A DNA stretch of 64,000 nucleotides from an uncultured delta proteobacterium (GTDB taxonomy: Bacteria; Desulfobacterota; Desulfomonilia; UBA1062). The stretch spans positions 128,001 to 192,000 of the forward strand of contig CAWCTR010000007.1 in the NCBI GenBank assembly GCA_963798485.1. Reading direction: 5' to 3'. Numbering within the stretch: the first letter of the stretch is position 1; every line of letters starts with the position of its first letter. Positions 1-64,000 of this stretch are shown here, in pieces. The notes beneath the pieces were generated by a model. That model saw only the letters and a program-made list of their open reading frames with translations. It was not told where the DNA came from and did not search any database. The position numbers and the translations under genes were made by a program.

Positions 1-1763
1 TCTTTCTGGATGGGCCTGATGTTCACGATGGGCACGCCCTTGAGCGCGCGGTCGCGCTCCGGGATCTCGTAGACCTTGGTGTGGTAGACCCGCCCCTTGT
101 TGGTGAAGTAGAGTATGGAGGTGTGGTTGGTGGCCACGAAGATGTGCTCGATGAAGTCGTCCTCGCCGGTCAACGCCCCTTTGACGCCCACACCGCCCCG
201 CTTCTGGGTGCGGTACTTGTCGAGTTCGGTGCGCTTCACATAGCCCTTGCGGGTGATGGTGACCACCATCTTCTCATCGGGGATGAGGTCTTCCATGTTG
301 AATTCGCCGATCTCGCCCTTCAGGATCAGGGTCCGCCTGGGGTCCGAGTAGTCGGCCTTGACCTCTTCCAGCTCTTTCCTGATGACATTGAGCAGCTCTT
401 TGCGGTCGGAAAGGATGAGCTCGAGCCGCCTGATCTCTTTGGTAAGTGCCGCGTGCTCATCGGCGAGCTTGTCGCGTTCCAGCCCGGTGAGCCTCTGGAG
501 GCGCATGTCCAAGATGGCCTGGGCCTGAATCTCGGAGAAGCCGAAGCGCTCCATCAGGTTTATCTTTGCCTCGGGCGGGTTGGCAGATGCCTTGATGAGG
601 GCCACAATCTCGTCGATGTGTTCTAAGGCCTTCAAGAGGCCGTCCAAGATGTGTATGCGGTCCTTTGCCTTGGCCAGTTCGAAGATGCACCTGCGGGTGA
701 CCACCTCCTCGCGGAAATCAAGGAAGGCCTGAAGCAGCTGCAAAAGACCCATGGTGGCGGGCCGGTTGTTGTGGATGGCGAGCAGGTTCATAGAGAACGA
801 GGTCTGGAGCGTGGTGAGCTTGTAGAGCTGGTTCTCGATGACGTCCAGCGGGGCACCCTTCTTCAGATCGATAACCACGCGCATGCCGTCCTTGTCAGAC
901 TCGTCGCGGATGTTGGCGATGCCGTCAATCTTCTTTTCCTGGGCCAAGAGGGCGATGCGCGTGACGAGATCGGCCTTGTTCACGGTAAAGGGGATCTCGG
1001 AGATGATGATCTTCTCCCGGTTCTGCTCTTCCTCCCTTTCCACCTTGCCGCGCACAACGATGATGCCCCTGCCGGTGCGGTAGGCCTTCTCGATCTCGCC
1101 TTCGGAAATGATGATGCCGCCGGTGGGGAAATCAGGGCCGGGGATGATCTTCATGACCTCTTGCAGGGTCAGATCGGGCCTGTCCACCAGGGCGATCAGT
1201 GCGGTCATCAGCTCGGTGGCATTGTGCGGCGGGATGCTGGTGGCCATACCCACCGCTATGCCACTAGACCCGTTCAGCAGCAGCCCCGGTATCCTCGTGG
1301 GCAGGACATCGGGTTCCTGCAGGGATTCGTCGTAGTTGGGGTGGAAATCTACGGTATTCTTTTCAAGGTCGGCGAGCATCTCCTCGGCGATGCGCGACAT
1401 CCTGATCTCGGTATACCTCATGGCAGCGGCCGGATCGCCGTCCACGCTCCCGAAGTTGCCCTGGCCGTCGACCAGGGGATAGCGCAGCGAGAACGGCTGG
1501 GCCATTCGGACGATGGCGTCATAGACCGCCTGGTCGCCATGGGGATGATATTTACCGATGACGTCACCCACGATGCGGGCGGACTTCTTGTAGGCCTTGG
1601 TGTGGGTGTTGCCCAGGTCCTGCATGGCAAACAGTATCCTTCTGTGGACGGGCTTGAGACCGTCACGCACATCAGGGATGGCGCGTCCGATGATGACGCT
1701 CATGGAATAGTCCAGGTACGAGCGCCTCATCTCCTGGTCTATGGCAACAGTGTTCGTACTCAT
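1..1763 (-). CDS. gyrA: DNA gyrase subunit A (3' end runs off the window)
   Basis: Manual translation from the ATG at 1763 gives [42 protein letters not shown]...YHPHGD...AAMRYTE. It is absent from the ORF track because there is no stop in the window. Confidence 0.97.
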
Positions 1764-1790
1764 GCAAACTCCTCTTTCTTAGATGGAACC

Positions 1791-5311
<3,521 letters not shown>

Positions 5312-5486
5312 ATCTTTATTCTCCTCATGAGTAAGAATTATATATATTAATGATCATGTCAATATGTTGAGATGTCATCTAACCTACTAAATTCTATTAC
5401 TATATGTTTTCCAATCATACGTTCATAACTCTATGCCTCATGAGGACCAAACACAAACGATGTTCATATGTTCATAAAGAGTACCT

Positions 5487-6341
5487 TCATAGAGGAGAAA
5501 CAGACCGGGTAAGTTCATTCACAACCCTGTTCAGTTCATCGCGTGAAGAGACCTCGATAATGATCTTTCCCTTTTTCTTTGACCAGGAGCATATTACGTG
5601 AGCAGAAAAGTGAGTTGAGAGCATGGAAGAGAGAGAATCAAGAGTAGGGTCCGGTTTCTTTGCCACTTCTTTTTCATCGCGGTTCTTGGTTGCATAGCGT
5701 TCAGCTTCACGTACACTTATACCCTTGGTAATGATCTTATTAAATAAAGAGAGCCTGGCTTCTTCAGTATCAAGCATGAGGATGGCGCGTGCATGACCAG
5801 GGGTAATAGCCCCTTCACGCAGCGCAGACCTCATCTCTTCAGGAAGACCGAGGAGACGCAGCGCGTTGGTGACCGTGGAGCGATCCTTCATCACAGATTC
5901 GGCGATCTCCTGGTGGGTAAGGCCGAATTGCTCCTTCAGAGTGTAATACGCCTCGGTCTCTTCCATGGGGTTTAAATCTTCCCGCTGGAGGTTCTCAATT
6001 AAGGAAAGCCTAAAGGAATCATCGTCAGAGACGTCTTTCACAATAACCGGGACACGCTCGACACCGGCCATTTTACAGGCATGGAACCTTCTCTCGCCTG
6101 CAATGATCTCATACTTGGTGTTAAACTTCCGTACGAGGATTGGTGATATAAGACCATGGACCTTGATGGATTCTGAAAGCTCGGCAAGCTTATCCCTATC
6201 GATGGACTTCCTCGGCTGTATTGGATTGGGGCGGATCTCGTCCAGCGAAAGCTCAACAACCTGAGTAGTTACATCGTATGCTTCAACAGGGATGAGGGCA
6301 TCAATCCCTTTACCGAGACGAGGCTTTGCCTTCATCAGCAA
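5487..6341 (-). CDS. parB: Chromosome partitioning protein ParB/Spo0J
   Basis: LGKGIDALI, PNPIQPR, IIAGERRFHA, LIENLQREDL, HTH region. Confidence 0.96.
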   Translation of the reverse strand: MLMKAKPRLGKGIDALIPVEAYDVTTQVVELSLDEIRPNPIQPRKSIDRDKLAELSESIKVHGLISPILVRKFNTKYEIIAGERRFHACKMAGVERVPVIVKDVSDDDSFRLSLIENLQREDLNPMEETEAYYTLKEQFGLTHQEIAESVMKDRSTVTNALRLLGLPEEMRSALREGAITPGHARAILMLDTEEARLSLFNKIITKGISVREAERYATKNRDEKEVAKKPDPTLDSLSSMLSTHFSAHVICSWSKKKGKIIIEVSSRDELNRVVNELTRSVSPL

Positions 6342-7104
6342 CCTCCCTGCTCAAGATCTCTTTAGCAAGCATCAAATAGTGCTGGGCGCCCTTGGAAGAA
6401 ATATCATAGAGGCAGATAGGCAGCCCATAGCTCGGCGCCTCGCATAATCTCGTATTTCTTGGTATGACCGTATTGAAAACCTGGGTGTTGAAATGAGAAC
6501 GCATATTATTTGCCACCTCATGGCTGAGACGGGTGCGGGAATCAAACATGGTAAGGAGAAACCCTTCTATGGATAAGGACGGATTGAGTCTTTTTTTCAC
6601 AAGGGCAAACGTATTCAGAAGACTCCTGATCCCTTCAAGGGCATAGTATTCGCATTGTACCGGGATAAGGAGAGAATCCGATGCGGTCAGTGCATTCAAG
6701 GTGAGCAGGCCCAGAGAAGGGGGGCAGTCGATAAGGATGAAATCGAAAGCAGAACCCATTTTGATCAGAAGATTGGAGACTATCCTCTCTCGCATGGGGA
6801 TATCCATGAGTTCAACATCAGCGCCTACCAGGTCGGTATTGCTCGGCGCGAGACACAGATTGCCGACCTTGGTGGAAACAATAATACTGTCCAAAGACAG
6901 CTGATCAAGCATGACATGATAGATATGGGCCTCCAGTTTGGCAAGATCGACACCCAGACCCGTGGTGGCGTTCGCCTGGGGATCAAGGTCGATGATGAGG
7001 GTGCGTTTACCCAGCAAGGCAAGGGAAGAACCTAGGTTTATGGCCGTTGTTGTCTTGCCCACACCACCCTTTTGATTTGAGATGCTTATTATCTTATGAG
7101 GCAC
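6310..7104 (-). CDS. parA: Chromosome partitioning ATPase ParA/Soj
   Basis: NQKGGVGKTTT, IDLDPQANAT, IDCPPSLG, PVQCEYYALEG. Confidence 0.97.
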   Translation of the reverse strand: MPHKIISISNQKGGVGKTTTAINLGSSLALLGKRTLIIDLDPQANATTGLGVDLAKLEAHIYHVMLDQLSLDSIIVSTKVGNLCLAPSNTDLVGADVELMDIPMRERIVSNLLIKMGSAFDFILIDCPPSLGLLTLNALTASDSLLIPVQCEYYALEGIRSLLNTFALVKKRLNPSLSIEGFLLTMFDSRTRLSHEVANNMRSHFNTQVFNTVIPRNTRLCEAPSYGLPICLYDISSKGAQHYLMLAKEILSREVADEGKASSR

Positions 7105-7146
7105 AATGGTGGACTACCATAAAAGTTATGAAAGATGAATTGAAAA

Positions 7147-7162
7147 AGTTTCACGTGAAACA
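7147..7162. promoter_or_regulatory. parS centromere-like site
   Basis: AGTTTCACGTGAAACA is a 15/16 match to the universal parS palindrome TGTTTCACGTGAAACA and lies about 40 bp upstream of parA. Confidence 0.9.
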
Positions 7163-7238
7163 CACCACGGTCTTGGTTGACCGATGAATGGAAAAGCCAA
7201 CTGTTATAAGGAGAAACTTGTGGTGCATAAGATGCCCT

Positions 7239-7751
7239 TCACAGAGGAAAGAAACGGATGACAACAATGATCATGAGCAAAATAACCGTTATCCAGGCCA
7301 TGGTTATGTCGCTCTTGCGGGTTACCACATGCCCTCTGAGTTCCAGCAGACCCTTACCCACTGCATCTTCTTTCACCACGGATTTGAGAGAATCTATGAT
7401 GCCGACGAAATCATCGAAATTATTAGGTATAAAGGTGTTTTTCTTTGATGATATGGTGATGAACTGTCTTGTGCCCAGGATTACCCCGTCTACAAGCTTT
7501 ACTTCGTCAACAGGTATCCTGGTTGATCCAAACAGGCCCCTTATGATGATCTCGTTGTCTCTCACGACGAGTTTCTTTATAAGGTTATTCAAGGTAAAGA
7601 GATAGAAAAGGACCATGAGCATGCAGGCCATGACAAGTATCCTGGTTGCATATCCCATGCGGATGACATCAACGAAAACGGGAATGGACAAGATGACGGC
7701 AAGCACCATAGGTGCCTTGAGCGCTTTTTTTATCTTGTAAACCTGCTCCAT
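7239..7751 (-). CDS. Hypothetical membrane protein (possible bacterial PH-like domain)
   Basis: 170 aa with two N-terminal hydrophobic helices, a beta-rich middle and a C-terminal TM helix. Confidence 0.7.
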   Translation of the reverse strand: MEQVYKIKKALKAPMVLAVILSIPVFVDVIRMGYATRILVMACMLMVLFYLFTLNNLIKKLVVRDNEIIIRGLFGSTRIPVDEVKLVDGVILGTRQFITISSKKNTFIPNNFDDFVGIIDSLKSVVKEDAVGKGLLELRGHVVTRKSDITMAWITVILLMIIVVIRFFPL

Positions 7752-7794
7752 GTCTTTTATGTTGCATAAAACTATTCATTTTACAAGTGGAGCC

Positions 7795-8547
7795 ATGCTG
7801 GATTTTGCCATCCGTCTTGCAACAAATGCAGGGAAATTCCTGAACGATCATCTCTACGATGATATAACTATTGAGCACAAAGGGCGCATCGACCTTGTGA
7901 CCAACATGGATTGCCGGATACAGGAAAGGATTGTGGAGGAGATCGAGAGGGCATGGCCCGGCCACAGCATCTTAGCCGAAGAGGATTGCGCGAAAAAGGG
8001 CGATACAGAGTATACGTGGATCATCGACCCTATCGACGGGACAACCAATTTCATCCACCACATCCCCTTTTTTTGCGTCTCCATTGCGGTGGCGAAATCG
8101 GGTCGGCCGTTCATCGGTGTATGCTACAACCCCATCTCCGGAGATCTTTTCCATGCCCAGGCGGGCCAGGGGGCGCATCAAAACGGCAGAAGGATCTTTG
8201 TCTCCGCTACCGAGAAGCTTTTAGATTCCCTCGTCGCGACCGGCTTTCCATATACGCAACAAAACCTTGATGCCATCATTGCAAGGTTGTCATGCGTCTT
8301 AAGCCGTGCCCAGGGGATCAGGAGGCTAGGATCAGCCGAACTGGACCTGTGCTATGTCGCAGCAGGCGCCTTCGATGCCTTCTGGGAGGAAGGATTGAAG
8401 CCGTGGGACATGGCGGCCGGTGTTGCCATCCTTAAGGAGGCAGGCGGGATGGTAACCTCCCTTGACGGCAGCCCCTTTGACCTGTACAGGGGTGATGTCC
8501 TGGCAAGTAACGCGAAAGTACATCATGAACTCTTAAGGTGCATGTAG
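7795..8547 (+). CDS. suhB: Inositol monophosphatase family protein (SuhB-like)
   Basis: DLVT, ILAEE, WIIDPIDGTTNF, RRLGSA, LKPWDMAAG. Start taken at MLDFAIR. Confidence 0.9.
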   Translation: MLDFAIRLATNAGKFLNDHLYDDITIEHKGRIDLVTNMDCRIQERIVEEIERAWPGHSILAEEDCAKKGDTEYTWIIDPIDGTTNFIHHIPFFCVSIAVAKSGRPFIGVCYNPISGDLFHAQAGQGAHQNGRRIFVSATEKLLDSLVATGFPYTQQNLDAIIARLSCVLSRAQGIRRLGSAELDLCYVAAGAFDAFWEEGLKPWDMAAGVAILKEAGGMVTSLDGSPFDLYRGDVLASNAKVHHELLRCM

Positions 8548-8548
8548 C

Positions 8549-9337
8549 ATGAATATCGTCGATTCGCACAACCATATCCATTTCAGGGCCTTTGGCCATG
8601 ATAGGGAAGAAGCCCTGGACAGGGCCTTTGATGGGGGCGTCACCTCGATGCTCGTCGTAGGAATAGACCCTAACGATTGTGAAAAGGCCCTTAGTGTTGC
8701 CCGGGCGCATAAAGGGGTCTTTGCCTCCATAGGCATACACCCCCAGAACGCTGATAAATATAGCGTAAAAGAGGTACAAAACCTTGCTGGGCTATGCAGC
8801 GATCCTTGCGTGGTGGCGATAGGAGAAACCGGCTTTGATCTGTTCCGGACGCCGGAAAGCGAGCCCAGACAGAAGGATCTCTTTGCGGCCCACATCGAAC
8901 TGGCAAGACAGCTTCGTCTTCCGCTCGTGATCCATGACCGACAGGCCCATGATCAGACCCTCCAGGTTATGAACGAGGCAAAGGCATGGCCCATAGGCGG
9001 CGTGTTTCATTGCTTCTCAGGGGATGCTCAGTTTGCCCGGATAATAACCGCCAACGGTTTTCTCATCTCCATTCCCGGGGTGGTCAGCTTCAAGAACGCC
9101 CACATATTAAAGGATGTAGTGGACAGGACACCGCTGGAGTTCTTGCTGGTGGAAACAGATGCACCTTATCTGACGCCGGAGCCGTTTCGAGGTAAGCGGA
9201 ACGAACCGCTCTACGTCGTCAAGGTTGTCGACGAGATTGCACGGATCAAAAAGACAAGCGCCGAAGAAATAGCCCGGGTCACCTCGGAAAACTTCACACG
9301 GCTTTTTCTCGGACGATTGCCCAATAACTCAAAGTAA
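8549..9337 (+). CDS. tatD: TatD family hydrolase
   Basis: DSHNH, GIHP, AIGETGFD, IHDR, HCFSG, ETDAPYL. Confidence 0.93.
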   Translation: MNIVDSHNHIHFRAFGHDREEALDRAFDGGVTSMLVVGIDPNDCEKALSVARAHKGVFASIGIHPQNADKYSVKEVQNLAGLCSDPCVVAIGETGFDLFRTPESEPRQKDLFAAHIELARQLRLPLVIHDRQAHDQTLQVMNEAKAWPIGGVFHCFSGDAQFARIITANGFLISIPGVVSFKNAHILKDVVDRTPLEFLLVETDAPYLTPEPFRGKRNEPLYVVKVVDEIARIKKTSAEEIARVTSENFTRLFLGRLPNNSK

Positions 9338-9369
9338 GGCTTTGAGTGTTAAGGGAAGGGAGGATACCG

Positions 9370-9768
9370 ATGATAAAGAGGCTTGAAGTTCAGACTAGTT
9401 CGCGTACCCAGCTCATTGACATCACCTCCCAGGTCAAGGTGTTTCTGAGAAGCGTTGCAATTTCTTCGGGCGTCATTGTTGTCTATGTGCCTCACACTAC
9501 CTGCGGCATCACTATCAATGAAAATGCCGACCCTTCGGTTAAGGAAGACATTACCGCGTTTCTCAGCAGGATTATTCCCTTAGACGGGTCGTACAGCCAT
9601 GCCGAGGGCAACTCGGACGCACACATCAAGGCAAGCATTACAGGATCGAGTGTTATGGTGATTGTTGAGAGCGGAGCTTTGATCCTGGGGACTTGGCAAG
9701 GGATATTTCTCGCCGAGTATGACGGACCAAGAAAGCGGTCAATTCTGATTAAGGCCATTCCCGGATGA
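9370..9768 (+). CDS. yjbQ: YjbQ/UPF0047 family protein
   Basis: PHTTCGITINENADP, NSDAHIK, LGTWQGI. Confidence 0.9.
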   Translation: MIKRLEVQTSSRTQLIDITSQVKVFLRSVAISSGVIVVYVPHTTCGITINENADPSVKEDITAFLSRIIPLDGSYSHAEGNSDAHIKASITGSSVMVIVESGALILGTWQGIFLAEYDGPRKRSILIKAIPG

Positions 9769-9918
9769 ACTAAAGACTCCTGATTCCTCGTTCGCGCCTA
9801 AAGCGTGATTCTGTGCTGGTATTTCTTTTAGAGCCGGGGCTGTCCGGGGCCTATACGTGCGCCTATCCAAAGACTTCCTTGACAAGCAATATGCTCGTAT
9901 TCTATTAGAGAGGGCAAT

Positions 9919-9991
9919 GCGGGCATAGCTCAGTTGGTAGAGTGTCAGCTTCCCAAGCTGAATGTCGCGGGTTCGAATCCCGTTGCCCGCT
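9919..9991 (+). tRNA. tRNA-Gly(CCC), CCA not encoded
   Basis: GCGGGCA...TGCCCGC acceptor stem, TAGCTCAGTTGGTAGAG D arm, TCAGC-TTCCCAA-GCTGA anticodon arm, GGTTCGAATCC T arm. Confidence 0.96.
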
Positions 9992-10038
9992 CTGAAGCGA
10001 TTTTTTTAAAGTGCTTGAAGAGAACTGCGGAGGCGAGG

Positions 10039-10063
10039 AAGTGGGCAAGTGCCCACTTTTTTA
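10039..10063 (+). terminator. Hairpin with U-tract upstream of rimP (rimP-leader-like attenuator)
   Basis: AAGTGGGC-AAGT-GCCCACTT followed by a T run, directly upstream of rimP, where such a GTGGG/CCCAC hairpin is commonly conserved. Confidence 0.7.
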
Positions 10064-10075
10064 TTTCGTATGCGT

Positions 10076-10504
10076 ATGATGGACAGAGGACTGAGGGATA
10101 AGATTTTTACCATGGCAAATACGGAGCTCTCGATGATGGGCTTTGAACTCATCGATTTAGAATTTGTAGGGAAGAGCTTGCGTCTCACCATCGACAAGCC
10201 GGGCGGAGTGACGCTCGGCGACTGTGTCTCTGTCACCAGGAGGGTGAGCCTGCTCCTCGATGCCGAAGATCCCATCGAGAGCAACTACCGGCTGGAGGTA
10301 TCCTCACCCGGGCTGAACAGGAAGCTGAAGACTGCACGGGAATTCGAGCATTTTTCCGGGCGAAGGGCGAAAGTGCAGACCGGCGAAGGGATATTTCGGG
10401 GCACCATAACGGCCCTTAAGGGGGAAAATGTGATATTTGAAGTGGAAGGATCGGAGGTTTCCGTGGGGCTAAGCGATATAATCAAGGCCAATCTTGATTT
10501 CTAG
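10076..10504 (+). CDS. rimP: Ribosome maturation factor RimP
   Basis: LRLTIDKPGGVTLGDC, YRLEVSSPGLNR; lies upstream of nusA. Exact start uncertain. Confidence 0.93.
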   Translation: MMDRGLRDKIFTMANTELSMMGFELIDLEFVGKSLRLTIDKPGGVTLGDCVSVTRRVSLLLDAEDPIESNYRLEVSSPGLNRKLKTAREFEHFSGRRAKVQTGEGIFRGTITALKGENVIFEVEGSEVSVGLSDIIKANLDF

Positions 10505-10513
10505 GGAGATGGT

Positions 10514-11746
10514 ATGGTTCTGAATCTTTCAAAGGTAATCGAGCTCATCGTTAAGGAGAAGGGCCTACGGCAGGAGGACCTGGTGCTGGTTGTCGAAGCG
10601 GCTGTCCAGAGCGCTGCAAAAAAAGTATATGGAGATTATGACAATATCGAGGCCCATTACAATACCAAGCTGGACGAGGTTGAGGTTTTCCAATTCAAGG
10701 TAGTCACCGAAGAGGTGGAAGACCCGAACATCCAGATATCCATGAAACAGGCGCGGAAACTCGATCCAAGCTGCCAGATGGGTGACGAACTGGGCGAAAA
10801 GCTCGATGCCTCCAAGCTTGGCCGAATTGCAGCCCAGAGCGCCAAACAGGTGATAGTCCAGAAGGTAAAAGAGGTCGAACGCGATGCCATCTATAATGAT
10901 TTCATCGATATCAAAGGAGAGATAGTCTCAGGGTTCATCCACCGGTTCGACCGCAAGGATGTGATCGTGAATCTCGGCAAGTCTGAGGCCATTCTTCGGG
11001 AGAAGGAGCAGATCCCGGGAGAGATCCTCAGGCGGGGAGACCGCATGCAGGCCCTTGTCCTGGACGTGACCAAGTCACTGAAAATGCCCCAGGTGGAACT
11101 GAGCAGGACCCATCCGAGGTTCCTGGTCAAGCTCTATGAGATGGAGGTCCCCGAGGTGGCTGAAGGGATTGTGGAGATCGTGGCTGTTGCCAGGGAACCC
11201 GGCATAAGGGCAAAGATTGCGGTCCGCTCCCATGACACCAAGGTTGATCCTGTTGGGACCTGTGTAGGTGTCAAGGGTGCCAGGGTCCAGAATGTGATCC
11301 AGGAACTCAAGGGAGAGAGGCAGGATATCGTGGTCTGGTCTGAAGATCCTGTCCGCTTTGTGTGCAATGCCTTATCTCCGGCGAGGGTATCAAAGGTTAT
11401 TGTGGACAAGTCCAACCGCAGCATGGATGTGATTGTGTCCGATGACCAGCTGAGCCTCGCCATCGGGAGAAAGGGCCAGAATGTACGGCTCGTTGCAAAG
11501 CTTACGGGGTGGAAGATAGACGTGGGGGCGGAGGGCACGGAGGAAGTGGTATCCTCTGAAGACAAGAGGTCTTTGGAGGGCATAGCGGATATCGATCCAT
11601 CCCTGGTGGAGGTCTTGATGGAGGCAGGGTATAAGACGATGGACGACCTTGCCAAGGCAAAGGAAGAAGACCTTCTCGAATTCGAAGGGATCGATGAAAC
11701 GATAGCCAAGAAGATTATCTTAAGGGCAACGGTAGGAGGGCAGTGA
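10514..11746 (+). CDS. nusA: Transcription factor NusA
   Basis: GRIAAQSAKQVI, AREPGIRAKIAV, DPVGTCVG, SLAIGRKGQNVRL. Confidence 0.97.
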   Translation: MVLNLSKVIELIVKEKGLRQEDLVLVVEAAVQSAAKKVYGDYDNIEAHYNTKLDEVEVFQFKVVTEEVEDPNIQISMKQARKLDPSCQMGDELGEKLDASKLGRIAAQSAKQVIVQKVKEVERDAIYNDFIDIKGEIVSGFIHRFDRKDVIVNLGKSEAILREKEQIPGEILRRGDRMQALVLDVTKSLKMPQVELSRTHPRFLVKLYEMEVPEVAEGIVEIVAVAREPGIRAKIAVRSHDTKVDPVGTCVGVKGARVQNVIQELKGERQDIVVWSEDPVRFVCNALSPARVSKVIVDKSNRSMDVIVSDDQLSLAIGRKGQNVRLVAKLTGWKIDVGAEGTEEVVSSEDKRSLEGIADIDPSLVEVLMEAGYKTMDDLAKAKEEDLLEFEGIDETIAKKIILRATVGGQ

Positions 11747-12090
11747 GACGTAAAGACGGTCCATACAGGCAGTGCGTAAGCTGCAGAGGGATATTTCACA
11801 AGGGGGAGCTCTTGCGTTTCGTGCTACACAAAGAAGAATCGGACTTGTTCGATGAACGACAGTGCCGACAGGGCAGGGGTTACTATCTATGCCCGGAGCA
11901 AAGCTGTTTTTTGAACGCATGGAAGAACAGGAGGTCCAAGGCAGTCTTTCGGGATAAATCAACCATGGAGCGTTTGCTTGGTTCGGTTTGTGATACCCTT
12001 TTAAAATCTGCAGGAAGCGGCAATGGCCTTCCCATATTGAGAAATCTTCGGTTTTATGAGAGGTTGTCTTCCAAGGGGCGAGCGTTATGA
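11743..12090 (+). CDS. ylxR: YlxR/DUF448 family protein
   Basis: PYRQCVSCR...ELLRF...GRGYYLC; lies between nusA and infB. Confidence 0.85.
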   Translation: MRRKDGPYRQCVSCRGIFHKGELLRFVLHKEESDLFDERQCRQGRGYYLCPEQSCFLNAWKNRRSKAVFRDKSTMERLLGSVCDTLLKSAGSGNGLPILRNLRFYERLSSKGRAL

Positions 12091-14696
12091 AAAAGATGAG
12101 GATTTTCGAACTGGCAAAAGACCTTTCTTTAGAGGCGAAGGATCTGCTTCGCGTTGCCAAGGACTTGGCCATTTCGGTGGAAAACACCATGAGTATCCTC
12201 GATGTCCATGATATCGAAAGGATCAGGAAACGGATCGAGAAAGACACCCAGAAACCAGAAGAGCTAGACCTCCAGGATGTCTATGAAGAACAGCGGGTAA
12301 GCACCACAATTATCCGCCGCAGGGCCAAGCCTGCACCCGAGGCCCCGGCACTAGAAGAGGCCCCGGCGAAAATTGAGATCCGCTCCGCAGAGTCGGCTGA
12401 ACCCGATAAGGTCGAAAAGAAGCCGCCCAAAAAGAAAGAGACGCCTATTGAATCCGCCAAAGAGGCCCCCTCGCCAAAGGGCGAAGGAAAGACCAAAGAG
12501 ACACCTGCCGCCCCTGTTCTTGAAGAGGCGCGTCTTGAATCGGCAAAAGGACCTGCCGCCCCTCTGGCCGGCATTGCCAAGAAAGAGACGGCACAGGCCC
12601 CTGCTGATATCACCCCCGTCCCCGGGGTGATCGTCAAGCCCCAAGAAATTGAAAAGGAAGAAGAGAAAGAGGCAAAGAAAAAAGATAATAAGAAGAAGGG
12701 TAAAAAACCTCCCAAGGCCACAGAGGTCCAGGCAGAAGAGGAAGAGGCGGGCGTTGATAAAACCGGGGCCCGTGTTGCCATATTGAAACCGAAGGTCGAG
12801 CCGGCCCCGGAGACGGAGGTCTACACACAGACCGACCTGTACGGAGCGGGGAGGACTTCCCAGGGCAAGAAATTCAAGAAGAAAAAGGACAGGAGAGGGG
12901 TTGCCCAACTCCAGCCTTTCAAGAAGAAGAAGCTCAAGATCGGGGCCACTATAACCGTGGCAAACATTGCTAAGGAAATGGGGGTAAAGGCGTCCGAGGT
13001 CATCAAGGTCCTCATGGGGTTGGGGATCATGGCCACCCAGAACCAATATATATCCACTGAGGAGGCCACATATGTAGCAACAGAGCTCGGCTTCGAGACA
13101 GAAGAGACCCGCGACGAGATCCATGAGGAGTACTTCACCAATACTGCCCAAGCGAGCGGAAATCTCGTTCCACGGCCCCCTGTGGTGACGGTCATGGGGC
13201 ATGTAGACCACGGAAAGACATCCCTGCTTGACGCCATCAGGTCAGAAAACGTTATCGACAGCGAATTCGGAGGTATTACCCAGCATATCGGGGCATACCA
13301 GGCAAAGTGCAAGGACAAGGTCATCACCTTTATCGACACGCCGGGCCATGAGGCCTTTACCTCCATGAGATCTCGAGGTGCCCAGGTCACGGACTTCGTG
13401 GTCCTGGTTGTCGCTGCGGACGACGGTGTTATGGACCAGACCAGGGAGGCCATAAACCACGCCCGGGCAGCCAAGATCCCCATCATTGTGGCGGTAAACA
13501 AGATTGATAAACCCAATGCCAACCCCGCGAGGGTTCGGGAGCAGCTCTCCGAGCTCGGGCTCGTTCCCGAAGACTGGGGCGGAGACACCATCTATGTTGA
13601 CGTGTCGGCAAAGAAGCACATCGGCATAGATGATCTCCTTGAGATGATCCTGCTTCAGGCAGAAGTAATGGATATTAATGTCCAAATAGACGGACCGGCC
13701 AAAGGTGTTGTGCTGGAGTCCAAGCTGGACAAGAATAAAGGGCCCATGTGCACCATGCTCATCCAGCAGGGTGAGTTAAAGAGGGGCGATATCTTCATTG
13801 TCGGGTCCAAATGGGGCAAGGCAAGGGCCATGTTTGACTTCAGGGGCGTGCCCATCGAGAGCGCAAGCCCCGCCACACCGGTGGAGATCACAGGGCTTGC
13901 CGAGCCGCCATCCGCCGGCGATACCATGTTTGTAGTTCCGAATGAGAAGAAGGCCAAGGAGATCATCGAGTACCTAAAGGACAAGGTGAACATATCCCGT
14001 CTCCAGGCCCCTGAGCAGAAGGCTTTAGTAACGCTAGAAGATCTATATAACCAGGTAAAGGAAGGCAAGCTCAAAGAGCTCAACCTTATCATCAAGGGCG
14101 ATGTGCACGGAACCGTAGAGGCCATTGTCAATGCGGTCAAGGGTATAGATACCGGCGAAGACATGATGAGGATCAACGTGATCCATTCGGCCGTGGGCGG
14201 TATTACGGAAAACGATGTGCTCCTCGCCTCAACAGCTTTTGCCATTATTGTCGGATTCAATGTAAGGCCGGAGCCCAAGGTGAGGGACCTGGCCAAGAAG
14301 AGCAATATCGAGATCAAGCTGTACACCATAATCTATGATCTCCTCGAGGACATCAAACAGGCCCTGCGCGGCATGCTCGAGCCGGTCTACAAGGAGGTCA
14401 TACAGGGCCGGGCCGAGGTGAGAGACGTGTTCAAGGTCCCCAAGGTGGGAGTCATCGCAGGATGTATGGTCATCGAGGGTGCCATGGTCCGGGGGGCGCA
14501 GGCACGGCTGTTGCGTGACAATGTGGTCATCCATGAGGGCCGGGTAGAATCCCTGAGAAGGTTCAAAGACGATGCAAAGGAAGTGGCCTCGGGCTTTGAG
14601 TGCGGCATGAGTTTCGGGAACTACAACGATATCAAGGCCGGAGACGTCATCGAGTCATTCACCAAGGAGAGAGTGGAGAGCCAGACCACGTGGTGA
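12087..14696 (+). CDS. infB: Translation initiation factor IF-2
   Basis: [50 protein letters not shown]. Confidence 0.98.
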
Positions 14697-14974
14697 TAGG
14701 CGCCTGCGAGCTGAGGCTTATGATTATCGGGGCTCACTCTTTAAAAGAGAAGCGAAAGGTCTTGAAATCTATCAAAGATCGTCTGTCAAGGATGAACGTG
14801 TCCGTAGCCGAGGTTGATGATAACGACAAGTGGCAGGCCTCTACCCTCGGGATAAGCGTTGTAAGCAATGAGGCGGCATTTATCAATTCCGTGATCGATA
14901 AGATTATTACAGGCATTGAAGCAGGTGGCGAGGTGGAACTTCTCGCCAGCAGGATCGAGATCATACACATATGA
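14690..14974 (+). CDS. DUF503 (YlxP) family protein
   Basis: GTG start overlapping the end of infB; HSLKEKRKVLKS, NVSVAEV. Confidence 0.85.
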   Translation: MVIGACELRLMIIGAHSLKEKRKVLKSIKDRLSRMNVSVAEVDDNDKWQASTLGISVVSNEAAFINSVIDKIITGIEAGGEVELLASRIEIIHI

Positions 14975-15333
14975 AGATACTCAGCATACGGCAAGCCAAG
15001 GTGGGCGATCTCCTCAAAGAGACCTTAGCCGTGCTCATCTTAAGGAAGGTCAAAGACCCCAGGGTAGAAGGTGTCACCATCACGGGAGTTGATGTGAGCA
15101 TAGATCTGAAGAATGCCCGCATCTTTTTTTGTGTCCTTGACTCATCGAGGAAAGACGGGGCGCTCGACGGCCTCAAGAGCGCAACCGGGTTTCTTCGGCG
15201 GGAGCTCAAGAAGGAGCTGAGCCTGAGGGCCGTGCCTTCTCTGTTTTTTTCCTATGATGAATCATTCGATTATGGCTCCAAGATAGATGAGATCCTCGAA
15301 AGCATTGGTAAACATGATAAACAGGATAGTTGA
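14971..15333 (+). CDS. rbfA: Ribosome-binding factor A
   Basis: KDPRV...VTITGVDVSIDL, ATGFLR, LRAVPSLFF. Confidence 0.95.
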   Translation: MKILSIRQAKVGDLLKETLAVLILRKVKDPRVEGVTITGVDVSIDLKNARIFFCVLDSSRKDGALDGLKSATGFLRRELKKELSLRAVPSLFFSYDESFDYGSKIDEILESIGKHDKQDS

Positions 15334-16234
15334 GATCATAAAGGCCCACCAATCCTTCGAGATCATCACGCACAAGAGCCCGGATGAGGACGCTGTCGGG
15401 GCTTCAAGGGCTTTGGGCCGTGCCCTTGTTTCCCTCGGTAAATCGGTTTGTCTTGTATATCCGACACCTGTGCCCGATATTCTCGACTTCACCGATAAGC
15501 CTTTAGAACACGATCTCTTAGCGGTAGAGATCACCTTTCTGGTGGATGTCTCGGATATGGCCATGCTTGCGAATACAAAACCACGGGGCAAAGTAGTGGT
15601 GATCGATCACCACAGGACCACAAATAATATCGGCTATGCGTCCTGGATAGATTCAGGAAAATCATCAAGTTGCGAGATGGTATACGATCTCCTGTGTACA
15701 ATGAATGTTCCGATTAGCCCTTCCATCGCCGCGAACCTCTATATGGGCATCTTCGGCGATACCGGGGGGTTCATGCATGCAAACACGAATGTGAGGGTAT
15801 TCCAGATTGCCCACGAGTTGGTCGCTGCCGGCGCAGACCCGCACCGGATTGCCTATCAGATCAAAAAGACCAAGGCACATGCCTTCTATAATATCCTGTG
15901 TGCGGTTATGAATCGCATGATCATTCGAGGCGGCCTTTATGCCAGCTATGTGTCTTGTGAAGATATGAATAGATTCAACGCCAGGCTGGAGGATGCCTCC
16001 GGGATCGTGGAGGAGATTGCCTCCATAGCAGGCTCCAAACTCATTATCTTCCTGAAAGAGCAACAGGAAGGCACGATCAGCTGCTCCATCAGGAGCAAAA
16101 TCCCGGATGCCGCACTGAAGACCGCCACGGCCTTCGGCGGAGGCGGCCATGGGATGGCTGCCGGATTCACCATAAAAGGAAGGCCGGATGTCCTCATCCA
16201 TGAGATCATCAAGGAAGGGCTCAAGTGGCTCTAG
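15314..16234 (+). CDS. nrnA: DHH family phosphoesterase (NrnA-like)
   Basis: HKSPDEDAVG, IDHH, DTGGF, GGGGHGMAAG. Confidence 0.9.
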   Translation: MINRIVEIIKAHQSFEIITHKSPDEDAVGASRALGRALVSLGKSVCLVYPTPVPDILDFTDKPLEHDLLAVEITFLVDVSDMAMLANTKPRGKVVVIDHHRTTNNIGYASWIDSGKSSSCEMVYDLLCTMNVPISPSIAANLYMGIFGDTGGFMHANTNVRVFQIAHELVAAGADPHRIAYQIKKTKAHAFYNILCAVMNRMIIRGGLYASYVSCEDMNRFNARLEDASGIVEEIASIAGSKLIIFLKEQQEGTISCSIRSKIPDAALKTATAFGGGGHGMAAGFTIKGRPDVLIHEIIKEGLKWL

Positions 16235-17118
16235 ACGGTATCGTACTCATCGACAAACCTAAAGACATCACCTCGCGCAAGGCTGTTGATAAGGTGATGG
16301 GTATCCTTAAGGTGAAGAGGGCCGGCCACTTCGGCTCGCTGGATCCCTTTGCCACCGGCCTTCTTTGCATAGGCATAGGCCAGGGCACTAAGCTGCTGCC
16401 CTATATGCAGACGCATGAAAAGGAATATATTGCACTCATCGGATTTGAAATGGCCACTGATACGGATGACATAACCGGTAAGGTGACACAGCGATGCGAA
16501 AATGTAAAAATCGATGAGCACAAGCTGAAGATGTGGTTTGAGGAAAACAGGGGGTGGATCAATCAGCTTCCCCCCGATTATTGCGCCCAGAAGTTGAACG
16601 GCCAACCTCTGTATAAGCTTAAAAGGGCCAATAGGAAAGTGAACCCAAGACCCAAGCAGGTTCACCTGGGAGCCGCCGAGATTCTTGAGGTCGGTCCTGA
16701 CTGGGCAAGCGTCCGTATCGTATGCTCAAGGGGCACCTACATACGTGCCATAGCCAGGGACCTTGGTGCATATCTCGGTTGCGGCGGATACCTTAGGGAG
16801 CTCAGGAGGATCCGTAGCGAGGGATTCAACCTTGAGCAGTCAACCACCTTCGACGGGCTTTCACAGCAGGGGGAACAGGCAGTCATATCGCTCTTGGACG
16901 CATTATCGATCCCAAAGGCTCGCGTTACAATAATCGGAGAGCAAGGCATAAGGGATGGCCAGTCTATCCAGCTTTCCTGGGTTCTTGATGACGTGGCGGC
17001 GCCCCAGGACGAAAGCGTTGCGATCTTGAATATGCAGGGGAACCTCATCTGCATAGCGAGGGTGAACCGGGAGGGAGGCATCTGGGGGCATATCACCAGA
17101 GGCTTCAAGACTTATTAG
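16225..17118 (+). CDS. truB: tRNA pseudouridine(55) synthase
   Basis: GHFGSLDPFATG, TDTDD, CSRGTYIRA. Confidence 0.95.
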   Translation: MALDGIVLIDKPKDITSRKAVDKVMGILKVKRAGHFGSLDPFATGLLCIGIGQGTKLLPYMQTHEKEYIALIGFEMATDTDDITGKVTQRCENVKIDEHKLKMWFEENRGWINQLPPDYCAQKLNGQPLYKLKRANRKVNPRPKQVHLGAAEILEVGPDWASVRIVCSRGTYIRAIARDLGAYLGCGGYLRELRRIRSEGFNLEQSTTFDGLSQQGEQAVISLLDALSIPKARVTIIGEQGIRDGQSIQLSWVLDDVAAPQDESVAILNMQGNLICIARVNREGGIWGHITRGFKTY

Positions 17119-17239
17119 CTATTTACAGCAGAAATTAAGGTGTGGTAAGCTCCTGGTCTCTTTTTGACAGGAAACATGTGTGAAGAGCCTTAAGAAAGAG
17201 AAAAAAATAGCACGTATATATACGCAGGAGGATTACGAA

Positions 17240-17509
17240 GTGGCGTTGCAAGCAGAGGAAAAAAAACAGATCATAGATGAGTTCAAAAAACATGAGACTG
17301 ATACCGGGTCCCCTGATGTCCAAGTGGCGATACTCACCAAGAGGATCAACGATCTCACAGAGCATTTTAAGGTTCACAAAAAGGATCATCACTCCCGCCG
17401 TGGACTCCTCATGCTCGTTGGCCAGAGGAGAAGGCTTTTAAACTACCTGCGTGAGCATGACATCAAACGCTACCGCGAACTTGTTCAGACGTTGAACCTG
17501 CGGAAATAA
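17240..17509 (+). CDS. rpsO: 30S ribosomal protein S15
   Basis: GTG start after AGGAGG; 89 aa with [22 protein letters not shown]. Confidence 0.97.
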
Positions 17510-17533
17510 TGATATGAGGAAGTCAGGGGTAAT

Positions 17534-19621
17534 ATGAAAATACAGGCAAAAGGAACAACGGTTCCTCTTATTTTTGAAGTGGGCACGGTAGCCAGGCAGG
17601 CTGATGGCGCGGTCCTTGTGCACCAGGGTGACAGCGTGGTTCTCGTAACTGCCACTTCGGCAAAGGAAGAACGAAAAGGCATAGATTTTCTTCCGCTCAC
17701 GGTTGAATATCAGGAGATGAGTTACGCCGCCGGAAGGATTAAGGGCGGCTTTATCAAGCGGGACGGCAGACCCGGAACCCAGGAGATATTGACGGCGCGG
17801 TGCATTGACAGGCCTATCCGCCCGTTGTTCCCATCCACCTTCCATAACGAGATACAGATCATCGCCATGGTCCTTTCCGCTGACCCGGCATGTACCCCGG
17901 ATGTGATGGCGATCAATGGGGCTTCCGCAGCGTTACACATATCAAGCATACCCTTTTTAGAGCCTGTGGGAGGAGCCCGGGTCGGCCTGATCAACGGAGA
18001 ATTCATCATTGACCCCTCCGTGGCGCAGCTGGAAACCAGCTCTTTGGATCTTCTGGTTGTCGGCACAAAGAATGCCATCGTTATGGTGGAGGGCGAGGCC
18101 GGCGAACTCTCTGAAAGCACGATCATCGATGCGATCTCAATTGCCCACAAGAGAATCATTGAGGTCGTGGAGGCAATCGAAGAGCTCGGCAGGGCCGTAG
18201 GCAAGGAAAAGATGAAGATAGAATCCCCGCAGGAGGACGAGGCCCTCTTTGGTGAGATGATGAAGATGGCTGCCCCGCGGTTCGAACAGATTTTCGCCGG
18301 GATTAACTCAAAACAGGGCCGCCAGGCCCTGATTGAACAGTTGAAAGAGGATATGGTAAAGGGCTTTGCCGATGACACCGAAGAGCGGCAGGCATATGTC
18401 AAGGCGGCCTTTTCAGCGGTGGAGAAAAAGACCATCCGCGCTTTGATGAAGGCAAAGCGCATACGTATCGACGGCAGGGGGTTCGATGACATTCGAACCA
18501 TCGACTGCCAGGTAGGCATCCTTCCTCGAACGCACGGCTCGGCGCTCTTCACACGCGGCGAAACTCAGGCCCTTGCCACAACGACGCTGGGTACTCCAAG
18601 AGACGAGCAGAGGGTGGAGACACTTCTGGGAGAGACCACGAAATCTTTTATGCTCCACTACTCCTTCCCGCCCTTTTCTGTGGGCGAGGTGAAGATGCTC
18701 AGAGGGCCAAGCAGGCGAGAGATCGGCCATGGCAACCTGGCCGAGAGGGCGTTGAGCAAGATCCTTCCTGATGTAGCGTCCTTTCCCTATACCATCCGGC
18801 TCGTATCGGAGATCCTCGAGTCCAACGGCTCGTCCTCGATGGCCACGGTCTGCGGGGGCTCCATGTCGCTGATGGATGCCGGTGTGCCGGTGAAAAAGCC
18901 TGTTGCCGGTATTGCCATGGGGCTTCTGAAGGAGGGAGATGAGTATATGGTCCTCTCCGACATCTTAGGCGATGAGGATCACATCGGCGATATGGACTTC
19001 AAGGTCGCCGGCACCACCGATGGCGTCACTGCCTTGCAGATGGACATCAAGATAGAAGGCCTCCCCGAGGCTGTGTTGCGTGACGCCCTGGAAAAGGCGC
19101 GCATCGGAAGAATCTCTATCCTGGAGAAAATGGCCAAGGCGATTAACGAACCAAAGGCCCTCATATCCCCGTATGCCCCAAGGATCTATACGTTGCACAT
19201 CAATCCGGATAAGATCCGCGATATCATCGGCCCAGGCGGCAAGGTGATCAAGGACATTACCTCAAAGACCGACACCAAGATCGAGATCGATGATTCCGGC
19301 AGGGTGGATATTTTTTCTGCGGATGAGGAACATGCAAAGATGGCCGTGGACATGATCCAGACACTCACCAAGGAGATGGAGATCGGCCGGGTATACAGCG
19401 GAAAGGTAGCCAAGATCATGGATTTCGGGGCATTTGTCGACTTCCCTTCCGGAGAGTCCGGACTTGTGCATATTTCTCAACTCGCCAACGAACGTGTGAA
19501 TAATGTACGTGATGTTGTTAAGGAGGGAGATGAAATTCTTGTAAAGGTCATCGGTATTGACTCTAAAACAGGGAAGATCCGCCTGTCGCGCAAGGAAGCC
19601 CTGAGCGAAACCAGCCGCTGA
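17534..19621 (+). CDS. pnp: Polyribonucleotide nucleotidyltransferase
   Basis: [43 protein letters not shown] and S1 domains. Confidence 0.98.
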
Positions 19622-19627
19622 CATAGG

Positions 19628-20884
19628 ATGATCACCTCCACGCTCCTTCCCAACGGGGTCAGGATACTGACCGAGCAGATGCCTGGCATCAGATCGGTTA
19701 CCCTAGGTGTTTGGGTAAATGCCGGCTCCCGCAACGATCCTCCTAAGGATCGAGGGGTAGCGCATTTCACCGAGCATATGCTGTTCAAGGGGACACCGCG
19801 GCGCACCGCCCAGCAGATTGCCAAGGAAATCGATGCGCTGGGCGGTCATCTGAATGCCCAGACCTCGAAAGAATATACCATATACTATACCAAGGTGCTG
19901 GACGAGCACCTCTTCAAGGCCGCTGACATTGTCTTTGATCTCTTTCTCAATGCAGAGATCAACCATGATGAGCTGGAAAAGGAAAAAAAGGTCGTTCTCC
20001 AGGAAATCTCGATGACCGAAGATACCCCGGATGATTACATAACCGATCTCTTTGCCGAGGCCTTTTTCCGCAATACAACGCTGGGGAGCTCAATCCTTGG
20101 GACTGTTGAGCACGTTGGGTCTTTCGGGCGGCAGAGCATCATCGATTTTATAAACACCTCATACTCACCGGATTCCATCATCGTTGCCGGTGCGGGCAAC
20201 CTCGATCACCAGGAATTGGTGGATTTCACATCGCCACTGTTCGAAGGGATGATCCGGAGGCAAGGCCGTTATGATGAACAGATCCCGTCCTCGCTGAGCG
20301 GCGTGAAAAAGGTGTATTACAAGGACATCGAGCAGGTCCATTTCACATTGGGGACCATCGGGTCTGCAATGAACGATGAGCGGCGGTGGGCCTATATTGT
20401 CCTCAACACCATGCTTGGCGGAAGCATGAGTTCCATGCTCTTCCAGGAGGCCAGGGAAGAGCGGGGCCTCGTGTATTCCATCTATTCATTTCTCAATGCA
20501 TACCGTGACTGTGGGGCATTGGCGATCTATGCCGCTTGCACACCCGAGAACGTGAACAAGACCCTGGAAGTGATCAGCGCACAGATAAAGAGGCTAAAGG
20601 TCGGCGACCTCAAGGACATCAAGCTCGAGGATATAAAGGCGCAGATCAAGGGCAACCTGCTCCTGTCCAGAGAGAGCTCGGTGAACAGGATGTCGTCCAT
20701 GGCAAAGAACGAGATCTACTACGGACGGGAAGTAACCGTGGAAGAGGTTGTGGAAAGGCTTCAGGCCGTTTGTCTCGATGACATCGTTTCATTGGCCAAT
20801 GAGATATTCGTTGAGGACAAGCTCACGTTTGTCTCTTTAGGCAGAATCGAACAGGACGATATTCAGTGGATTCCTGTATCGTAA
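19628..20884 (+). CDS. M16 family zinc peptidase
   Basis: Inverted zinc motif HFTEHMLFKGT, REERGLVY; typical position after pnp. Confidence 0.92.
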   Translation: MITSTLLPNGVRILTEQMPGIRSVTLGVWVNAGSRNDPPKDRGVAHFTEHMLFKGTPRRTAQQIAKEIDALGGHLNAQTSKEYTIYYTKVLDEHLFKAADIVFDLFLNAEINHDELEKEKKVVLQEISMTEDTPDDYITDLFAEAFFRNTTLGSSILGTVEHVGSFGRQSIIDFINTSYSPDSIIVAGAGNLDHQELVDFTSPLFEGMIRRQGRYDEQIPSSLSGVKKVYYKDIEQVHFTLGTIGSAMNDERRWAYIVLNTMLGGSMSSMLFQEAREERGLVYSIYSFLNAYRDCGALAIYAACTPENVNKTLEVISAQIKRLKVGDLKDIKLEDIKAQIKGNLLLSRESSVNRMSSMAKNEIYYGREVTVEEVVERLQAVCLDDIVSLANEIFVEDKLTFVSLGRIEQDDIQWIPVS

Positions 20885-20890
20885 GAAGGA

Positions 20891-21247
20891 TCACACGGAT
20901 GCAGTCCTGGCAGAGGGATGCATCAAAACCCTGCTCGTTGCCTCAAGGACCTTACGCCAGGTAGGGCGATCTTTCGGGGTTATGGCAATACCGATGCGAT
21001 AGGTTGATTCTTCAATGGTATACCAGGCCAGGGACCCTTCCATGAGCATATTGTTAACGCTTACCATTATGGATTTATTCAGCAGATCCATCAGACATTG
21101 CTGAATATGGTATGTCGGAATGGTGCAGGCCATATCGGTGCGAGAGACCTCATCTACGGAGCATTGTACATAAACTTCTCCGATCTTGCAGCCGGCAGTC
21201 ATGGATTCAATTTGATAACCTTTTGTGTACCATCCGAAGAGATTCAT
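20891..21247 (-). CDS. Hypothetical protein, possibly a degenerate PilZ-like barrel
   Basis: 118 aa filling the gap between divergent and convergent neighbours; VDEVSRTDM and LAWYT...YRIGIAI resemble PilZ strands. Confidence 0.55.
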   Translation of the reverse strand: MNLFGWYTKGYQIESMTAGCKIGEVYVQCSVDEVSRTDMACTIPTYHIQQCLMDLLNKSIMVSVNNMLMEGSLAWYTIEESTYRIGIAITPKDRPTWRKVLEATSRVLMHPSARTASV

Positions 21248-21306
21248 CTTAATCCTTGCCTCTTTCGTATATTCTTATATATCTTTCGGTAGGAAATGTT
21301 CCTGCC

Positions 21307-22044
21307 ATGAGAAATATCAAAAGTGTAATCGCTTATGATGGAGCTGCATTCATGGGTTGGCAAACCCAGGCCGGTGTAAGGACCGTTCAGGAGACCATAG
21401 AGGGCGCCCTCCAGGTGATACTGGGCCATCCGGTACGGGTAATAGCCTCGGGTCGTACCGATACAGGCGTCCATGCCTTTGCCCAGGTGATCAACTTCCC
21501 CACTGAATCCACTATCCCCACAGATGGTCTCATCCGGGGCCTCAACACGATCCTCCCCGGAGATGTTGCAGTCCTTTCCGCCGAGGATGCGGCGCCGGAG
21601 TTTCACGCACGACAGATGGCCAAGGCCAAGACCTATGTCTATGTCATTGATATCTCTCCCATCAGGAACACTTTTCTGGCTCGTTACGCCTTGCACGAGA
21701 AGGGACCGCTCGATTGTGCAGCCATGCAGGAAGCCGCGTGCTATTTTCTCGGAGAGCATGATTTTGCGTCCTTCCAGGGGGCTGGGTCTCCTGTAAAGAC
21801 GACTATTCGCTGTATCACCACATCAGAGGTGTTACAAAAAGGAAACAAGGTATTCTTCCGTATGCAAGGTAGCGGTTTTTTACGCCATATGGTAAGAAAC
21901 ATTGTCGGTACATTACTTCAGGTGGGCAAGGGAAAGCGTGCTCCGACAGATATACCACGGATCATGGCGCTGAAGGATAGGAGCTTTGCCGGGCCTACAG
22001 CCCCACCGCAGGGCCTCTACCTTGTGGGTGTGGAATACGAATAG
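21307..22044 (+). CDS. truA: tRNA pseudouridine(38-40) synthase
   Basis: IAYDGAAFMGWQ, SGRTDTGVHA, GFLRHMVR, TAPPQGLYL. Confidence 0.96.
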   Translation: MRNIKSVIAYDGAAFMGWQTQAGVRTVQETIEGALQVILGHPVRVIASGRTDTGVHAFAQVINFPTESTIPTDGLIRGLNTILPGDVAVLSAEDAAPEFHARQMAKAKTYVYVIDISPIRNTFLARYALHEKGPLDCAAMQEAACYFLGEHDFASFQGAGSPVKTTIRCITTSEVLQKGNKVFFRMQGSGFLRHMVRNIVGTLLQVGKGKRAPTDIPRIMALKDRSFAGPTAPPQGLYLVGVEYE

Positions 22045-22055
22045 GGTGTAATAAA

Positions 22056-23075
22056 ATGATAAAGGTCCTCATAACAGGCGGCTGCGGTTTCATCGGGACG
22101 AACCTTATCAAGTATATCTTGAAGAACAGGCCTCTCTGGCAGGTTACGAACCTTGACCTTTTGACCTATGCGGGTAACCTGGAAAACACGCACTGCCTCA
22201 CAAAGGATGTTCCTTCAAGATATTCCTTTGTGAGGGGGGACATTGCTGAAACCGGCTTTGTGAATGATCTCTTCACAAAGAACAAATTCGACCTGGTGCT
22301 GAATCTTGCTGCCGAGAGCCATGTGGACAGGAGTATCGAGGGGGCCGGGGTATTCGTCCGGACCAATGTGGTGGGTGTGCAGGTTTTACTCGATGCATCC
22401 CTTAAGTACAAGGTGAAGCGATTTTTACAGGTATCTACCGATGAGGTCTATGGGAGTCTTGGCAACCAGGGGAGCTTCCACGAAGATCTCCCCATGGCGC
22501 CCAACAGCCCCTATTCGGCATCAAAGGCAGCCGCAGACCTTCTGGTGAGGGCCTACATCAAGACCCACGGGATGGATGCGGTGATCACCCGGTGCTCCAA
22601 CAACTACGGACCCTACCAATTCCCTGAAAAGCTAATCCCCCTGATGGTGGTAAATGCGCTGAATGATAAAGAACTGCCCGTCTATGGAGACGGCAAGAAC
22701 ATAAGGGATTGGATCTATGTGGAGGATCACTGCAAGGGCATCGTCACAGTGGCGGAAAAAGGGGTAACGGGAGAGGCCTATAATCTCGGCGGTGGCGCGG
22801 AGAAGGAAAATATCGAGATCGTACGAACCATCTTAAGGCATCTAGGCAAGCCGGAAACGCTTATCCGTTTTGTAAAGGACAGGCCCGGCCATGACTTCAG
22901 GTATTCCATGGACTATTCGAAGATCACCAGCGAGCTTGGCTGGAGACCTTCCATGGATTTCTTCAACGGTATTTCTTCCACCATTGAGTGGTATCTTGCC
23001 AACAAGCCATGGTGGGAACGGATCATCTCCGGAGATTACAAAAGTTATTACGAAAGGATGTACGGCAACAGATGA
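22056..23075 (+). CDS. rfbB: dTDP-glucose 4,6-dehydratase
   Basis: TGGCGFIG, DLLTYAGN, AAESHVDRSI, STDEVYG, YSASK, DRPGHD. Confidence 0.96.
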   Translation: MIKVLITGGCGFIGTNLIKYILKNRPLWQVTNLDLLTYAGNLENTHCLTKDVPSRYSFVRGDIAETGFVNDLFTKNKFDLVLNLAAESHVDRSIEGAGVFVRTNVVGVQVLLDASLKYKVKRFLQVSTDEVYGSLGNQGSFHEDLPMAPNSPYSASKAAADLLVRAYIKTHGMDAVITRCSNNYGPYQFPEKLIPLMVVNALNDKELPVYGDGKNIRDWIYVEDHCKGIVTVAEKGVTGEAYNLGGGAEKENIEIVRTILRHLGKPETLIRFVKDRPGHDFRYSMDYSKITSELGWRPSMDFFNGISSTIEWYLANKPWWERIISGDYKSYYERMYGNR

Positions 23076-23947
23076 GGGTGCTTGTAACCGGGGCCAGGGG
23101 CATGTTGGGGCACGAGGTCGTAAAGACCTTGGAGATGGGAGGCCATGAGGTCTGGGGCACCGATATCTCTTTAAAGGATGACAGGCTTGATATCACAAAA
23201 CAGGATCAGATCAGGTACGCCCTTACCTCGTTCAGGCCGTCCTGGGTCATAAACTGCGCAGCGTACACCAATGTTGATATGGCCGAGGAGCACGAGGAGC
23301 AGGCCCTCCTGCTCAATGCCAAAGGCCCTGACCTTCTTGCGCATGCCTGCAGAAAGCGCTCCGTAAGACTCCTCCATATCAGCACCGACTATGTCTTCGA
23401 TGGGACAAAGGGGAAGCCGTATACCGAAGAAGACACCACGAACCCGATGAATGTTTATGGTGTCAGCAAGCTTGCAGGAGAGAACGCCATAAGGCATCAG
23501 ATGGAGGCCTATCTCATCGTCCGGACACAGTGGCTCATCGGCCATAATGGGAGGAATTTCGTTTCAACGATCCTCTCTGCGGCCCAGATCAATGAGCGCC
23601 TGCGTGTCGTGAATGACCAGTGGGGCTCTCCCACCTTTGCACCTGATCTGGCAAAGGCAATTATGCAGCTCATGGAGACGGATGCGCATGGGATATACCA
23701 TGTGTGCAACCGTGGCAAGGCCACATGGTTCGATCTTGCGAAGAAGGCCATCGAGCTTGTCGGACTGGGTACACAGGTGATACCGATAAGCACGGAAGAA
23801 TATCCGCTGCCTGCAAGAAGACCTCCCTATTCAATCCTTTCAACGAAAAAATTCACAGCAAAAACCGGCAAGCTCATGCCCATCTGGCAGGCATCCTTGG
23901 AGAACTATGTCCATGATTTTCTGCAGCATGTGAAAGGCTCGGCATAA
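23072..23947 (+). CDS. rfbD: dTDP-4-dehydrorhamnose reductase
   Basis: VLVTGARGMLG, NCAAYTNVD, STDYVFDG, YGVSKLAGE. ATGA overlap with rfbB. Confidence 0.95.
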   Translation: MRVLVTGARGMLGHEVVKTLEMGGHEVWGTDISLKDDRLDITKQDQIRYALTSFRPSWVINCAAYTNVDMAEEHEEQALLLNAKGPDLLAHACRKRSVRLLHISTDYVFDGTKGKPYTEEDTTNPMNVYGVSKLAGENAIRHQMEAYLIVRTQWLIGHNGRNFVSTILSAAQINERLRVVNDQWGSPTFAPDLAKAIMQLMETDAHGIYHVCNRGKATWFDLAKKAIELVGLGTQVIPISTEEYPLPARRPPYSILSTKKFTAKTGKLMPIWQASLENYVHDFLQHVKGSA

Positions 23948-24058
23948 AGGCTTGATGAGAATCATCTTTAGGAAAAAATACATTTCTGTTAAACAGTGCA
24001 ATGGATACGTAGATACCTACAAAGAGGCCGGTGAAGTTTTTTGCTAAGGAGGCGGCAA

Positions 24059-24682
24059 TTGAGTAAAGATAAGAACAAGAGCGTGGTACGGGATTGGGCA
24101 GAGGCCCTCATCGTTGCATTTGTGATCGCCATGATCATCAGGGCCTTCATCCTTCAGGCCTATCGGATCCCATCTTCATCCATGGAGGATACCCTACTGA
24201 AAGGCGATCATATCCTTGCGACCAAGTTTACCTATGGACTTACCATGCCGTTTACCACCAAGAAGATCTGGGGGGCGGACAAGATACCATCCAGAGGAGA
24301 CATCATCATCTTCACCTTTCCGGTAAATCATGAAATGGATTTCGTAAAAAGGGTGATCGGCCTACCCGGGGATGTGATCGAGGTGAGGGACAAGAAGGTC
24401 TTCGTCAACCAGAAGCGCTATGAGATCCCCCAAGAAAAATATACAGACCCCTTTACCTTGAACCAGGGGCCCGGCAAGGTCCGCGATTTCTTCGGGCCGG
24501 TCACGGTAAGCCCCGGGCATATCTTTGCTATGGGAGACAACAGGGACCAGAGCTATGACAGCCGCTTCTGGGGGCAGGTCCCTATCGAGAATATCAAGGG
24601 CAAGGCGTTCATCATCTATTTTTCCTGGACAAGCGAAACACCGTGGATACGCTACTGGCGCATCGGTCATCTCGTGCGCTAG
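24059..24682 (+). CDS. lepB: Signal peptidase I
   Basis: IPSSSMEDTL (Ser), FVKRVIGLPGD (Lys), GDNRDQSYDSRFWG. TTG start after AGGAGG. Confidence 0.95.
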   Translation: MSKDKNKSVVRDWAEALIVAFVIAMIIRAFILQAYRIPSSSMEDTLLKGDHILATKFTYGLTMPFTTKKIWGADKIPSRGDIIIFTFPVNHEMDFVKRVIGLPGDVIEVRDKKVFVNQKRYEIPQEKYTDPFTLNQGPGKVRDFFGPVTVSPGHIFAMGDNRDQSYDSRFWGQVPIENIKGKAFIIYFSWTSETPWIRYWRIGHLVR

Positions 24683-24692
24683 GGAGACGGGC

Positions 24693-25232
24693 ATGGCAGA
24701 GATACCAAGAAGTCCCCAAGAGATCCAATCAATCCTCGTCAGGCTCACCGATGAGCTCTTGGCCTCTATCAGCGCTTGGGACAAGGTGGCCTTCATCGGT
24801 GTGCGCAGCGGTGGGGAGCTGATGGCAAAAGGTCTGGTGAAGCTCCTTGAGGAAAAGACCGGGAAACAACTACCCCTCGGGGTCCTTGACATCGCCTTGT
24901 ACCGGGATGATCTCACGCGGAGAAAGTCCTATCCGGAGGTCAGGAGTACGGATATCCCCTTTGCGGTTGATGACATGGATATCATCCTTGTAGATGATGT
25001 CCTGTATACCGGCCGATCCGTCAGGGCGGCCATAGATCACATCGTTGACCTTGGCCGTCCGAGGAGGATCTACCTGTTGGTGCTGTTCGACCGGGATGGC
25101 AGGGAGCTGCCCATCCAGGCGGATTTCATAGGGCTGAAGATAAACCTGCCTGATGAGCAGATCATCAAGCTTGAGGCTACTTCTGATAAGGAGGCCATCG
25201 CAGGAATAGTCATCAGCGAGGTGAAACGATGA
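24693..25232 (+). CDS. pyrR: Bifunctional pyrimidine regulator / uracil PRTase PyrR
   Basis: LDIALYRDDL, LVDDVLYTGRSVRAA, DRDGRELPI. Confidence 0.94.
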   Translation: MAEIPRSPQEIQSILVRLTDELLASISAWDKVAFIGVRSGGELMAKGLVKLLEEKTGKQLPLGVLDIALYRDDLTRRKSYPEVRSTDIPFAVDDMDIILVDDVLYTGRSVRAAIDHIVDLGRPRRIYLLVLFDRDGRELPIQADFIGLKINLPDEQIIKLEATSDKEAIAGIVISEVKR

Positions 25233-26161
25233 ACTGGACTCATAAAGACCTCATAGCCATTGCCGACCTGAGCTGCGAAGAGATCCATACCATCCTCGAT
25301 ATGAGCAAGTCCTTCAAGGAGGTCAGCAAGAGGGACATCAAGAAGGTCCCGGCGCTACGAGGCAAGACTGTAGTCCTGCTCTTCTATGAGGCGTCCACCA
25401 GGACACGCCTGTCATTCGAACTTGCCGCAAAGCGTCTGAGCGCCGATACCATGGCCTTGTCCGCGTCCGGGTCCTCCTTTGCAAAAGGCGAGACCATCAT
25501 GGATGCCGCACAGAACGTCATGGCCATGTCACCCGATTGCATCGTAATACGATACCCGTATGCCGGGCTTCCCAAGAAACTGGCCCGGGAACTTCCCTGT
25601 TCCATCATCAATGCAGGAGACGGGACCCATGAGCACCCTTCCCAGGCCCTGCTGGATATGTATTCCATGAATGAGCATTTCGGTAAGCTCGAGGGTTTGC
25701 ATGTGGCTATTGTGGGAGATATCCTGCATTCGCGGGTGGCCCGGTCGAATGTCTATGGATTAAAAAAGGTAGGGGCGCAGGTCACCGTGGTGGCACCAAA
25801 AACGCTCCTTCCCGTGGGCATAGAAACCTGGGGGGTGAATGTCTCAACCGCCTTCGATCCTGTGGTGGGCGAGGCGGACGTCATCATGATGCTCAGGGTG
25901 CAAAAAGAACGGATTCACGAACAATATTTCTCGGGTGAGCGGGAATATGCGTATTTCTACGGCCTTAACAAGACCAGGGTTGACAAGATGAAACAAGGTG
26001 CGGTCATCATGCATCCTGGGCCCATGAACAGGGGCGTGGAGATCACCCATGACGCCGCTGACGGGACACGATCCATTATCCTTAATCAGGTGGAAAACGG
26101 TGTGGCGGTGAGGATGACGCTTTTGTACCTGTCGCTGGGAGGGAATGTCAATGTGGATTAA
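25229..26161 (+). CDS. pyrB: Aspartate carbamoyltransferase catalytic subunit
   Basis: FYEASTRTRLSF, NAGDGTHEHPSQ, HSRVARS, MHPGP. Confidence 0.97.
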   Translation: MNWTHKDLIAIADLSCEEIHTILDMSKSFKEVSKRDIKKVPALRGKTVVLLFYEASTRTRLSFELAAKRLSADTMALSASGSSFAKGETIMDAAQNVMAMSPDCIVIRYPYAGLPKKLARELPCSIINAGDGTHEHPSQALLDMYSMNEHFGKLEGLHVAIVGDILHSRVARSNVYGLKKVGAQVTVVAPKTLLPVGIETWGVNVSTAFDPVVGEADVIMMLRVQKERIHEQYFSGEREYAYFYGLNKTRVDKMKQGAVIMHPGPMNRGVEITHDAADGTRSIILNQVENGVAVRMTLLYLSLGGNVNVD

Positions 26162-27425
26162 GGGCGGCCGCATTATCGACCCTGCAAATAATCGGGACGA
26201 ACTCTCTGATATTCTTTTGCGTGACGGCATTATTCAGAAGGTCCTGCCTGCGCTCGGGCCTGTACAGCCTGGTGAAGAGGTTCTCGATGCAACAGGGATG
26301 TGGGTACTCCCGGGACTTATCGATATGCATGCCCACCTCAGGGACCCCGGGTATGAATATAAGGAAGACATTGCAAGCGGAAGCCTTGCAGCAGCAGCAG
26401 GCGGCATTACCACGGTGGTCTGCATGGCCAACACCGATCCGGTCAATGACAATGCCTCGGTTACTCAGTATATCCTGAAGAAGGCCTTGAGTGTGGGTCT
26501 GGTGAGGGTGCTCCCGGTTGGGGCCATGACAAAGGGGCAGCAGGGCAAGGAACTCTCTGAGATGGGGCTCATGAAAGAGGCGGGAATTGTCGGGGTTTCG
26601 GATGATGGAAGGCCTGTGGAAAACGCAGCCATCATGCGTAGCGCCATGGAGTATGCCGCCACATTCTCATTGCCCGTGATATCCCATTGTGAAGACAAGA
26701 ATCTCGCGGCAACGGGGGTGATGAATGAGGGCGCGCTTGCATCAGAGCTCGGCCTGGCAGGCATCACGCCTGCCGCCGAGGAGGTCATGGTATCCCGTGA
26801 TGTGCTGATGTCGCAATATACCGGTGTTCCTGTTCATATCACCCACATTTCCACCAAAGGGAGCCTGGAGATTATAAGGGAGGCAAGGCAGCACGGGGCC
26901 AAGGTCACCTGTGATGCCACACCGCATCATCTTCTCCTCACCGAGGAAGGTGTGCGGACGTACGATGCGAATTACAAGATGAATCCACCCCTGAGGAATG
27001 AGGCCAACAGGCATGCGTTGATAGAAGGGCTCAGGATGAACCTGATTGACTGCATTGCCACTGACCATGCGCCTCATGCCAAGGACGAGAAAGACCTGGA
27101 CTTTGACCTGGCCCCTTTCGGCATCATCGGGTTTCAGACCTTGCTGCCCTCTCTCATGAAGCTTCACCTCGATTTTGACATCGATTTCTCTCAGATCCTG
27201 GCCTGCGTGACCACAAACCCCGCCAAGATCTTGGGCATTGATGGCGGTAAGCTGAGCCCAGGTTCACGGGCCGACATTACTATCTTTGATCCGGAGGCCA
27301 CCTGGACCCTGACCGAGGAGATGATTCTGTCCAAATCTCGGAACACCCCCTTCATCGGCTGGACCTTTACCGGGAAGGTAGTGCGCACCATTGCTGAAGG
27401 AAAAACGGTCTATAGCGCTGACTAG
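26145..27425 (+). CDS. pyrC: Dihydroorotase
   Basis: DMHAHLRDPG, MANTDP, KMNPPLR, ATDHAPH. Confidence 0.96.
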   Translation: MSMWIKGGRIIDPANNRDELSDILLRDGIIQKVLPALGPVQPGEEVLDATGMWVLPGLIDMHAHLRDPGYEYKEDIASGSLAAAAGGITTVVCMANTDPVNDNASVTQYILKKALSVGLVRVLPVGAMTKGQQGKELSEMGLMKEAGIVGVSDDGRPVENAAIMRSAMEYAATFSLPVISHCEDKNLAATGVMNEGALASELGLAGITPAAEEVMVSRDVLMSQYTGVPVHITHISTKGSLEIIREARQHGAKVTCDATPHHLLLTEEGVRTYDANYKMNPPLRNEANRHALIEGLRMNLIDCIATDHAPHAKDEKDLDFDLAPFGIIGFQTLLPSLMKLHLDFDIDFSQILACVTTNPAKILGIDGGKLSPGSRADITIFDPEATWTLTEEMILSKSRNTPFIGWTFTGKVVRTIAEGKTVYSAD

Positions 27426-28555
27426 ATCATACCTGAGTCTTCCATCAGGCCTTTTACCATTTCACCGATGGCCAGGCAGCTCGTGAGCCCCGGCGACTCG
27501 ATCCCGATGAGATTGATGAGACCTGTAAGACCCCGGTCCGCCTCATGGCGGATTACGAAGTCCCGCACCGCTCCGCCGGGCGGCTGAATCTTGGGCCTGA
27601 TGCCTGCCATGTCCGGCATGAGATCTTCTTCAACAAGCATGGGTAAGAGCCTGCGGGCGCTGTCCAGGAAATCCTTTGCATGGGCCGGGTCTACATCATA
27701 GTTGATCTTGTCGACATACCTGGCATCAGGGCCGAGCCTGACCGAGCCTGAGAGGTCCTTGGTAACGTGGATACCCAGCCCGGTAAGGTCTTTTTCAGGG
27801 CTTGGGTACAACAGCCCGTTCACCAGCCCCTGCTTCCTTCCCCTTATACGGAAATATTGACCCTTGACCGGATAGATGCGGTACCCCGCAGTCTGAACAT
27901 CGATACCGGCCATGGAGGCAATGATATCCGAGTGGAGACCCCCTGAATTGATGAGTGCCCTGGTGGTAAATGCATATCGTTCCGCTGGATGTGCCTCCAC
28001 CGTGCATAAGAACCCCTCTTGGGTGAAATCAAGCCCGGCCAGGCGTGAGTTGTATAAGACCGTGCAGCCCTGGCTCAGGGCAAGGGCCTCGAGGGTTTTG
28101 ATCAACCGGTGCGAATCGATAATACCGGTTCGCGGTGAATAAAGGGCGCTTACTCCGGTCACATAAGGTTCCCTTTTTCGCAGGTCGTCCCTGGTGATCA
28201 TGATGAGCCCTTGAGCGCCGTTTTCGGCGCCCTGTCTGCGAAGACCCTCAATGGCAGGCTCTTCAATAGGGCTTGTGGCCACGATGACCTTTCCGATTCT
28301 TTGAAAGGGTATGGTATGCCTTTCACAAAACGCATACAGCAAGTGAGATCCCTCTATGCAGAGCCTGGCCTTTAACGAACCCGTTGGATAATAGATCCCG
28401 GCGTGGATCACCTCTGAGTTGCGAGAGCTTGTCTCCTTGCCGGGGCCTGATTCCTTTTCCAATACGACAATGGACCTGCCTTTTTCTGCGAGCGCACAGG
28501 CTACGGCCAGGCCCACGACGCCTGCCCCGACAATGGTGATATCCACGTGAATCAT
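27422..28555 (-). CDS. FAD-dependent oxidoreductase (L-2-hydroxyglutarate oxidase-like)
   Basis: IVGAGVVG, TSSRNSEVIHAGIYY, GIESPGLT. Confidence 0.88.
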   Translation of the reverse strand: MIHVDITIVGAGVVGLAVACALAEKGRSIVVLEKESGPGKETSSRNSEVIHAGIYYPTGSLKARLCIEGSHLLYAFCERHTIPFQRIGKVIVATSPIEEPAIEGLRRQGAENGAQGLIMITRDDLRKREPYVTGVSALYSPRTGIIDSHRLIKTLEALALSQGCTVLYNSRLAGLDFTQEGFLCTVEAHPAERYAFTTRALINSGGLHSDIIASMAGIDVQTAGYRIYPVKGQYFRIRGRKQGLVNGLLYPSPEKDLTGLGIHVTKDLSGSVRLGPDARYVDKINYDVDPAHAKDFLDSARRLLPMLVEEDLMPDMAGIRPKIQPPGGAVRDFVIRHEADRGLTGLINLIGIESPGLTSCLAIGEMVKGLMEDSGMI

Positions 28556-28767
28556 AGAACCCTTATATCAGCAAAGAGAACGAGAAAGAAGTAAAACGGA
28601 AATGAAAGAGTCCTTTGGTGAAGCATGAATATAAACACTTCAAAGCAGAGGTGTCTTAAAAAATGCTAAAATTCCACAGACCGCCTTGCCTCTATCCCTG
28701 TGATCTGGTATACCTTTCATGGTTTACTCAAGCGCTAAGCATAACAACACAATTCTTGGAGGAGGCC

Positions 28768-30534
28768 ATGGATATCAGGGATAAGATTCCGGTGATCAGG
28801 GTTGCCATTAGGGGCGCCAATGGAAGGATGGGTCTTCAGGCTATCTATGCTTCGATGGAGAATAATGAAGATATCCTTGCCAGGGCAAAAACCAAGGAGC
28901 TTACCGATAAGGATGTCTGGATAGATATAGTTTTCGGGGCCTTTACCGCAGACATCCCTACGGTGCAGCAGATTCTTGCCGGGATCATGCGTTCGGAAAA
29001 ATCAAAAATCCTGGAAGGTTATGACAAGATGGGGAGTCCCATCTTCCGTCTGAAGGCTGACGGCAAGCACGAGCTGAGGACCAAGTATCTGGAGCAGACC
29101 CTTGATGAAGAGCCACAGCGCGAGCATGTTATCCCCTTTGACCGCCAGGAGCTCATAGACTCGCCCGAGGGCCTTCCGGCTATCAAGATTCTGTCCCATG
29201 ACAAACAGGAGGTACTCTCGGTTATCCGCCACGCCAATGTCCGTCTCGGAGAACTCTCGTCAGAGGCCATCATGGACAGGGTGCTGGACACGGCCTATGA
29301 CCTGGGTGCGAATGTCTTGCTGTCATGTGTGGGAGACACGGCAAAAACGGCGGACCGGATGCAGAAGTGGCTCGACAAGATCCACGAGAAGAAATACCCC
29401 ATGGGGTTTTTAGAGTCTGCACCTGCCAAGGGCTGGGAGAAAAGGATGCTCTCCCGTCAGGATGAGATCAGCGTGCTCTGTTCAAGGAACTACAGCCCCA
29501 CAGGTACGCTGTTCAGGACCGGGATCGCACTGAAGCAGCCCCTGTTCACCTATAATACCTTTGAGTTCGGAAAGGCGGCGCAAAGGTTTAAAAAGGTTTT
29601 CGGCAGGATCATAGCGCAGATTACACAAAACGATGCCTTCAAGAATTATGCACAGATCCTTAAAAAACAGCCCACTACAATCCGGGAGATCGATGGCGAG
29701 GAGATCCTGGTGAACTACCCTCCCAACTTCCTTACCGTGACATCGCCCGACTACCTCATCTTCAGCTTCTATGAAGACAACGAATATGGCTTCATCTGTG
29801 CGTCGCTCATCCCCAATCTCAAGGCGCTTGGCCTGATTTTCCGTGACAGTGCCATGGTCGAGAAGGTCAGGGCGAATGGTCTGAAATATGAAGCTGTTAC
29901 CAATGTCCCCGGTCTCTTCGGGGCCGACTGGATCGTAAGGGCACCCCAAGAGATCATAAAAAGGGGTGGGGCCATGTCCACGAGCTCCTGCACCACAAAT
30001 GGCAACATTGTGGGAGACATCATCATGTTCCTGGCCCTGCACAGCTATTTTGACTTCTTCGCTGATACGACAAAAGATTACTATACGTGCACCGATACGG
30101 GGAAAAGGAGTAAGATCGAGGAGAAGATCGAAAAAAAGTTCTCCGAATTTAAGGGTTACCTCGAAGGAATAGTCTCCAACAGGGCCCGCATGATCAAGAC
30201 GATCTTCACGTTCTATTACGACCAGGTATCCTTCATCAACACCGATATGCAGCACGGTCTTACCCGATCAGAATCTCCTGAGGTCCTGGATTACCTGAGA
30301 GAGACTTCTTCCGGTTCCCAGACCGAGGTCCCCAAGTTTCTCTCTTTACCGAGCCGAGAGCAGGAATATCTTAAGGGTCTCAAGGCTCTACTCGAGGACC
30401 AGATTGCCGTGGAAAAGCACGAGCAAGAAAAGGCAGGCCTGGCTGAACAGCTGAAAAATATAGATTCAAGTATCAAGACAATCGACAATAGTATTAACAT
30501 TGTTGCCATACTTGAACACGTAGAGGGCAATTAG
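28768..30534 (+). CDS. GAPDH-like protein with rearranged segment order
   Basis: Strong GGAGGAGG RBS; motifs RVAIRGANGRMG, ESAPAK, YEDNEYGF, SSCTTN, QHGLT, ETSSG in non-canonical order (see findings). Confidence 0.8.
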   Translation: MDIRDKIPVIRVAIRGANGRMGLQAIYASMENNEDILARAKTKELTDKDVWIDIVFGAFTADIPTVQQILAGIMRSEKSKILEGYDKMGSPIFRLKADGKHELRTKYLEQTLDEEPQREHVIPFDRQELIDSPEGLPAIKILSHDKQEVLSVIRHANVRLGELSSEAIMDRVLDTAYDLGANVLLSCVGDTAKTADRMQKWLDKIHEKKYPMGFLESAPAKGWEKRMLSRQDEISVLCSRNYSPTGTLFRTGIALKQPLFTYNTFEFGKAAQRFKKVFGRIIAQITQNDAFKNYAQILKKQPTTIREIDGEEILVNYPPNFLTVTSPDYLIFSFYEDNEYGFICASLIPNLKALGLIFRDSAMVEKVRANGLKYEAVTNVPGLFGADWIVRAPQEIIKRGGAMSTSSCTTNGNIVGDIIMFLALHSYFDFFADTTKDYYTCTDTGKRSKIEEKIEKKFSEFKGYLEGIVSNRARMIKTIFTFYYDQVSFINTDMQHGLTRSESPEVLDYLRETSSGSQTEVPKFLSLPSREQEYLKGLKALLEDQIAVEKHEQEKAGLAEQLKNIDSSIKTIDNSINIVAILEHVEGN

Positions 30535-30577
30535 GGGCTTGACACCTCAATTTCGTTTGGACTATGAACCCTGACAA

Positions 30578-30650
30578 GGGCCCATAGCTCAATTGGTAGA
30601 GCCACCGGCTCATAACCGGTAGGTCCCTGGTTCGATTCCAGGTGGGCCCA
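30578..30650 (+). tRNA. tRNA with CAT anticodon, most likely tRNA-Ile2 (lysidine type)
   Basis: GGGCCCA acceptor stem with paired 1-72, so not an initiator; CCGG-CTCATAA-CCGG anticodon arm as in Ile2 tRNAs; CCA not encoded. Confidence 0.9.
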
Positions 30651-30730
30651 TAACTGGGCCAAGGAAGTAAGGGTGAGAACGGGTAACGTACATGACAGAT
30701 GTTTAACGCAAAATCTCGACAAGGCAGTAC

Positions 30731-30762
30731 AAAGGGGTGCTCATAAGCAGCATCCCTTTTTT
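30731..30762 (+). terminator. Intrinsic terminator downstream of the tRNA
   Basis: AAAGGGGTGCT-cataagc-AGCATCCCTTTTTT hairpin with T tract. Confidence 0.7.
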
Positions 30763-30770
30763 ATTCATTT

Positions 30771-31520
30771 ATGATGATGCTTAAAGACGTGATGGCAGTG
30801 CTTGATACCATAGCCCCCTTCGAGGGTGCCCAGGAGTGGGACAATGTGGGCCTCATGGTGGGCGACTTAGGTAGCCCGATCAACTCGGTACTGGTGGCAC
30901 TTGATCCGTCTCTTGAGGTTATTCAAACGGCAAAGGAAGCGGGAATAGATCTCATACTCACCCACCATCCGCTTATTTTTCAGCCCATTATCCGCATCGA
31001 TCTTCAGGATGTGCTGGCTAAAAAAATCGCGATGCTTATCCGAACCCAGATAAGCCTTATCAGCATGCACACCAATCTCGACAAGGCCCCGGGCGGTGTA
31101 GCCGACGAACTAGCCAAAAGGCTTGCCCTAAACGATGTAAGGCCCCACGGGTATATGCGTATAGGTTTCATCAACATACCAACTACTCTGAATGCGTGGA
31201 TCACGGCGTTGTGCATGAAGGACGCACGTCTTATAGATACCGGTAGGGAGGTGTCCAAGGTTGCCGTGTGCCCGGGAAGCGGCATGGATTACTGGAGGCA
31301 TGCCTTAAGTCACGGGTGCGACACCTTCGTAACCGGCGATGTCCGCTACCATGCCGGGCTGGACGCAAAGGAAGCGGGCATGAATGTGGTGGACTTGGGA
31401 CATTTCGGCACGGAAGAGATCATTGTAATCCCCCTTGCAGAGAGGCTCAAACAGGAGCTGACGGGAGTAGCAGTCCACGCCCACCAGGGCAGGGATGTCT
31501 TCTCCCCCTATAACAACTAA
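30771..31520 (+). CDS. Nif3-like dinuclear metal-centre protein
   Basis: WDNVGLMVG, THHPLIF, HTNLD, VAVCPGSG, TGDVRYH, GHFGTE. Confidence 0.92.
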   Translation: MMMLKDVMAVLDTIAPFEGAQEWDNVGLMVGDLGSPINSVLVALDPSLEVIQTAKEAGIDLILTHHPLIFQPIIRIDLQDVLAKKIAMLIRTQISLISMHTNLDKAPGGVADELAKRLALNDVRPHGYMRIGFINIPTTLNAWITALCMKDARLIDTGREVSKVAVCPGSGMDYWRHALSHGCDTFVTGDVRYHAGLDAKEAGMNVVDLGHFGTEEIIVIPLAERLKQELTGVAVHAHQGRDVFSPYNN

Positions 31521-31532
31521 GGAGAGCTGATA

Positions 31533-32246
31533 TTGAAGGATTTACTAGAAGAGCTGATAGCATTACAGGAAGTGGAGATTGAGATATTCAAGGCGGAAGA
31601 CGGTTTGCGGGAGCTTCCCAAGGAGGTCTCTGAGATCGAGAGCATTATAACAGCCAGGAAGAGGTCTCTGGATTCGGCAGATGAGGAGATTGCATCCTAT
31701 GAGGAGAGGAAGGCCCCCCTGGAGGTGGAGCTTAAAGAGAACCAGGCGTTGCTTGATGCAGCGGACGCCAGGATAAAGCGGATCAAGACCAATAAGGAAT
31801 ATCTTGCCATGCAGCGTGAGATCGACCTTGCCAAGAAGCGGAAGGCCGATCTCGAGGAGCAGGTCCTTACCATCATGGAAAAGATCGAAAAAAAGACCTC
31901 TGAGCGGGAGCGGATAAGGGTCTCGTTCGAGACCGACAAGGTGATCCTGGACGAGAAGAAGGGAAAGCTCAACACACAGATGAAGGAGCTTAAGGCCGTT
32001 CTGGCCGAATACAAGGGCAAGGACGATCGTCTTCGCAAGATAGTGGACAAATCACTGCTATCGAGGTATGACCGTATCAAGCAGAGCAAGAAGGGCCTGG
32101 CCGTGGTGGAATGTTTTGAAGGGGTATGCAGGGGCTGCCACATGCACATCCAGCCTCAACTCTTCAACGAGCTCATTCGTGGCGACAGGCTGATCAACTG
32201 CCCGGCATGCCAGAGGATACTCTATGTGAAGGCCAAGGAAGAGTAG
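31533..32246 (+). CDS. Coiled-coil protein with C4 zinc ribbon (DUF164/CT398-like)
   Basis: Long coiled coil followed by CRGCHM...CPACQRIL; usual neighbour of Nif3. Confidence 0.9.
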   Translation: MKDLLEELIALQEVEIEIFKAEDGLRELPKEVSEIESIITARKRSLDSADEEIASYEERKAPLEVELKENQALLDAADARIKRIKTNKEYLAMQREIDLAKKRKADLEEQVLTIMEKIEKKTSERERIRVSFETDKVILDEKKGKLNTQMKELKAVLAEYKGKDDRLRKIVDKSLLSRYDRIKQSKKGLAVVECFEGVCRGCHMHIQPQLFNELIRGDRLINCPACQRILYVKAKEE

Positions 32247-32383
32247 GAATAGGAAGGGCATAGGATTACTATGTAATGATATCAATACGGTATGGGTGGG
32301 TAACCGGCGACGGTTTCTCCTATACTCCACGAACCTGCACGACCCCCGCACGGTTACCAAAACGCACACGAAATAATTACCTT

Positions 32384-32410
32384 TAAAGTTTTAAAAAAAT
32401 TATCCGTAAA
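32384..32410 (+). promoter_or_regulatory. Putative sigma28 (FliA-type) promoter upstream of the pilin
   Basis: TAAAGTTT-N11-TCCGTAAA versus consensus TAAAGTTT-N11-GCCGATAA. Confidence 0.5.
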
Positions 32411-32524
32411 GAGATAATGAAATGATAATTGCTGAACTATGCACGTTCATTCTACCGGGCCGCAGGGCGCCTAGGCTTATTTTATACATTAAGCGTATTC
32501 CACAAACCAAGGAGGAATGAGGCA

Positions 32525-33007
32525 ATGTTAAAAATGTTCAGGTCAAACAAAAAAGGTTTTACATTAATCGAGTTGATGATCGTCGTGGCGATCATCGGTA
32601 TCCTGGCGGCCATCGCAATCCCCATGTATTCCGGTTACACCAAGAGGGCCAAAGTATCGGAAATCACCAATGCAATGGGCGCAGTGTCAAATTCGGCCAT
32701 GGAGATATACCACTCCAACCAGACCTTCCCAACTGCTGGAACCTTCAGCATAGCGGCGATTGCAAACACCTATGGTGTGACAGTTCCCGGCACCTATCTT
32801 AAGGGGGGTCTTACTAATGGTGCTACTGCAATTACTATTACTAAAGACGATGCTGCTGGACAATTTGTAATCCAAGCTAACATTGATGGTACGGTGATAG
32901 CACTCAATGGAGGACAAGCTGACACTAACATTATACTAACGACAACCATTGGACAGAAGGGTGTCTGGTCAGGTTCGGCCCAGACCCAGTACATCCCCAA
33001 GAACTAG
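32525..33007 (+). CDS. pilA: Type IVa major pilin
   Basis: Prepilin leader [11 protein letters not shown] followed by [22 protein letters not shown]; AGGAGG RBS; own terminator. Confidence 0.93.
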
Positions 33008-33031
33008 AGATTACGAAATTTCACAGACTCG

Positions 33032-33059
33032 GGCCCGGGCTTTTGCCCGGGCCTTTTTT
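33032..33059 (+). terminator. Intrinsic terminator of the pilin gene
   Basis: GGCCCGGGC-TTTT-GCCCGGGCC-TTTTTT. Confidence 0.9.
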
Positions 33060-33342
33060 GTGTTCCAAAAAGGGGAAAATTGGGACAGCGCCAATTTATA
33101 TTGATAAAATGATGTTCATTTCTTGACGGCATCTTGACGATATCTCTTTGCAGGGAATCCAGAGAAGGGTTGTCCGCAAAATGATCTTGTTCTGCCTCTT
33201 TAACAATTAATACAATGATATTATATAATTAGCTGAAGAAACAGTAAAAACAAAAGTCGCCAGGATATTCCGGGAAAGGGGCTGGTTACAAAAGAGCAGC
33301 CACATGTACGATAATGTAACAAAAACCATAAAAAATGAAACG

Positions 33343-33389
33343 CAACTGTTTGATAAATAACCAGGTAATAAAGTGGCCTGGTTTTTGCT
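33343..33389 (+). promoter_or_regulatory. Sigma54 promoter with adjacent IHF site
   Basis: TGGCCTGGTTTTTGCT at 33374-33389 (GG-N10-GC). The reverse complement of 33343-33355 is TATCAAACAGTTG, an exact WATCAANNNNTTR match. Confidence 0.7.
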
Positions 33390-33432
33390 TTTATTTATTA
33401 AAGTGCTGCATTGGAACTAATGGATTGGAGTT

Positions 33433-35430
33433 ATGTTCATGAGGTATGTTCGAAATATCGGCGTTATTATCATAGTCGTTATATCTCTTTTCCCTCCTCT
33501 TTGCAACGCGGCTTCCCTTCTTATTACATGGAAAGCAGTTACCGACACGGATCTGGCCGGGTACATGGTGTACTACGGCACCCAATCGGGAACGTACGGG
33601 GCTGTTGCAGATGTGCAAACGGCCACGAGTTATCAGATAAGCAATGTTCAGAATGGATACACATACTATATTGCTGTGAGTTCGTATGACAACTCCGGGA
33701 ACGAGTCGAGCCGATCAAATGAAGTAAGTGTTTATATTCCTGTCCCTGCGGCAGTCGTAGACACCACACCCCCGACAGGAAGCGTGGTGATCAACTCAGG
33801 GGCAGCGACTACTACGACCGATTTAGTGACTCTCACACTGAGCGCCAGCGATGCAGGCGGAACAGTGACAGGGATGAAGATCAGCAATGACGGGGTGAGC
33901 TACTCCAGCGAATTTGTCTATACCACCAGTTGCACGTGGACGCTTTCAAGCGGCTATGGGAATAAGACGGTGTATGTCCTCTTCAAGGATGCTGCAGGTA
34001 ACTGGATGAAGTCGCCTGCCACTGCCACGATCCAGGTCGTAGACACCATACCCCCGACAGGAAGCGTGGTGATCAACTCAGGGGCAGCGACTACTACGAC
34101 CGGTTTAGTGACTCTCACCCTGAGCGCCAGTGATGCAGGCGGAACAGTGACAGGGACGAAGATCAGCAATGACGGGGTGAGCTACTCCAGCGAATTTGTC
34201 TATACCACCAGTTGCACGTGGACGCTTTCAAGCGGCTATGGGAATAAGACGGTGTATGTCCTCTTCAAGGATGCTGCCGGTAACTGGATGAAGTCGCCTG
34301 CCACCGCCACGATCCAGGTCGTAGACACCATACCCCCGACAGGGAGCGTGGTGATCAACTCAGGGGCGGCGACTACTACGACCAGTGCAGTGACCCTAAC
34401 CCCGAGCCCCGGCGATGCAGGTGGAACAGGGAGCGCAGCGACCAAGGACCAGTCGGGAACCTCCCTTATAAAACCGGAAATCATCTCTCCGGAAAACAAT
34501 GCGGTCGAAGTCTCGCTGAGGCCTCTCCTGAAGACGACTGCTCTCGCCAAGAACTATATACTGACAGAGTGGGAGATCAGCAATGATAAAGGCGATGTAC
34601 TTCTCGATCTAAAGAGCTCTACGCAACGTACCGAGTTGGTCGTTCCTGAGCTGATTCTTGACCCTGCGATGAAAAACTACTGCAGGGTGAAATTCTATGA
34701 CGATCAAAACAATGCAACAGAATGGTCGGACCCGGTGGCATTCGAAACGGTGCAAATCGATCCAGAAGATCTTAATAAAAATGGCATACCGGATGATCAG
34801 GAACTGCCCTTAGGTGAAGCTGTGAGTTTAAATAAGACTGGGGTTTCAGACCGTGATCAGGATAATATGAAAGCCCTGGTTTCTGTTGTGGGAGAAGAAG
34901 ACATAATCCTTACGGCATCGACAAACTGCAAGGCTATACGATATTTTAAATCAATTGATCCTACCTCGATCCAAGATTCTGCAGGGAAGCCAGGGGCTCT
35001 TCCCATAGGGCTGATCGATTTTAAGGTTGAGGTAGCCAACCCCGGTGATTTTGCCGAGGTGGTTATAACTCTATCCGACCCGGCCCCTCAAGGTGCAAAG
35101 TGGTATATGTATGATGAGACAAACGGGTGGAGGGTATACCCCCATGCCACATTCAGTGATGATCGCATGAAAGTGACTTTACAGTTGAAAGATGGAGATC
35201 CGGATTACGGAGATACGGATGGAGTTGCCAATGGGATTATCGTTGATCCAGGCGGTATTGGCGTAGGAGAGATTCAACAGGCAAATGCAGATAGTAGTGG
35301 TAGCGGAGTATGTTTCATAGCTACATCGAGTCATTGTTCTCCATTGCAGGATGTGTGGGATGTCATTATTCTATTGATACTCTTATTAATTTCAAACATT
35401 AGCGGGTACAGAAAGAATATTGTTGGATAA
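33433..35430 (+). CDS. Secreted surface protein: FN3 domain, 94-aa tandem repeats, choice-of-anchor-U-like domain, C-terminal CFIAT+TM sorting signal
   Basis: Signal peptide; DLAGYMVYYGT...YYIAVSSYDNSGNES (FN3); DGDPDYGDTDGVANGIIVDPGG; GSGVCFIAT followed by a hydrophobic helix and basic residues. Confidence 0.8.
   Translation: MFMRYVRNIGVIIIVVISLFPPLCNAASLLITWKAVTDTDLAGYMVYYGTQSGTYGAVADVQTATSYQISNVQNGYTYYIAVSSYDNSGNESSRSNEVSVYIPVPAAVVDTTPPTGSVVINSGAATTTTDLVTLTLSASDAGGTVTGMKISNDGVSYSSEFVYTTSCTWTLSSGYGNKTVYVLFKDAAGNWMKSPATATIQVVDTIPPTGSVVINSGAATTTTGLVTLTLSASDAGGTVTGTKISNDGVSYSSEFVYTTSCTWTLSSGYGNKTVYVLFKDAAGNWMKSPATATIQVVDTIPPTGSVVINSGAATTTTSAVTLTPSPGDAGGTGSAATKDQSGTSLIKPEIISPENNAVEVSLRPLLKTTALAKNYILTEWEISNDKGDVLLDLKSSTQRTELVVPELILDPAMKNYCRVKFYDDQNNATEWSDPVAFETVQIDPEDLNKNGIPDDQELPLGEAVSLNKTGVSDRDQDNMKALVSVVGEEDIILTASTNCKAIRYFKSIDPTSIQDSAGKPGALPIGLIDFKVEVANPGDFAEVVITLSDPAPQGAKWYMYDETNGWRVYPHATFSDDRMKVTLQLKDGDPDYGDTDGVANGIIVDPGGIGVGEIQQANADSSGSGVCFIATSSHCSPLQDVWDVIILLILLLISNISGYRKNIVG
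33757..34430 (+). repeat. Near-identical 282-bp intragenic tandem repeats (2 full, 1 partial)
   Basis: Units start with GTAGACACC at 33757, 34039 and 34321 (period 282 bp = 94 codons). Confidence 0.95.
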
Positions 35431-36059
35431 AGAATACACCTCGCCGGTATACCTTTTCCCGAATGCGATTAAACATGACTAGTTTAATAAAACCTTTTGT
35501 TATTACAGATATAATCAATAATAGTTGATATAAGTTATAATGGTTTATCGTATTATTAGTTATATCTGATTTAAGTTGATAATCAGAAAATAAGGTATCT
35601 CCTTATTAAAAAAAGGGGTTGCTGATATAGCATTGGTGCTAGAGGCATAACAAGAATCCTTACTCAAGGAGATAACCGTTGGATTCATCTAAGTCCTGTT
35701 CATCAGAAATAATCAATTGATTTTATGAGCATAATTGTCACCACGGGACAAAGGCAACATGAGATTAACTCTATATAAATATAATATAACATAAATTAAT
35801 TATATGTGTTTCCTCTCTCTGTGTAAAATGATCATTGTTGACGGGGCATCCTCTTCGGGTGGATTACAGCAAGCTATTGTGAACCCTGTTGCTTAATGTC
35901 GGGGTTCCGGCCTTGCACGTTTAGCATGAGCCCCTGCATGCCGGGCGAACCGAGCGGTGAGGGCCAGCATGACGGTGATGCCTATTGTTTATAACTAATT
36001 GAAATACACGGCAATAAAATTATGTTTATGCATATCTGCGACTTAAGCTTCCTTGACAG

Positions 36060-37166
36060 TCACACCCCCAGCCCCTTTTCCAGCTCAATGGTCTTGGTGA
36101 GGGATTGGTTCATTTCGTGGCGCTTGAGCGCCAGTTCGAAGAGCTTTGTGATCAGGGTCGTGTACGGTATGCCTGTCGCCTCCCAGAGCTTGGGGTACAT
36201 GGAGATACTGGTGAACCCGGGGATGGTGTTGATCTCGTTCAGGTAGAACAAATCGTGTGATACGAGAAAATCAATGCGGGCCATGCCTGAGCCGCCGATG
36301 GCCACAAAGGCGTCCACGGCCGCGAATTGCATCTCCTCGCTCATGGCCTTGCCGATCTTCGCAGGGATGATGAGCTCGCTCGCGCCGTCCACATACTTGG
36401 CCTTGAAGTCATAGAACTCGTTGCTGGGGACAACCTGGCCCGGGACGGATGCCTTGGGCTCATTGTTACCCAGGACAGCGATCTCAACCTCGAGCGGCTT
36501 ATCCACCGCCTGCTCCACCACGACCTTGGTGGAAAAGTTCAAGGCATAATCGAGGCCCTTGATGACACCCTCCAGATCAACAGCCTTACTCACACCAATG
36601 CTCGATCCCATGGTGGCGGGCTTGATGAACAGGGGAACTTGCAGTGTGTTCTCTATCTCCTTGAGGACCTCATCCCGGTCGGTATCCCACATCCACCTGG
36701 ATACGCATGTCCCTTTCACTACCGGGAGGCCATGCTGCGCCAGCACGCGCTTGGTCATGTCCTTGTCCATGGCAATGGCGGATGCCATGGTGTCGCACCC
36801 CACACAGGCGATCCCGGCAAGCTCGAAAAGCCCCTGGATGGTGCCGTCTTCGCCTCGGGGGCCGTGGAGTACCGGGAACACGACGTCCACAGGGGTAACC
36901 TTGCCGGAATCCGGATGAAAGAAGCCTTTCTTATCAGGGTCCATAGAGGGGATGACCGGCCCTGCTTTTGTAATATTGCCGCTCCGCAGGCTGTCAAAAG
37001 CGCCTTCCCCAAGGAGCCACCTGCCGGTCTTGTCTATGCCGACATAAACCGGATCGAACCGGTCCTTATCAATGCTGCGGGCAATGGAGCCCGCTGAGAC
37101 GATGGAGACTTCGTGCTCGGTGGATACACCGCCGAAGATAATGGCGACCTTGATCTTGGCTTTCAA
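36060..37166 (-). CDS. ddl: D-alanine--D-alanine ligase
   Basis: FGGVSTEHEVS, LHGPRGEDG, GSSIG, FYDFKAKY, NEINTIPGFT. Start taken as TTG at 37166 after GGGAGG. Confidence 0.94.
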   Translation of the reverse strand: MKAKIKVAIIFGGVSTEHEVSIVSAGSIARSIDKDRFDPVYVGIDKTGRWLLGEGAFDSLRSGNITKAGPVIPSMDPDKKGFFHPDSGKVTPVDVVFPVLHGPRGEDGTIQGLFELAGIACVGCDTMASAIAMDKDMTKRVLAQHGLPVVKGTCVSRWMWDTDRDEVLKEIENTLQVPLFIKPATMGSSIGVSKAVDLEGVIKGLDYALNFSTKVVVEQAVDKPLEVEIAVLGNNEPKASVPGQVVPSNEFYDFKAKYVDGASELIIPAKIGKAMSEEMQFAAVDAFVAIGGSGMARIDFLVSHDLFYLNEINTIPGFTSISMYPKLWEATGIPYTTLITKLFELALKRHEMNQSLTKTIELEKGLGV

Positions 37167-37182
37167 AGGATGCAACCTCCCT

Positions 37183-38388
37183 TTACGCACCATATTTGGT
37201 GAGCTTGTCGGCATGAGCCAGGGCCAGGGGCATAAGGTCCACATGGCGTATATGCCCAAGGCCGCCTGCCATGCATGGGCGCTCACCGAACTCCTCCACC
37301 GCATCTTTGCGTATGTTGTTTGCATACAGGAGCACGGGCAGCTCGTGCCAGGAGTGCGACTTTAGGGCAGCCGGCGTGGAATGGTCGCCGGATATAAGCA
37401 CGACATCCGGCTTCAGGGACATTATCTCAGGCATGAGGATATCCACCTCCTCGATGACCTTGACCTTGGCATCGAAGTTGCCATCTTCGCCTGATGAGTC
37501 GGTCTTCTTCACGTGGAAGAAAAAGAAGTCGTACTTTGCCCAGGAATCCTTCAATATCGCAACCTCGGTGGCCAGTGTCTCGCCGGCATCCAGCACATCC
37601 ATACCCACCAGGCGGGCAAGGCCTTTGTACATGGGGTATGTGGCAATGGCACATGACTTGAGCCCGTAGACCTCCTTGTAGGATGGCAGCCCCGGGTCCT
37701 TGGCAATGCCCCGCAGGGTGCACCCGTTGGCAGGCTTCTCGTCACGAAGCATGGCAAAGGCCTTTTCGATCCAGGCATTCAAAAGCTGCGCGCTCTTCTT
37801 TGCACCCGCGTGCAGGGGCTCCACCATCAGCGGCTTCAGACCTGTCTTCTGGGGGTCTGTCTCGCTTAAGCCTTCCTCCAGCCCTTCTCCTTCGAGAATG
37901 AGGGCGAACCGGTAGTCCTTTACGGGCTCCACAATAACCTTGACCCCTTCCAACGTAATCACCTTGAGTTTGTTCACGAGCTGTGCGCACTTCTCAGTGG
38001 GGATCCTGCCCGCCCTCCGGTCAGTGATTACCCCGCTGGCCGGATCAAGGGTGCAGAAGTTGCCGCGTGCAGCCAGGCTCTTAGGGGTTAACGTCAGCCC
38101 GATGCCCAGGGCCTCGAGAACACCCCTGCCGATGGCGTACTCCAGGGGATCATAGCCGAACAGACCAAGGTGGCCGGGTCCGCTGCCCGGGGTGATGCCG
38201 ACGCCCACCGGTGTGGAGAGCCCGCAGATGGATTCCTTGCAGAGCTTGTCCATATTCGGGGTCCGGGCGGCCTCCAGCTCGGTTTTGCCGGACTCGTCCG
38301 GCAGGCCTCCGAGGCCGTCCAGCACGAGCATGAGGATCTTTTTGTCGGAAGGGACATGGAGTTCTTTCATCAGATCGATCTGTTTCAT
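37183..38388 (-). CDS. apgM: 2,3-BPG-independent phosphoglycerate mutase (ApgM type)
   Basis: LDGLGG, PGSGPGHL, ITDRRAGR, HVKKTD, SGDHSTP. Confidence 0.92.
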   Translation of the reverse strand: MKQIDLMKELHVPSDKKILMLVLDGLGGLPDESGKTELEAARTPNMDKLCKESICGLSTPVGVGITPGSGPGHLGLFGYDPLEYAIGRGVLEALGIGLTLTPKSLAARGNFCTLDPASGVITDRRAGRIPTEKCAQLVNKLKVITLEGVKVIVEPVKDYRFALILEGEGLEEGLSETDPQKTGLKPLMVEPLHAGAKKSAQLLNAWIEKAFAMLRDEKPANGCTLRGIAKDPGLPSYKEVYGLKSCAIATYPMYKGLARLVGMDVLDAGETLATEVAILKDSWAKYDFFFFHVKKTDSSGEDGNFDAKVKVIEEVDILMPEIMSLKPDVVLISGDHSTPAALKSHSWHELPVLLYANNIRKDAVEEFGERPCMAGGLGHIRHVDLMPLALAHADKLTKYGA

Positions 38389-38483
38389 GCATCACTCCTT
38401 GGCATTGGGAAGAATAGGTACCAAAAAAGGTATAGATACCGAAGAAAAACATATACAGGCTTTACGGAAAAATCAAGCTCCGA

Positions 38484-39434
38484 TCAGGTAATACCCTGCT
38501 CGAAGGCCTTTTCGATACATGCCCTGGCCCTGTCCATGGTCTTCTCCCTGCCCACGTTTTTGCACAGATGGTGGCCGAAGGTGAGATTCTTCGAAAGCCA
38601 GAACAATGCGGTCTTGAACCTTTTAAGGGCCACATCAGGGGTGAAATGGACCATGAGGAGCCGGTGCAGTTCGAGCATCACGTCCATGAGCGCCGGGGGG
38701 TCCTGAGGCTTGGCACCGGCAATCAGCGCCTTGATATCCCTGAAGATCCAGGGCCGGATCAGGGCCTGCCTGCCGATCATCACCCCGTCGCAGCAGGTTG
38801 CGGAAAACATATCCAGGGCATCTTGAGCTGTCTGGACGTCGCCATTACCCACAACCGGGACCCTTACATGGTCTTTCAATGCGCCGATATATTCCCACTT
38901 GGCCCTGCGCGACATGCCGTCTTCTACGGTGCGGGCATGGAGAACGATGAAGTCAACCCCGGACTCCACCAGCATGGAGGCGAACTCCCGCATGGCCCAT
39001 ACATCCGGGCTGTGGCCGATCCTCATCTTGACGGACAGGGAGTGCTTTACCACCTTCCTCACCGCGGTAACCACTTCCTGCGCCAAGGACGGGTCCTTCA
39101 TGAGCCCGGCTCCCCAGCCATGACAGGTGACCTTCTTGAGCCAGCATCCCATGTTGATATCGATGCCGAAGGGCTCGAAACTATCGAGCCTGGCGGCAGA
39201 CTCCTGCATCTTTTCAGGGTCATTACCCACGATCTGGAAGATGAGGTCGTCAAGCCTGCTCCATTTCAGGTAACCCGATCCCCCGGGCTTTTCAACAGGC
39301 ACGATGCGGGCATTGAGCATCTCGGAACAGAGAAGGTCACAGCCGGTAAACGATCGTATGAGATCCAGGTAGGCCACATGGCTCAAGTCCACCATGGGCG
39401 CCATGAAGAGCGCGTTCTTGGGGATAAGCGGCAT
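38484..39434 (-). CDS. tRNA-dihydrouridine synthase family protein
   Basis: MAPM, DINMGC, SVKMRIG, HART, GNGDV, GVMIGR. Confidence 0.92.
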   Translation of the reverse strand: MPLIPKNALFMAPMVDLSHVAYLDLIRSFTGCDLLCSEMLNARIVPVEKPGGSGYLKWSRLDDLIFQIVGNDPEKMQESAARLDSFEPFGIDINMGCWLKKVTCHGWGAGLMKDPSLAQEVVTAVRKVVKHSLSVKMRIGHSPDVWAMREFASMLVESGVDFIVLHARTVEDGMSRRAKWEYIGALKDHVRVPVVGNGDVQTAQDALDMFSATCCDGVMIGRQALIRPWIFRDIKALIAGAKPQDPPALMDVMLELHRLLMVHFTPDVALKRFKTALFWLSKNLTFGHHLCKNVGREKTMDRARACIEKAFEQGIT

Positions 39435-39440
39435 TCGCTT

Positions 39441-40124
39441 TTACGATGCCTTGGGGTTCCTTAGTATCACCAACGCATCCACGGCAATGGGCATGTCATC
39501 GTGGATGATCATGGGATTTATGTCGATCTCTGCCACCTCTTCTACCTCGAGCCCTATCCTGCCCAGGTTGATGAGTGCCTTGGCAAGCACATCCCTGTTC
39601 ACTGCAGGCTTGCCCCTGAAGGCGTCCAGGAGCTTCCTTGCCCTGATCTCGTCCATCATCTCCAGGGCGTCACGCATCTCTAAGGGAGCGACCCTGAAGG
39701 TGACATCCTTTAAGACCTCGGTGAAGATTCCGCCAAGGCCGAACATTACGCAGGGGCCGAACTGGGGGTCACGGATAAGCCCTGCCACAAGCTCGCGCTC
39801 ACCCTTGACCATCTGCTGGACAAGGATGCCGTCAAGCTGGCCCATACCGCGCTCTGTGAGGACCGCATACGCCTTCTCCAGCGCCTGATCGCTATCAATG
39901 CCGAGCTCGATGAGCTTATGCTCGGTCTTGTGGGTGAGCGTACGGGAAGATCCCTTGAGCACCACCGGATAGCCGATCTGTTTGGCAAACGAGAGGGCTT
40001 CCTTGATGCCGGTTGCAACGAACTCCTTGGTAACCGGGATGGAATATGCGTCCAGGAGGCGCTTGGATTCATATTCGTTGAGCGCCTTGTCGCCCCTTTT
40101 CAGTGCATCTTCAATGATTTTCAT
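39441..40124 (-). CDS. ADP-forming acyl-CoA synthetase, ATP-grasp (beta) subunit
   Basis: ESKRLLDAYSIP, GYPVVLK, HKTE, DPQFGPCVMFGLGG, EIDINP. Confidence 0.9.
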   Translation of the reverse strand: MKIIEDALKRGDKALNEYESKRLLDAYSIPVTKEFVATGIKEALSFAKQIGYPVVLKGSSRTLTHKTEHKLIELGIDSDQALEKAYAVLTERGMGQLDGILVQQMVKGERELVAGLIRDPQFGPCVMFGLGGIFTEVLKDVTFRVAPLEMRDALEMMDEIRARKLLDAFRGKPAVNRDVLAKALINLGRIGLEVEEVAEIDINPMIIHDDMPIAVDALVILRNPKAS

Positions 40125-40363
40125 AGTATCTCCCTATCCTTGCTGTCAAAGACTTATGTATTACTAACAGAAAATACAATCCATGTGAATGGTTATCTGA
40201 GAACCGCCAATGACAATGGAGCACTCGCTATAGCCTGTTTCTCATAAAATACCTATTTATCCAATCAGTGAACACCTTGACGAAGAATTGCCCAGGGTAT
40301 ACGTAGCTTATCACGCACACAAGCTCCATGAGCGCATACACAAGGAAGGCGGGTTGAGGTAAC

Positions 40364-40999
40364 ATGAAGCTGGTTGTAACCGAGATCTTTTATTCCCTCC
40401 AGGGCGAAGGGCCTTTCATGGGTTTGCCTTCGGTCTTCATCCGCCTGGGCGGATGCATAGACCCCTTATGCCCATGGTGTGACACCGAATATGCCTGGCA
40501 TGAATACAGCGAGATGGGAACCGACGAGATTATTGCAGAGGTGAACAGGTATGCCTGCAAGGATGTGGTAATCACCGGCGGGGAACCTTTCCTCCAATGG
40601 GAATTGGGGCTCAAAGATCTTCATAGCGAGCTTGTCGGAAGCGGATACCGCATATTCTATGAGACCAGCGGCAAGATTGACATCCCGGGTCTATTAGATG
40701 CAACCATTGTCATGAGTCCGAAAAATATCGCAGGACAGTGGCATCTCCCTTTAGGAAACATAGAAAAAGCCGATTATTTCAAATTTGTGGCAGATGATGC
40801 GGCAGCGCTTGGCGAGATCGACCGGTTTGTAAAGGACCATGCCATTGCCAAAGACCGTGTGTTTATGATGCCCCAGGGCAAGACCAGGGCCGAACAGCTC
40901 AAAAGGATGGCGACAATATTTTCCTTCTGCAGGAAACACGGCTACCGGATGACCCCACGGCTCCATGTGCTCATCTTTGATGATAAACGAGGTGTATGA
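40364..40999 (+). CDS. queE: 7-carboxy-7-deazaguanine synthase (radical SAM)
   Basis: EIFYSLQGEG, FIRLGGC...CPWCDT, ITGGEP, ETSG, RLH. Confidence 0.92.
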   Translation: MKLVVTEIFYSLQGEGPFMGLPSVFIRLGGCIDPLCPWCDTEYAWHEYSEMGTDEIIAEVNRYACKDVVITGGEPFLQWELGLKDLHSELVGSGYRIFYETSGKIDIPGLLDATIVMSPKNIAGQWHLPLGNIEKADYFKFVADDAAALGEIDRFVKDHAIAKDRVFMMPQGKTRAEQLKRMATIFSFCRKHGYRMTPRLHVLIFDDKRGV

Positions 41000-41658
41000 T
41001 GGATGATGCCGTGATCCTTCTCTCCGGCGGCATGGACTCGGGCGTGATGCTGGCCTGGGCAAGGCCCCGCTTCAGCCATTTACATGCCTTAAGCTTTGAT
41101 TATGGTTCAAAGCATGCCGTAAAAGAGCTCATTATGGCTCAAAATCTTGCGGAAGTATACGGTGCCCGCTTCACAAAGGTGGAGCTGCCGTTTGTCAACA
41201 CCCTGTTCTCTTCCAGCCTGTTGCAATCAGGAGAAGAGATCCCGGACGGACCCTACCGGACTGACTCCATTTCATCCACAGTGGTCCCCTTCAGGAACGG
41301 GATCATGCTGTCAGTCGCTATTGGCTATGCGGAAACCCATCAGATCTCTACCGTGCTCATTGCATCACATTCAGGAGACCATCCCATTTATCCTGACTGC
41401 ACTGTTGAGTTCACCGAGGCCATGTCACAGACGGCAGCACTCGGCACCTTCACCAAGGTAAAGATCGAGGCCCCCTTTGCAGGGTTTGACAAGAGACGGA
41501 TCGCAGGGATCGGCCGGGGGTTGAACTTTGATTTCACCCGGACCTGGTCCTGCTACAAGGGCCTTGAGCTGCACTGCGGAGCCTGCGCCACCTGCCTGGA
41601 GAGAAAATACGCCCTGGAGTATGAGGCCGGCCTTGACCCAACGAGGTACCTGGTATGA
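40996..41658 (+). CDS. queC: 7-cyano-7-deazaguanine synthase
   Basis: LSGGMDS, VPFRN, YPDC, TWSCY...CGACATC. Confidence 0.95.
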   Translation: MMDDAVILLSGGMDSGVMLAWARPRFSHLHALSFDYGSKHAVKELIMAQNLAEVYGARFTKVELPFVNTLFSSSLLQSGEEIPDGPYRTDSISSTVVPFRNGIMLSVAIGYAETHQISTVLIASHSGDHPIYPDCTVEFTEAMSQTAALGTFTKVKIEAPFAGFDKRRIAGIGRGLNFDFTRTWSCYKGLELHCGACATCLERKYALEYEAGLDPTRYLV

Positions 41659-42455
41659 ACCGGATACCGCTTGGCAGAAAAATCCCTCAGCCCAAGGGTC
41701 ATGACCCTAAAGTGCTTTATCCCATACCAAGAAAGCCCTGCGAAATAAGGCTCTACGGGTATGACCTCTGGCGGTCTTACGAACTATCCTGGCTTAACAG
41801 CAAAGGCAAACCCCGGATAGGCATCCTCGAGATCGTCTATCCCACCCAAAGCAAGTGTATTGTGGAGTCGAAATCCCTCAAGCTCTACTTAGGCGGACTC
41901 TCATACGAGAATTTCGATTCGGCCAAAGGGATTGAAGAAATCATCCGGCATGACCTCGATCATATCCTGCTGCCCGAATGGATCTCGGTGCGCATCATTG
42001 AACAGGCCGGTTTTCCGCAGATGACATGTCAGCCTCATCCGGATGGCACCTGCCTGGACAACCAGGACGTTCAGATTCCTGGCTTCCAAAGGGACCCTGC
42101 CCTGCTCTCATGCGCACAAGGCTTATCTGAAGAGACACTCTACTCGGATTTGCTGAAGACCAACTGCCCTATCACAGGCCAGCCGGACTGGGGGAGTGTG
42201 GCCATATGCTACCAGGGAAGGACTATCGACCATGAAGCGCTGCTGAAATATATCTATTCCTATCGTGATCACGAAGGATTTGCAGAAGATGTTTGTGAAC
42301 AGATATTTTTAGATATTATGGAGAGATGCAAGCCGGACACGTTAACCGTCAGGTGTTCTTATACGAGGCGAGGCGGAATCGATATAAACCCCTTCAGGAG
42401 CTCTCACCCAATCGACCCGGATAATATCGACAAGGCAAGGCTCATCCGCCAGTAA
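41655..42455 (+). CDS. queF: NADPH-dependent preQ0 reductase (bimodular type)
   Basis: YELSWLN, VESKSLKLYL, NCPITGQPDWG, YTRRGGIDINP. Confidence 0.94.
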   Translation: MNRIPLGRKIPQPKGHDPKVLYPIPRKPCEIRLYGYDLWRSYELSWLNSKGKPRIGILEIVYPTQSKCIVESKSLKLYLGGLSYENFDSAKGIEEIIRHDLDHILLPEWISVRIIEQAGFPQMTCQPHPDGTCLDNQDVQIPGFQRDPALLSCAQGLSEETLYSDLLKTNCPITGQPDWGSVAICYQGRTIDHEALLKYIYSYRDHEGFAEDVCEQIFLDIMERCKPDTLTVRCSYTRRGGIDINPFRSSHPIDPDNIDKARLIRQ

Positions 42456-42533
42456 TACCCCCCCTCTCAAAAGATTATCTTAAGTGGGATGACAAGGGAA
42501 AGATGGTTAGGTAAAAGAGTAACATCATGCGCT

Positions 42534-43028
42534 TCAATGCGGCGTGATTGATATCGTCCCTTTGATATCCGCCTTAAATCCCAACATCGCGAAATCGCCC
42601 AAGCTCGGTCCCGTCGTATCGTTCCCAACGCGAATGGCGCCGATGGTGAATTTGTTGATATTGATGGTCATATCGATCTGCTGTGTGCCGAGACCAAAAG
42701 ACCCGAGACCCATCAATCCGAGACCCATCATCCCGAAACCAGGAACAGCGGCATTGGCCATTTGATTGGCCAGGTTTGTATTCGGGGGAGTGGAATTTCT
42801 TGAGGTCACGGAGCCTTGGATTGTTACATCGCTGAAATTAAAAAACCCATCCCCCATGTTGGGAATATACGAGTTGAACGTAGCGGTTGTATCCTCGGCA
42901 AACCCCGCCTGACCGATGACTTCGCTCAAATCGGCATCGGACAAAGCCACCATCTTGGCTAATCCTGCCTGCGGGAGCATGAGCATTGCGATTATACAGA
43001 GAGCAGCAAGTAGGGTTGTTCTGTTCAT
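42534..43028 (-). CDS. Small secreted protein, DUF6160-like
   Basis: Signal peptide ending AGLA, then KMVALSDADLSEVIGQAG; AAGGAG RBS. Family assignment is from memory of the motif. Confidence 0.75.
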   Translation of the reverse strand: MNRTTLLAALCIIAMLMLPQAGLAKMVALSDADLSEVIGQAGFAEDTTATFNSYIPNMGDGFFNFSDVTIQGSVTSRNSTPPNTNLANQMANAAVPGFGMMGLGLMGLGSFGLGTQQIDMTININKFTIGAIRVGNDTTGPSLGDFAMLGFKADIKGTISITPH

Positions 43029-43049
43029 TGGAACTCCTTTCTGATGAGG

Positions 43050-43135
43050 TTCTCCAGGCGACCCGGCTGTCCACACTCCCTGTGGACCCGTGGCTTTCCG
43101 GCCCATGGTTACCCATGGTGTGGCTAGAGTGAGAA
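43050..43135 (-). ncRNA. c-di-GMP-I (GEMM) riboswitch aptamer, proximal copy C
   Basis: Minus strand AGCCACACC-ATGG-GTAA-CCAT-GGGCCGGAAAGCCACGGGTCC...GGACAGCCGGGTCGCC matches the GEMM-I consensus. Confidence 0.88.
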
Positions 43136-43151
43136 GTGCTGGTGAATCCTT

Positions 43152-43230
43152 TTCAGGCGACCCGGCTGTCCGAGCACTATTTCGGACCCGTGGTTTTCCG
43201 GCCCATGGTTACCCATGGTGTGGCTCTGAA
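43152..43230 (-). ncRNA. c-di-GMP-I (GEMM) riboswitch aptamer, middle copy B
   Basis: TTCAG-AGCCACACCATGGGTAACCATGGGCCGGAAAACCACGGGTCCGA...TCGGACAGCCGGGTCGC-CTGAA, with P1 TTCAG/CTGAA. Confidence 0.9.
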
Positions 43231-43233
43231 GGA

Positions 43234-43312
43234 GGCGACCCGGCTGTCCACCCTCCGTTAGGCATGGACCCGTGGTTTTCCGTCCCACAGTTACCTGTGG
43301 TTTGGCTTGTGA
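43234..43312 (-). ncRNA. c-di-GMP-I (GEMM) riboswitch aptamer, distal copy A
   Basis: AAGCCAAACC-ACAG-GTAA-CTGT-GGGACGGAAAACCACGGGTCCA...TGGACAGCCGGGTCGCC; P2 shows compensatory changes relative to copies B and C. Confidence 0.88.
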
Positions 43313-43670
43313 AGGAGTGCGCGAGAGATCTCTCAAGGAGATCCCGGCGCGAGTTTTCCCTCGTTGTTTCTATTAAAAAGGTACGAGCGCTGCTTTAAGT
43401 TACTCTTTTACCCATGTGTGGCCTCTGGAGCCAAAGAGCACACATGGCTCTTTCATAAATTGTCAAAGAACACTTCAGGCATTAAGCCCTGCTATAATTT
43501 AACCTATCGAGCACAATGGCAAAAACATTAGCCCTGTTGTCTTAATAAACGCAGGGTTTCAGGTTCACCGGGAAAGTAAGCTGGGAAGAGCGTGTAAGGC
43601 CGCTGGATATAAGTGTGAAGAGTAGCATGGATTACAAAAAGGGAATTCCATTTGATAGGCTATCATACTT

Positions 43671-46600
43671 TCAGGCATGTTCCTTATGTTTAAGCTCTTT
43701 TGCCATTCGTTTTTCCTGTAGCGGATTACCCATCTCTTTCCAGAGCTCGAGTGATTTACCAAAGCACCGTTGCGCCTTTGATGACTTGCCGGCCGCCTTG
43801 AGGAGATTCCCCCATGAGGCAATGAGCCAGGCCTGATGGGGTTTCATCATGGATGAGCAAGCAAGGGCATATGCCCGTGATAGTGTTTTATGGGCAGTAT
43901 CATATTGACCTTGGGAGGTGCATATCTCGGCAAATACCCTTAAGGCCCAGATGAGCTGGTCGACATTCCCCTTTTGCTCATTCCAGGTTATACTTTCCTG
44001 GGCAGCACTCAGTGCAGTGCTATAATCACCCAGGAGGCGGCATGCCTCAGCCAGTGCGTTCAGGGCATAGGGCACCCGGTTGGCAACACCATCCCTTAGG
44101 CCAGGAAGTGCATTATTGATGAGCTCCTTTGCCTCTTCAGGATTACCTTTTTCCAATGCAATCCATGCACGGTACAGGTCCTTTATCGAACCTGCACAGT
44201 GGATTTCTCCCCCCAGGGCATTGAATGCATCCAGATCGGCAGTGGCACCCTGTATGTTTCCGAAATACCGAGCGCGGAAATAGATGGAACCCTGAATCCT
44301 CAAATAGGAAAGCCCGCCTGCAATCATCCCTAGCTTCATCTCCCTCGAAGATACATCCTCAAAAACCCTACGGGCCTCTTCAAATCTTCCTTCAAGACAA
44401 CATATATGGGCAAGCCATATGTCCGCCATGAGATCAATGTCCATATATGCACTGCTGAATCTCTTTGTTTCTCCATACCAAGATCGTGAACCCTCCAGAT
44501 CACCCTTCCATACGCTTGCAGCCAACGTAGTCAGGACATTGACGGTATAAAGAAACCGGTCCGATGCGTCGAGGGTAGGTCTGGCATTATCAAGCAGGCG
44601 CAAGGCATCAAGGGGCTTGCCGAGAAAGGTGTAGGTATAGGCAAAGGCGGTATGTGCTGCGGCAATCAACACCGGATTATCACAGATGAGGTTTAAGGCA
44701 AAGTCATAGCACTCTTTTGCCTTATTAAAGAGACCCTTCTGGGAATAGAGGTTAATGAGCCGGATGGAGCAAAAGGCCTCTTCCTCATTAAGGCCCTTAT
44801 TGCGGTAAATGCCCGCAAGACGCTCCAGGGCGATAATGGCCCGGCCCGGACTGAATATACGATAGCATCTCCAGATCCCTTCTTGTATAGCCACAAGCAG
44901 CTCTTCTGCGTCAGGCAACGTTTTGCCGGCCTTAAGATGTTGTTCTGCTGATAAAAAATGCGCCCCGGCCTCAACCCATGCCCCTGTTGCCTGGCAGTGT
45001 TTGCCGGCTTCCATATGGTAATACACCGCCTTCGAATGTTCCTGTGCCTTTCCGAAATGATGGGCAAGCTCTCCGGCATGATCCTTTAAACATAATCCGC
45101 AACTGTCTTCAATGGCCAGTGCGATCTTCTTGTGCAGCCTGATCCGCTCTTTCTTCAAGAGGGTCCTGCTTGCAACATCGCGGATAATCTCATGCTTGAA
45201 GATGTATTCGCCCTTACCGAGGGATTGGATGAAGCCATGTTTGACTGATTCACTTAAGCCCTCTTTCAAGACATCCTTCTCTGAGCACACCAAAACCAAT
45301 AAGGCTTCAGTAAATATCCTTCCAATAAAGGCCGACTCCTGGAGTATCCTCTTGGAAGCGGCCCCCATATGATCAAGCCGCGAAGAGATGAGCCCGTACA
45401 GTGTCGTGGGCAGATCATCCAAAAGGACTATTTGGCCTTGATTGGTTAGATCCACCCCTTTTTCCAGGAGGTAGTTGGTCACCTCTTCAACAAAGAATGG
45501 GTTGCCTCCTGTTGCTTCAGCCAGAGAACTCACCGTCATATCAGGGACTAGGACAGCATTAAGCATATTTTTAAGCATCTCACCCACTTCAGCTTCACCG
45601 AGCTCCTGCAGGATCAGGCGGGCACCGGGAAAGGCGCTCGCCACTCCATGACGGTGCGTAAGGAGCAGCAGACAGGGACAGGACTTATCCCACCTATGGA
45701 TAAGATATGTCAGAAGATCAAGCGTACTCTGGTCCGCCCAATGGATATCCTCAATGCAGAAGATTGTAGGCAGATTCAAGGCCGCAGAGCTGAGCAGCCA
45801 CAACATGGCATCACTGCCTTTCACCTTGAGGATATCCGGAGATTCACCACCTTTGGTGGCAGCGCTATCCATGAAGAAGGCAAGGTGAGCAGCATACTCC
45901 CCGGACAGTCCATGCCGGGTTAAGGCCCGGGCAATATCATGGGTGTCGCTATGCATACTATCGAGCCCCAATAATGCCTGTACGAGTCTCGAAAAGGGAA
46001 AGTACGGCTTAGAGCTTGTATGATCGAAACAGGTTGCTGTTATGAATAGTACACCCTTATCAAGGGTTATCTTAAATTCTTCAATGAGCCTGCTCTTGCC
46101 GACACCTGCATCGCCGATGATGCAGGTTACGCAGCCTTTGCCTGATTGAAGATCCCTCGCCTTTGATAAAAGTATAGACAGCTCATGCTCGCGGCCCACC
46201 AGCGGCGAGGTGACCCCACCCACCCTGTGTAGTGCAAGGGGGATTTTTCTCTCCTGGATAACCTTGTATACGTGGATGGGCTTTCTGAATCCCTTGAGCA
46301 ACTTTTTGCCCATCCATTCGAGATGAAAATACCGCATCGCATCGGATACAAGCGCCTCTCCGATGAGTATCTCTCCATCTGACGCCATGTCACACAGCCT
46401 GGAAGCTATGTTGATGGGCTTACCCAGCGTGCCGTGCGATGAGTGGCATGGATTGCCGGAATCAACAAGCACCTCGCCCGTGTTTATGCCCGTATGCATG
46501 TTCAAACGGATGTTACAGGTATTAAGCAGGGGCATATTCAACCCTCCCACGGTCTTGTGGATTTCCAGGGCGGCAAGGATGCCTCTTACAGGATCATCCT

Positions 46601-46898
46601 CCCGGGCCTTAGCATTGCCGAATATGGCAAGCACTGCATCACCGATATACTTTTCCACTATGCCGCCATAGCCCCTGATAACCCCGGTGATTTCGCTCAG
46701 GACTTTGCCCATGAACGCACTGAGGTCCTCATGGTCGAGCCTTTCGGACAGCAGGCTGTATCCGCTTAAATCCGTACAGACAATGGTAACAAAGCGATAT
46801 TCAGGGACAGGTTCACCCTGAGAAAGGCAAGAGCCGCACCGGGAGCAGTACCGGTCGGATGAATCAACACTCGCGCCGCATACCGTACAATCTTTCAT
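43671..46898 (-). CDS. Class III adenylate/guanylate cyclase fused to a zinc ribbon, STAND AAA ATPase and TPR-like repeats
   Basis: CTVC...CSRC; TDLSGYS, EKYIGDAV, INIASRL; Walker A GDAGVGKSRL; Walker B IEDIHWAD; GGNPFF; helical C-terminal repeats. Confidence 0.92.
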   Translation of the reverse strand: MKDCTVCGASVDSSDRYCSRCGSCLSQGEPVPEYRFVTIVCTDLSGYSLLSERLDHEDLSAFMGKVLSEITGVIRGYGGIVEKYIGDAVLAIFGNAKAREDDPVRGILAALEIHKTVGGLNMPLLNTCNIRLNMHTGINTGEVLVDSGNPCHSSHGTLGKPINIASRLCDMASDGEILIGEALVSDAMRYFHLEWMGKKLLKGFRKPIHVYKVIQERKIPLALHRVGGVTSPLVGREHELSILLSKARDLQSGKGCVTCIIGDAGVGKSRLIEEFKITLDKGVLFITATCFDHTSSKPYFPFSRLVQALLGLDSMHSDTHDIARALTRHGLSGEYAAHLAFFMDSAATKGGESPDILKVKGSDAMLWLLSSAALNLPTIFCIEDIHWADQSTLDLLTYLIHRWDKSCPCLLLLTHRHGVASAFPGARLILQELGEAEVGEMLKNMLNAVLVPDMTVSSLAEATGGNPFFVEEVTNYLLEKGVDLTNQGQIVLLDDLPTTLYGLISSRLDHMGAASKRILQESAFIGRIFTEALLVLVCSEKDVLKEGLSESVKHGFIQSLGKGEYIFKHEIIRDVASRTLLKKERIRLHKKIALAIEDSCGLCLKDHAGELAHHFGKAQEHSKAVYYHMEAGKHCQATGAWVEAGAHFLSAEQHLKAGKTLPDAEELLVAIQEGIWRCYRIFSPGRAIIALERLAGIYRNKGLNEEEAFCSIRLINLYSQKGLFNKAKECYDFALNLICDNPVLIAAAHTAFAYTYTFLGKPLDALRLLDNARPTLDASDRFLYTVNVLTTLAASVWKGDLEGSRSWYGETKRFSSAYMDIDLMADIWLAHICCLEGRFEEARRVFEDVSSREMKLGMIAGGLSYLRIQGSIYFRARYFGNIQGATADLDAFNALGGEIHCAGSIKDLYRAWIALEKGNPEEAKELINNALPGLRDGVANRVPYALNALAEACRLLGDYSTALSAAQESITWNEQKGNVDQLIWALRVFAEICTSQGQYDTAHKTLSRAYALACSSMMKPHQAWLIASWGNLLKAAGKSSKAQRCFGKSLELWKEMGNPLQEKRMAKELKHKEHA

Positions 46899-47124
46899 AG
46901 GTTCCCTCCTTCTCACGCAGGTTAAACATGCACAACGATGAAGGTTTCTGTTCAGGAGGGGTGGTATTTGAATTCAAATTGACCATCAGGTCAAAATCAC
47001 ACATAATAACTCAAATATACCTAATACTCCTCGCCGAGGCCATTCAATAGAGAAATCTTGATCGGAAGAGCATATAGTGATACGAAAGTGAGGAAAGGCT
47101 TATAAATTATAGGGGAAGATCTTT

Positions 47125-48201
47125 ATGGACATCAAAATCACAAAATGTTCACCGGACAAGCTGAAGGCAAAACCGGCAGATGAATCCAAACTGGGCTTCG
47201 GCCAGATCTTCACGGATCATATGTTTACGGTAAAATATAAGGACGGCAAGGGTTGGCATGAACCCGTCATCGGCCCTTACGGTCCGATCATCCTTGACCC
47301 CACGGCCATGAGTCTCCACTATGGCCAAGAAATCTTTGAAGGGCTGAAGGCCTATCATGGAAAGGACGGGAGTATCTACCTGTTCCGGCCAATGGAAAAC
47401 ATCAAACGGATGAATGCCTCGGCAGAGCGCCTGTGCATGGCCACAATCGATCCGGAGCTGTTTATGGAGGCCATGAAAAAACTTGTCCTTCTGGAACAGG
47501 ACTGGATCCCTCGCGGCGCCGGAACATCCCTGTATATCCGCCCGACCATGATCGCCACGGAGCCGGCCCTGGGTGTCCACCCGGCAAATCAGTATCTTTT
47601 CTTCATCATTGTCGGTCCTGTCGGGGCTTACTATCCTGAAGGGTTTTCTCCGACGAAGATCTACGTCAGCGAGGATTATGTCAGGGCAGTTCGCGGCGGT
47701 GTCGGAAACTGCAAAAATGCGGGGAATTATGCGGCCAGCCTCTACGCCAGCCAGAAGGCCAAGGAAATGGGGTATACGCAGGTCCTTTGGCTGGATGCCA
47801 TTGAGCGGAAATATGTAGAAGAGGTGGGGACGAGCAATGCCTTCTTCGTGATCGGCGATGAACTTGTTACACCTCCGCTCTCAGGTTCGATTCTCCCCGG
47901 TGTCACACGGGATTCCGTCATCCAGTTGGCGCGGAGCTGGGGCGTGAAGGTGACGGAACGGGCACCGTCCATGAGTGAGATTGTTTCCGGGATTGCTGAT
48001 AAGTCAGTGAAAGAGGCGTTTGCCTCAGGTACGGCGGCCATTGTCTCTCCTATCGGCCAGATCTTTTATCAGGGGAAAGAGCACGTCATCAACGGCGGCA
48101 AGACAGGGGCCCTGACGGAACGCTTGTATAACGAGATCTTACAGATCCAGTATGGAGAAAGGTCAGATCCCTTCGGCTGGCGCGTGAAGATATCGGACTG
48201 A
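47125..48201 (+). CDS. ilvE: Branched-chain amino acid aminotransferase
   Basis: FGQIFTDHM, LHYGQEIFEGLKA, LYIRP, KNAGNY, ILPGVTR, SGTAA. Confidence 0.96.
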   Translation: MDIKITKCSPDKLKAKPADESKLGFGQIFTDHMFTVKYKDGKGWHEPVIGPYGPIILDPTAMSLHYGQEIFEGLKAYHGKDGSIYLFRPMENIKRMNASAERLCMATIDPELFMEAMKKLVLLEQDWIPRGAGTSLYIRPTMIATEPALGVHPANQYLFFIIVGPVGAYYPEGFSPTKIYVSEDYVRAVRGGVGNCKNAGNYAASLYASQKAKEMGYTQVLWLDAIERKYVEEVGTSNAFFVIGDELVTPPLSGSILPGVTRDSVIQLARSWGVKVTERAPSMSEIVSGIADKSVKEAFASGTAAIVSPIGQIFYQGKEHVINGGKTGALTERLYNEILQIQYGERSDPFGWRVKISD

Positions 48202-48276
48202 ACCCTTGAGGGTTATAAATTCCATTGATGGGGAATAATCCGAAGCACCTGGACTGGCTGGACTATCTATAAAATA

Positions 48277-48306
48277 AGAGGCCGGGGGAATAACCCCGGC
48301 CTCTTT
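48277..48306. terminator. Likely bidirectional terminator between convergent genes
   Basis: AGAGGCCGGGG-GAATAA-CCCCGGCCTCT flanked by A- and T-rich tracts. Confidence 0.8.
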
Positions 48307-48357
48307 CATTTGGGTTACAAGTTTCCTTGCCTGAATAAACCGCTTTGTATTGCTGCT

Positions 48358-48903
48358 TTAAAAAACCCTGATCATGATGAGAAAGGTAACAAGCAGAACA
48401 GCCAATGCGGTCTGGTGCTCGGTGTTTTCGATAGTCTGGGCAAATGACCACAAATGCTTGCTCCCATCGGGGTAGGGATCCAGCCGGGGCATGAAATAAT
48501 CCACTGAACGTTTGTACTTGAAAAATTCTTCTCCGAACCTCTGTTCCAGCCTTCCCCACTCGATCTTCTGCTTCCTCGGCACATAGGAGATGAAGAATAT
48601 GAGGCTGGCCAGGATCCATATGACCGCGTTCATGGCCATAATACACATCCCTGTGCCGATAATATAGCTACCGAGATACAGCGGGGACTGGAGGTACGCA
48701 TAGGGCCCGGATGTGGTAAGCTCTTCATTCTTTCGAAGGTGGCCCGTGGCCCAGAACCTGAGTGCCTCACCGGCCAGGACAAGGATAAAACCCAAGAAAC
48801 ACGAGGCCCAAGAAGGGTCGGCAAATATCACAAGCAGGGCTATGGTCCCATAGAGAACCGCAGTTTTGCTTGTTACCTTCCTCAGTTTATGCTCCAAGTC
48901 CAT
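48358..48903 (-). CDS. Isoprenylcysteine carboxyl methyltransferase / PEMT family membrane protein
   Basis: GEALRFWA, LTTSGPYAYLQSPLYLG, FGEEFFKY. Confidence 0.85.
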   Translation of the reverse strand: MDLEHKLRKVTSKTAVLYGTIALLVIFADPSWASCFLGFILVLAGEALRFWATGHLRKNEELTTSGPYAYLQSPLYLGSYIIGTGMCIMAMNAVIWILASLIFFISYVPRKQKIEWGRLEQRFGEEFFKYKRSVDYFMPRLDPYPDGSKHLWSFAQTIENTEHQTALAVLLVTFLIMIRVF

Positions 48904-48996
48904 GCTTCATACCTCCCCCTAATGCTAGACAACGCTATGTATCCGTTTCTTCCCCACCCCGTCAAGCCAAACCTGGATTATCCAATTTTTGGGAAT

Positions 48997-49593
48997 TCAC
49001 CCGCCCAAGAGAGGCTTTTTCGCCTGCTTCCTGATCTCTTTCTCATCGGCCCATTCGATAAGGCCTGACTGGATGTTCACAAGATTCAGCGTAAATTTAT
49101 AATAGACATCCTTGACACGGCCGGCTGATTTTCTTATGGAGGCAAGCTCGCCGTAAAGGAAATAATCAGCACCCACCAGTTTGCCTATAGACTTGGCCGT
49201 CTTGGGGGCCACCATGCCGGAGCTCGCCTGGAATTCAAGCTGGTTAACCAGCTCGTCCTTCACCTCTGTGATGGCAGAGAACCTGACCTTGCCGGATTTG
49301 AGCAGCGTTACCTTTATCTTGTCGGTCACCGACTTGGTGTCAATGTGCTCATCCGTCTTGTTTCTCACGTTCTGGACATAGAAAACCGGCCTATTGCCGG
49401 AAGAGAGCACCGGGGTAGCCAGCAGCGAGTTCACCATCTTCTCGGCGATCATCTGCAGGTCCGTTGAGCCGAAATCCGCTGTGACCGTCTCCACTTGATC
49501 AGGGTTGCCGTACGTCACCTCCGGCGTGCTGGCGCAGCCCGTCAAGAGCATCACCAGAGCTGCAAGGCTGACGAAATACACTATTCTTTTCAT
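48997..49593 (-). CDS. lpoB: LpoB-like lipoprotein (PBP activator family)
   Basis: Lipobox LTGC, STDLQMIAEKMV, NKTDEHID, GADY, IEWADEKEIRK. Confidence 0.82.
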   Translation of the reverse strand: MKRIVYFVSLAALVMLLTGCASTPEVTYGNPDQVETVTADFGSTDLQMIAEKMVNSLLATPVLSSGNRPVFYVQNVRNKTDEHIDTKSVTDKIKVTLLKSGKVRFSAITEVKDELVNQLEFQASSGMVAPKTAKSIGKLVGADYFLYGELASIRKSAGRVKDVYYKFTLNLVNIQSGLIEWADEKEIRKQAKKPLLGG

Positions 49594-49619
49594 ATCTCTT
49601 TTCTCCTCCTGTTCGTCTC

Positions 49620-50051
49620 TCACGACCCCGTATCCGTTACAGGATGGGGGTTACGTACCATAAGTTTAAATCCTGCCGCATTTGCTCCGGGTGCCGCCGA
49701 ACGAAATCCCTTTGACTCTTTACCGCCAAGCACTGCCGGCAGCCATGAAGTCATGTTCGAAAGCTCGTAACCGTGTGCATCATACCAGATAAAGCGGTAC
49801 TCGAAGGACAAGTCCCTGTCGCTCTCATTTTTCAGAATAACCTGGGCTTCAAATGAGTTTGCTCCATCAAACGGCTTGATGCTCACATCACCATAGCTCA
49901 GGTTCCGTTCGAGGTATTTGTCGTTGATCTCGATCTGCCTCGCGCTTACCCCCATGGGGCCGGCCTGAACATTGAGGATATTGGGGGCTGTCCCTGCACA
50001 GGCAACCGCAAATAAGGTCAAAATAAAAAAGGATCTGTTGATTTTTCTCAT
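49620..50051 (-). CDS. YcfL/DUF1425 family lipoprotein
   Basis: Lipobox AVAC, FEYRFIWYDAHG; adjacent to lpoB. Confidence 0.82.
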   Translation of the reverse strand: MRKINRSFFILTLFAVACAGTAPNILNVQAGPMGVSARQIEINDKYLERNLSYGDVSIKPFDGANSFEAQVILKNESDRDLSFEYRFIWYDAHGYELSNMTSWLPAVLGGKESKGFRSAAPGANAAGFKLMVRNPHPVTDTGS

Positions 50052-50066
50052 AGAGTACCTCCTTAT

Positions 50067-50231
50067 TTAGAATGATTTCGTATAGATGGCCAGCCGGATG
50101 GTCATCCTGGCCTTGAGATATGACCGCACTATCTGCTTGGTAAAGATAATGGGGAAGTCATCCAGCAGGTTCCTTGCCGCAACGGCATCAACATCAAAAA
50201 CCGTGGATGTCTCCTCGCTCATCCTGGCCAT
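50067..50231 (-). pseudogene. Remnant of the COG3014-like lipoprotein gene normally upstream of ycfL-lpoB
   Basis: Manual translation MARMSEETSTVFDVDAVAARNLLDDFPIIFTKQIVRSYLKARMTIRLAIYTKSF resembles an internal segment of that family; no signal peptide. Confidence 0.5.
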
Positions 50232-50265
50232 TGTCTACATGGGGATAAATAATGATGGCCTTTTT

Positions 50266-50751
50266 TCAGAAAGCCACCCCAAGGCTTGCCGTGACCCCGC
50301 GTCGATAATCATAACCTAAACCAATATCGAAGGACTTTACCACATAACGCATACCGAGCATCCAGGTGCCGAAGTTATCAGTGCCTGAGCCGGTCCCGTC
50401 AGTGTTCTTTGTATCCTGGCTTGCATACCCGACGCCAATAACACCAAAGAACGCAGGCACGATCTCGGCGCCAAAGGAGGCATAGATCTCCTGCTCGGTT
50501 CCATCTTTGTATTTTCCCGTAAAGTTTGGTGATGGATGTTCGCCGGTCTGGGCTATGCTCGCTCCGATCCCGAGGCTGAAAGCCCCGCCATTGGGATGGT
50601 AAGGTGAAAGGAATATCCCGCCCAGCTCGAGCCCATAGCTTGAGGCATCAACCTTGCCTCCATCGCCATAATTTGCAAGGACATACCCCGCCCCATGTGA
50701 AATTACAGGAAGGACGGTAATTACAAGTGTTATGAGAATAATCTTCTTCAT
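50266..50751 (-). CDS. Outer-membrane beta-barrel protein
   Basis: Signal peptide, alternating amphipathic strands, C-terminal ASLGVAF. Confidence 0.8.
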   Translation of the reverse strand: MKKIILITLVITVLPVISHGAGYVLANYGDGGKVDASSYGLELGGIFLSPYHPNGGAFSLGIGASIAQTGEHPSPNFTGKYKDGTEQEIYASFGAEIVPAFFGVIGVGYASQDTKNTDGTGSGTDNFGTWMLGMRYVVKSFDIGLGYDYRRGVTASLGVAF

Positions 50752-50858
50752 ATCTTGACCTCCCGTGAAATCGTTTCTATTGTAAATATACATTAGTCAC
50801 TGGGATTGGTTAAAATCAAGTTACTTTATGTTAATCCCGCATGGAAGGTTTTCAACTT

Positions 50859-51818
50859 ATGTATGATGTGATCATTATCGGAGGCGGACCTGCAGGCCTT
50901 ACTGCAGGTATCTATGCAACACGCTCGGATATGAAGACGCTGCTCATCCGCAGCGCCTACAAGACAAGCCTCATTACGACCACCGACCTCATCGAGAATT
51001 ATCCCGGGTTTCCCGATGGAATCGGCGGTTTCGAGATCATTGAGCGCTTTACCCGGCAGGCCCTCAAGTTCGGCCTTGGAATCGTTGACGATGACATCAT
51101 AGCTGTTGCAAAGACCGGGACAGAAGGCCACGATGCCTGGGAGGTAAGCACGTCGGGCTCTGTTTACCAGGCATTGTCTCTGATCATCTCCACCGGCACT
51201 GAATATGCGCACCTCAATGTACCTGGTGAGGCCGAGTTCACGGGCAGAGGGGTATCCTACTGCGCCACGTGCGATGGTCCTTTTTACCGCGATGGCCGGC
51301 TTATCGTGGTGGGCGGAGGAGACACCGCAGTGCAGGAGGCCCTCTATCTTACGAATTTTGCATCGAGTGTCATCATTGTCCACCGGAGAGACCGGCTCAG
51401 GGCCGCAGCTGTCCTTAAGGACCGGGCGTTTGCCAATGCCAAGATATCATTTGAATGGAATGCCGTTATCGAAGATATCACCGGAGACTCGGTGGTTAAA
51501 GCGGTCAGGCTCAAGGATGTCAAAGACCCCGGGAAGTTAAAGACCGTACCCATAGACGGGGTCTTCATCTTCACAGGCACTATCCCCAATACTGCAATGT
51601 TCAATGGCGTTGTGGATATGGATGCACATGGGTACATAAAGGTGGATGCACACATGAATACATCCGCCAAAGGGATATTCGCCGGAGGCGACTGTACCAG
51701 TAAGCTCTTGCGGCAGGTGGTGACAGCCTGCGGGGACGGTGCCACCGCGGCCTTTGCTGCATACGAGTATGTAAGTACACTCAAGGGTACATCGTACGAA
51801 GGGGCCAAGACCCCTTAA
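50859..51818 (+). CDS. trxB: Thioredoxin reductase
   Basis: IIGGGPAG, IENYPGF, GRGVSYCATCDG, GGGDTA, HRRD. Confidence 0.96.
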   Translation: MYDVIIIGGGPAGLTAGIYATRSDMKTLLIRSAYKTSLITTTDLIENYPGFPDGIGGFEIIERFTRQALKFGLGIVDDDIIAVAKTGTEGHDAWEVSTSGSVYQALSLIISTGTEYAHLNVPGEAEFTGRGVSYCATCDGPFYRDGRLIVVGGGDTAVQEALYLTNFASSVIIVHRRDRLRAAAVLKDRAFANAKISFEWNAVIEDITGDSVVKAVRLKDVKDPGKLKTVPIDGVFIFTGTIPNTAMFNGVVDMDAHGYIKVDAHMNTSAKGIFAGGDCTSKLLRQVVTACGDGATAAFAAYEYVSTLKGTSYEGAKTP

Positions 51819-51836
51819 AGGAAAAAGGAGGAGATC

Positions 51837-52187
51837 ATGCCGGAAGAAAAATTTGTGGATAACCCGGATACTGCCATTACCCTGACGGATAAGGATATCA
51901 ACGAGGCAGTGGCCAAGTATCCTTTCATCGTGGTGGATTGCTGGGCTGAGTGGTGCGGCCCGTGCAAGATGCTGGGCCCCATCGTGGAGAACCTTGCAAA
52001 AAAGCATGCCGGGCAGATTGTCTTCGGAAAGCTGGATGTGGATAAAAACCCCGATACTGCCAAAAAATACGGCATCCGCTCTATTCCGAACCTCCTGGTC
52101 TTCAAGGATGGTCAGAAGGTGGGTGACATAGTAGGCGCCCTGCCCGAGCCAAAGCTCATTGAGCGCATCAATGCACTGAAAGGTTGA
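51837..52187 (+). CDS. trxA: Thioredoxin
   Basis: WAEWCGPCK. Confidence 0.96.
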   Translation: MPEEKFVDNPDTAITLTDKDINEAVAKYPFIVVDCWAEWCGPCKMLGPIVENLAKKHAGQIVFGKLDVDKNPDTAKKYGIRSIPNLLVFKDGQKVGDIVGALPEPKLIERINALKG

Positions 52188-52198
52188 GCGGCGACCCT

Positions 52199-52651
52199 TT
52201 AAAAAAGCTTTTTACTGTCAAGCAGGATGGTGACAGGGCCATGGTTGATGATTGAAACGTCCATCATGGCCTGGAATTTTCCTGTCTCCACCTTGCCGGG
52301 AAAAAATTCTTTAACCTTTACGATAAGCCCTTCGAACTTCTCCCTGGCGGCTTGAGGCACTTCAGCACGCGAATAGGACGGCCTCCTGCCCTTCCTGGCA
52401 TCCCCGTGCAGGGTGAACTGTGATATGAGCAGGATTTCCCCTCTCACATCCGAGACATCGAGGTTCATAACCCCGGTTTCATCATCGAATATCCTTATGC
52501 TGCAGATCTTCCGGGCAAGGTAATCAATGTCAATAGGCCCGTCTCCCGCCTCAATCCCCACCAGGCAGCACAGGCCCATGCCGATCCTCGACAACTCCTC
52601 CCCATCCACGGTTACGGATGCGCCCTTTACCCTCTGTATCACTGTCCGCAT
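52199..52651 (-). CDS. dtd: D-aminoacyl-tRNA deacylase
   Basis: MRTVIQRV, SQFTL, KGRRPS, NHGPVT. Confidence 0.95.
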   Translation of the reverse strand: MRTVIQRVKGASVTVDGEELSRIGMGLCCLVGIEAGDGPIDIDYLARKICSIRIFDDETGVMNLDVSDVRGEILLISQFTLHGDARKGRRPSYSRAEVPQAAREKFEGLIVKVKEFFPGKVETGKFQAMMDVSIINHGPVTILLDSKKLF

Positions 52652-52666
52652 CTCTTATTACTTTTT

Positions 52667-52696
52667 TAAAATAGGCCCCCAAACGAGGGGGCCTAT
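52667..52696 (-). terminator. Intrinsic terminator after the HtrA protease gene
   Basis: Minus strand ATAGGCCCCC-tcgttt-GGGGGCCTAT followed by TTT. Confidence 0.65.
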
Positions 52697-52703
52697 GAAG
52701 AAC

Positions 52704-54083
<1,380 letters not shown>

Positions 54084-54188
54084 TGATGTCCCTCCTTTTC
54101 CTGGAGGGGGACATAACACAGAAATCCGGTCTCATCAATCGATTTGCCCTTGTAAATTTCTCCAAAAATCCTGTAGTAACTTGATGCC

Positions 54189-55097
54189 ATGGGCATAAAC
54201 AGCACCCGCGGCTTTCATAGGGCTACCCCCATCGATCTTCTGAAGGAGCTCACCATCTGCGAATCTCTGGGCTCACTTAAGAGCCCATACATAAAGGCCT
54301 TTAATCTGGACAAGGCATATGGAGGGCTTCTGGGTGATTTTCTGGTGAAAATGGGCCTGCTCGATCCCTGTTCGGTTGTCCTTGAGATGGGCGGCGGTTA
54401 CGGCAGCCTCATGCACGGCCTGCTGACCTCCCCGCATGGCCGGCTTATACAAAAGGCCTTCATGATGGACTTATCCATGATGCTGCTGAAAAAACAGCGT
54501 GAAAGGCTTGAAGAGTTTCATGACAAGGTCTCCTTCATCCAGGCCGATATCCACGAGCTCAAGGGGGCCAAAGGCCGCTTGGACCTTATCATCATAAATG
54601 AGGTCATCGGTGATCTTGATACGGCGACCGGCCTCGATCCTCACCATCTCCCCCTAGATGTAACACAGCTCATTACAGCCTATGGGCTCGAATTTCCACG
54701 TCAGGGGCCCTTCAACTTTAATATCGGGGTGCTACGGCTCTTGGAAACCATCTGCAGGCTCGGGGTGCCGGCATTCATCAGCGAGCATTCCTGTGACCCC
54801 ATTATCCCTGGAGATATGCCCTACCTTACGGAAGGATTAGCGCTCGATTCCTTCCCCAGGGAGATCCCGCTCTATGCCCACAAAGAGTATACCATCCGGT
54901 TCTCGCATCTTATCAAGGTGGCCCGCTTCTTCGGCAGGACCATTGCCACCGGGTCGCTTTTAGATCTCCTGGGGATTAAAAACGCCGCAGCATTGAGGTT
55001 TATCTTTACCAGCCGTGCCTGTTCAACGGAAAAACAGGAGATCATCTTCGAATTCCTTGACCATGTGCGCGAATACCGGTGGCTCACTATTACCTGA
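54189..55097 (+). CDS. Class I SAM-dependent methyltransferase-like protein
   Basis: VLEMGGGYG motif I, MDLS, QADI, LIIINEVIGDL. Confidence 0.75.
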   Translation: MGINSTRGFHRATPIDLLKELTICESLGSLKSPYIKAFNLDKAYGGLLGDFLVKMGLLDPCSVVLEMGGGYGSLMHGLLTSPHGRLIQKAFMMDLSMMLLKKQRERLEEFHDKVSFIQADIHELKGAKGRLDLIIINEVIGDLDTATGLDPHHLPLDVTQLITAYGLEFPRQGPFNFNIGVLRLLETICRLGVPAFISEHSCDPIIPGDMPYLTEGLALDSFPREIPLYAHKEYTIRFSHLIKVARFFGRTIATGSLLDLLGIKNAAALRFIFTSRACSTEKQEIIFEFLDHVREYRWLTIT

Positions 55098-55224
55098 TAA
55101 TCCCTTAACCGAGGTCTTAAGGATTGATTCGTCCCCCATGCACTTTAAGATTTACTCTGAATGAGATTTCAATTATAGCATCCATCTACCCGATATACCT
55201 TTAATCTATTTATTGAGGTCACAC

Positions 55225-56679
55225 ATGACACAGGAAAACAATTCGGACGACACCACCAAGACCATGGCAGAGCTCCTTGATTCCTACGGCTCTGAACAAC
55301 GCGACACCATCCAGGTGGGAGACAGGATCAAGGGCAAGATCATTTCCATCGGAAGAGAGCATATTTTCGTGGACACCGGATACAAGATGGACGGTGTCAT
55401 CGAGCGCTCGGAGTTTGTTGATGAGGACGGAAACCTGCCTTATGAGGTCGGCGACACCATCGATGCCTTTGTCATGTCCCGAAAGGGCGGCGAGATCAAG
55501 CTGAGCAAGGCCATCTCCGGCATCGGCGGTCTGACCATCTTACAGGATGCCCATGAAAAGGCAGTGCCCATCGAAGGGAAGGTGTTGGAGCAGGTCAAGG
55601 GAGGGTACCGTGTTGAGGTGGTAAAACGCAAGGCCTTCTGTCCCTTCAGCCAGATGGACCTGTTCCGTGTCGAAGATAATTCCATCCATATAGGCAAGAC
55701 ATACCTCTTCCTCATCACCGAGCTGGAGGAAGACGGCGATAATATTATCCTTTCCAGAAAGATCTTGCTGGAGCAGGAGCAAACCAAGATAAAAGAGGCC
55801 TTCTTCGACCGTATGGAGGTAGGCGCCGTGCTTGAGGGAACCGTGAACAGGCTCATGCCCTATGGCGCGCTTGTGGAATTGGCTGAGGGCATTGAGGGCA
55901 TGGTTCACGTATCCGAGATGAGCTGGTCCAGGATACTCTCGCCCGAAGACATCCTGCACGCAGGCGAGAAGATCACGGTCAAGGTGCTCAGCATCGAGCA
56001 AGACCCGAAGTCCAGCCGCAAGAGGATATCGCTGTCCATGAAACAGGTGGGTGATGACCCCTGGGGCAGTGTGCTGAACCGCTTCAAGCCTGGGGAAAGG
56101 CTGCGGGCAAAGGTGACGCGAATCGCGGACTTTGGTGTGTTCGTGGAGATAGCACCGGGCATCGAGGGGCTCGTGCACATCAGCGAGATGAGCTACAAGA
56201 AACGCGTGAAAAAGCCCCAGGACATGGTCTCGGTGGGTGATGAAGTGGATGTGATGATCAAGGACATCTCGCCTGAATCCAAGCGGATCTCGCTTTCCAT
56301 GAAAGAGGCCGAGGGTGACCCGTGGATCGCCCTGGCCGAGCGTTTTAAGATCGGCCAGGTGGCGGAAGGGACCCTGGAGCGCAAAGAAAAGTACGGGTAC
56401 TTTGTCAACCTGGAGCCCGGCGTTACGGGCCTCATGCCCAAATCCAAGATCGCTGCCTCGTACGACGCCCAGGAGATCGAGAAGAAGCGGGAGGGTGAGA
56501 CGATCACGGTGTGCGTCGAGGAGATGGACATCACCAACCGCAAGATCACCCTCGCCCCTGGCGACGCGCATGCAGGAGGCGACTGGAAGGGCTTTGCATC
56601 TGAATCCGGCAAGTCATTCGGCTCGCTTGGGGATAAGCTGAAATCGGCCCTCGATACCAAGGATAAGAAGAGAACGTAG
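55225..56679 (+). CDS. rpsA: 30S ribosomal protein S1 family protein (possibly a secondary paralog)
   Basis: Repeated S1 domains (GMVHVSEMSW, GLVHISEMSY), about five copies. Confidence 0.85.
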   Translation: MTQENNSDDTTKTMAELLDSYGSEQRDTIQVGDRIKGKIISIGREHIFVDTGYKMDGVIERSEFVDEDGNLPYEVGDTIDAFVMSRKGGEIKLSKAISGIGGLTILQDAHEKAVPIEGKVLEQVKGGYRVEVVKRKAFCPFSQMDLFRVEDNSIHIGKTYLFLITELEEDGDNIILSRKILLEQEQTKIKEAFFDRMEVGAVLEGTVNRLMPYGALVELAEGIEGMVHVSEMSWSRILSPEDILHAGEKITVKVLSIEQDPKSSRKRISLSMKQVGDDPWGSVLNRFKPGERLRAKVTRIADFGVFVEIAPGIEGLVHISEMSYKKRVKKPQDMVSVGDEVDVMIKDISPESKRISLSMKEAEGDPWIALAERFKIGQVAEGTLERKEKYGYFVNLEPGVTGLMPKSKIAASYDAQEIEKKREGETITVCVEEMDITNRKITLAPGDAHAGGDWKGFASESGKSFGSLGDKLKSALDTKDKKRT

Positions 56680-56896
56680 GGATAGAGCCGCCGGCTGGCG
56701 GTTATAAGCTGAAGGGGCATACCTAAGAAAAAAGTTACATCGATCGGGACGAAAATTTCTATTCATGAGTCATTCCTCGGAGTCTTCGAATCCAGAGATA
56801 GTATCCAAATTTTGTTCAGGCATACCGAATAATCTTGATTGTTATTATGACTTGTATAATAGTAAGTTCATCAGTCAACTTACTATTGGAATAGCT

Positions 56897-57640
56897 ATGG
56901 AGGCAAAAGGAAGATTCATCTCGCCGATCCGGAAGTCGCCGGCTATCCCTACGCTGGTGGCTGATCAGATTATCGACCTTATCAGCCGGGGCAAGCTCAA
57001 GCCGGGCGACAAGCTCCCCTCCGAGCACGAAATGACCGAGCGCTTCCGCATCAGCAGGATCTCGCTGCGGGAGGCCATGAAGCTTCTCGAAGCCAAAGGA
57101 TACGTCGAGTCCCGGCACCGGAAAGGCAAGTATGTCAGGTCCTCTGCAGATGCGGGAAGGTCATCGCTCGAGGACCTCCTGCTTGTGGACCAGGAGAAGA
57201 TCTGGGAACTGCTGTGCGTCCGCAGGATACTGGATTCCGAGGCAGCCCGCCTTGCCTGCCTGAACGCCTCACCGAAAGACCTCGCACAGCTCAAAAAAAT
57301 ATACGAGCGCGCGTTAGAAGTAGGAGAGGACGAGGTCCTCCACAATGTGGTCCTGGGGGGCAAGCTCTATATCGATTTTTTCAACGCCCTTTTGGAATCG
57401 ACAAAGAATTCAATCTTTTTGCATATCCGCAAGTCAATGAACTCGCTGCTCATCGGCGCGTTGCCCTACACCAGGAAAAAGCTTTCAACCATCGAGGGAA
57501 GCTCGCGCACCATTGTCAGACAGCTCTATGCACTCTGCCAGGCCATTGAACGGCGTGATGCAGAGGCGGCGCGCCAGGCTACCGAGGAACATATAGATTA
57601 TCTGAAACGATCGTTGAAAAAGGCATTATCGGTCTCCTGA
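56897..57640 (+). CDS. GntR/FadR family transcriptional regulator
   Basis: PGDKLPSEHEM...ISRISLREA HTH, RRILDSEAA FCD domain. Confidence 0.92.
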   Translation: MEAKGRFISPIRKSPAIPTLVADQIIDLISRGKLKPGDKLPSEHEMTERFRISRISLREAMKLLEAKGYVESRHRKGKYVRSSADAGRSSLEDLLLVDQEKIWELLCVRRILDSEAARLACLNASPKDLAQLKKIYERALEVGEDEVLHNVVLGGKLYIDFFNALLESTKNSIFLHIRKSMNSLLIGALPYTRKKLSTIEGSSRTIVRQLYALCQAIERRDAEAARQATEEHIDYLKRSLKKALSVS

Positions 57641-58160
57641 ATCAACCCTCCTGTTTAATATTGTCTTGGCGCCCACGGTATCGATGTACCTGAAGGGGCC
57701 GCCCGTGAACGGCGGAAATCCCAGGCCGAACACGGCGCCGATATCGCCGTCCCGTGCGCAGGAGAGGATCCCCTCCTGGAGGCAAAGCGCGGCCTCGTTG
57801 AGCATGGGGATGAGGATGCGGGTGGTATAAAACCCCGGGCAGTCCTTCACCACGATACAGGTCTTTCCCTGAGCGATACCGAACTCCAGGGCCGTTGCCT
57901 TGACCCAGTCCGCAGTCTTGTCCGTTGTGATGATCTCAAGGAGCGGCATCTTGGGCACGGGTGAGAAGTAGTGCATGCCGATTGGACATCGCGTTCGAAG
58001 CGGGTGATGGACCCGGACTTAGCCCTCTTGTCGAGCCCTTTATATACCTCCTTCATGCCCTTTGCCGCCGCGGCAAGGGAGATGTCTTTTATCAGGAGGG
58101 TTTCACAAAGACCTGTGGAGACGGATGCAATACCATGCCCCATGAGCCCCGCCCCAAGGT
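57626..58160 (-). pseudogene. Fragments of fatty-acid oxidation complex subunit alpha (FadJ/FadB-like)
   Basis: LGAGLMGHGIA...RFERD in one frame, then IGMHYFSPVPKMPLLE...PGFYTTRIL...NEAA joined to CLQEGIL...DGDIGAVFGLGFPPFTGGPF. The hydratase domain and large internal parts are missing. Confidence 0.85.
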
Positions 58161-58592
58161 TACATCCAAGATAAACCTCCGGTACCGCTTGGAGACCTTG
58201 ATGTCGGCATCCGAACAGCTCTCCACGCCGCCTGCTATCACAATATCCGCATTCCCGGTTTCGATGAGATTGGCCCCGTTGGTAAAGGCCATATTGGCGG
58301 ATACGCATGCAAGGGTGCAGGTATGCGCAGGCACATTGATGGGCAGGCCTGCGCCGAGCGCCACCTCGTGCGCAACGTTCGTCATGGCGATGTCCTTGGC
58401 CACACACCCCATCAGGACATGATCGATATCGTGGGGCGAAACACCGGTCTTGGCCAGGAGACCCTTCACGGCAAAACTGCCGAGCTGCCAGGCCATGAGG
58501 TCATAATAACCGGTGCCGGACCTTTGGAACGGGACACGGCAGCCATCGATGACCACGACCCTGCGCACCGACTTATCTACCTTTTTTGCCAT
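58161..58592 (-). pseudogene. Truncated 3-ketoacyl-CoA thiolase (FadI-like)
   Basis: IDGCRVPF, TLACVSAN, IAGGVES present, but the frame loses thiolase similarity after about 143 aa. Confidence 0.85.
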
Positions 58593-58638
58593 ACTCCCTC
58601 CACGATCTCATATTCTTGTTGTTCATCCACTCCTCTGG

Positions 58639-59790
58639 CTACAGCCCGAGCTGCCTTGAAATGATGAGCAGCATGATCTCGGACGTGCCTGCATAGATGG
58701 TCTGGACCCGTGCGTCGCGGAACATGCGGGCGATGGGGTATTCCTCCATGTACCCATAGCCGCCGTGGAACTGGAGGCATTGTGTGACCACCCTGTTGAG
58801 CATCTCGCAGACCCAGTACTTGGCCATGGATGCCTTCTTGACATCTTTTCTGCCTTCTATGTGATCGATGAGCAGGCTCTCCACAAAGGTGCGACCCACC
58901 TCCACCTCGGTCGCCATCTTGGCGAGCTCGAAGGAGATGTACTGGAAGCGGCTGATGGGCCTGCCGAAGGCCTCACGCGTCTTGGTAAACTCGATGGTGA
59001 GGCGCAGCGCCTCTTCCGCCCCCACCTGTGAGCCCATGGCGCACACGAGCCGTTCCTGCTGGAGCTTGTCCATGAGGCAGTAGAACCCCTGGCCCTCGTT
59101 TCCCAGCAGGTTCGAGGCAGGGACGCGGCAGTCCACAAAGGCCATTTCAAGGGTGTCCTGGGAATGCAGCCCGAGCTTGTCGAGCTTCCTGCCCTTTTCG
59201 AAACCCGGCGTGCCGTCCTCCACCACGATGAGCGACATGCCCTCGTACGGGCTGGCGGCATTCAGGTTGGTCCGGGCGGCCACGATGACCAGGTCGCAGT
59301 TGATGCCGTTTGATATAAAGGTCTTCTGGCCGTTGATAACGTATGAATCGCCATCCTTGATCGCCGTGGTGCGGATGGCCGCCAGGTCGGAGCCCGTGCC
59401 CGGTTCGGTCATGGCGATGGCCGTGATGATATCGCCCGTGACGCAGCCAGGCAGCCATTTTTTCTTCTGTTCATCAGTACCGTAGGTGAAGATGTAGGGT
59501 ACGACGATGTCCGAATGGAGCGGGAAGAAAAAGCCCCCGCAGCGGGTCCGTGCGAGCTCCTCGGTCAGGATAAAGGAATAGAGGAAGTCGACCCCGGAGC
59601 CGCCGTATTCCTCGGGCAGCCATGGGCAGAGGAAGCCCTGTTCTGCAAATTTCTTCCAGGCCTCCTTGGGGACGATCCCATCTATCTCCCATTGGTCCGC
59701 TTTCGGGGTGACCTCTTTTTCGAAATATCGCCTCACCGATTCCCGGAATATTTGATGTTCCTCGGTATAGTACTTGTCCAGCAATGACAT
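58639..59790 (-). CDS. Acyl-CoA dehydrogenase
   Basis: AIAMTEPGTGSD, NGQKTFISNG, QFHGGYGY, RDARVQTIYAGT. Confidence 0.95.
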   Translation of the reverse strand: MSLLDKYYTEEHQIFRESVRRYFEKEVTPKADQWEIDGIVPKEAWKKFAEQGFLCPWLPEEYGGSGVDFLYSFILTEELARTRCGGFFFPLHSDIVVPYIFTYGTDEQKKKWLPGCVTGDIITAIAMTEPGTGSDLAAIRTTAIKDGDSYVINGQKTFISNGINCDLVIVAARTNLNAASPYEGMSLIVVEDGTPGFEKGRKLDKLGLHSQDTLEMAFVDCRVPASNLLGNEGQGFYCLMDKLQQERLVCAMGSQVGAEEALRLTIEFTKTREAFGRPISRFQYISFELAKMATEVEVGRTFVESLLIDHIEGRKDVKKASMAKYWVCEMLNRVVTQCLQFHGGYGYMEEYPIARMFRDARVQTIYAGTSEIMLLIISRQLGL

Positions 59791-59823
59791 GGCATCCTCC
59801 TTTAAGATCCTTTCCCCATCATT

Positions 59824-61452
59824 TCAGAACTGCAATGACTTCAGCTTGCCGTCCGCATAGAGCCGCCTGAGCTCACGCTTGTTGAATTTGCCTACACTTG
59901 TCTTGGGGAGCTCGGCCATGAAGATGAACTCATCCGGGATCCACCAGGCGGCCTTGACCTTGTCCTTGAGGAAATCCTTCAGTTCGTCGGCGGTAACGCT
60001 CTGGCCGGGTGCCATGGCGATACAGGCCAGAGGGCGCTCCTGCCATTTGGGGTGCGGTACGCCGATGATGGCGGCCTCCATGACCTTGGGATGGGCCATG
60101 ATAAGGTTCTCGAGGTCCACCGAGGAGATCCACTCACCCGCGCTCTTGACCAGGTCCTTCTTCCGGTCAACGAGCCTTACATAGCCCTCCTCGTCAATGA
60201 CACCGACGTCGCCGGTGTGGAACCAGCCGTCACCGAAGGTCTCCTTGGACCGCTCCGGGTCCTTGTAGTATTCGTTCGCGATCCACGGTCCGCGGAGCCA
60301 GATCTCGCCCCACTCCTTGCCGTCCATCTTCACCTCGGCTCCTAAGTCGTTCACGATCTTCATCTCGAGTCCGATCGCAATGAGCCCCACGCTCGTCTTG
60401 AGGTCGTAGAGCTTGTCCGCCGGCCAGTCCTTCATATAGCTCTTGGGTATGGCTGCTGTGGCGAGCGGCGTAGTCTCGGTCGAGCCGTAGGCCTGCTTGA
60501 TGGGGAAGTTGTACTTCTCGGTCAGGTCTATCATGAGCTGCCTGGGTATGGCGGCGCCGCCGCTGGCAATGGTCCTGAGCGACGAGAAGTCGTGCCATCC
60601 GCCTTTTTCCAAATAGTCGTAGAGGAGCATCCAGATGGTGGGCACACCCGCGGTGAAGGTGACCTTCTCTTGGGCAATGGTGTGGCAGAGCTTCTCCATG
60701 TTGATCACCTCCCTGCCGGGAAGGACCTGCTTGCACCCTGCGCCAACCGCGGCAAAGGGCGCACACCAGGCATTGGCGTGGAACATGGGCACGATGTGCA
60801 GGATGCAGTCCGCCTCGCTTGCACCGAAGGTGATGGCCACGGCATAGGTGTGGAGTATGATGGCCCGGTGGGAGTACACCACGCCCTTGGGGTCGCCCGT
60901 GGTCGCCGAGGTGTAGCAGATCATGGCCGGGTCCCACTCGGAGAGGTCAACAGGGAAGTCGTACTCTTCCGGGAACTGGGCGATGAGCTCGTCATACATG
61001 ATGAGGTTCTCTATGGAAGATGCCGGCTTCTTGCCCGTGTGCGAGAGCACCACGATGTGCCTGACGTTCTTGAGCTGGTCTTTTACCATCTCCACGAACA
61101 TGAGCAGGTCTTCGTCCACGAAGATAACCTGGTCTTCCGCATGGTTGATGATGTAGACGAGGTGGTTCTGCGGGAGCCTGAAGTTCACGGTGTGCAATAC
61201 CGCCCCGGTGCACGGCACGCCGAAGTAGAGCTCCAGGTGCCGGTGATCGTTGAGCGCCATGCTCGCAACCTTATCCCCTCGCTTGATGCCCAGCGACTTC
61301 AGGGCATGGGCGAGCTGGCACACCCTTTTGTAGTAGTCCCCATAGGTGTACCGGTGCACGCCTTCGGGGAATACGGAGACGACCTCTTTCTTTGGGAAAT
61401 ACCTGGCAGTCCTCATCAGAAACGTCCTGAGCAGAAGGGGTGTGTCCATCAT
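59824..61452 (-). CDS. Long/medium-chain fatty acid--CoA ligase (AlkK-like)
   Basis: YTSATTGDPKGVVYSH, PMFHANAW, YGSTET, WFHTGD, DRKKDLVKS, PKTSVGK. Confidence 0.94.
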   Translation of the reverse strand: MMDTPLLLRTFLMRTARYFPKKEVVSVFPEGVHRYTYGDYYKRVCQLAHALKSLGIKRGDKVASMALNDHRHLELYFGVPCTGAVLHTVNFRLPQNHLVYIINHAEDQVIFVDEDLLMFVEMVKDQLKNVRHIVVLSHTGKKPASSIENLIMYDELIAQFPEEYDFPVDLSEWDPAMICYTSATTGDPKGVVYSHRAIILHTYAVAITFGASEADCILHIVPMFHANAWCAPFAAVGAGCKQVLPGREVINMEKLCHTIAQEKVTFTAGVPTIWMLLYDYLEKGGWHDFSSLRTIASGGAAIPRQLMIDLTEKYNFPIKQAYGSTETTPLATAAIPKSYMKDWPADKLYDLKTSVGLIAIGLEMKIVNDLGAEVKMDGKEWGEIWLRGPWIANEYYKDPERSKETFGDGWFHTGDVGVIDEEGYVRLVDRKKDLVKSAGEWISSVDLENLIMAHPKVMEAAIIGVPHPKWQERPLACIAMAPGQSVTADELKDFLKDKVKAAWWIPDEFIFMAELPKTSVGKFNKRELRRLYADGKLKSLQF

Positions 61453-61479
61453 GGCTAAAGCCTCCAATGCATTTTGTAT

Positions 61480-61494
61480 TATTGTATTACAATA
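61480..61494. promoter_or_regulatory. Palindromic operator candidate (GntR/FadR type) upstream of the beta-oxidation operon
   Basis: TATTGTA-T-TACAATA perfect inverted repeat about 30 bp upstream of the ligase start. Confidence 0.55.
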
Positions 61495-61595
61495 CTAATA
61501 TATGCAGAATTTTTCGTGACAAATCAAGCATGTTTTTCGGAGGAAGGTACCCGGGTAATTTCAAAGGGTCCCCCTTTTTAGAGACTATGCAGCAA

Positions 61596-61689
61596 TGTCA
61601 TTACGAGGGAGTGAAACGACCGCGGCAATCTCGTAACTTACTGATGTTGTATGAGATCGCCACGTCGCCTTTGGCTCCTCGCGATGACA
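61596..61689. repeat. Long palindromic REP-like element
   Basis: TGTCATTACGAG...GCAATCTC...GAGATCGC...CTCGCGATGACA, resembling a widespread palindromic repeat family. Confidence 0.75.
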
Positions 61690-61883
61690 GACGCGAGTTA
61701 TGACACCGTCTCTTGGCAAGAGAGGTTGTGTAGTACTACACGGCTTATCACCCCGCGGCCCCACATCGGTGAGCACCCGCTGTATCCATGGAAGAAACTT
61801 TTATTGTTATTTCGAGCGTAGCACAGCAGGCGTGGCTCACTGTTATCCATGGAGGTAACTTGGCATAGACGTTGTTTCTTCAA

Positions 61884-61977
61884 GTCCCCCTCCTTTTTAA
61901 GGAAGGGGACAGGGGAGATTTTCTTCCACTATGCATAATGCGTGCTCAAATCCCTTCTATCCTCCCTTTACAAAAGG
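61884..61977. repeat. REP-like CCCCT/AGGGG hairpin pair
   Basis: GTCCCCCTCCT...AGGAAGGGGAC, then GGGGAGATTT...AAATCCC and a degenerate CCTTT/AAAGG arm. Confidence 0.55.
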
Positions 61978-62399
61978 CAGCGACTTGGCGGCACGATCCA
62001 GCCGCAACCCCTTTTCTTTGACAACTCCACTCTCTTACTGGTAAAATACAGCCTTATCCTGTGCAGTACAGCATGAAATGGAATGACAACAGCCTGCCGC
62101 TTTTGAAGGAGAGCCCTATACAACTCCACGAATCCACCCTCCATACACGGAGTTTGGGTGATATCAGCCCATTCGGGCCAACGGTTTCTTTACGCGGTCT
62201 CGGGTCTCTTCAAGGCACAATCAGTATAGGATGAAATATGTAAGGCGAGTAAATGGCAAGATCATGGTCAAAGCGCATGGTCGAAGCAAAATAGTTTTTC
62301 CACATTTTGTGTCTATTAGTCCCTTATACCGAATTCTGTCATATTAAATATCAAAGAATTCGGTATAGTAATTGTTCGCCTCACAAGAAAGGATCAATT

Positions 62400-63047
62400 A
62401 TGGAACCTCTAATTGTTTTCGCCGTCTTCGCGGCCCCCTTCGTTTTTCTTTTGCTTGTAAGTATGCCTTTGAGGTCATCTTTGAGATTACGCTTCAAGAA
62501 AAAGGATGGAATTCAAATCCCACCGACCTGTGTCATGACGGGCGAGCCGGCAACGGAATTCCACGCGCTTAGAGGATTCACAGGTAGCCCATGGCACATC
62601 GGAAAGATCGAAATTGGCCTGCCGTTCTCACAACATGGATGGAAGAAGTTTTCTGACGCATATCCATCATCACTCACCTTTTTTAAGGGCGGAATCAACG
62701 TTCTTGTAAAAGTTCCACTGTTTGGGCCATATTTCGCTATCTTCTTCTGGGTCCCATTTGCTGGGTTTCTTGCAGGCCTTTTCGCATTCGTTGAACTCCT
62801 ATCAGGGAAGAAGCAATTGATTGTCCCAATTCGGTTGACGATCAAAAAAGAGCGTATCATAGGAATTCATCTTTACGGTGTCAGTCAGGCGTTCTTGACG
62901 AGTTTTCTCGAAGTCAATGGTGGTACATCTGCCTTCGCAGAACATGAGAAATCCTTGAAACGTTATTCAGTGCTTCGCACGACCATCATTGTCGCAGTTA
63001 TCCTTTATGTGCTTGGCCTTGTCGTATTTCTATTACATGAAATTTGA
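62400..63047 (+). CDS. Hypothetical membrane protein carried on an integron gene cassette
   Basis: 215 aa with several TM segments; AAGGA RBS; followed by an attC site. Confidence 0.75.
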   Translation: MEPLIVFAVFAAPFVFLLLVSMPLRSSLRLRFKKKDGIQIPPTCVMTGEPATEFHALRGFTGSPWHIGKIEIGLPFSQHGWKKFSDAYPSSLTFFKGGINVLVKVPLFGPYFAIFFWVPFAGFLAGLFAFVELLSGKKQLIVPIRLTIKKERIIGIHLYGVSQAFLTSFLEVNGGTSAFAEHEKSLKRYSVLRTTIIVAVILYVLGLVVFLLHEI

Positions 63048-63070
63048 AGGACAAGATTGGAGAAGATCGA

Positions 63071-63127
63071 GACGAACAAGACACTTCAGCGGATGGCTTA
63101 AAGCCACCGCTGACCTCATCGTTAGCT
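63071..63127 (+). mobile_element. Integron attC site (57 bp)
   Basis: R'' GACGAAC, L'' region ACTTCAGCGG, central TGGC-TTAAA-GCCA hairpin, L' region CCGCTGACCT, R' GTTAGCT. Confidence 0.8.
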
Positions 63128-63267
63128 CTTGAATTAAAAATTGGTAAAAATTGGGGTCGGACCAAGCTAGCTATTTGATATCATGTTATTTATCAACAAT
63201 AAGCAGCCCAAATAAGCCTTAAACCCTCCATTTTGACCATGAAATTGTATCTCTAAGCAAGGAAGGC

Positions 63268-63696
63268 ATGCCGAGAGCGAATGGACATTACCTACCAGGT
63301 TATGTGTGGCACATCACACACCGCTGCCATAAGAAAGAATTCCTCTTAAAATTCTCCCATGTCAGGAAAAATTATCTTCAGTGGCTATTCGAGGCGAAGA
63401 AACGATATGGTCTTTCGATATTGAACTACATCATCACGTCGAATCACATTGGCTATTCGAGGCGAAGAAACGATATGGTCTTTCGATATTGAACTACATC
63501 ATCACGTCGAATCACATTCATCTCTTGGTTATTGATACCGGCAAAGACGTTATCCCTAAGAGCCTGCAACTAACCGCGGGAAGAACCGGGCAGGAATACA
63601 ATCAGAGGAAGAAACGTAAGGGGGCTTTCTGGGAAGACCGCTACCATGCCACAATTGTACAGACAAACGAGCACCTGTTGAGATGTATGACGTATA
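63268..63696 (+). pseudogene. REP-associated tyrosine transposase (RAYT/Y1), frameshifted and interrupted
   Basis: MPRANGHYLPGYVWHITHRC, HUH motif NHIHLL, GAFWEDRY. A 68-bp tandem duplication (63382-63517) shifts the frame, and the gene is cut at the catalytic Tyr region by an IS. Confidence 0.85.
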
Positions 63697-64000
63697 GAAA
63701 CCTTTGCACAACCCGCAGGTGCTTAAACGCAGATCCGGAGCTGATATCTCGTGATAGTAGCAATTAACCAATTGATAATATTGATGATATATGGTAGTCT
63801 TTCCCTAGCAATTAACGAGCAGGGGGAGACGCCATGGGTTTTAAGGAATACGAGAAGAACATGAGCTTCCTGGATATGGAACTGAGCAAGACCTTGGGGA
63901 CATCGAGGACACAGAGGGTTTTGAAGGAGATCCATGATCATATCAGATGGGAATCCATGGAGAGGATACTGCTCGAAGACTACCCTGTGGGGAAGTCTCC
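63697..64000 (+). mobile_element. IS5-family insertion sequence, left end and transposase N-terminus (ATG 63834, runs off the window)
   Basis: Terminal GAAACCTTTGCACAA resembles IS5-group IRs (GAGACCTTTGCAAAA); ORF MGFKEYEKNMSFLDMEL...LKEIHDHIRWESMERILLEDYPVGK. Confidence 0.75.

Follow-up and report, generated by a model that had tools for sequence, protein, structure and literature searches.

The window analysed here, a 64,000-nucleotide stretch of a contig from an uncultured delta proteobacterium, carries a segment-swapped open reading frame resembling glyceraldehyde-3-phosphate dehydrogenase (GAPDH). Its 588-amino-acid product is very probably a permuted homolog of the GAPDH fold, and we consider it likely to be a diverged branch, specific to its lineage, of the class I GAPDH/erythrose-4-phosphate dehydrogenase fold in which two adjacent blocks have been exchanged. 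Few enzymes are as conserved or as well studied as GAPDH, whose linear architecture is regarded as fixed. A full-text literature search, judged by titles and abstract openings in a collection that lies mostly outside the subscription journals, showed no paper that looked relevant to a permuted GAPDH. The initial annotation, made from the letters alone, had described the swap and read it as a rewired enzyme with a different oligomeric state and perhaps a different substrate; the observation is confirmed, and the interpretation as a whole is partly supported.

Block order and segment map

In canonical GAPDH, block A comprises the Rossmann strands up to SAPAK; block B holds two edge strands of the NAD domain, the helix with the SCTTN cysteine, the histidine strand, the S-loop, and STGAAK; and block C contains the RVPT sheet, the WYDNExGY strand, and the C-terminal helix returning to the NAD domain. 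In the 588-residue protein, GANGRMG (aa 16), CVG (187), and SAP (217) are followed by the block C motifs RNYSP (240) and DNEYG (337) and then by TNVPG (378), SCTTN (407), HGLT (496), and SSGS (514) of block B. The equivalents in the same genome's canonical GAPDH lie at 8, 97, and 121 (A), at 134, 152, 180, and 210 (B), and at 234 and 315 (C). The block order is therefore A-C-B and departs from the collinear class I order, as the out-of-order hhalign matches described below also indicate.

All motifs named in the initial annotation were found where it had put them. Its claim that the order is A-C-B with an unmoved N terminus is supported by the out-of-order profile matches, by the fold match, and by recurrence in 46 loci and in distant homologs. 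The outcomes it had named as refuting the swap, among them a middle segment without a GAPDH profile match and a collinear order in independent contigs and homologs, did not occur. Its term "non-circular" is a matter of wording, since, taken formally, the nested B+C block behind A is circularly permuted. The protein shares the traits of natural circular and segment permutants in general: the parent fold and motifs are kept, the blocks are reordered, and the new order is fixed in a lineage. The S-loop, which had been called shortened, corresponds to 18 residues between His and SSG versus 30 in the canonical enzyme (∼12 fewer), a difference that presupposes correct His and SSG equivalences.

The frame is open from 28663 to 30534 on the + strand (ORF scan), and the reading from the ATG at 28768 is the form common to homologs, nearly all of which have 584 to 592 residues and the N terminus MDIRDK, bearing out the intact ORF first described. 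Features are collected in Table 1.

Table 1. Features of the permuted gene and its surroundings (positions in the window)
Feature	Position	Strand	Residues	Remarks
FAD-dependent oxidoreductase, DAO family	27422..28555	-		Divergent neighbor
Promoter	28686..28714	+		-35 TTGCCT 28686-28691; 17-nt spacer; extended -10 TGgTATACC 28706-28714
RBS GGAGGAGG	28758..28765	+		GGAGG kept in 15/15 upstream alignments
CDS, permuted GAPDH-like protein	28768..30534	+	588 aa	Stop codon 30532-30534
Segment A, Rossmann NAD(P)-binding part	28768..29442	+	1-225	GANGRMG, CVG, SAPAK; canonical GAPDH ∼1-128
Beta-rich insertion in NAD domain	28945..29262	+	∼60-165 (∼100 aa)	DSSP of model, alignment
Segment C	29461..29841	+	232-358	RNYSP (Arg240) to FYEDNEYGF plus return helix 340-358; canonical ∼225-335
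New linker	29842..29892	+	359-375	Old C terminus to old residue ∼125; DSSP
Segment B	29893..30342	+	376-525	Canonical GAPDH ∼128-222
Codon of Cys408	29989..29991	+	408	Putative catalytic nucleophile
Helical insertion	30004..30225	+	413-486 (∼70 aa)	Cys helix to His strand; DSSP
Codon of His496	30253..30255	+	496	Putative catalytic base; invariant; equivalence to GAPDH His inferred
C-terminal helical tail	30343..30531	+	526-588 (∼60 aa)	DSSP, alignment; conservation 0.57
tRNA-Met (CAT)	30578..30650	+		44 nt downstream of gene, same strand
Terminator-like hairpin	30731..30759	+		3′ of tRNA-Met

Segment B contains the VTNVPG strand, an AMS strand, the SSCTTN helix with Cys408, the His496 strand, a short loop, and SSG514-516. 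The beta-rich insertion, the helical insertion after the cysteine, and the helical tail are additions specific to the permuted family. The compact homolog P0097 has a shorter version of the first and lacks most of the second, and compact homologs lack the tail. DSSP of the AlphaFold model places helices at 408-438, 444-469, and 472-486, in agreement with the helical insertions first claimed, and three helices are predicted within 528-587 of the tail.

Profile and structure comparisons

The family alignment (27 sequences) was compared by hhalign with 28 Desulfobacterota GAPDHs. Four local matches were obtained, all out of order (scores, 32.8 to 38.3; P = 4e-4 to 2.5e-3) and each individually weak (probability, 12 to 70%). 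Segment A aligned at aa 10-68 to GAPDH 2-64 (P = 1.8e-4) and at aa 176-224 to GAPDH 86-128 (P = 1.1e-3), segment C at aa 309-344 to GAPDH 287-322 (P = 4.1e-5), and segment B at aa 403-412 to GAPDH 148-157 (P = 2.3e-4), the last match growing to GAPDH 128-156 once distant homologs were added (P = 3.1e-4). The split, out-of-order matches that had been expected were thus seen for all three segments, including the middle one. HMMER with the family profile likewise matched the RVPT…DNE third of a canonical-order GAPDH from genome G377. No match to the GAPDH profile was found by hhalign for the helical insertion, the NAD-domain insertion (P = 0.34), the tail (P = 0.55), or aa 480-530 (P = 0.63; range for the four, 0.3 to 0.63); the tail is therefore not a recognizable remnant of a second C block. 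Retention of the catalytic cysteine, as first proposed, agrees with the invariant SSCTTN and its alignment to the GAPDH motif. For the histidine, His496 is invariant, but the MQHGLT and TSSG region gained no profile support for equivalence to the GAPDH His, even with distant homologs added.

The initial annotation had also expected hits to the Pfam domains Gp_dh_N (PF00044) and Gp_dh_C (PF02800). None appeared, either at the gathering thresholds or at an E value of ≤10, and a genome-wide PF02800 search found only the canonical gene (contig 17) and missed the permuted one. The NCBIfam search returned nothing relevant, phmmer and hmmsearch against the PDB gave no GAPDH match, and phmmer run exhaustively against 1.84 billion representatives gave 17 matches, all family members or fragments and none a GAPDH. 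The sole Pfam/NCBIfam match was the DapB N-terminal domain (PF01113; aa 10-49; E = 0.014, below the cut-off), and a PDB profile matched DapB 1arz residues 5-30 (E = 2.1) through the common motif VAIxGAxGRMG. The ESM Atlas yielded short DapB_N-like fragments, all with scores of 0.78, and was uninformative. The DapB likeness is limited to the first beta-alpha unit. Elsewhere the protein resembles GAPDH, as do all structural matches, and DapB is absent from the 50 VIA matches listed.

The AlphaFold model, built on a shallow alignment (27 sequences; Neff, 2.1), shows the two-domain GAPDH fold. Sequential aligners cover model residues ∼8-360; the VIA alignment covers segment A, with the model range extending to residue 355-361. 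The SSCTTN helix begins at residue 408, H496-G-L-T499 lies at the end of a strand, and residues 501-524 have a pLDDT of <50. Segment B folded alone (40 sequences) reached a pLDDT of 61, with the core at <50 and a helical hairpin as the sole confident part; we dropped this model as a structure-search query, as low-confidence models give meaningless matches.

Compared with class I GapA (PDB 9fl1, 7bew, and 8br4), which has the order A-B-C and with which it coexists, the A-C-B protein escapes Gp_dh_N and Gp_dh_C, carries a DapB-like GxxGRMG glycine loop, adds ∼100 residues in the NAD domain, a ∼70-residue helical insertion, and a ∼60-residue tail, and has an S-loop ∼12 residues shorter. The same differences in topology and insertions separate it from D-erythrose-4-phosphate dehydrogenase (Epd/GapB; PDB 2xf8, 2x5j, and 8zn1).

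Conservation and distribution

Invariant residues include G19, R20, G22, S217-P219, R240, E336-G341, S406-N413, H496-T499, and S515-S517, and SSCTTN (from 406) is invariant in 27/27 and 7/7 aligned sequences. Cys408, His496, the glycine-rich loop, SAP, and DNE are kept even in homologs with 26 to 31% identity. Conservation is 0.84 to 0.87 in the catalytic motifs (segment B2, at 0.87, is among the best-conserved parts) versus 0.62 in the helical insertion and 0.57, the lowest value, in the tail; the linker at aa 359-375 is also poorly conserved (0.58). The dN/dS ratio was 0.04 to 0.11 in all six pairs compared, which indicates that the gene is under strong purifying selection.

Homologs with the swapped order had been proposed as a check and were found: the A-C-B order is common to 46 loci from independent MAGs and extends to the distant homologs P0097 and P0104, and 96 protein clusters show the same order and length. 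All named records of the family that were returned are annotated as hypothetical proteins. A profile search with distant members gave 98 matches, with no new lineage or intermediate form within 249 to 1,031 aa. The gene occurs in G000 and in 49 of 51 further genomes of its family and was absent from all 70 sister-family genomes; it belongs to the conserved core of a single uncultured anaerobic group, the UBA1062-type Desulfomonilia. Since canonical Gp_dh_C was found in 48 of the 52 genomes examined for the permuted gene, the permuted protein would be an extra enzyme rather than the glycolytic one.

Gene context and expression signals

The divergent DAO-family neighbor resembles L-2-hydroxyglutarate oxidase and type 2 glycerol-3-phosphate oxidase, scoring under both cut-offs. 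It adjoins the permuted gene in 36 of 46 loci, including 2 in which all other synteny is lost, and at least 6 loci with sufficient flanking sequence lack it. Nucleotide genes recur nearby in Desulfomonilia (pyrR-pyrB-pyrC or carB), and a distant homolog adjoins a purine-nucleoside-phosphorylase-like gene. In the deepest-branching genus the order is gap-carB-permuted gene, i.e., two genes downstream of canonical gap. The neighborhood is mostly inherited synteny and indicates no clear pathway.

The ribosome binding site claimed at first is present. So is the promoter: CCTTGCC and TGnTAT are conserved in 15/15 aligned orthologous upstream regions, where the flanking sequence has diverged. A consensus promoter scan did not have the TTGCCT-17-TATACC site (TATACC at 28709-28714) among the sites listed; we retained the feature because of its conservation. 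Contigs of an RNA library (run X20) cover 28774-28948 and 29403-29614 at ∼95 to 98% identity, a hint, though not proof, that a close relative of the gene is transcribed; the depth figures were uninformative. The hairpin scan found no terminator-like hairpin between the gene and tRNA-Met, and the two are possibly cotranscribed.

Proposed refolding, catalysis, and origin

In the model, a short new linker (aa ∼222-233) would lead from SAPAK directly to the catalytic sheet, the return helix of C (aa 340-358) would terminate in the NAD domain, and the 17-residue linker (aa 359-375) would then feed the NAD-domain strands of B. With the linkers and return helix so placed, the same three-dimensional fold could be rebuilt from a different thread, as DSSP and the partial superposition suggest. 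The rearrangement likely arose when the B-C block was duplicated and the first B and last C were subsequently lost; no duplication intermediate was found among the profile-search matches.

From the invariant motifs and strong purifying selection we infer an active GAPDH/Epd-like enzyme, and a functional cysteine dehydrogenase is on balance the favored reading of the sequence. Cys408 would attack the aldehyde and hydride would be transferred to NAD(P)+, leaving a thioester for phosphate or, as in Epd, water to resolve. The phosphate site of GAPDH involves the Arg of RVPT, the Thr of HxxT, and the Thr-Gly of STGAAK. The corresponding candidates R240, T499, and S515-G516 are invariant, with R240 inside the segment aligned to the RVPT…DNE third, and retention of these Arg, Thr, and SSG positions suggests that the putative substrate is a phosphorylated aldehyde. 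A sugar-phosphate aldehyde is a tentative choice. It is rather doubtful that the swap, the short S-loop, and the helical module together turned a GAPDH into an enzyme whose substrate and quaternary structure are new and which became a core function in UBA1062-type Desulfomonilia. A putative role on a pentose- or nucleotide-derived phospho-aldehyde would be compatible with the recurring nucleotide-gene neighborhood, and the thioester might be resolved by a phosphorus oxyanion other than phosphate.

Alternative explanations

The source is a MAG with 6.96% contamination, and the swapped order could in principle be an assembly or binning artifact. This is hardly credible given that other assemblies show the same order and length at 46 loci and that 96 protein clusters do so too; the low dN/dS and the junctions themselves also speak against it. 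For the junctions a check on independent data had been suggested: contigs of two peat metagenomes cover 28622-30604 without a joint, and both junctions are bridged with zero differences by contigs of a third run, all in the permuted and not the collinear order. We therefore rejected an artifact. The GAPDH likeness might instead be spurious, an unrelated Rossmann protein whose chance motifs steered AlphaFold toward GAPDH; GAPDH went unmatched in every HMM library searched, and the alignment behind the model is shallow. Set beside this, the hhalign controls stayed at or below 24.5 in 13/13 cases (reversed profile, 13.8; best scores of 12 column-shuffled profiles, 13.0 to 24.5) versus at least 32.8 for the real matches, and we regard chance likeness as very improbable.

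Among readings that accept the homology, the protein could be a second true GAPDH isoenzyme that uses the GapA substrate with another cofactor preference, direction, or regulation, the permutation being catalytically neutral. The phosphate-binding set seems kept (Arg240, Thr499, S407/T409, and S515-G516, with the roles these positions have in GAPDH), and the gap-carB-permuted gene order fits too; we judge this unlikely. The large lineage-specific helical additions, a gene context without an evident pathway, and the low model confidence of the catalytic loop region would suit a noncatalytic GAPDH-fold protein (a pseudoenzyme, scaffold, or regulator) whose helical parts bind partners and whose motifs serve folding or ligand sensing. 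Such a role is quite improbable, however, as the catalytic motifs remain invariant even in homologs with 26 to 31% identity, the helical insertion and tail are the least conserved parts, and compact homologs dispense with the tail entirely.

Implications

If the permuted-homolog reading is true, the gene represents a natural, selected rearrangement: both domains contribute to each of the moved blocks, and a rethreaded chain puts the active site back together. Such a protein would allow a clean test of how well a two-domain Rossmann enzyme tolerates rethreading, and likewise of the duplication-deletion model for permutations. The family also exposes a blind spot, being missed by Pfam and NCBIfam although its gene is nearly universal and strongly constrained in this uncultured anaerobic lineage; an additional cysteine dehydrogenase could be a missing step in the carbon or phosphorus metabolism of the lineage.

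The lineage inhabits peat, sediment, and digester communities. The UBA1062-type Desulfomonilia clade includes the dissimilatory phosphite oxidizers "Ca. Phosphitivorax" and "Ca. Cosmobacter" (bioRxiv 10.1101/2020.12.28.424620). Loci L042 and L044-L046/L051 of our set come from MAGs labeled as such phosphite oxidizers.

Block order and topology of the window protein

The window protein P0001, which the initial annotation had described as a segment-swapped GAPDH homolog, has the block order A-C-B. Every motif listed in that description was found by script where it had been placed. For canonical equivalents, we used the same genome's own canonical GAPDH, located on contig 17 (block A, residues 1 to ~128; B, ~128 to 222; C, ~225 to 338), and the comparison supports the interpretation of an A-C-B topology. 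Formally, the swap amounts to circularly permuting B+C while A stays in place ahead of them. As each swapped block contains parts of both domains, there are three interdomain crossings versus two in canonical GAPDH. By the proposed His and SSG equivalences, the loop joining these two sites is 12 residues shorter than its canonical counterpart. The order is the one expected if B-C had been duplicated and the flanking copies then lost; no intermediate form or remnant of duplication was detected by a profile search with distant members or by hhalign of the segments against GAPDH.

Features of the permuted gene, its product, and its divergent neighbor
Feature	Position	Canonical GAPDH position	Basis or remark
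FAD-dependent oxidoreductase	window 27422-28555 (-)		divergent neighbor
RBS GGAGGAGG	window 28758-28765 (+)		ahead of ATG 28768
GANGRMG	P0001 16	8	motif
CVG	P0001 187	97	motif
SAP	P0001 217	121	motif
RNYSP	P0001 240	234	motif
DNEYG	P0001 337	315	motif
TNVPG	P0001 378	134	motif
SCTTN	P0001 407	152	motif
HGLT	P0001 496	180	motif
SSGS	P0001 514	210	motif
N-terminal Rossmann unit	query 10-63	2-59	A1 profile-profile
STG…SAPAK	query 177-224	87-128	A1 profile-profile
…WYDNEWGY	query 317-344	295-322	A1 profile-profile
ISNASCTTN	query 403-411	148-156	A1 profile-profile
Strands, proposed RVPT hairpin	234-240 + 246-255		model
Proposed helix after RVPT hairpin	267-287		model
Strands, proposed sheet terminating in DNE	315-337		model
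Proposed return helix	340-358		model
Short strands, proposed two NAD-domain edge strands	377-378, 402-404		model
Proposed Cys helix	Cys408 onward		model
Long strand, proposed His strand	487-496, His496 at end		model

Homology to GAPDH

No Pfam or NCBIfam family includes the window protein. Pfam returned no GAPDH match, only DapB_N (residues 10 to 49; E = 0.014, under the cutoff); NCBIfam gave no relevant match, and phmmer against the PDB gave none. The family profile retrieved DapB alone from the PDB, at an E value of 2.1, and phmmer against 1.84 billion representatives found nothing beyond the family, its 17 matches being members or fragments. In a profile-profile comparison, which is more sensitive than such library searches, we set A1, an alignment of 27 sequences of the permuted family, against 28 GAPDH translations from genomes of Desulfobacterota and obtained four local matches with scores of 32.8 to 38.3 (see the table), while the top control scores were 13.8 for a reversed GAPDH profile and 13.0 to 24.5 for 12 column-shuffled profiles. 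Compared singly, segment A matched GAPDH 2-64 (P = 1.8e-4) and 86-128 (P = 1.1e-3), segment C (residues 226 to 365) matched 287-322 (P = 4.1e-5), and segment B (residues 366 to 530) matched 148-157 (P = 2.3e-4). No match to the GAPDH profile was obtained with either insertion (helical or NAD-domain) or with the tail (P = 0.3 to 0.55). The proposed correspondence of VTNVPG to TIVMGVN was borne out, as the B match grew to GAPDH 128-156 once the distant homologs P0104 and P0108 were added (P = 3.1e-4). Counter to the initial annotation, the equivalence proposed for the His/SSG part (residues 480 to 530) found no profile support (P = 0.63), even with distant homologs added. A HMMER genome search with the family profile offers an independent line for homology: its marginal match in genome G377 (E = 8.2e-4) covers ~232-326, the RVPT…DNE third, of a 336-residue canonical-order GAPDH-like open reading frame.

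AlphaFold2 on A1 gave a model with a mean pLDDT of 85.8 and a pTM of 0.87, with low confidence limited to residues 229 to 231 and 501 to 524. Among the matches listed by Foldseek against the PDB for the full model, 37 of 38 were GAPDH or E4PDH (top E, 4e-7; TM to target, ~0.5), and the remaining one was 2ep7_B, an untitled structural-genomics entry. The predicted secondary structure fits the proposed mapping, in which the canonical elements are those described for GAPDH in the literature. Segment B folded by itself was unusable (pLDDT, 61; core, <50). We infer that Cys408 and His496 are adjacent.

The gene is real and constrained

An assembly artefact is ruled out: the A-C-B order recurs at 46 loci in distinct species-level genomes, and contigs span the junctions. 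Two peat metagenomes from different studies have contigs crossing 28622-30604 without a joint (97 differences), and zero-difference contigs from a sediment metagenome over 29164-29552 and 29547-30067 cross both junctions. Contigs from an RNA-library run over 28774-28948 and 29403-29614 give only a hint of expression. The 96 protein clusters matching the window protein are called "hypothetical protein" wherever their sources name them. Against six orthologs, dN/dS was 0.04 to 0.11. Conservation peaks in the core segments, the His/SSG part among them (0.84 to 0.87), and is lowest in the linker (0.58), helical insertion (0.62), and tail (0.57). One close relative (94% identity; L049:8001-9766, G145:C2:252202-253967) has a frame-shifted copy that matches in three pieces with one in-frame TGA, which may reflect either a pseudogene or an indel error in long reads.

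The open frame extends over 28663-30534; ATG 28768 is the start used, and the resulting 588-residue length and MDIRDK start agree with nearly all homologs. The −35, extended −10, and RBS elements are conservation islands in all 15 aligned upstream regions; a consensus promoter scan missed the −35 and extended −10 elements. On the same strand, a tRNA-Met (CAT) follows the stop codon after 44 nt (30578-30759 with its hairpin). Since the first and only terminator-like hairpin lies 3′ of the tRNA and not between the two genes, they may share a transcript. Metagenome-contig depth is far higher over the tRNA because it is common to many organisms.

Proposed chemistry

The glycine loop, SAP, Arg240, DNE, SSCTTN, HGLT, and SSG are invariant. 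From these motifs and the strong purifying selection, we infer an active enzyme with GAPDH chemistry. Cys408 would form a thiohemiacetal, hydride would then pass to NAD(P)+, and either phosphate or water would resolve the thioester. The substrate may be a phosphorylated aldehyde, as suggested by retention of the Arg, Thr, and SSG positions. The shortened His-to-SSG loop and the new helical parts may alter subunit contacts. Full-text literature searches, with most subscription journals beyond reach, turned up no account of a permuted GAPDH. The gene is of interest to the study of protein evolution and because it would supply an uncultured lineage with a core enzyme that has gone unannotated.

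Distribution

Of 51 further genomes of the window's family, 49 carry the permuted gene, as does genome G000; none of the 70 sister-family genomes within the class has it. In a 401-genome phylum sample, strong matches were confined to the seven genomes of the window's family. Record titles of the carriers (Phox-21, UBA1062, SL3, SV3, SM3, and LM3 isolates), together with a preprint (bioRxiv 10.1101/2020.12.28.424620), assign this family to UBA1062, an order of Desulfomonilia_A that includes the phosphite-oxidizing "Ca. Phosphitivorax" and "Ca. Cosmobacter." By record title, five loci (L042, L044, L045, L046, and L051) are from MAGs out of phosphite-oxidizing enrichments (Phox-21, SL3, SV3, SM3, and LM3). 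Outside the order, we found compact A-C-B forms, namely, P0097 (459 residues; groundwater MAG), P0104 (454 residues; a 12-member cluster), and P0108, which is a fragment; the P0097 form turned up once among 146 genomes of its phylum. Canonical Gp_dh_C co-occurs in 48 of 52 family genomes (33 of the 34 that are of high quality) and also in the genome with P0097, so the permuted gene adds to canonical GAPDH rather than replacing it. In one MAG, the syntenic block appears twice (L064 and L073; also G114:C7 and C50), each copy 65% identical to the query, which looks like two co-binned strains rather than genuine duplication.

Gene neighborhood

Neighborhood observations serve as leads only. At most loci the order is lepB, pyrR, pyrB, pyrC, the divergent FAD oxidoreductase, the permuted gene, tRNA-Met, NIF3, a zinc-ribbon protein, and a pilin. 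The oxidoreductase adjoins the permuted gene at 36 of 46 loci, including two that have kept no other synteny (L060 and L061), and is missing at at least six loci with sufficient flank. It falls between two models, those of L-2-hydroxyglutarate oxidase (LhgO; 272 bits, cutoff 299) and type 2 glycerol-3-phosphate oxidase (161 bits, cutoff 460), resembling both and scoring under either cutoff; if it oxidizes glycerol-3-phosphate, the pair would be a possible triose-phosphate module. In the deepest-branching genus, a canonical gap (Gp_dh_N + Gp_dh_C), carB, and the permuted gene are consecutive on one strand (L076:3831-9770, L070:3830-9770), a row that may be a vestige of a local-duplication origin or may reflect a shared regulon. 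Directly upstream of the P0097 gene on the same strand lies a 384-residue purine-nucleoside-phosphorylase-like gene (L077:6693-7847) with extra length (PRK08202, 152 bits, under the cutoff). Downstream of the window's type IV pilin gene (32429-33007), 33433-35430 encodes a secreted-looking protein of 665 residues with three near-identical tandem repeats of ~105 residues (VVDTxPPTGSVVINSGAATTT…) and a hydrophobic C-terminal segment.

Follow-up and report, generated by a model that had tools for sequence, protein, structure and literature searches.

An apparently composite array of three c-di-GMP-I aptamers in the leader of a DUF6160 gene from uncultured Desulfomonilia

Few riboswitch classes have been studied as well as c-di-GMP-I. 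In the leader of a DUF6160 gene from an uncultured member of the Desulfomonilia, three aptamers of this class form an array that is conserved and shaped by selection, and whose aptamers apparently share strands as well as a single ribosome-binding-site platform. Tandem c-di-GMP-I aptamers have so far been treated, in what two accounts say of them, as chains of complete, independent switches (PMC4759541, PMC9481103). If confirmed, c-di-GMP would join the handful of multi-aptamer, single-platform systems (glycine, guanidine-II, NAD+-I), and the array would provide a natural system for how RNA makes steep or multi-threshold second-messenger responses, complete with ready-made natural controls: leaders whose copy A is degenerate (a 'ghost'), leaders whose copy B has an A at the G20 position, and a leader with two units only. 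Moreover, one DUF6160 protein, from a multi-copy and so far uncharacterised family, would be marked as a c-di-GMP output in these uncultured bacteria.

All coordinates refer to the window, i.e. the whole stretch of 64,000 nucleotides that was analysed. The aptamers and their pocket positions are as follows:

43231..43316, minus strand: aptamer A (c-di-GMP-I), RF01051 score 60.9 bits, without a P1 of its own; pocket G 43306, A 43279, C 43235
43153..43234, minus strand: aptamer B (c-di-GMP-I), RF01051 score 53.4 bits; pocket G 43224, A 43197, C 43157
43054..43134, minus strand: aptamer C (c-di-GMP-I), RF01051 score 55.1 bits; pocket G 43124, A 43097, C 43058

A preliminary description made from the letters alone had placed three GEMM-I aptamers on the minus strand, and the covariance-model check with RF01051 (GEMM-I; gathering cut-off 35 bits) returned the expected three matches, all above the cut-off. 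In a whole-genome search, they reached E values of 2.9e-11 to 2.1e-9 and were the sole RF01051 matches of the 4.3-Mb assembly (150 of 247 first-look candidates scored). Aptamer B was not listed in the window-wide scan at the gathering threshold because its match overlaps that of A by 4 nt, and it was recovered when scanned alone and genome-wide. A and B abut (gap 0), and 18 nt separate B from C. The described core offsets of 78 and 99 nt were found again in the 3′ core motif, the G20-equivalent positions being spaced 82 and 100 nt apart, and the GUAA loop attributed to each copy is present in A, B and C. Their hairpin reads CCACAG/CUGUGG in A and CCAUGG/CCAUGG in B and C, and the P3 tips differ among all three.

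In each copy, the pocket reads G/A/C at the positions which we take to be G20, A47 and C92 in Vc2 numbering, mapped here via the Rfam consensus. This pocket predicts c-di-GMP as the ligand of the array and, as already proposed, favours it over 3′3′-cGAMP: the GGC and UAU variant models (RF03167, RF03168) score under their own cut-offs, and the G20 position, where an A is the criterion for the 3′3′-cGAMP-type GEMM-Ib, is a G in all three window copies. Among the relatives, an A at this position occurs only in copy B of two species (G007 and G011), which could form a mixed c-di-GMP/cGAMP gate. The genome itself holds 10 GGDEF matches.

Of the 52 genomes examined in one Desulfomonilia family, 32 carry the array, always at a syntenic locus. 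Three model matches were obtained in 25 of these 32, the remainder being cut by contig ends or having a degenerate A; the adjacency of the aptamers is maintained in every array found, and a DUF6160 homologue lies downstream at 28/28 loci. Across 28 leaders, the aptamer helices are paired in 97.2% of cells (slid controls, 25–48%) and show double changes at 17 pairs compared to 7.6 in shuffles, a number reached by 0 of 500 shuffles. Compensatory changes affect all three aptamers, including the hairpin and P3 of A. All three are genuine aptamers whose structure is under selection. With regard to the covarying stems of the preliminary description, the claim stands on these compensatory changes among relatives but not on the window itself, where the 5′ halves of B and C are identical and hence represent duplicates rather than independent covariation. 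The junction and the short tails around the aptamers exceed the aptamer cores in conservation, with mean column identities of 0.98 for the B tail, 0.95 for the C tail and 0.90 for the pre-SD and SD, as opposed to 0.68–0.81 for the cores and 0.48 for the spacer. These connecting elements are:

43311..43317, minus strand: second CUCCUUC, in A's 5′ flank; present in the window's genus and some others, not all
43229..43234, minus strand: A–B junction CUCCUU, serving as A's 3′ tail, 5′ strand of B's P1 and putative anti-SD
43148..43156, minus strand: B tail CUGAAAAGG, 3′ strand of B's P1 and SD-like decoy
43139..43147, minus strand: linker AUUCACCAG, distal 5′ strand of C's P1
43125..43138, minus strand: variable spacer from the linker to aptamer C, 8–16 nt in relatives, without invariant columns
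43047..43057, minus strand: C tail CUGGAGAACCU, 3′ strand of C's P1
43034..43046, minus strand: predicted expression platform, pre-SD CAUCAG and SD AAAGGAG, 10 of 15 columns invariant

The leader holds one SD (43034–43040) with conserved complementary strands. Aptamer C lies slightly farther from it than the estimated 10 nt, as its model match ends 14 nt before AAGGAG (43039–43034), with 17 nt between that motif and the pocket-side C (43057). Between 43030 and 43500, the minus strand showed no terminator-like site, in agreement with the earlier statement that no terminator separates the aptamers; where the family carries single aptamers at other sites, these have classic terminators.

The P1 helices differ between the three units. 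For A, pairing of its own flank and tail amounts to −0.8 kcal/mol compared to −1.1 kcal/mol in shuffles, so the suspicion that this copy lacks a 3′ P1 strand and runs straight into B's 5′ flank proved justified: its tail is common to B, and the best duplex of B's P1 even includes A's pocket C. B's P1, formed by the junction and the B tail, reaches −6.4 kcal/mol (range −5.6 to −8.3; shuffled, −4.0 kcal/mol), which is modest relative to composition, since 3–30% of shuffled tails pair equally well. C's P1 reaches −8.1 kcal/mol (shuffled, −3.2 kcal/mol) only with the distal linker, whose UUC:GAA and CAG:CUG pairs with the C tail are retained in 27–28 of 28 leaders; three inner pairs show double changes. 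The 8–16-nt spacer that intervenes between the 5′ strand of this P1 and the pocket G is unusual. A proximal P1 between spacer and C tail was considered and rejected, being weak and unconserved (−2.7 versus −1.8 kcal/mol); G000 and G002 show it in their folds only after B's P1 is forced.

The same strands can also form a set of nested long-range helices. In the RNAalifold consensus, the junction, whose CUCCU is invariant in 28/28 leaders, pairs with the AGGAG of the SD, and the B tail and linker pair with the C tail and pre-SD. Both the complementarity of the A–B junction to the SD and the pairing of the B tail and linker with the C tail and pre-SD bases had been overlooked in the preliminary description. 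The platform is paired in the consensus fold as well as in 7/7 single-sequence folds, and the CUGA of the B tail can pair with the UCAG ahead of the SD in all 28 leaders (columns 205–208 with 328–331). Overall, 89.6% of cells in the long-range helices are paired, compared to 25–52% when slid; the junction:SD duplex amounts to −7.2 kcal/mol (−3.8 shuffled) and that of the B tail and linker with the C tail and pre-SD to −14.1 kcal/mol (−5.0 shuffled). Double changes affect only 3/20 pairs, which 83 of 500 shuffles also reach; because the helices are almost invariant, covariation speaks neither for nor against them.

On balance, we consider it probable, if by a modest margin of confidence, that the array is a multi-aptamer, single-platform translational ON switch in which B is central, C is nested within the platform and A plays an accessory part. 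The three aptamers would constitute one composite riboswitch in the ~460-nt DUF6160 leader, all of them feeding the SD at 43034–43040. In the ligand-free OFF state, the nested long-range helices would conceal the SD, with the A tail (junction CUCCUU) paired to AAGGAG, the CUGA of the B tail paired to the UCAG immediately 5′ of the SD, and the linker paired to the C tail as C's P1. Binding of c-di-GMP to B would lock B's P1, which would withdraw both the anti-SD and CUGA, thereby exposing the SD and raising expression; such a rise with c-di-GMP is to be expected if the product is, as it seems, a secreted, matrix-type protein. C would be positioned within B's expression platform, and since the P1 helices of C and B lie on one continuous strand, the B and C sites may be mechanically coupled. 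A, having no P1 and a pocket C and tail that overlap the P1 strand of B, could act only via B or via the anti-SD, either as a tuner or as a scaffold. It speaks against this reading that B's P1 in its best register uses A's pocket C, which would make A and B antagonistic rather than cooperative.

We infer the direction and the cooperativity of this switch, and the nearest-neighbour model backs both in part only. When the aptamer cores are forced, the probability of a free SD does not exceed 0.052 in 27/28 leaders. Forcing B's P1 costs only 0.6–9.6 kcal/mol, yet it frees the SD (probability of at least 0.1) in only 5/28 leaders, and forcing the P1 helices of B and C together does so in 6/28. In genus g1, which includes the window, the SD-free probability with B's P1 forced is at most 0.016 except in G005; in this genus, the second CUCCUU of the A flank holds the SD in the forced folds, and other pyrimidine boxes do so in full-length folds. 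When G000 and G002 are folded, the SD is likewise captured by the second CUCCUUC, the A flank:SD duplex amounting to −7.6 to −12 kcal/mol in most g1 leaders and to ~0 in G032, G063 and G064. C's P1 persists in each of the two modelled states, which leaves C without a switching role in the model.

A more far-reaching reading, which we put forward only tentatively, is that all three pockets are chained through one unbroken run of shared strands. The run would begin with A's pocket C and tail, which would double as anti-SD and as 5′ partner in B's P1. From the 3′ strand of that helix, it would continue directly into the 5′ strand of C's P1, and from the 3′ strand of C's P1 into the pre-SD and SD. 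If true, this would be the first c-di-GMP riboswitch whose aptamers share helices and one translational platform, and it could yield a very steep (Hill coefficient >2) or a two-threshold response. The natural variants (A at the G20 position of copy B, ghost-like copies of A, a form with two units) suggest that such a chain can be rewired.

Whether A senses at all is where the ON switch meets its strongest competitor. It is possible, though we would not expect it, that only B and C sense and that A is a structural or 'ghost' partner comparable to that of the singlet glycine riboswitch, which may hold the junction or dock its GNRA hairpin onto its neighbour. This would fit an aptamer devoid of P1, and it would also fit the natural variants: in three of the 28 three-unit leaders (G001, G067 and G074), the pocket of A is degenerate, and its GNRA hairpin, 3′ strand and junction are all retained; in G014, one unit is wholly lost, resulting in a natural two-unit version; and C has an intact G/A/C triad in 29/29 leaders. 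Yet, A keeps the triad in the other 25 of the 28, its helices all carry compensatory changes, and it scores as high as B and C, which argues for a ligand-binding fold.

The direction of the response could also be the reverse of that proposed. In this unlikely case, the array would be an OFF switch or two-threshold device in which ligand at C and A stabilises the SD-hiding fold and B opposes it, the helix of the A tail with the SD being a P1 made in trans for A. That helix does begin exactly one base past A's pocket C, C's P1 is coaxial with the B tail:pre-SD and junction:SD helices, and the OFF fold tolerates C's P1. However, the SD-hiding fold is incompatible with a canonical P1 of B, the single aptamers of the same family are terminator-type ON designs, and a secreted protein of this kind would rather be expected to increase with c-di-GMP.

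Outside the array, further elements were mapped as follows:

43494..43522, minus strand: promoter-like site TTGCCA-17-AATTAT, from a consensus scan only (one found, 1.3 expected)
43399..43492, minus strand: conserved 5′ leader domain (29 leaders)
43476–43492, minus strand: hairpin of the 5′ domain
43460–43471, minus strand: box GUUCUUUGACAA of the 5′ domain
43412–43447, minus strand: long hairpin of the 5′ domain, with double changes at 4 pairs
43399–43413, minus strand: purine box GGGUAAAAGAGUAAC of the 5′ domain
42534..43028, minus strand: presumed regulated gene, of the DUF6160 family, 164 aa, signal-peptide-like start
42509..42523, minus strand: 3′ UTR box GUUACUCUUUUACCU, complement of the 5′ purine box

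The 164-aa protein matches PF19657 with an E value of 1.9e-7 (31.7 bits, cut-off 27), has no family in NCBIfam and retrieved DUF6160 clusters only in a protein atlas search; an AlphaFold model from 33 sequences was too poor to use (mean pLDDT 50.5, pTM 0.43). The 5′ leader domain has no match in Rfam at E≤10. Its long hairpin was also considered by eye as a small ORF, a reading that was rejected for lack of a conserved frame: in G018, the stem compensates for an insertion of 1 nt. Likewise, a sigma-54 promoter in the hairpin loop was rejected by eye because the spacing does not fit. The 3′ UTR box lies 8–13 nt past the stop codon in 27/27 loci with a complete ORF, meaning that the array mRNA has a conserved 15-nt complementarity between its 5′ and 3′ UTRs. 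In RNA libraries, a contig of a relative spans the entire leader and the start of the ORF, and relatives' contigs end at 43478 and 43471, a weak hint at the promoter-like site; the absence of cover at 42400–42522 and 43507–43600 in four of four runs was not used as evidence. High read depth at 43056–43137 stems from short pieces that diverge from the window, with loose ends at 43083 and 43124, presumably the aptamer cores of other organisms.

These elements bear on the suggestion, which we regard as improbable, that the SD is not occluded at all and that ligand-driven compaction of the leader instead shields C-rich, G-poor stretches from Rho, or RNase sites from cleavage. The leader, at ~460 nt, is long and untranslated, the linker and spacer (43125–43147) are C-rich and G-poor, intrinsic terminators were not found in the leader, and the additional 5′ and 3′ UTR boxes suggest stability control. 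Still, translational control is the simplest explanation of the invariant anti-SD/SD complementarity and the SD-like decoy.

Equally improbable in our view is a competition of the 5′ flanks of A and B as alternative partners of a single P1, as originally envisaged for B's 3′ strand. The two near-identical flanks are both present in the sequence as quoted, and the A flank CUCCUUCACAAG resembles the junction in the window and most of genus g1, where its duplex with the B tail amounts to −5 to −8.9 kcal/mol; in G014, the A flank is now the sole partner of the B tail. Over all 28 leaders, however, this duplex is no better than chance (−5.0 versus −4.8 kcal/mol with shuffled tails), and it is not conserved: the CUCCUU-like flank is missing in G033 and in G032, G063 and G064 (where A directly follows the upstream box), and the resulting helix would not adjoin A's pocket C. 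Finally, three independent, pseudo-cooperative riboswitches in the manner of Bacillus thuringiensis Bc3–5, which the presence of three complete aptamer cores within one leader might bring to mind, are very hard to reconcile with the locus and already contradicted by its anatomy, given that the matches of A and B overlap and only 18 nt separate B from C, that no terminators were found to give each aptamer the platform of its own that such a design requires, that there is a single SD and that A has no P1.

The B. thuringiensis locus is nevertheless the obvious point of reference. Bc3, Bc4 and Bc5 are described as complete riboswitches that act independently, each carrying a separate terminator (Zhou et al. 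2016, PMC4759541). What the two loci share, according to this description, is three c-di-GMP-I aptamers in one 5′ UTR, genes of surface or secreted function and a predicted ON response. The Desulfomonilia array nonetheless represents a different design, as had been anticipated from its letters, in that it is devoid of terminators, its aptamers abut and apparently share strands, and one SD-proximal platform seems to serve all of them.

In its layout, the array resembles the tandem glycine riboswitch, in which two homologous aptamers are followed by one expression platform (Sherlock et al. 2022, PMC9481103). Like the latter as outlined in that survey, it has adjacent homologous aptamers for one predicted ligand and then a single, presumed platform, the arrangement that defines the glycine-type class; and the degenerate copies of A may be analogous to the glycine ghost aptamers. 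Unlike it, the array has another fold and another ligand and comprises three units instead of two, and the link observed between its aptamers is strand sharing; the glycine type is characterised by inter-aptamer tertiary contacts and cooperative binding. The same survey describes c-di-GMP-I as the class with most tandem arrangements, counting 347 doublets and 12 triplets, and treats them as pseudo-cooperative complete riboswitches; its Table 1 files them under multiple expression platforms and not under the glycine-type class (PMC9481103). The Desulfomonilia locus may be included among these 12. A recent account of contiguous riboswitches defines 'adjacent aptamers' as lying <20 nt apart and, in what it reports, finds c-di-GMP enriched among tandem terminator-bearing riboswitches and glycine typical for adjacent aptamers (Microb Genom 2025, PMC12452182). 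By this definition, the array falls into the adjacent-aptamer class.

A search of metagenomes for the junction pattern proved too unspecific to extend this comparison, the 40 loci listed of 80 all being chance matches, and an aptamer motif lay beside the junction in 0 of the 80. A further counterpart comes from another family of the same phylum, where locus L176 of genome G115 harbours an abutting c-di-GMP-I doublet in which a terminator was not found. Its protein matches DUF6160 below threshold (E 0.032), and the doublet differs from the array in having two units only, the first with its own P1, and a purine-rich linker. As in the array, the gene downstream codes for a small, secreted protein whose N-terminal motif is similar, and there is a CTCTTTGACAA box upstream. 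The first aptamer's 5′ flank can pair either with the linker, forming its P1, or with the SD, which makes this doublet, on the strength of its predicted pairings, an independent case of the same logic as the three-aptamer array.

Upstream of the DUF6160 gene at 42534-43028 (minus strand), three aptamers, termed A, B and C in transcript order, match the c-di-GMP-I riboswitch model well above its gathering score of 35 bits. Their pocket positions were placed by aligning each copy to the Rfam consensus.

43231-43316, minus strand: aptamer A, RF01051, 60.9 bits; pocket positions 43306/43279/43235 = G/A/C
43153-43234, minus strand: aptamer B, RF01051, 53.4 bits; pocket positions 43224/43197/43157 = G/A/C
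43054-43134, minus strand: aptamer C, RF01051, 55.1 bits; pocket positions 43124/43097/43058 = G/A/C

These are the three minus-strand matches expected by the preliminary description; the 78 and 99 nt given there as offsets separate successive 3′ core motifs. An Rfam scan of the whole window returns only A and C upstream of the ORF, because the match of B overlaps that of A by 4 nt; B is recovered when 43135-43229 is scanned by itself. For the 4.3-Mb assembly (GCA_963798485.1), the search lists exactly three RF01051 matches (E 2.9e-11 to 2.1e-9; 150 of 247 first-look candidates scored), and among 18 genome-wide matches to a loose 5′-half pattern, the plausible aptamer 5′ halves are A, B and C only. 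DUF6160, for which a literature search found no functional study, is multi-copy in this genome (11 matches in open reading frames of 140-487 aa, 10 of them above the cut-off); the window copy is the only one with c-di-GMP-I aptamers.

In every copy, the three pocket positions are occupied by G, A and C, as noted at first reading; we take them to correspond to Vc2 nucleotides G20, A47 and C92. This mapping is supported by the printed consensus of RF03167 and RF03168, variant families of the same clan, as it departs at exactly these positions. Both variant models fall below their own cut-offs here (RF03168, 59.1 vs 65.9; RF03167, 57.6 and 50.9 vs 59), which together with the G/A/C pockets makes c-di-GMP the predicted ligand of all three aptamers. 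GGDEF has 10 matches in the assembly.

In the uncultured Desulfomonilia family that includes the source genome, 34 of 52 genomes contain RF01051, 32 of them at the array locus (14/14 in genus g1, 11/12 in g5, 5/5 in g11 and 1/2 in g12); two other family genomes carry a single aptamer elsewhere, and no match was present in 24 genomes of a sister family. At 25 of the 32 loci there are three model matches with the same spacing, i.e. an A/B model overlap of 4-7 nt and a B-to-C gap of 17-20 nt. The remaining seven, with one or two matches, comprise arrays shortened by contig ends (G004, G065, G072), arrays with a diverged A (G001, G067, G074) and one true two-unit array (G014), where an A-like core is fused directly to B's tail (locus L017). 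A DUF6160 homologue follows the array in 28/28 loci, and the locus is syntenic, with a cyclase-AAA-TPR gene upstream in 24/28 and a convergent queF in 27/28. DUF6160 protein identity between genera drops to 30-36%, while the leader remains alignable. Genes annotated in the window include:

43671-46916, minus strand: gene for a zinc-ribbon, class III nucleotide cyclase, AAA_16 and TPR protein, upstream of the array
40364-42455, plus strand: queE-like/queC/queF cluster, downstream of the array and convergent
9919-9991, plus strand: tRNA gene, 72.8 bits
30578-30650, plus strand: tRNA gene, 72.8 bits

Twenty-nine complete leaders were parsed, 28 of them three-unit. The G/A/C triad is found in 29/29 leaders for copy C, in 25/28 for copy B (24 by script, G067 by eye) and in 25/28 three-unit leaders for copy A, which is degenerate in the other three. 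These degenerate A copies (L016 in G001, L038 in G067, L037 in G074) still keep the GNRA hairpin, the 3′ strand and the junction to B. The exceptions in copy B are A/A/C in two species (L011 in G007, L012 in G011) and G/A/U in one (L041 in G073), i.e. an A at the G20 position and a U at the C92 position, respectively; copies A and C stay G/A/C in all three. A at the G20 position is the signature tied to c-AMP-GMP binding (Sherlock 2022, PMC9481103); these arrays may mix ligand specificities.

In an alignment of the 28 leaders, 97.2% of the cells in aptamer helices are paired, compared with 25-48% when partners are slid by 1-3 columns. Seventeen pairs are changed on both sides vs 7.6 in shuffles, a count reached by 0/500 shuffles; two extra pairs, added for A's inner helix, were placed in wrong columns and are to be disregarded. 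Compensatory pairs occur in each of A, B and C. The covarying stems and structural selection initially read from the window are thus borne out in the relatives' leaders and not inside the window, where B and C are near-duplicates.

No terminator-like site was found on the minus strand across the leader, in line with the original claim, and the family's two single aptamers elsewhere both have a classic terminator overlapping the aptamer 3′ strand. The inter-aptamer and post-aptamer segments are the leader's most conserved parts by mean column identity, the aptamer cores reaching 0.68-0.81 and the SD-to-ATG spacer 0.36:

43311-43317, minus strand: second CUCCUUC, in A's 5′ flank (identity of flank, 0.56)
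43229-43234, minus strand: A-B junction, CUCCUU
43148-43156, minus strand: B tail, 0.98
43139-43147, minus strand: linker
43125-43138, minus strand: spacer before C, 0.48
43047-43057, minus strand: C tail, 0.95
43034-43046, minus strand: pre-SD plus SD, the platform, 0.90

Duplex energies (means over 28 leaders, real vs shuffled) indicate which of these strands pair. A's flank and tail give -0.8 vs -1.1 kcal/mol; copy A has no P1 of its own, as noted in the original description. The further idea that the A and B flanks compete for B's 3′ strand is not conserved: A flank with B tail yields -5.0 vs -4.8 kcal/mol, and the flank motif is missing in G032, G063, G064 and G033. The junction pairs with the B tail, forming B's P1, at -6.4 vs -4.0 kcal/mol (-5.6 to -8.3 per distinct sequence pair, equalled by 3-30% of shuffled tails), and the best register includes A's last three bases, with the C of A's own pocket among them. 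The same junction pairs with the SD at -7.2 vs -3.8 kcal/mol. The C tail pairs with the linker at -8.1 vs -3.2 kcal/mol and with the spacer adjoining C at -2.7 vs -1.8 kcal/mol; B tail plus linker against C tail plus pre-SD reaches -14.1 vs -5.0 kcal/mol. RNAalifold yields the same nest, with CUCCU:AGGAG in 28/28 leaders, CUGA:UCAG and, around aptamer C, GG:CU, UUC:GAA and CAG:CUG. Taken as a given structure, the nest has 89.6% of cells paired vs 25-52% slid. This long-range nest is complementary and conserved; covariation is not demonstrated, because its columns are almost all invariant, with double changes at three inner pairs only, a count matched by 83/500 shuffles.

All 7 single-sequence folds conceal the SD by a CUCCU(U), and when the aptamer cores are imposed, the SD is unpaired with a probability of at most 0.052 in 27/28 leaders. 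Because the SD-hiding nest and the canonical P1 of B compete for one set of bases, ligand binding at B is expected to release the SD; the array would then be an ON switch in which the 5′ strand of B's P1 serves as the anti-SD. An energy of 0.6-9.6 kcal/mol is needed to force B's P1, which c-di-GMP binding should be able to supply. Speaking against a simple ON model, however, forcing this helix leaves the SD free with a probability of at least 0.1 in just 5/28 leaders, and forcing C's P1 as well does so in 6/28 (G033, 0.94; G064, 0.58). In genus g1, including the window, the value stays at or below 0.016 with B's P1 forced (G005 excepted), the SD being captured by the second CUCCUU in A's flank. 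In full-length folds, A's flank is often bound to an upstream purine run instead, and other pyrimidine boxes are able to reach the SD. C's P1 forms in both modelled states, so the model assigns C no switching role; this P1 does lie on a strand continuous with B's P1 (43139-43156) and sets the pre-SD beside B's tail. A could act only through the junction. Switch direction, coupling sign and A's role are what we infer here.

Further elements flank the array:

43522-43494, minus strand: promoter-like site upstream of the leader
43399-43492, minus strand: conserved leader domain 5′ of the aptamers, no Rfam match at E<=10
42509-42523, minus strand: 3′ UTR box GUUACUCUUUUACC, 15-nt complement of the 5′ purine box GGGUAAAAGAGUAAC

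The leader domain includes a GC-rich hairpin in which compensatory changes distinguish the genomes, the invariant box GUUCUUUGACAA and the equally invariant purine box GGGUAAAAGAGUAAC (43399-43413). Its long hairpin (43412-43447) shows double changes at four pairs, and around it RNAalifold pairs box UUCUUUGAC with GUAAAAGAG, thereby joining the first box to the purine box. GUUACUCUUUUACC lies 8-13 nt past the stop codon in 27/27 complete-ORF loci, and the two complementary boxes suggest pairing between 5′ UTR and 3′ UTR. The only variants observed replace A by G across from a U and so retain a wobble pair, which fits RNA pairing better than a DNA inverted repeat. Inspected by eye, copy B's P3 loop (43176-43190, minus strand) carries AAAAGAGUG in g1 relatives and AAAUAGUG in the window, a motif that resembles the purine box, is complementary to the pyrimidine boxes and is missing from g5-type arrays.

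Four metatranscriptome libraries, drawn from different studies, contain contigs that align to the locus; being 85-95% like the window, these come from relatives. One 619-nt contig (library X10) spans 42864, inside the ORF, through A, B and C to 43478; library X17 has one contig at 42641-43147 and a separate one at 43266-43471. As such libraries can contain DNA and contigs are no proof of a single transcript, the contigs hint only weakly that gene and long leader are transcribed together, from a start near 43522-43494.

In a phylum sample of 151 genomes, 62 with RF01051, the only other abutting pair among 150 matches listed (62 more unlisted) is a doublet in G115, a genome of another family (L176, G115:C76:33500-34400). 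Its first aptamer's 5′ flank can pair with either the purine-rich linker, as its P1, or the SD region, and no terminator is present; thus, the same flank logic recurs with two units. The product of the downstream gene is a secreted-type protein of 116 aa that has a similar N-terminal motif and matches DUF6160 below threshold (E 0.032). A CTCTTTGACAA box lies upstream.

Tandem arrangements have been described for one third of delta-proteobacterial GEMM RNAs (Weinberg 2007), and c-di-GMP-I tandems, counted as 347 doublets and 12 triplets, have been classed under multiple expression platforms (Sherlock 2022, PMC9481103); the present locus may already be among these 12, without analysis. A full-text literature search turned up no account of c-di-GMP-I aptamers that are adjacent and have one translational platform in common. 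The Bacillus thuringiensis triple consists of three complete, terminator-bearing riboswitches (Zhou 2016, PMC4759541), and a 2025 survey that defines a class of 'adjacent aptamers' treats c-di-GMP as typical of the terminator-bearing kind (PMC12452182). The multi-aptamer classes discussed as sharing a single platform are tandem glycine and NAD+-I, with guanidine-II added in Table 1, and guanine/PRPP is listed for two different ligands (Sherlock 2022, PMC9481103).
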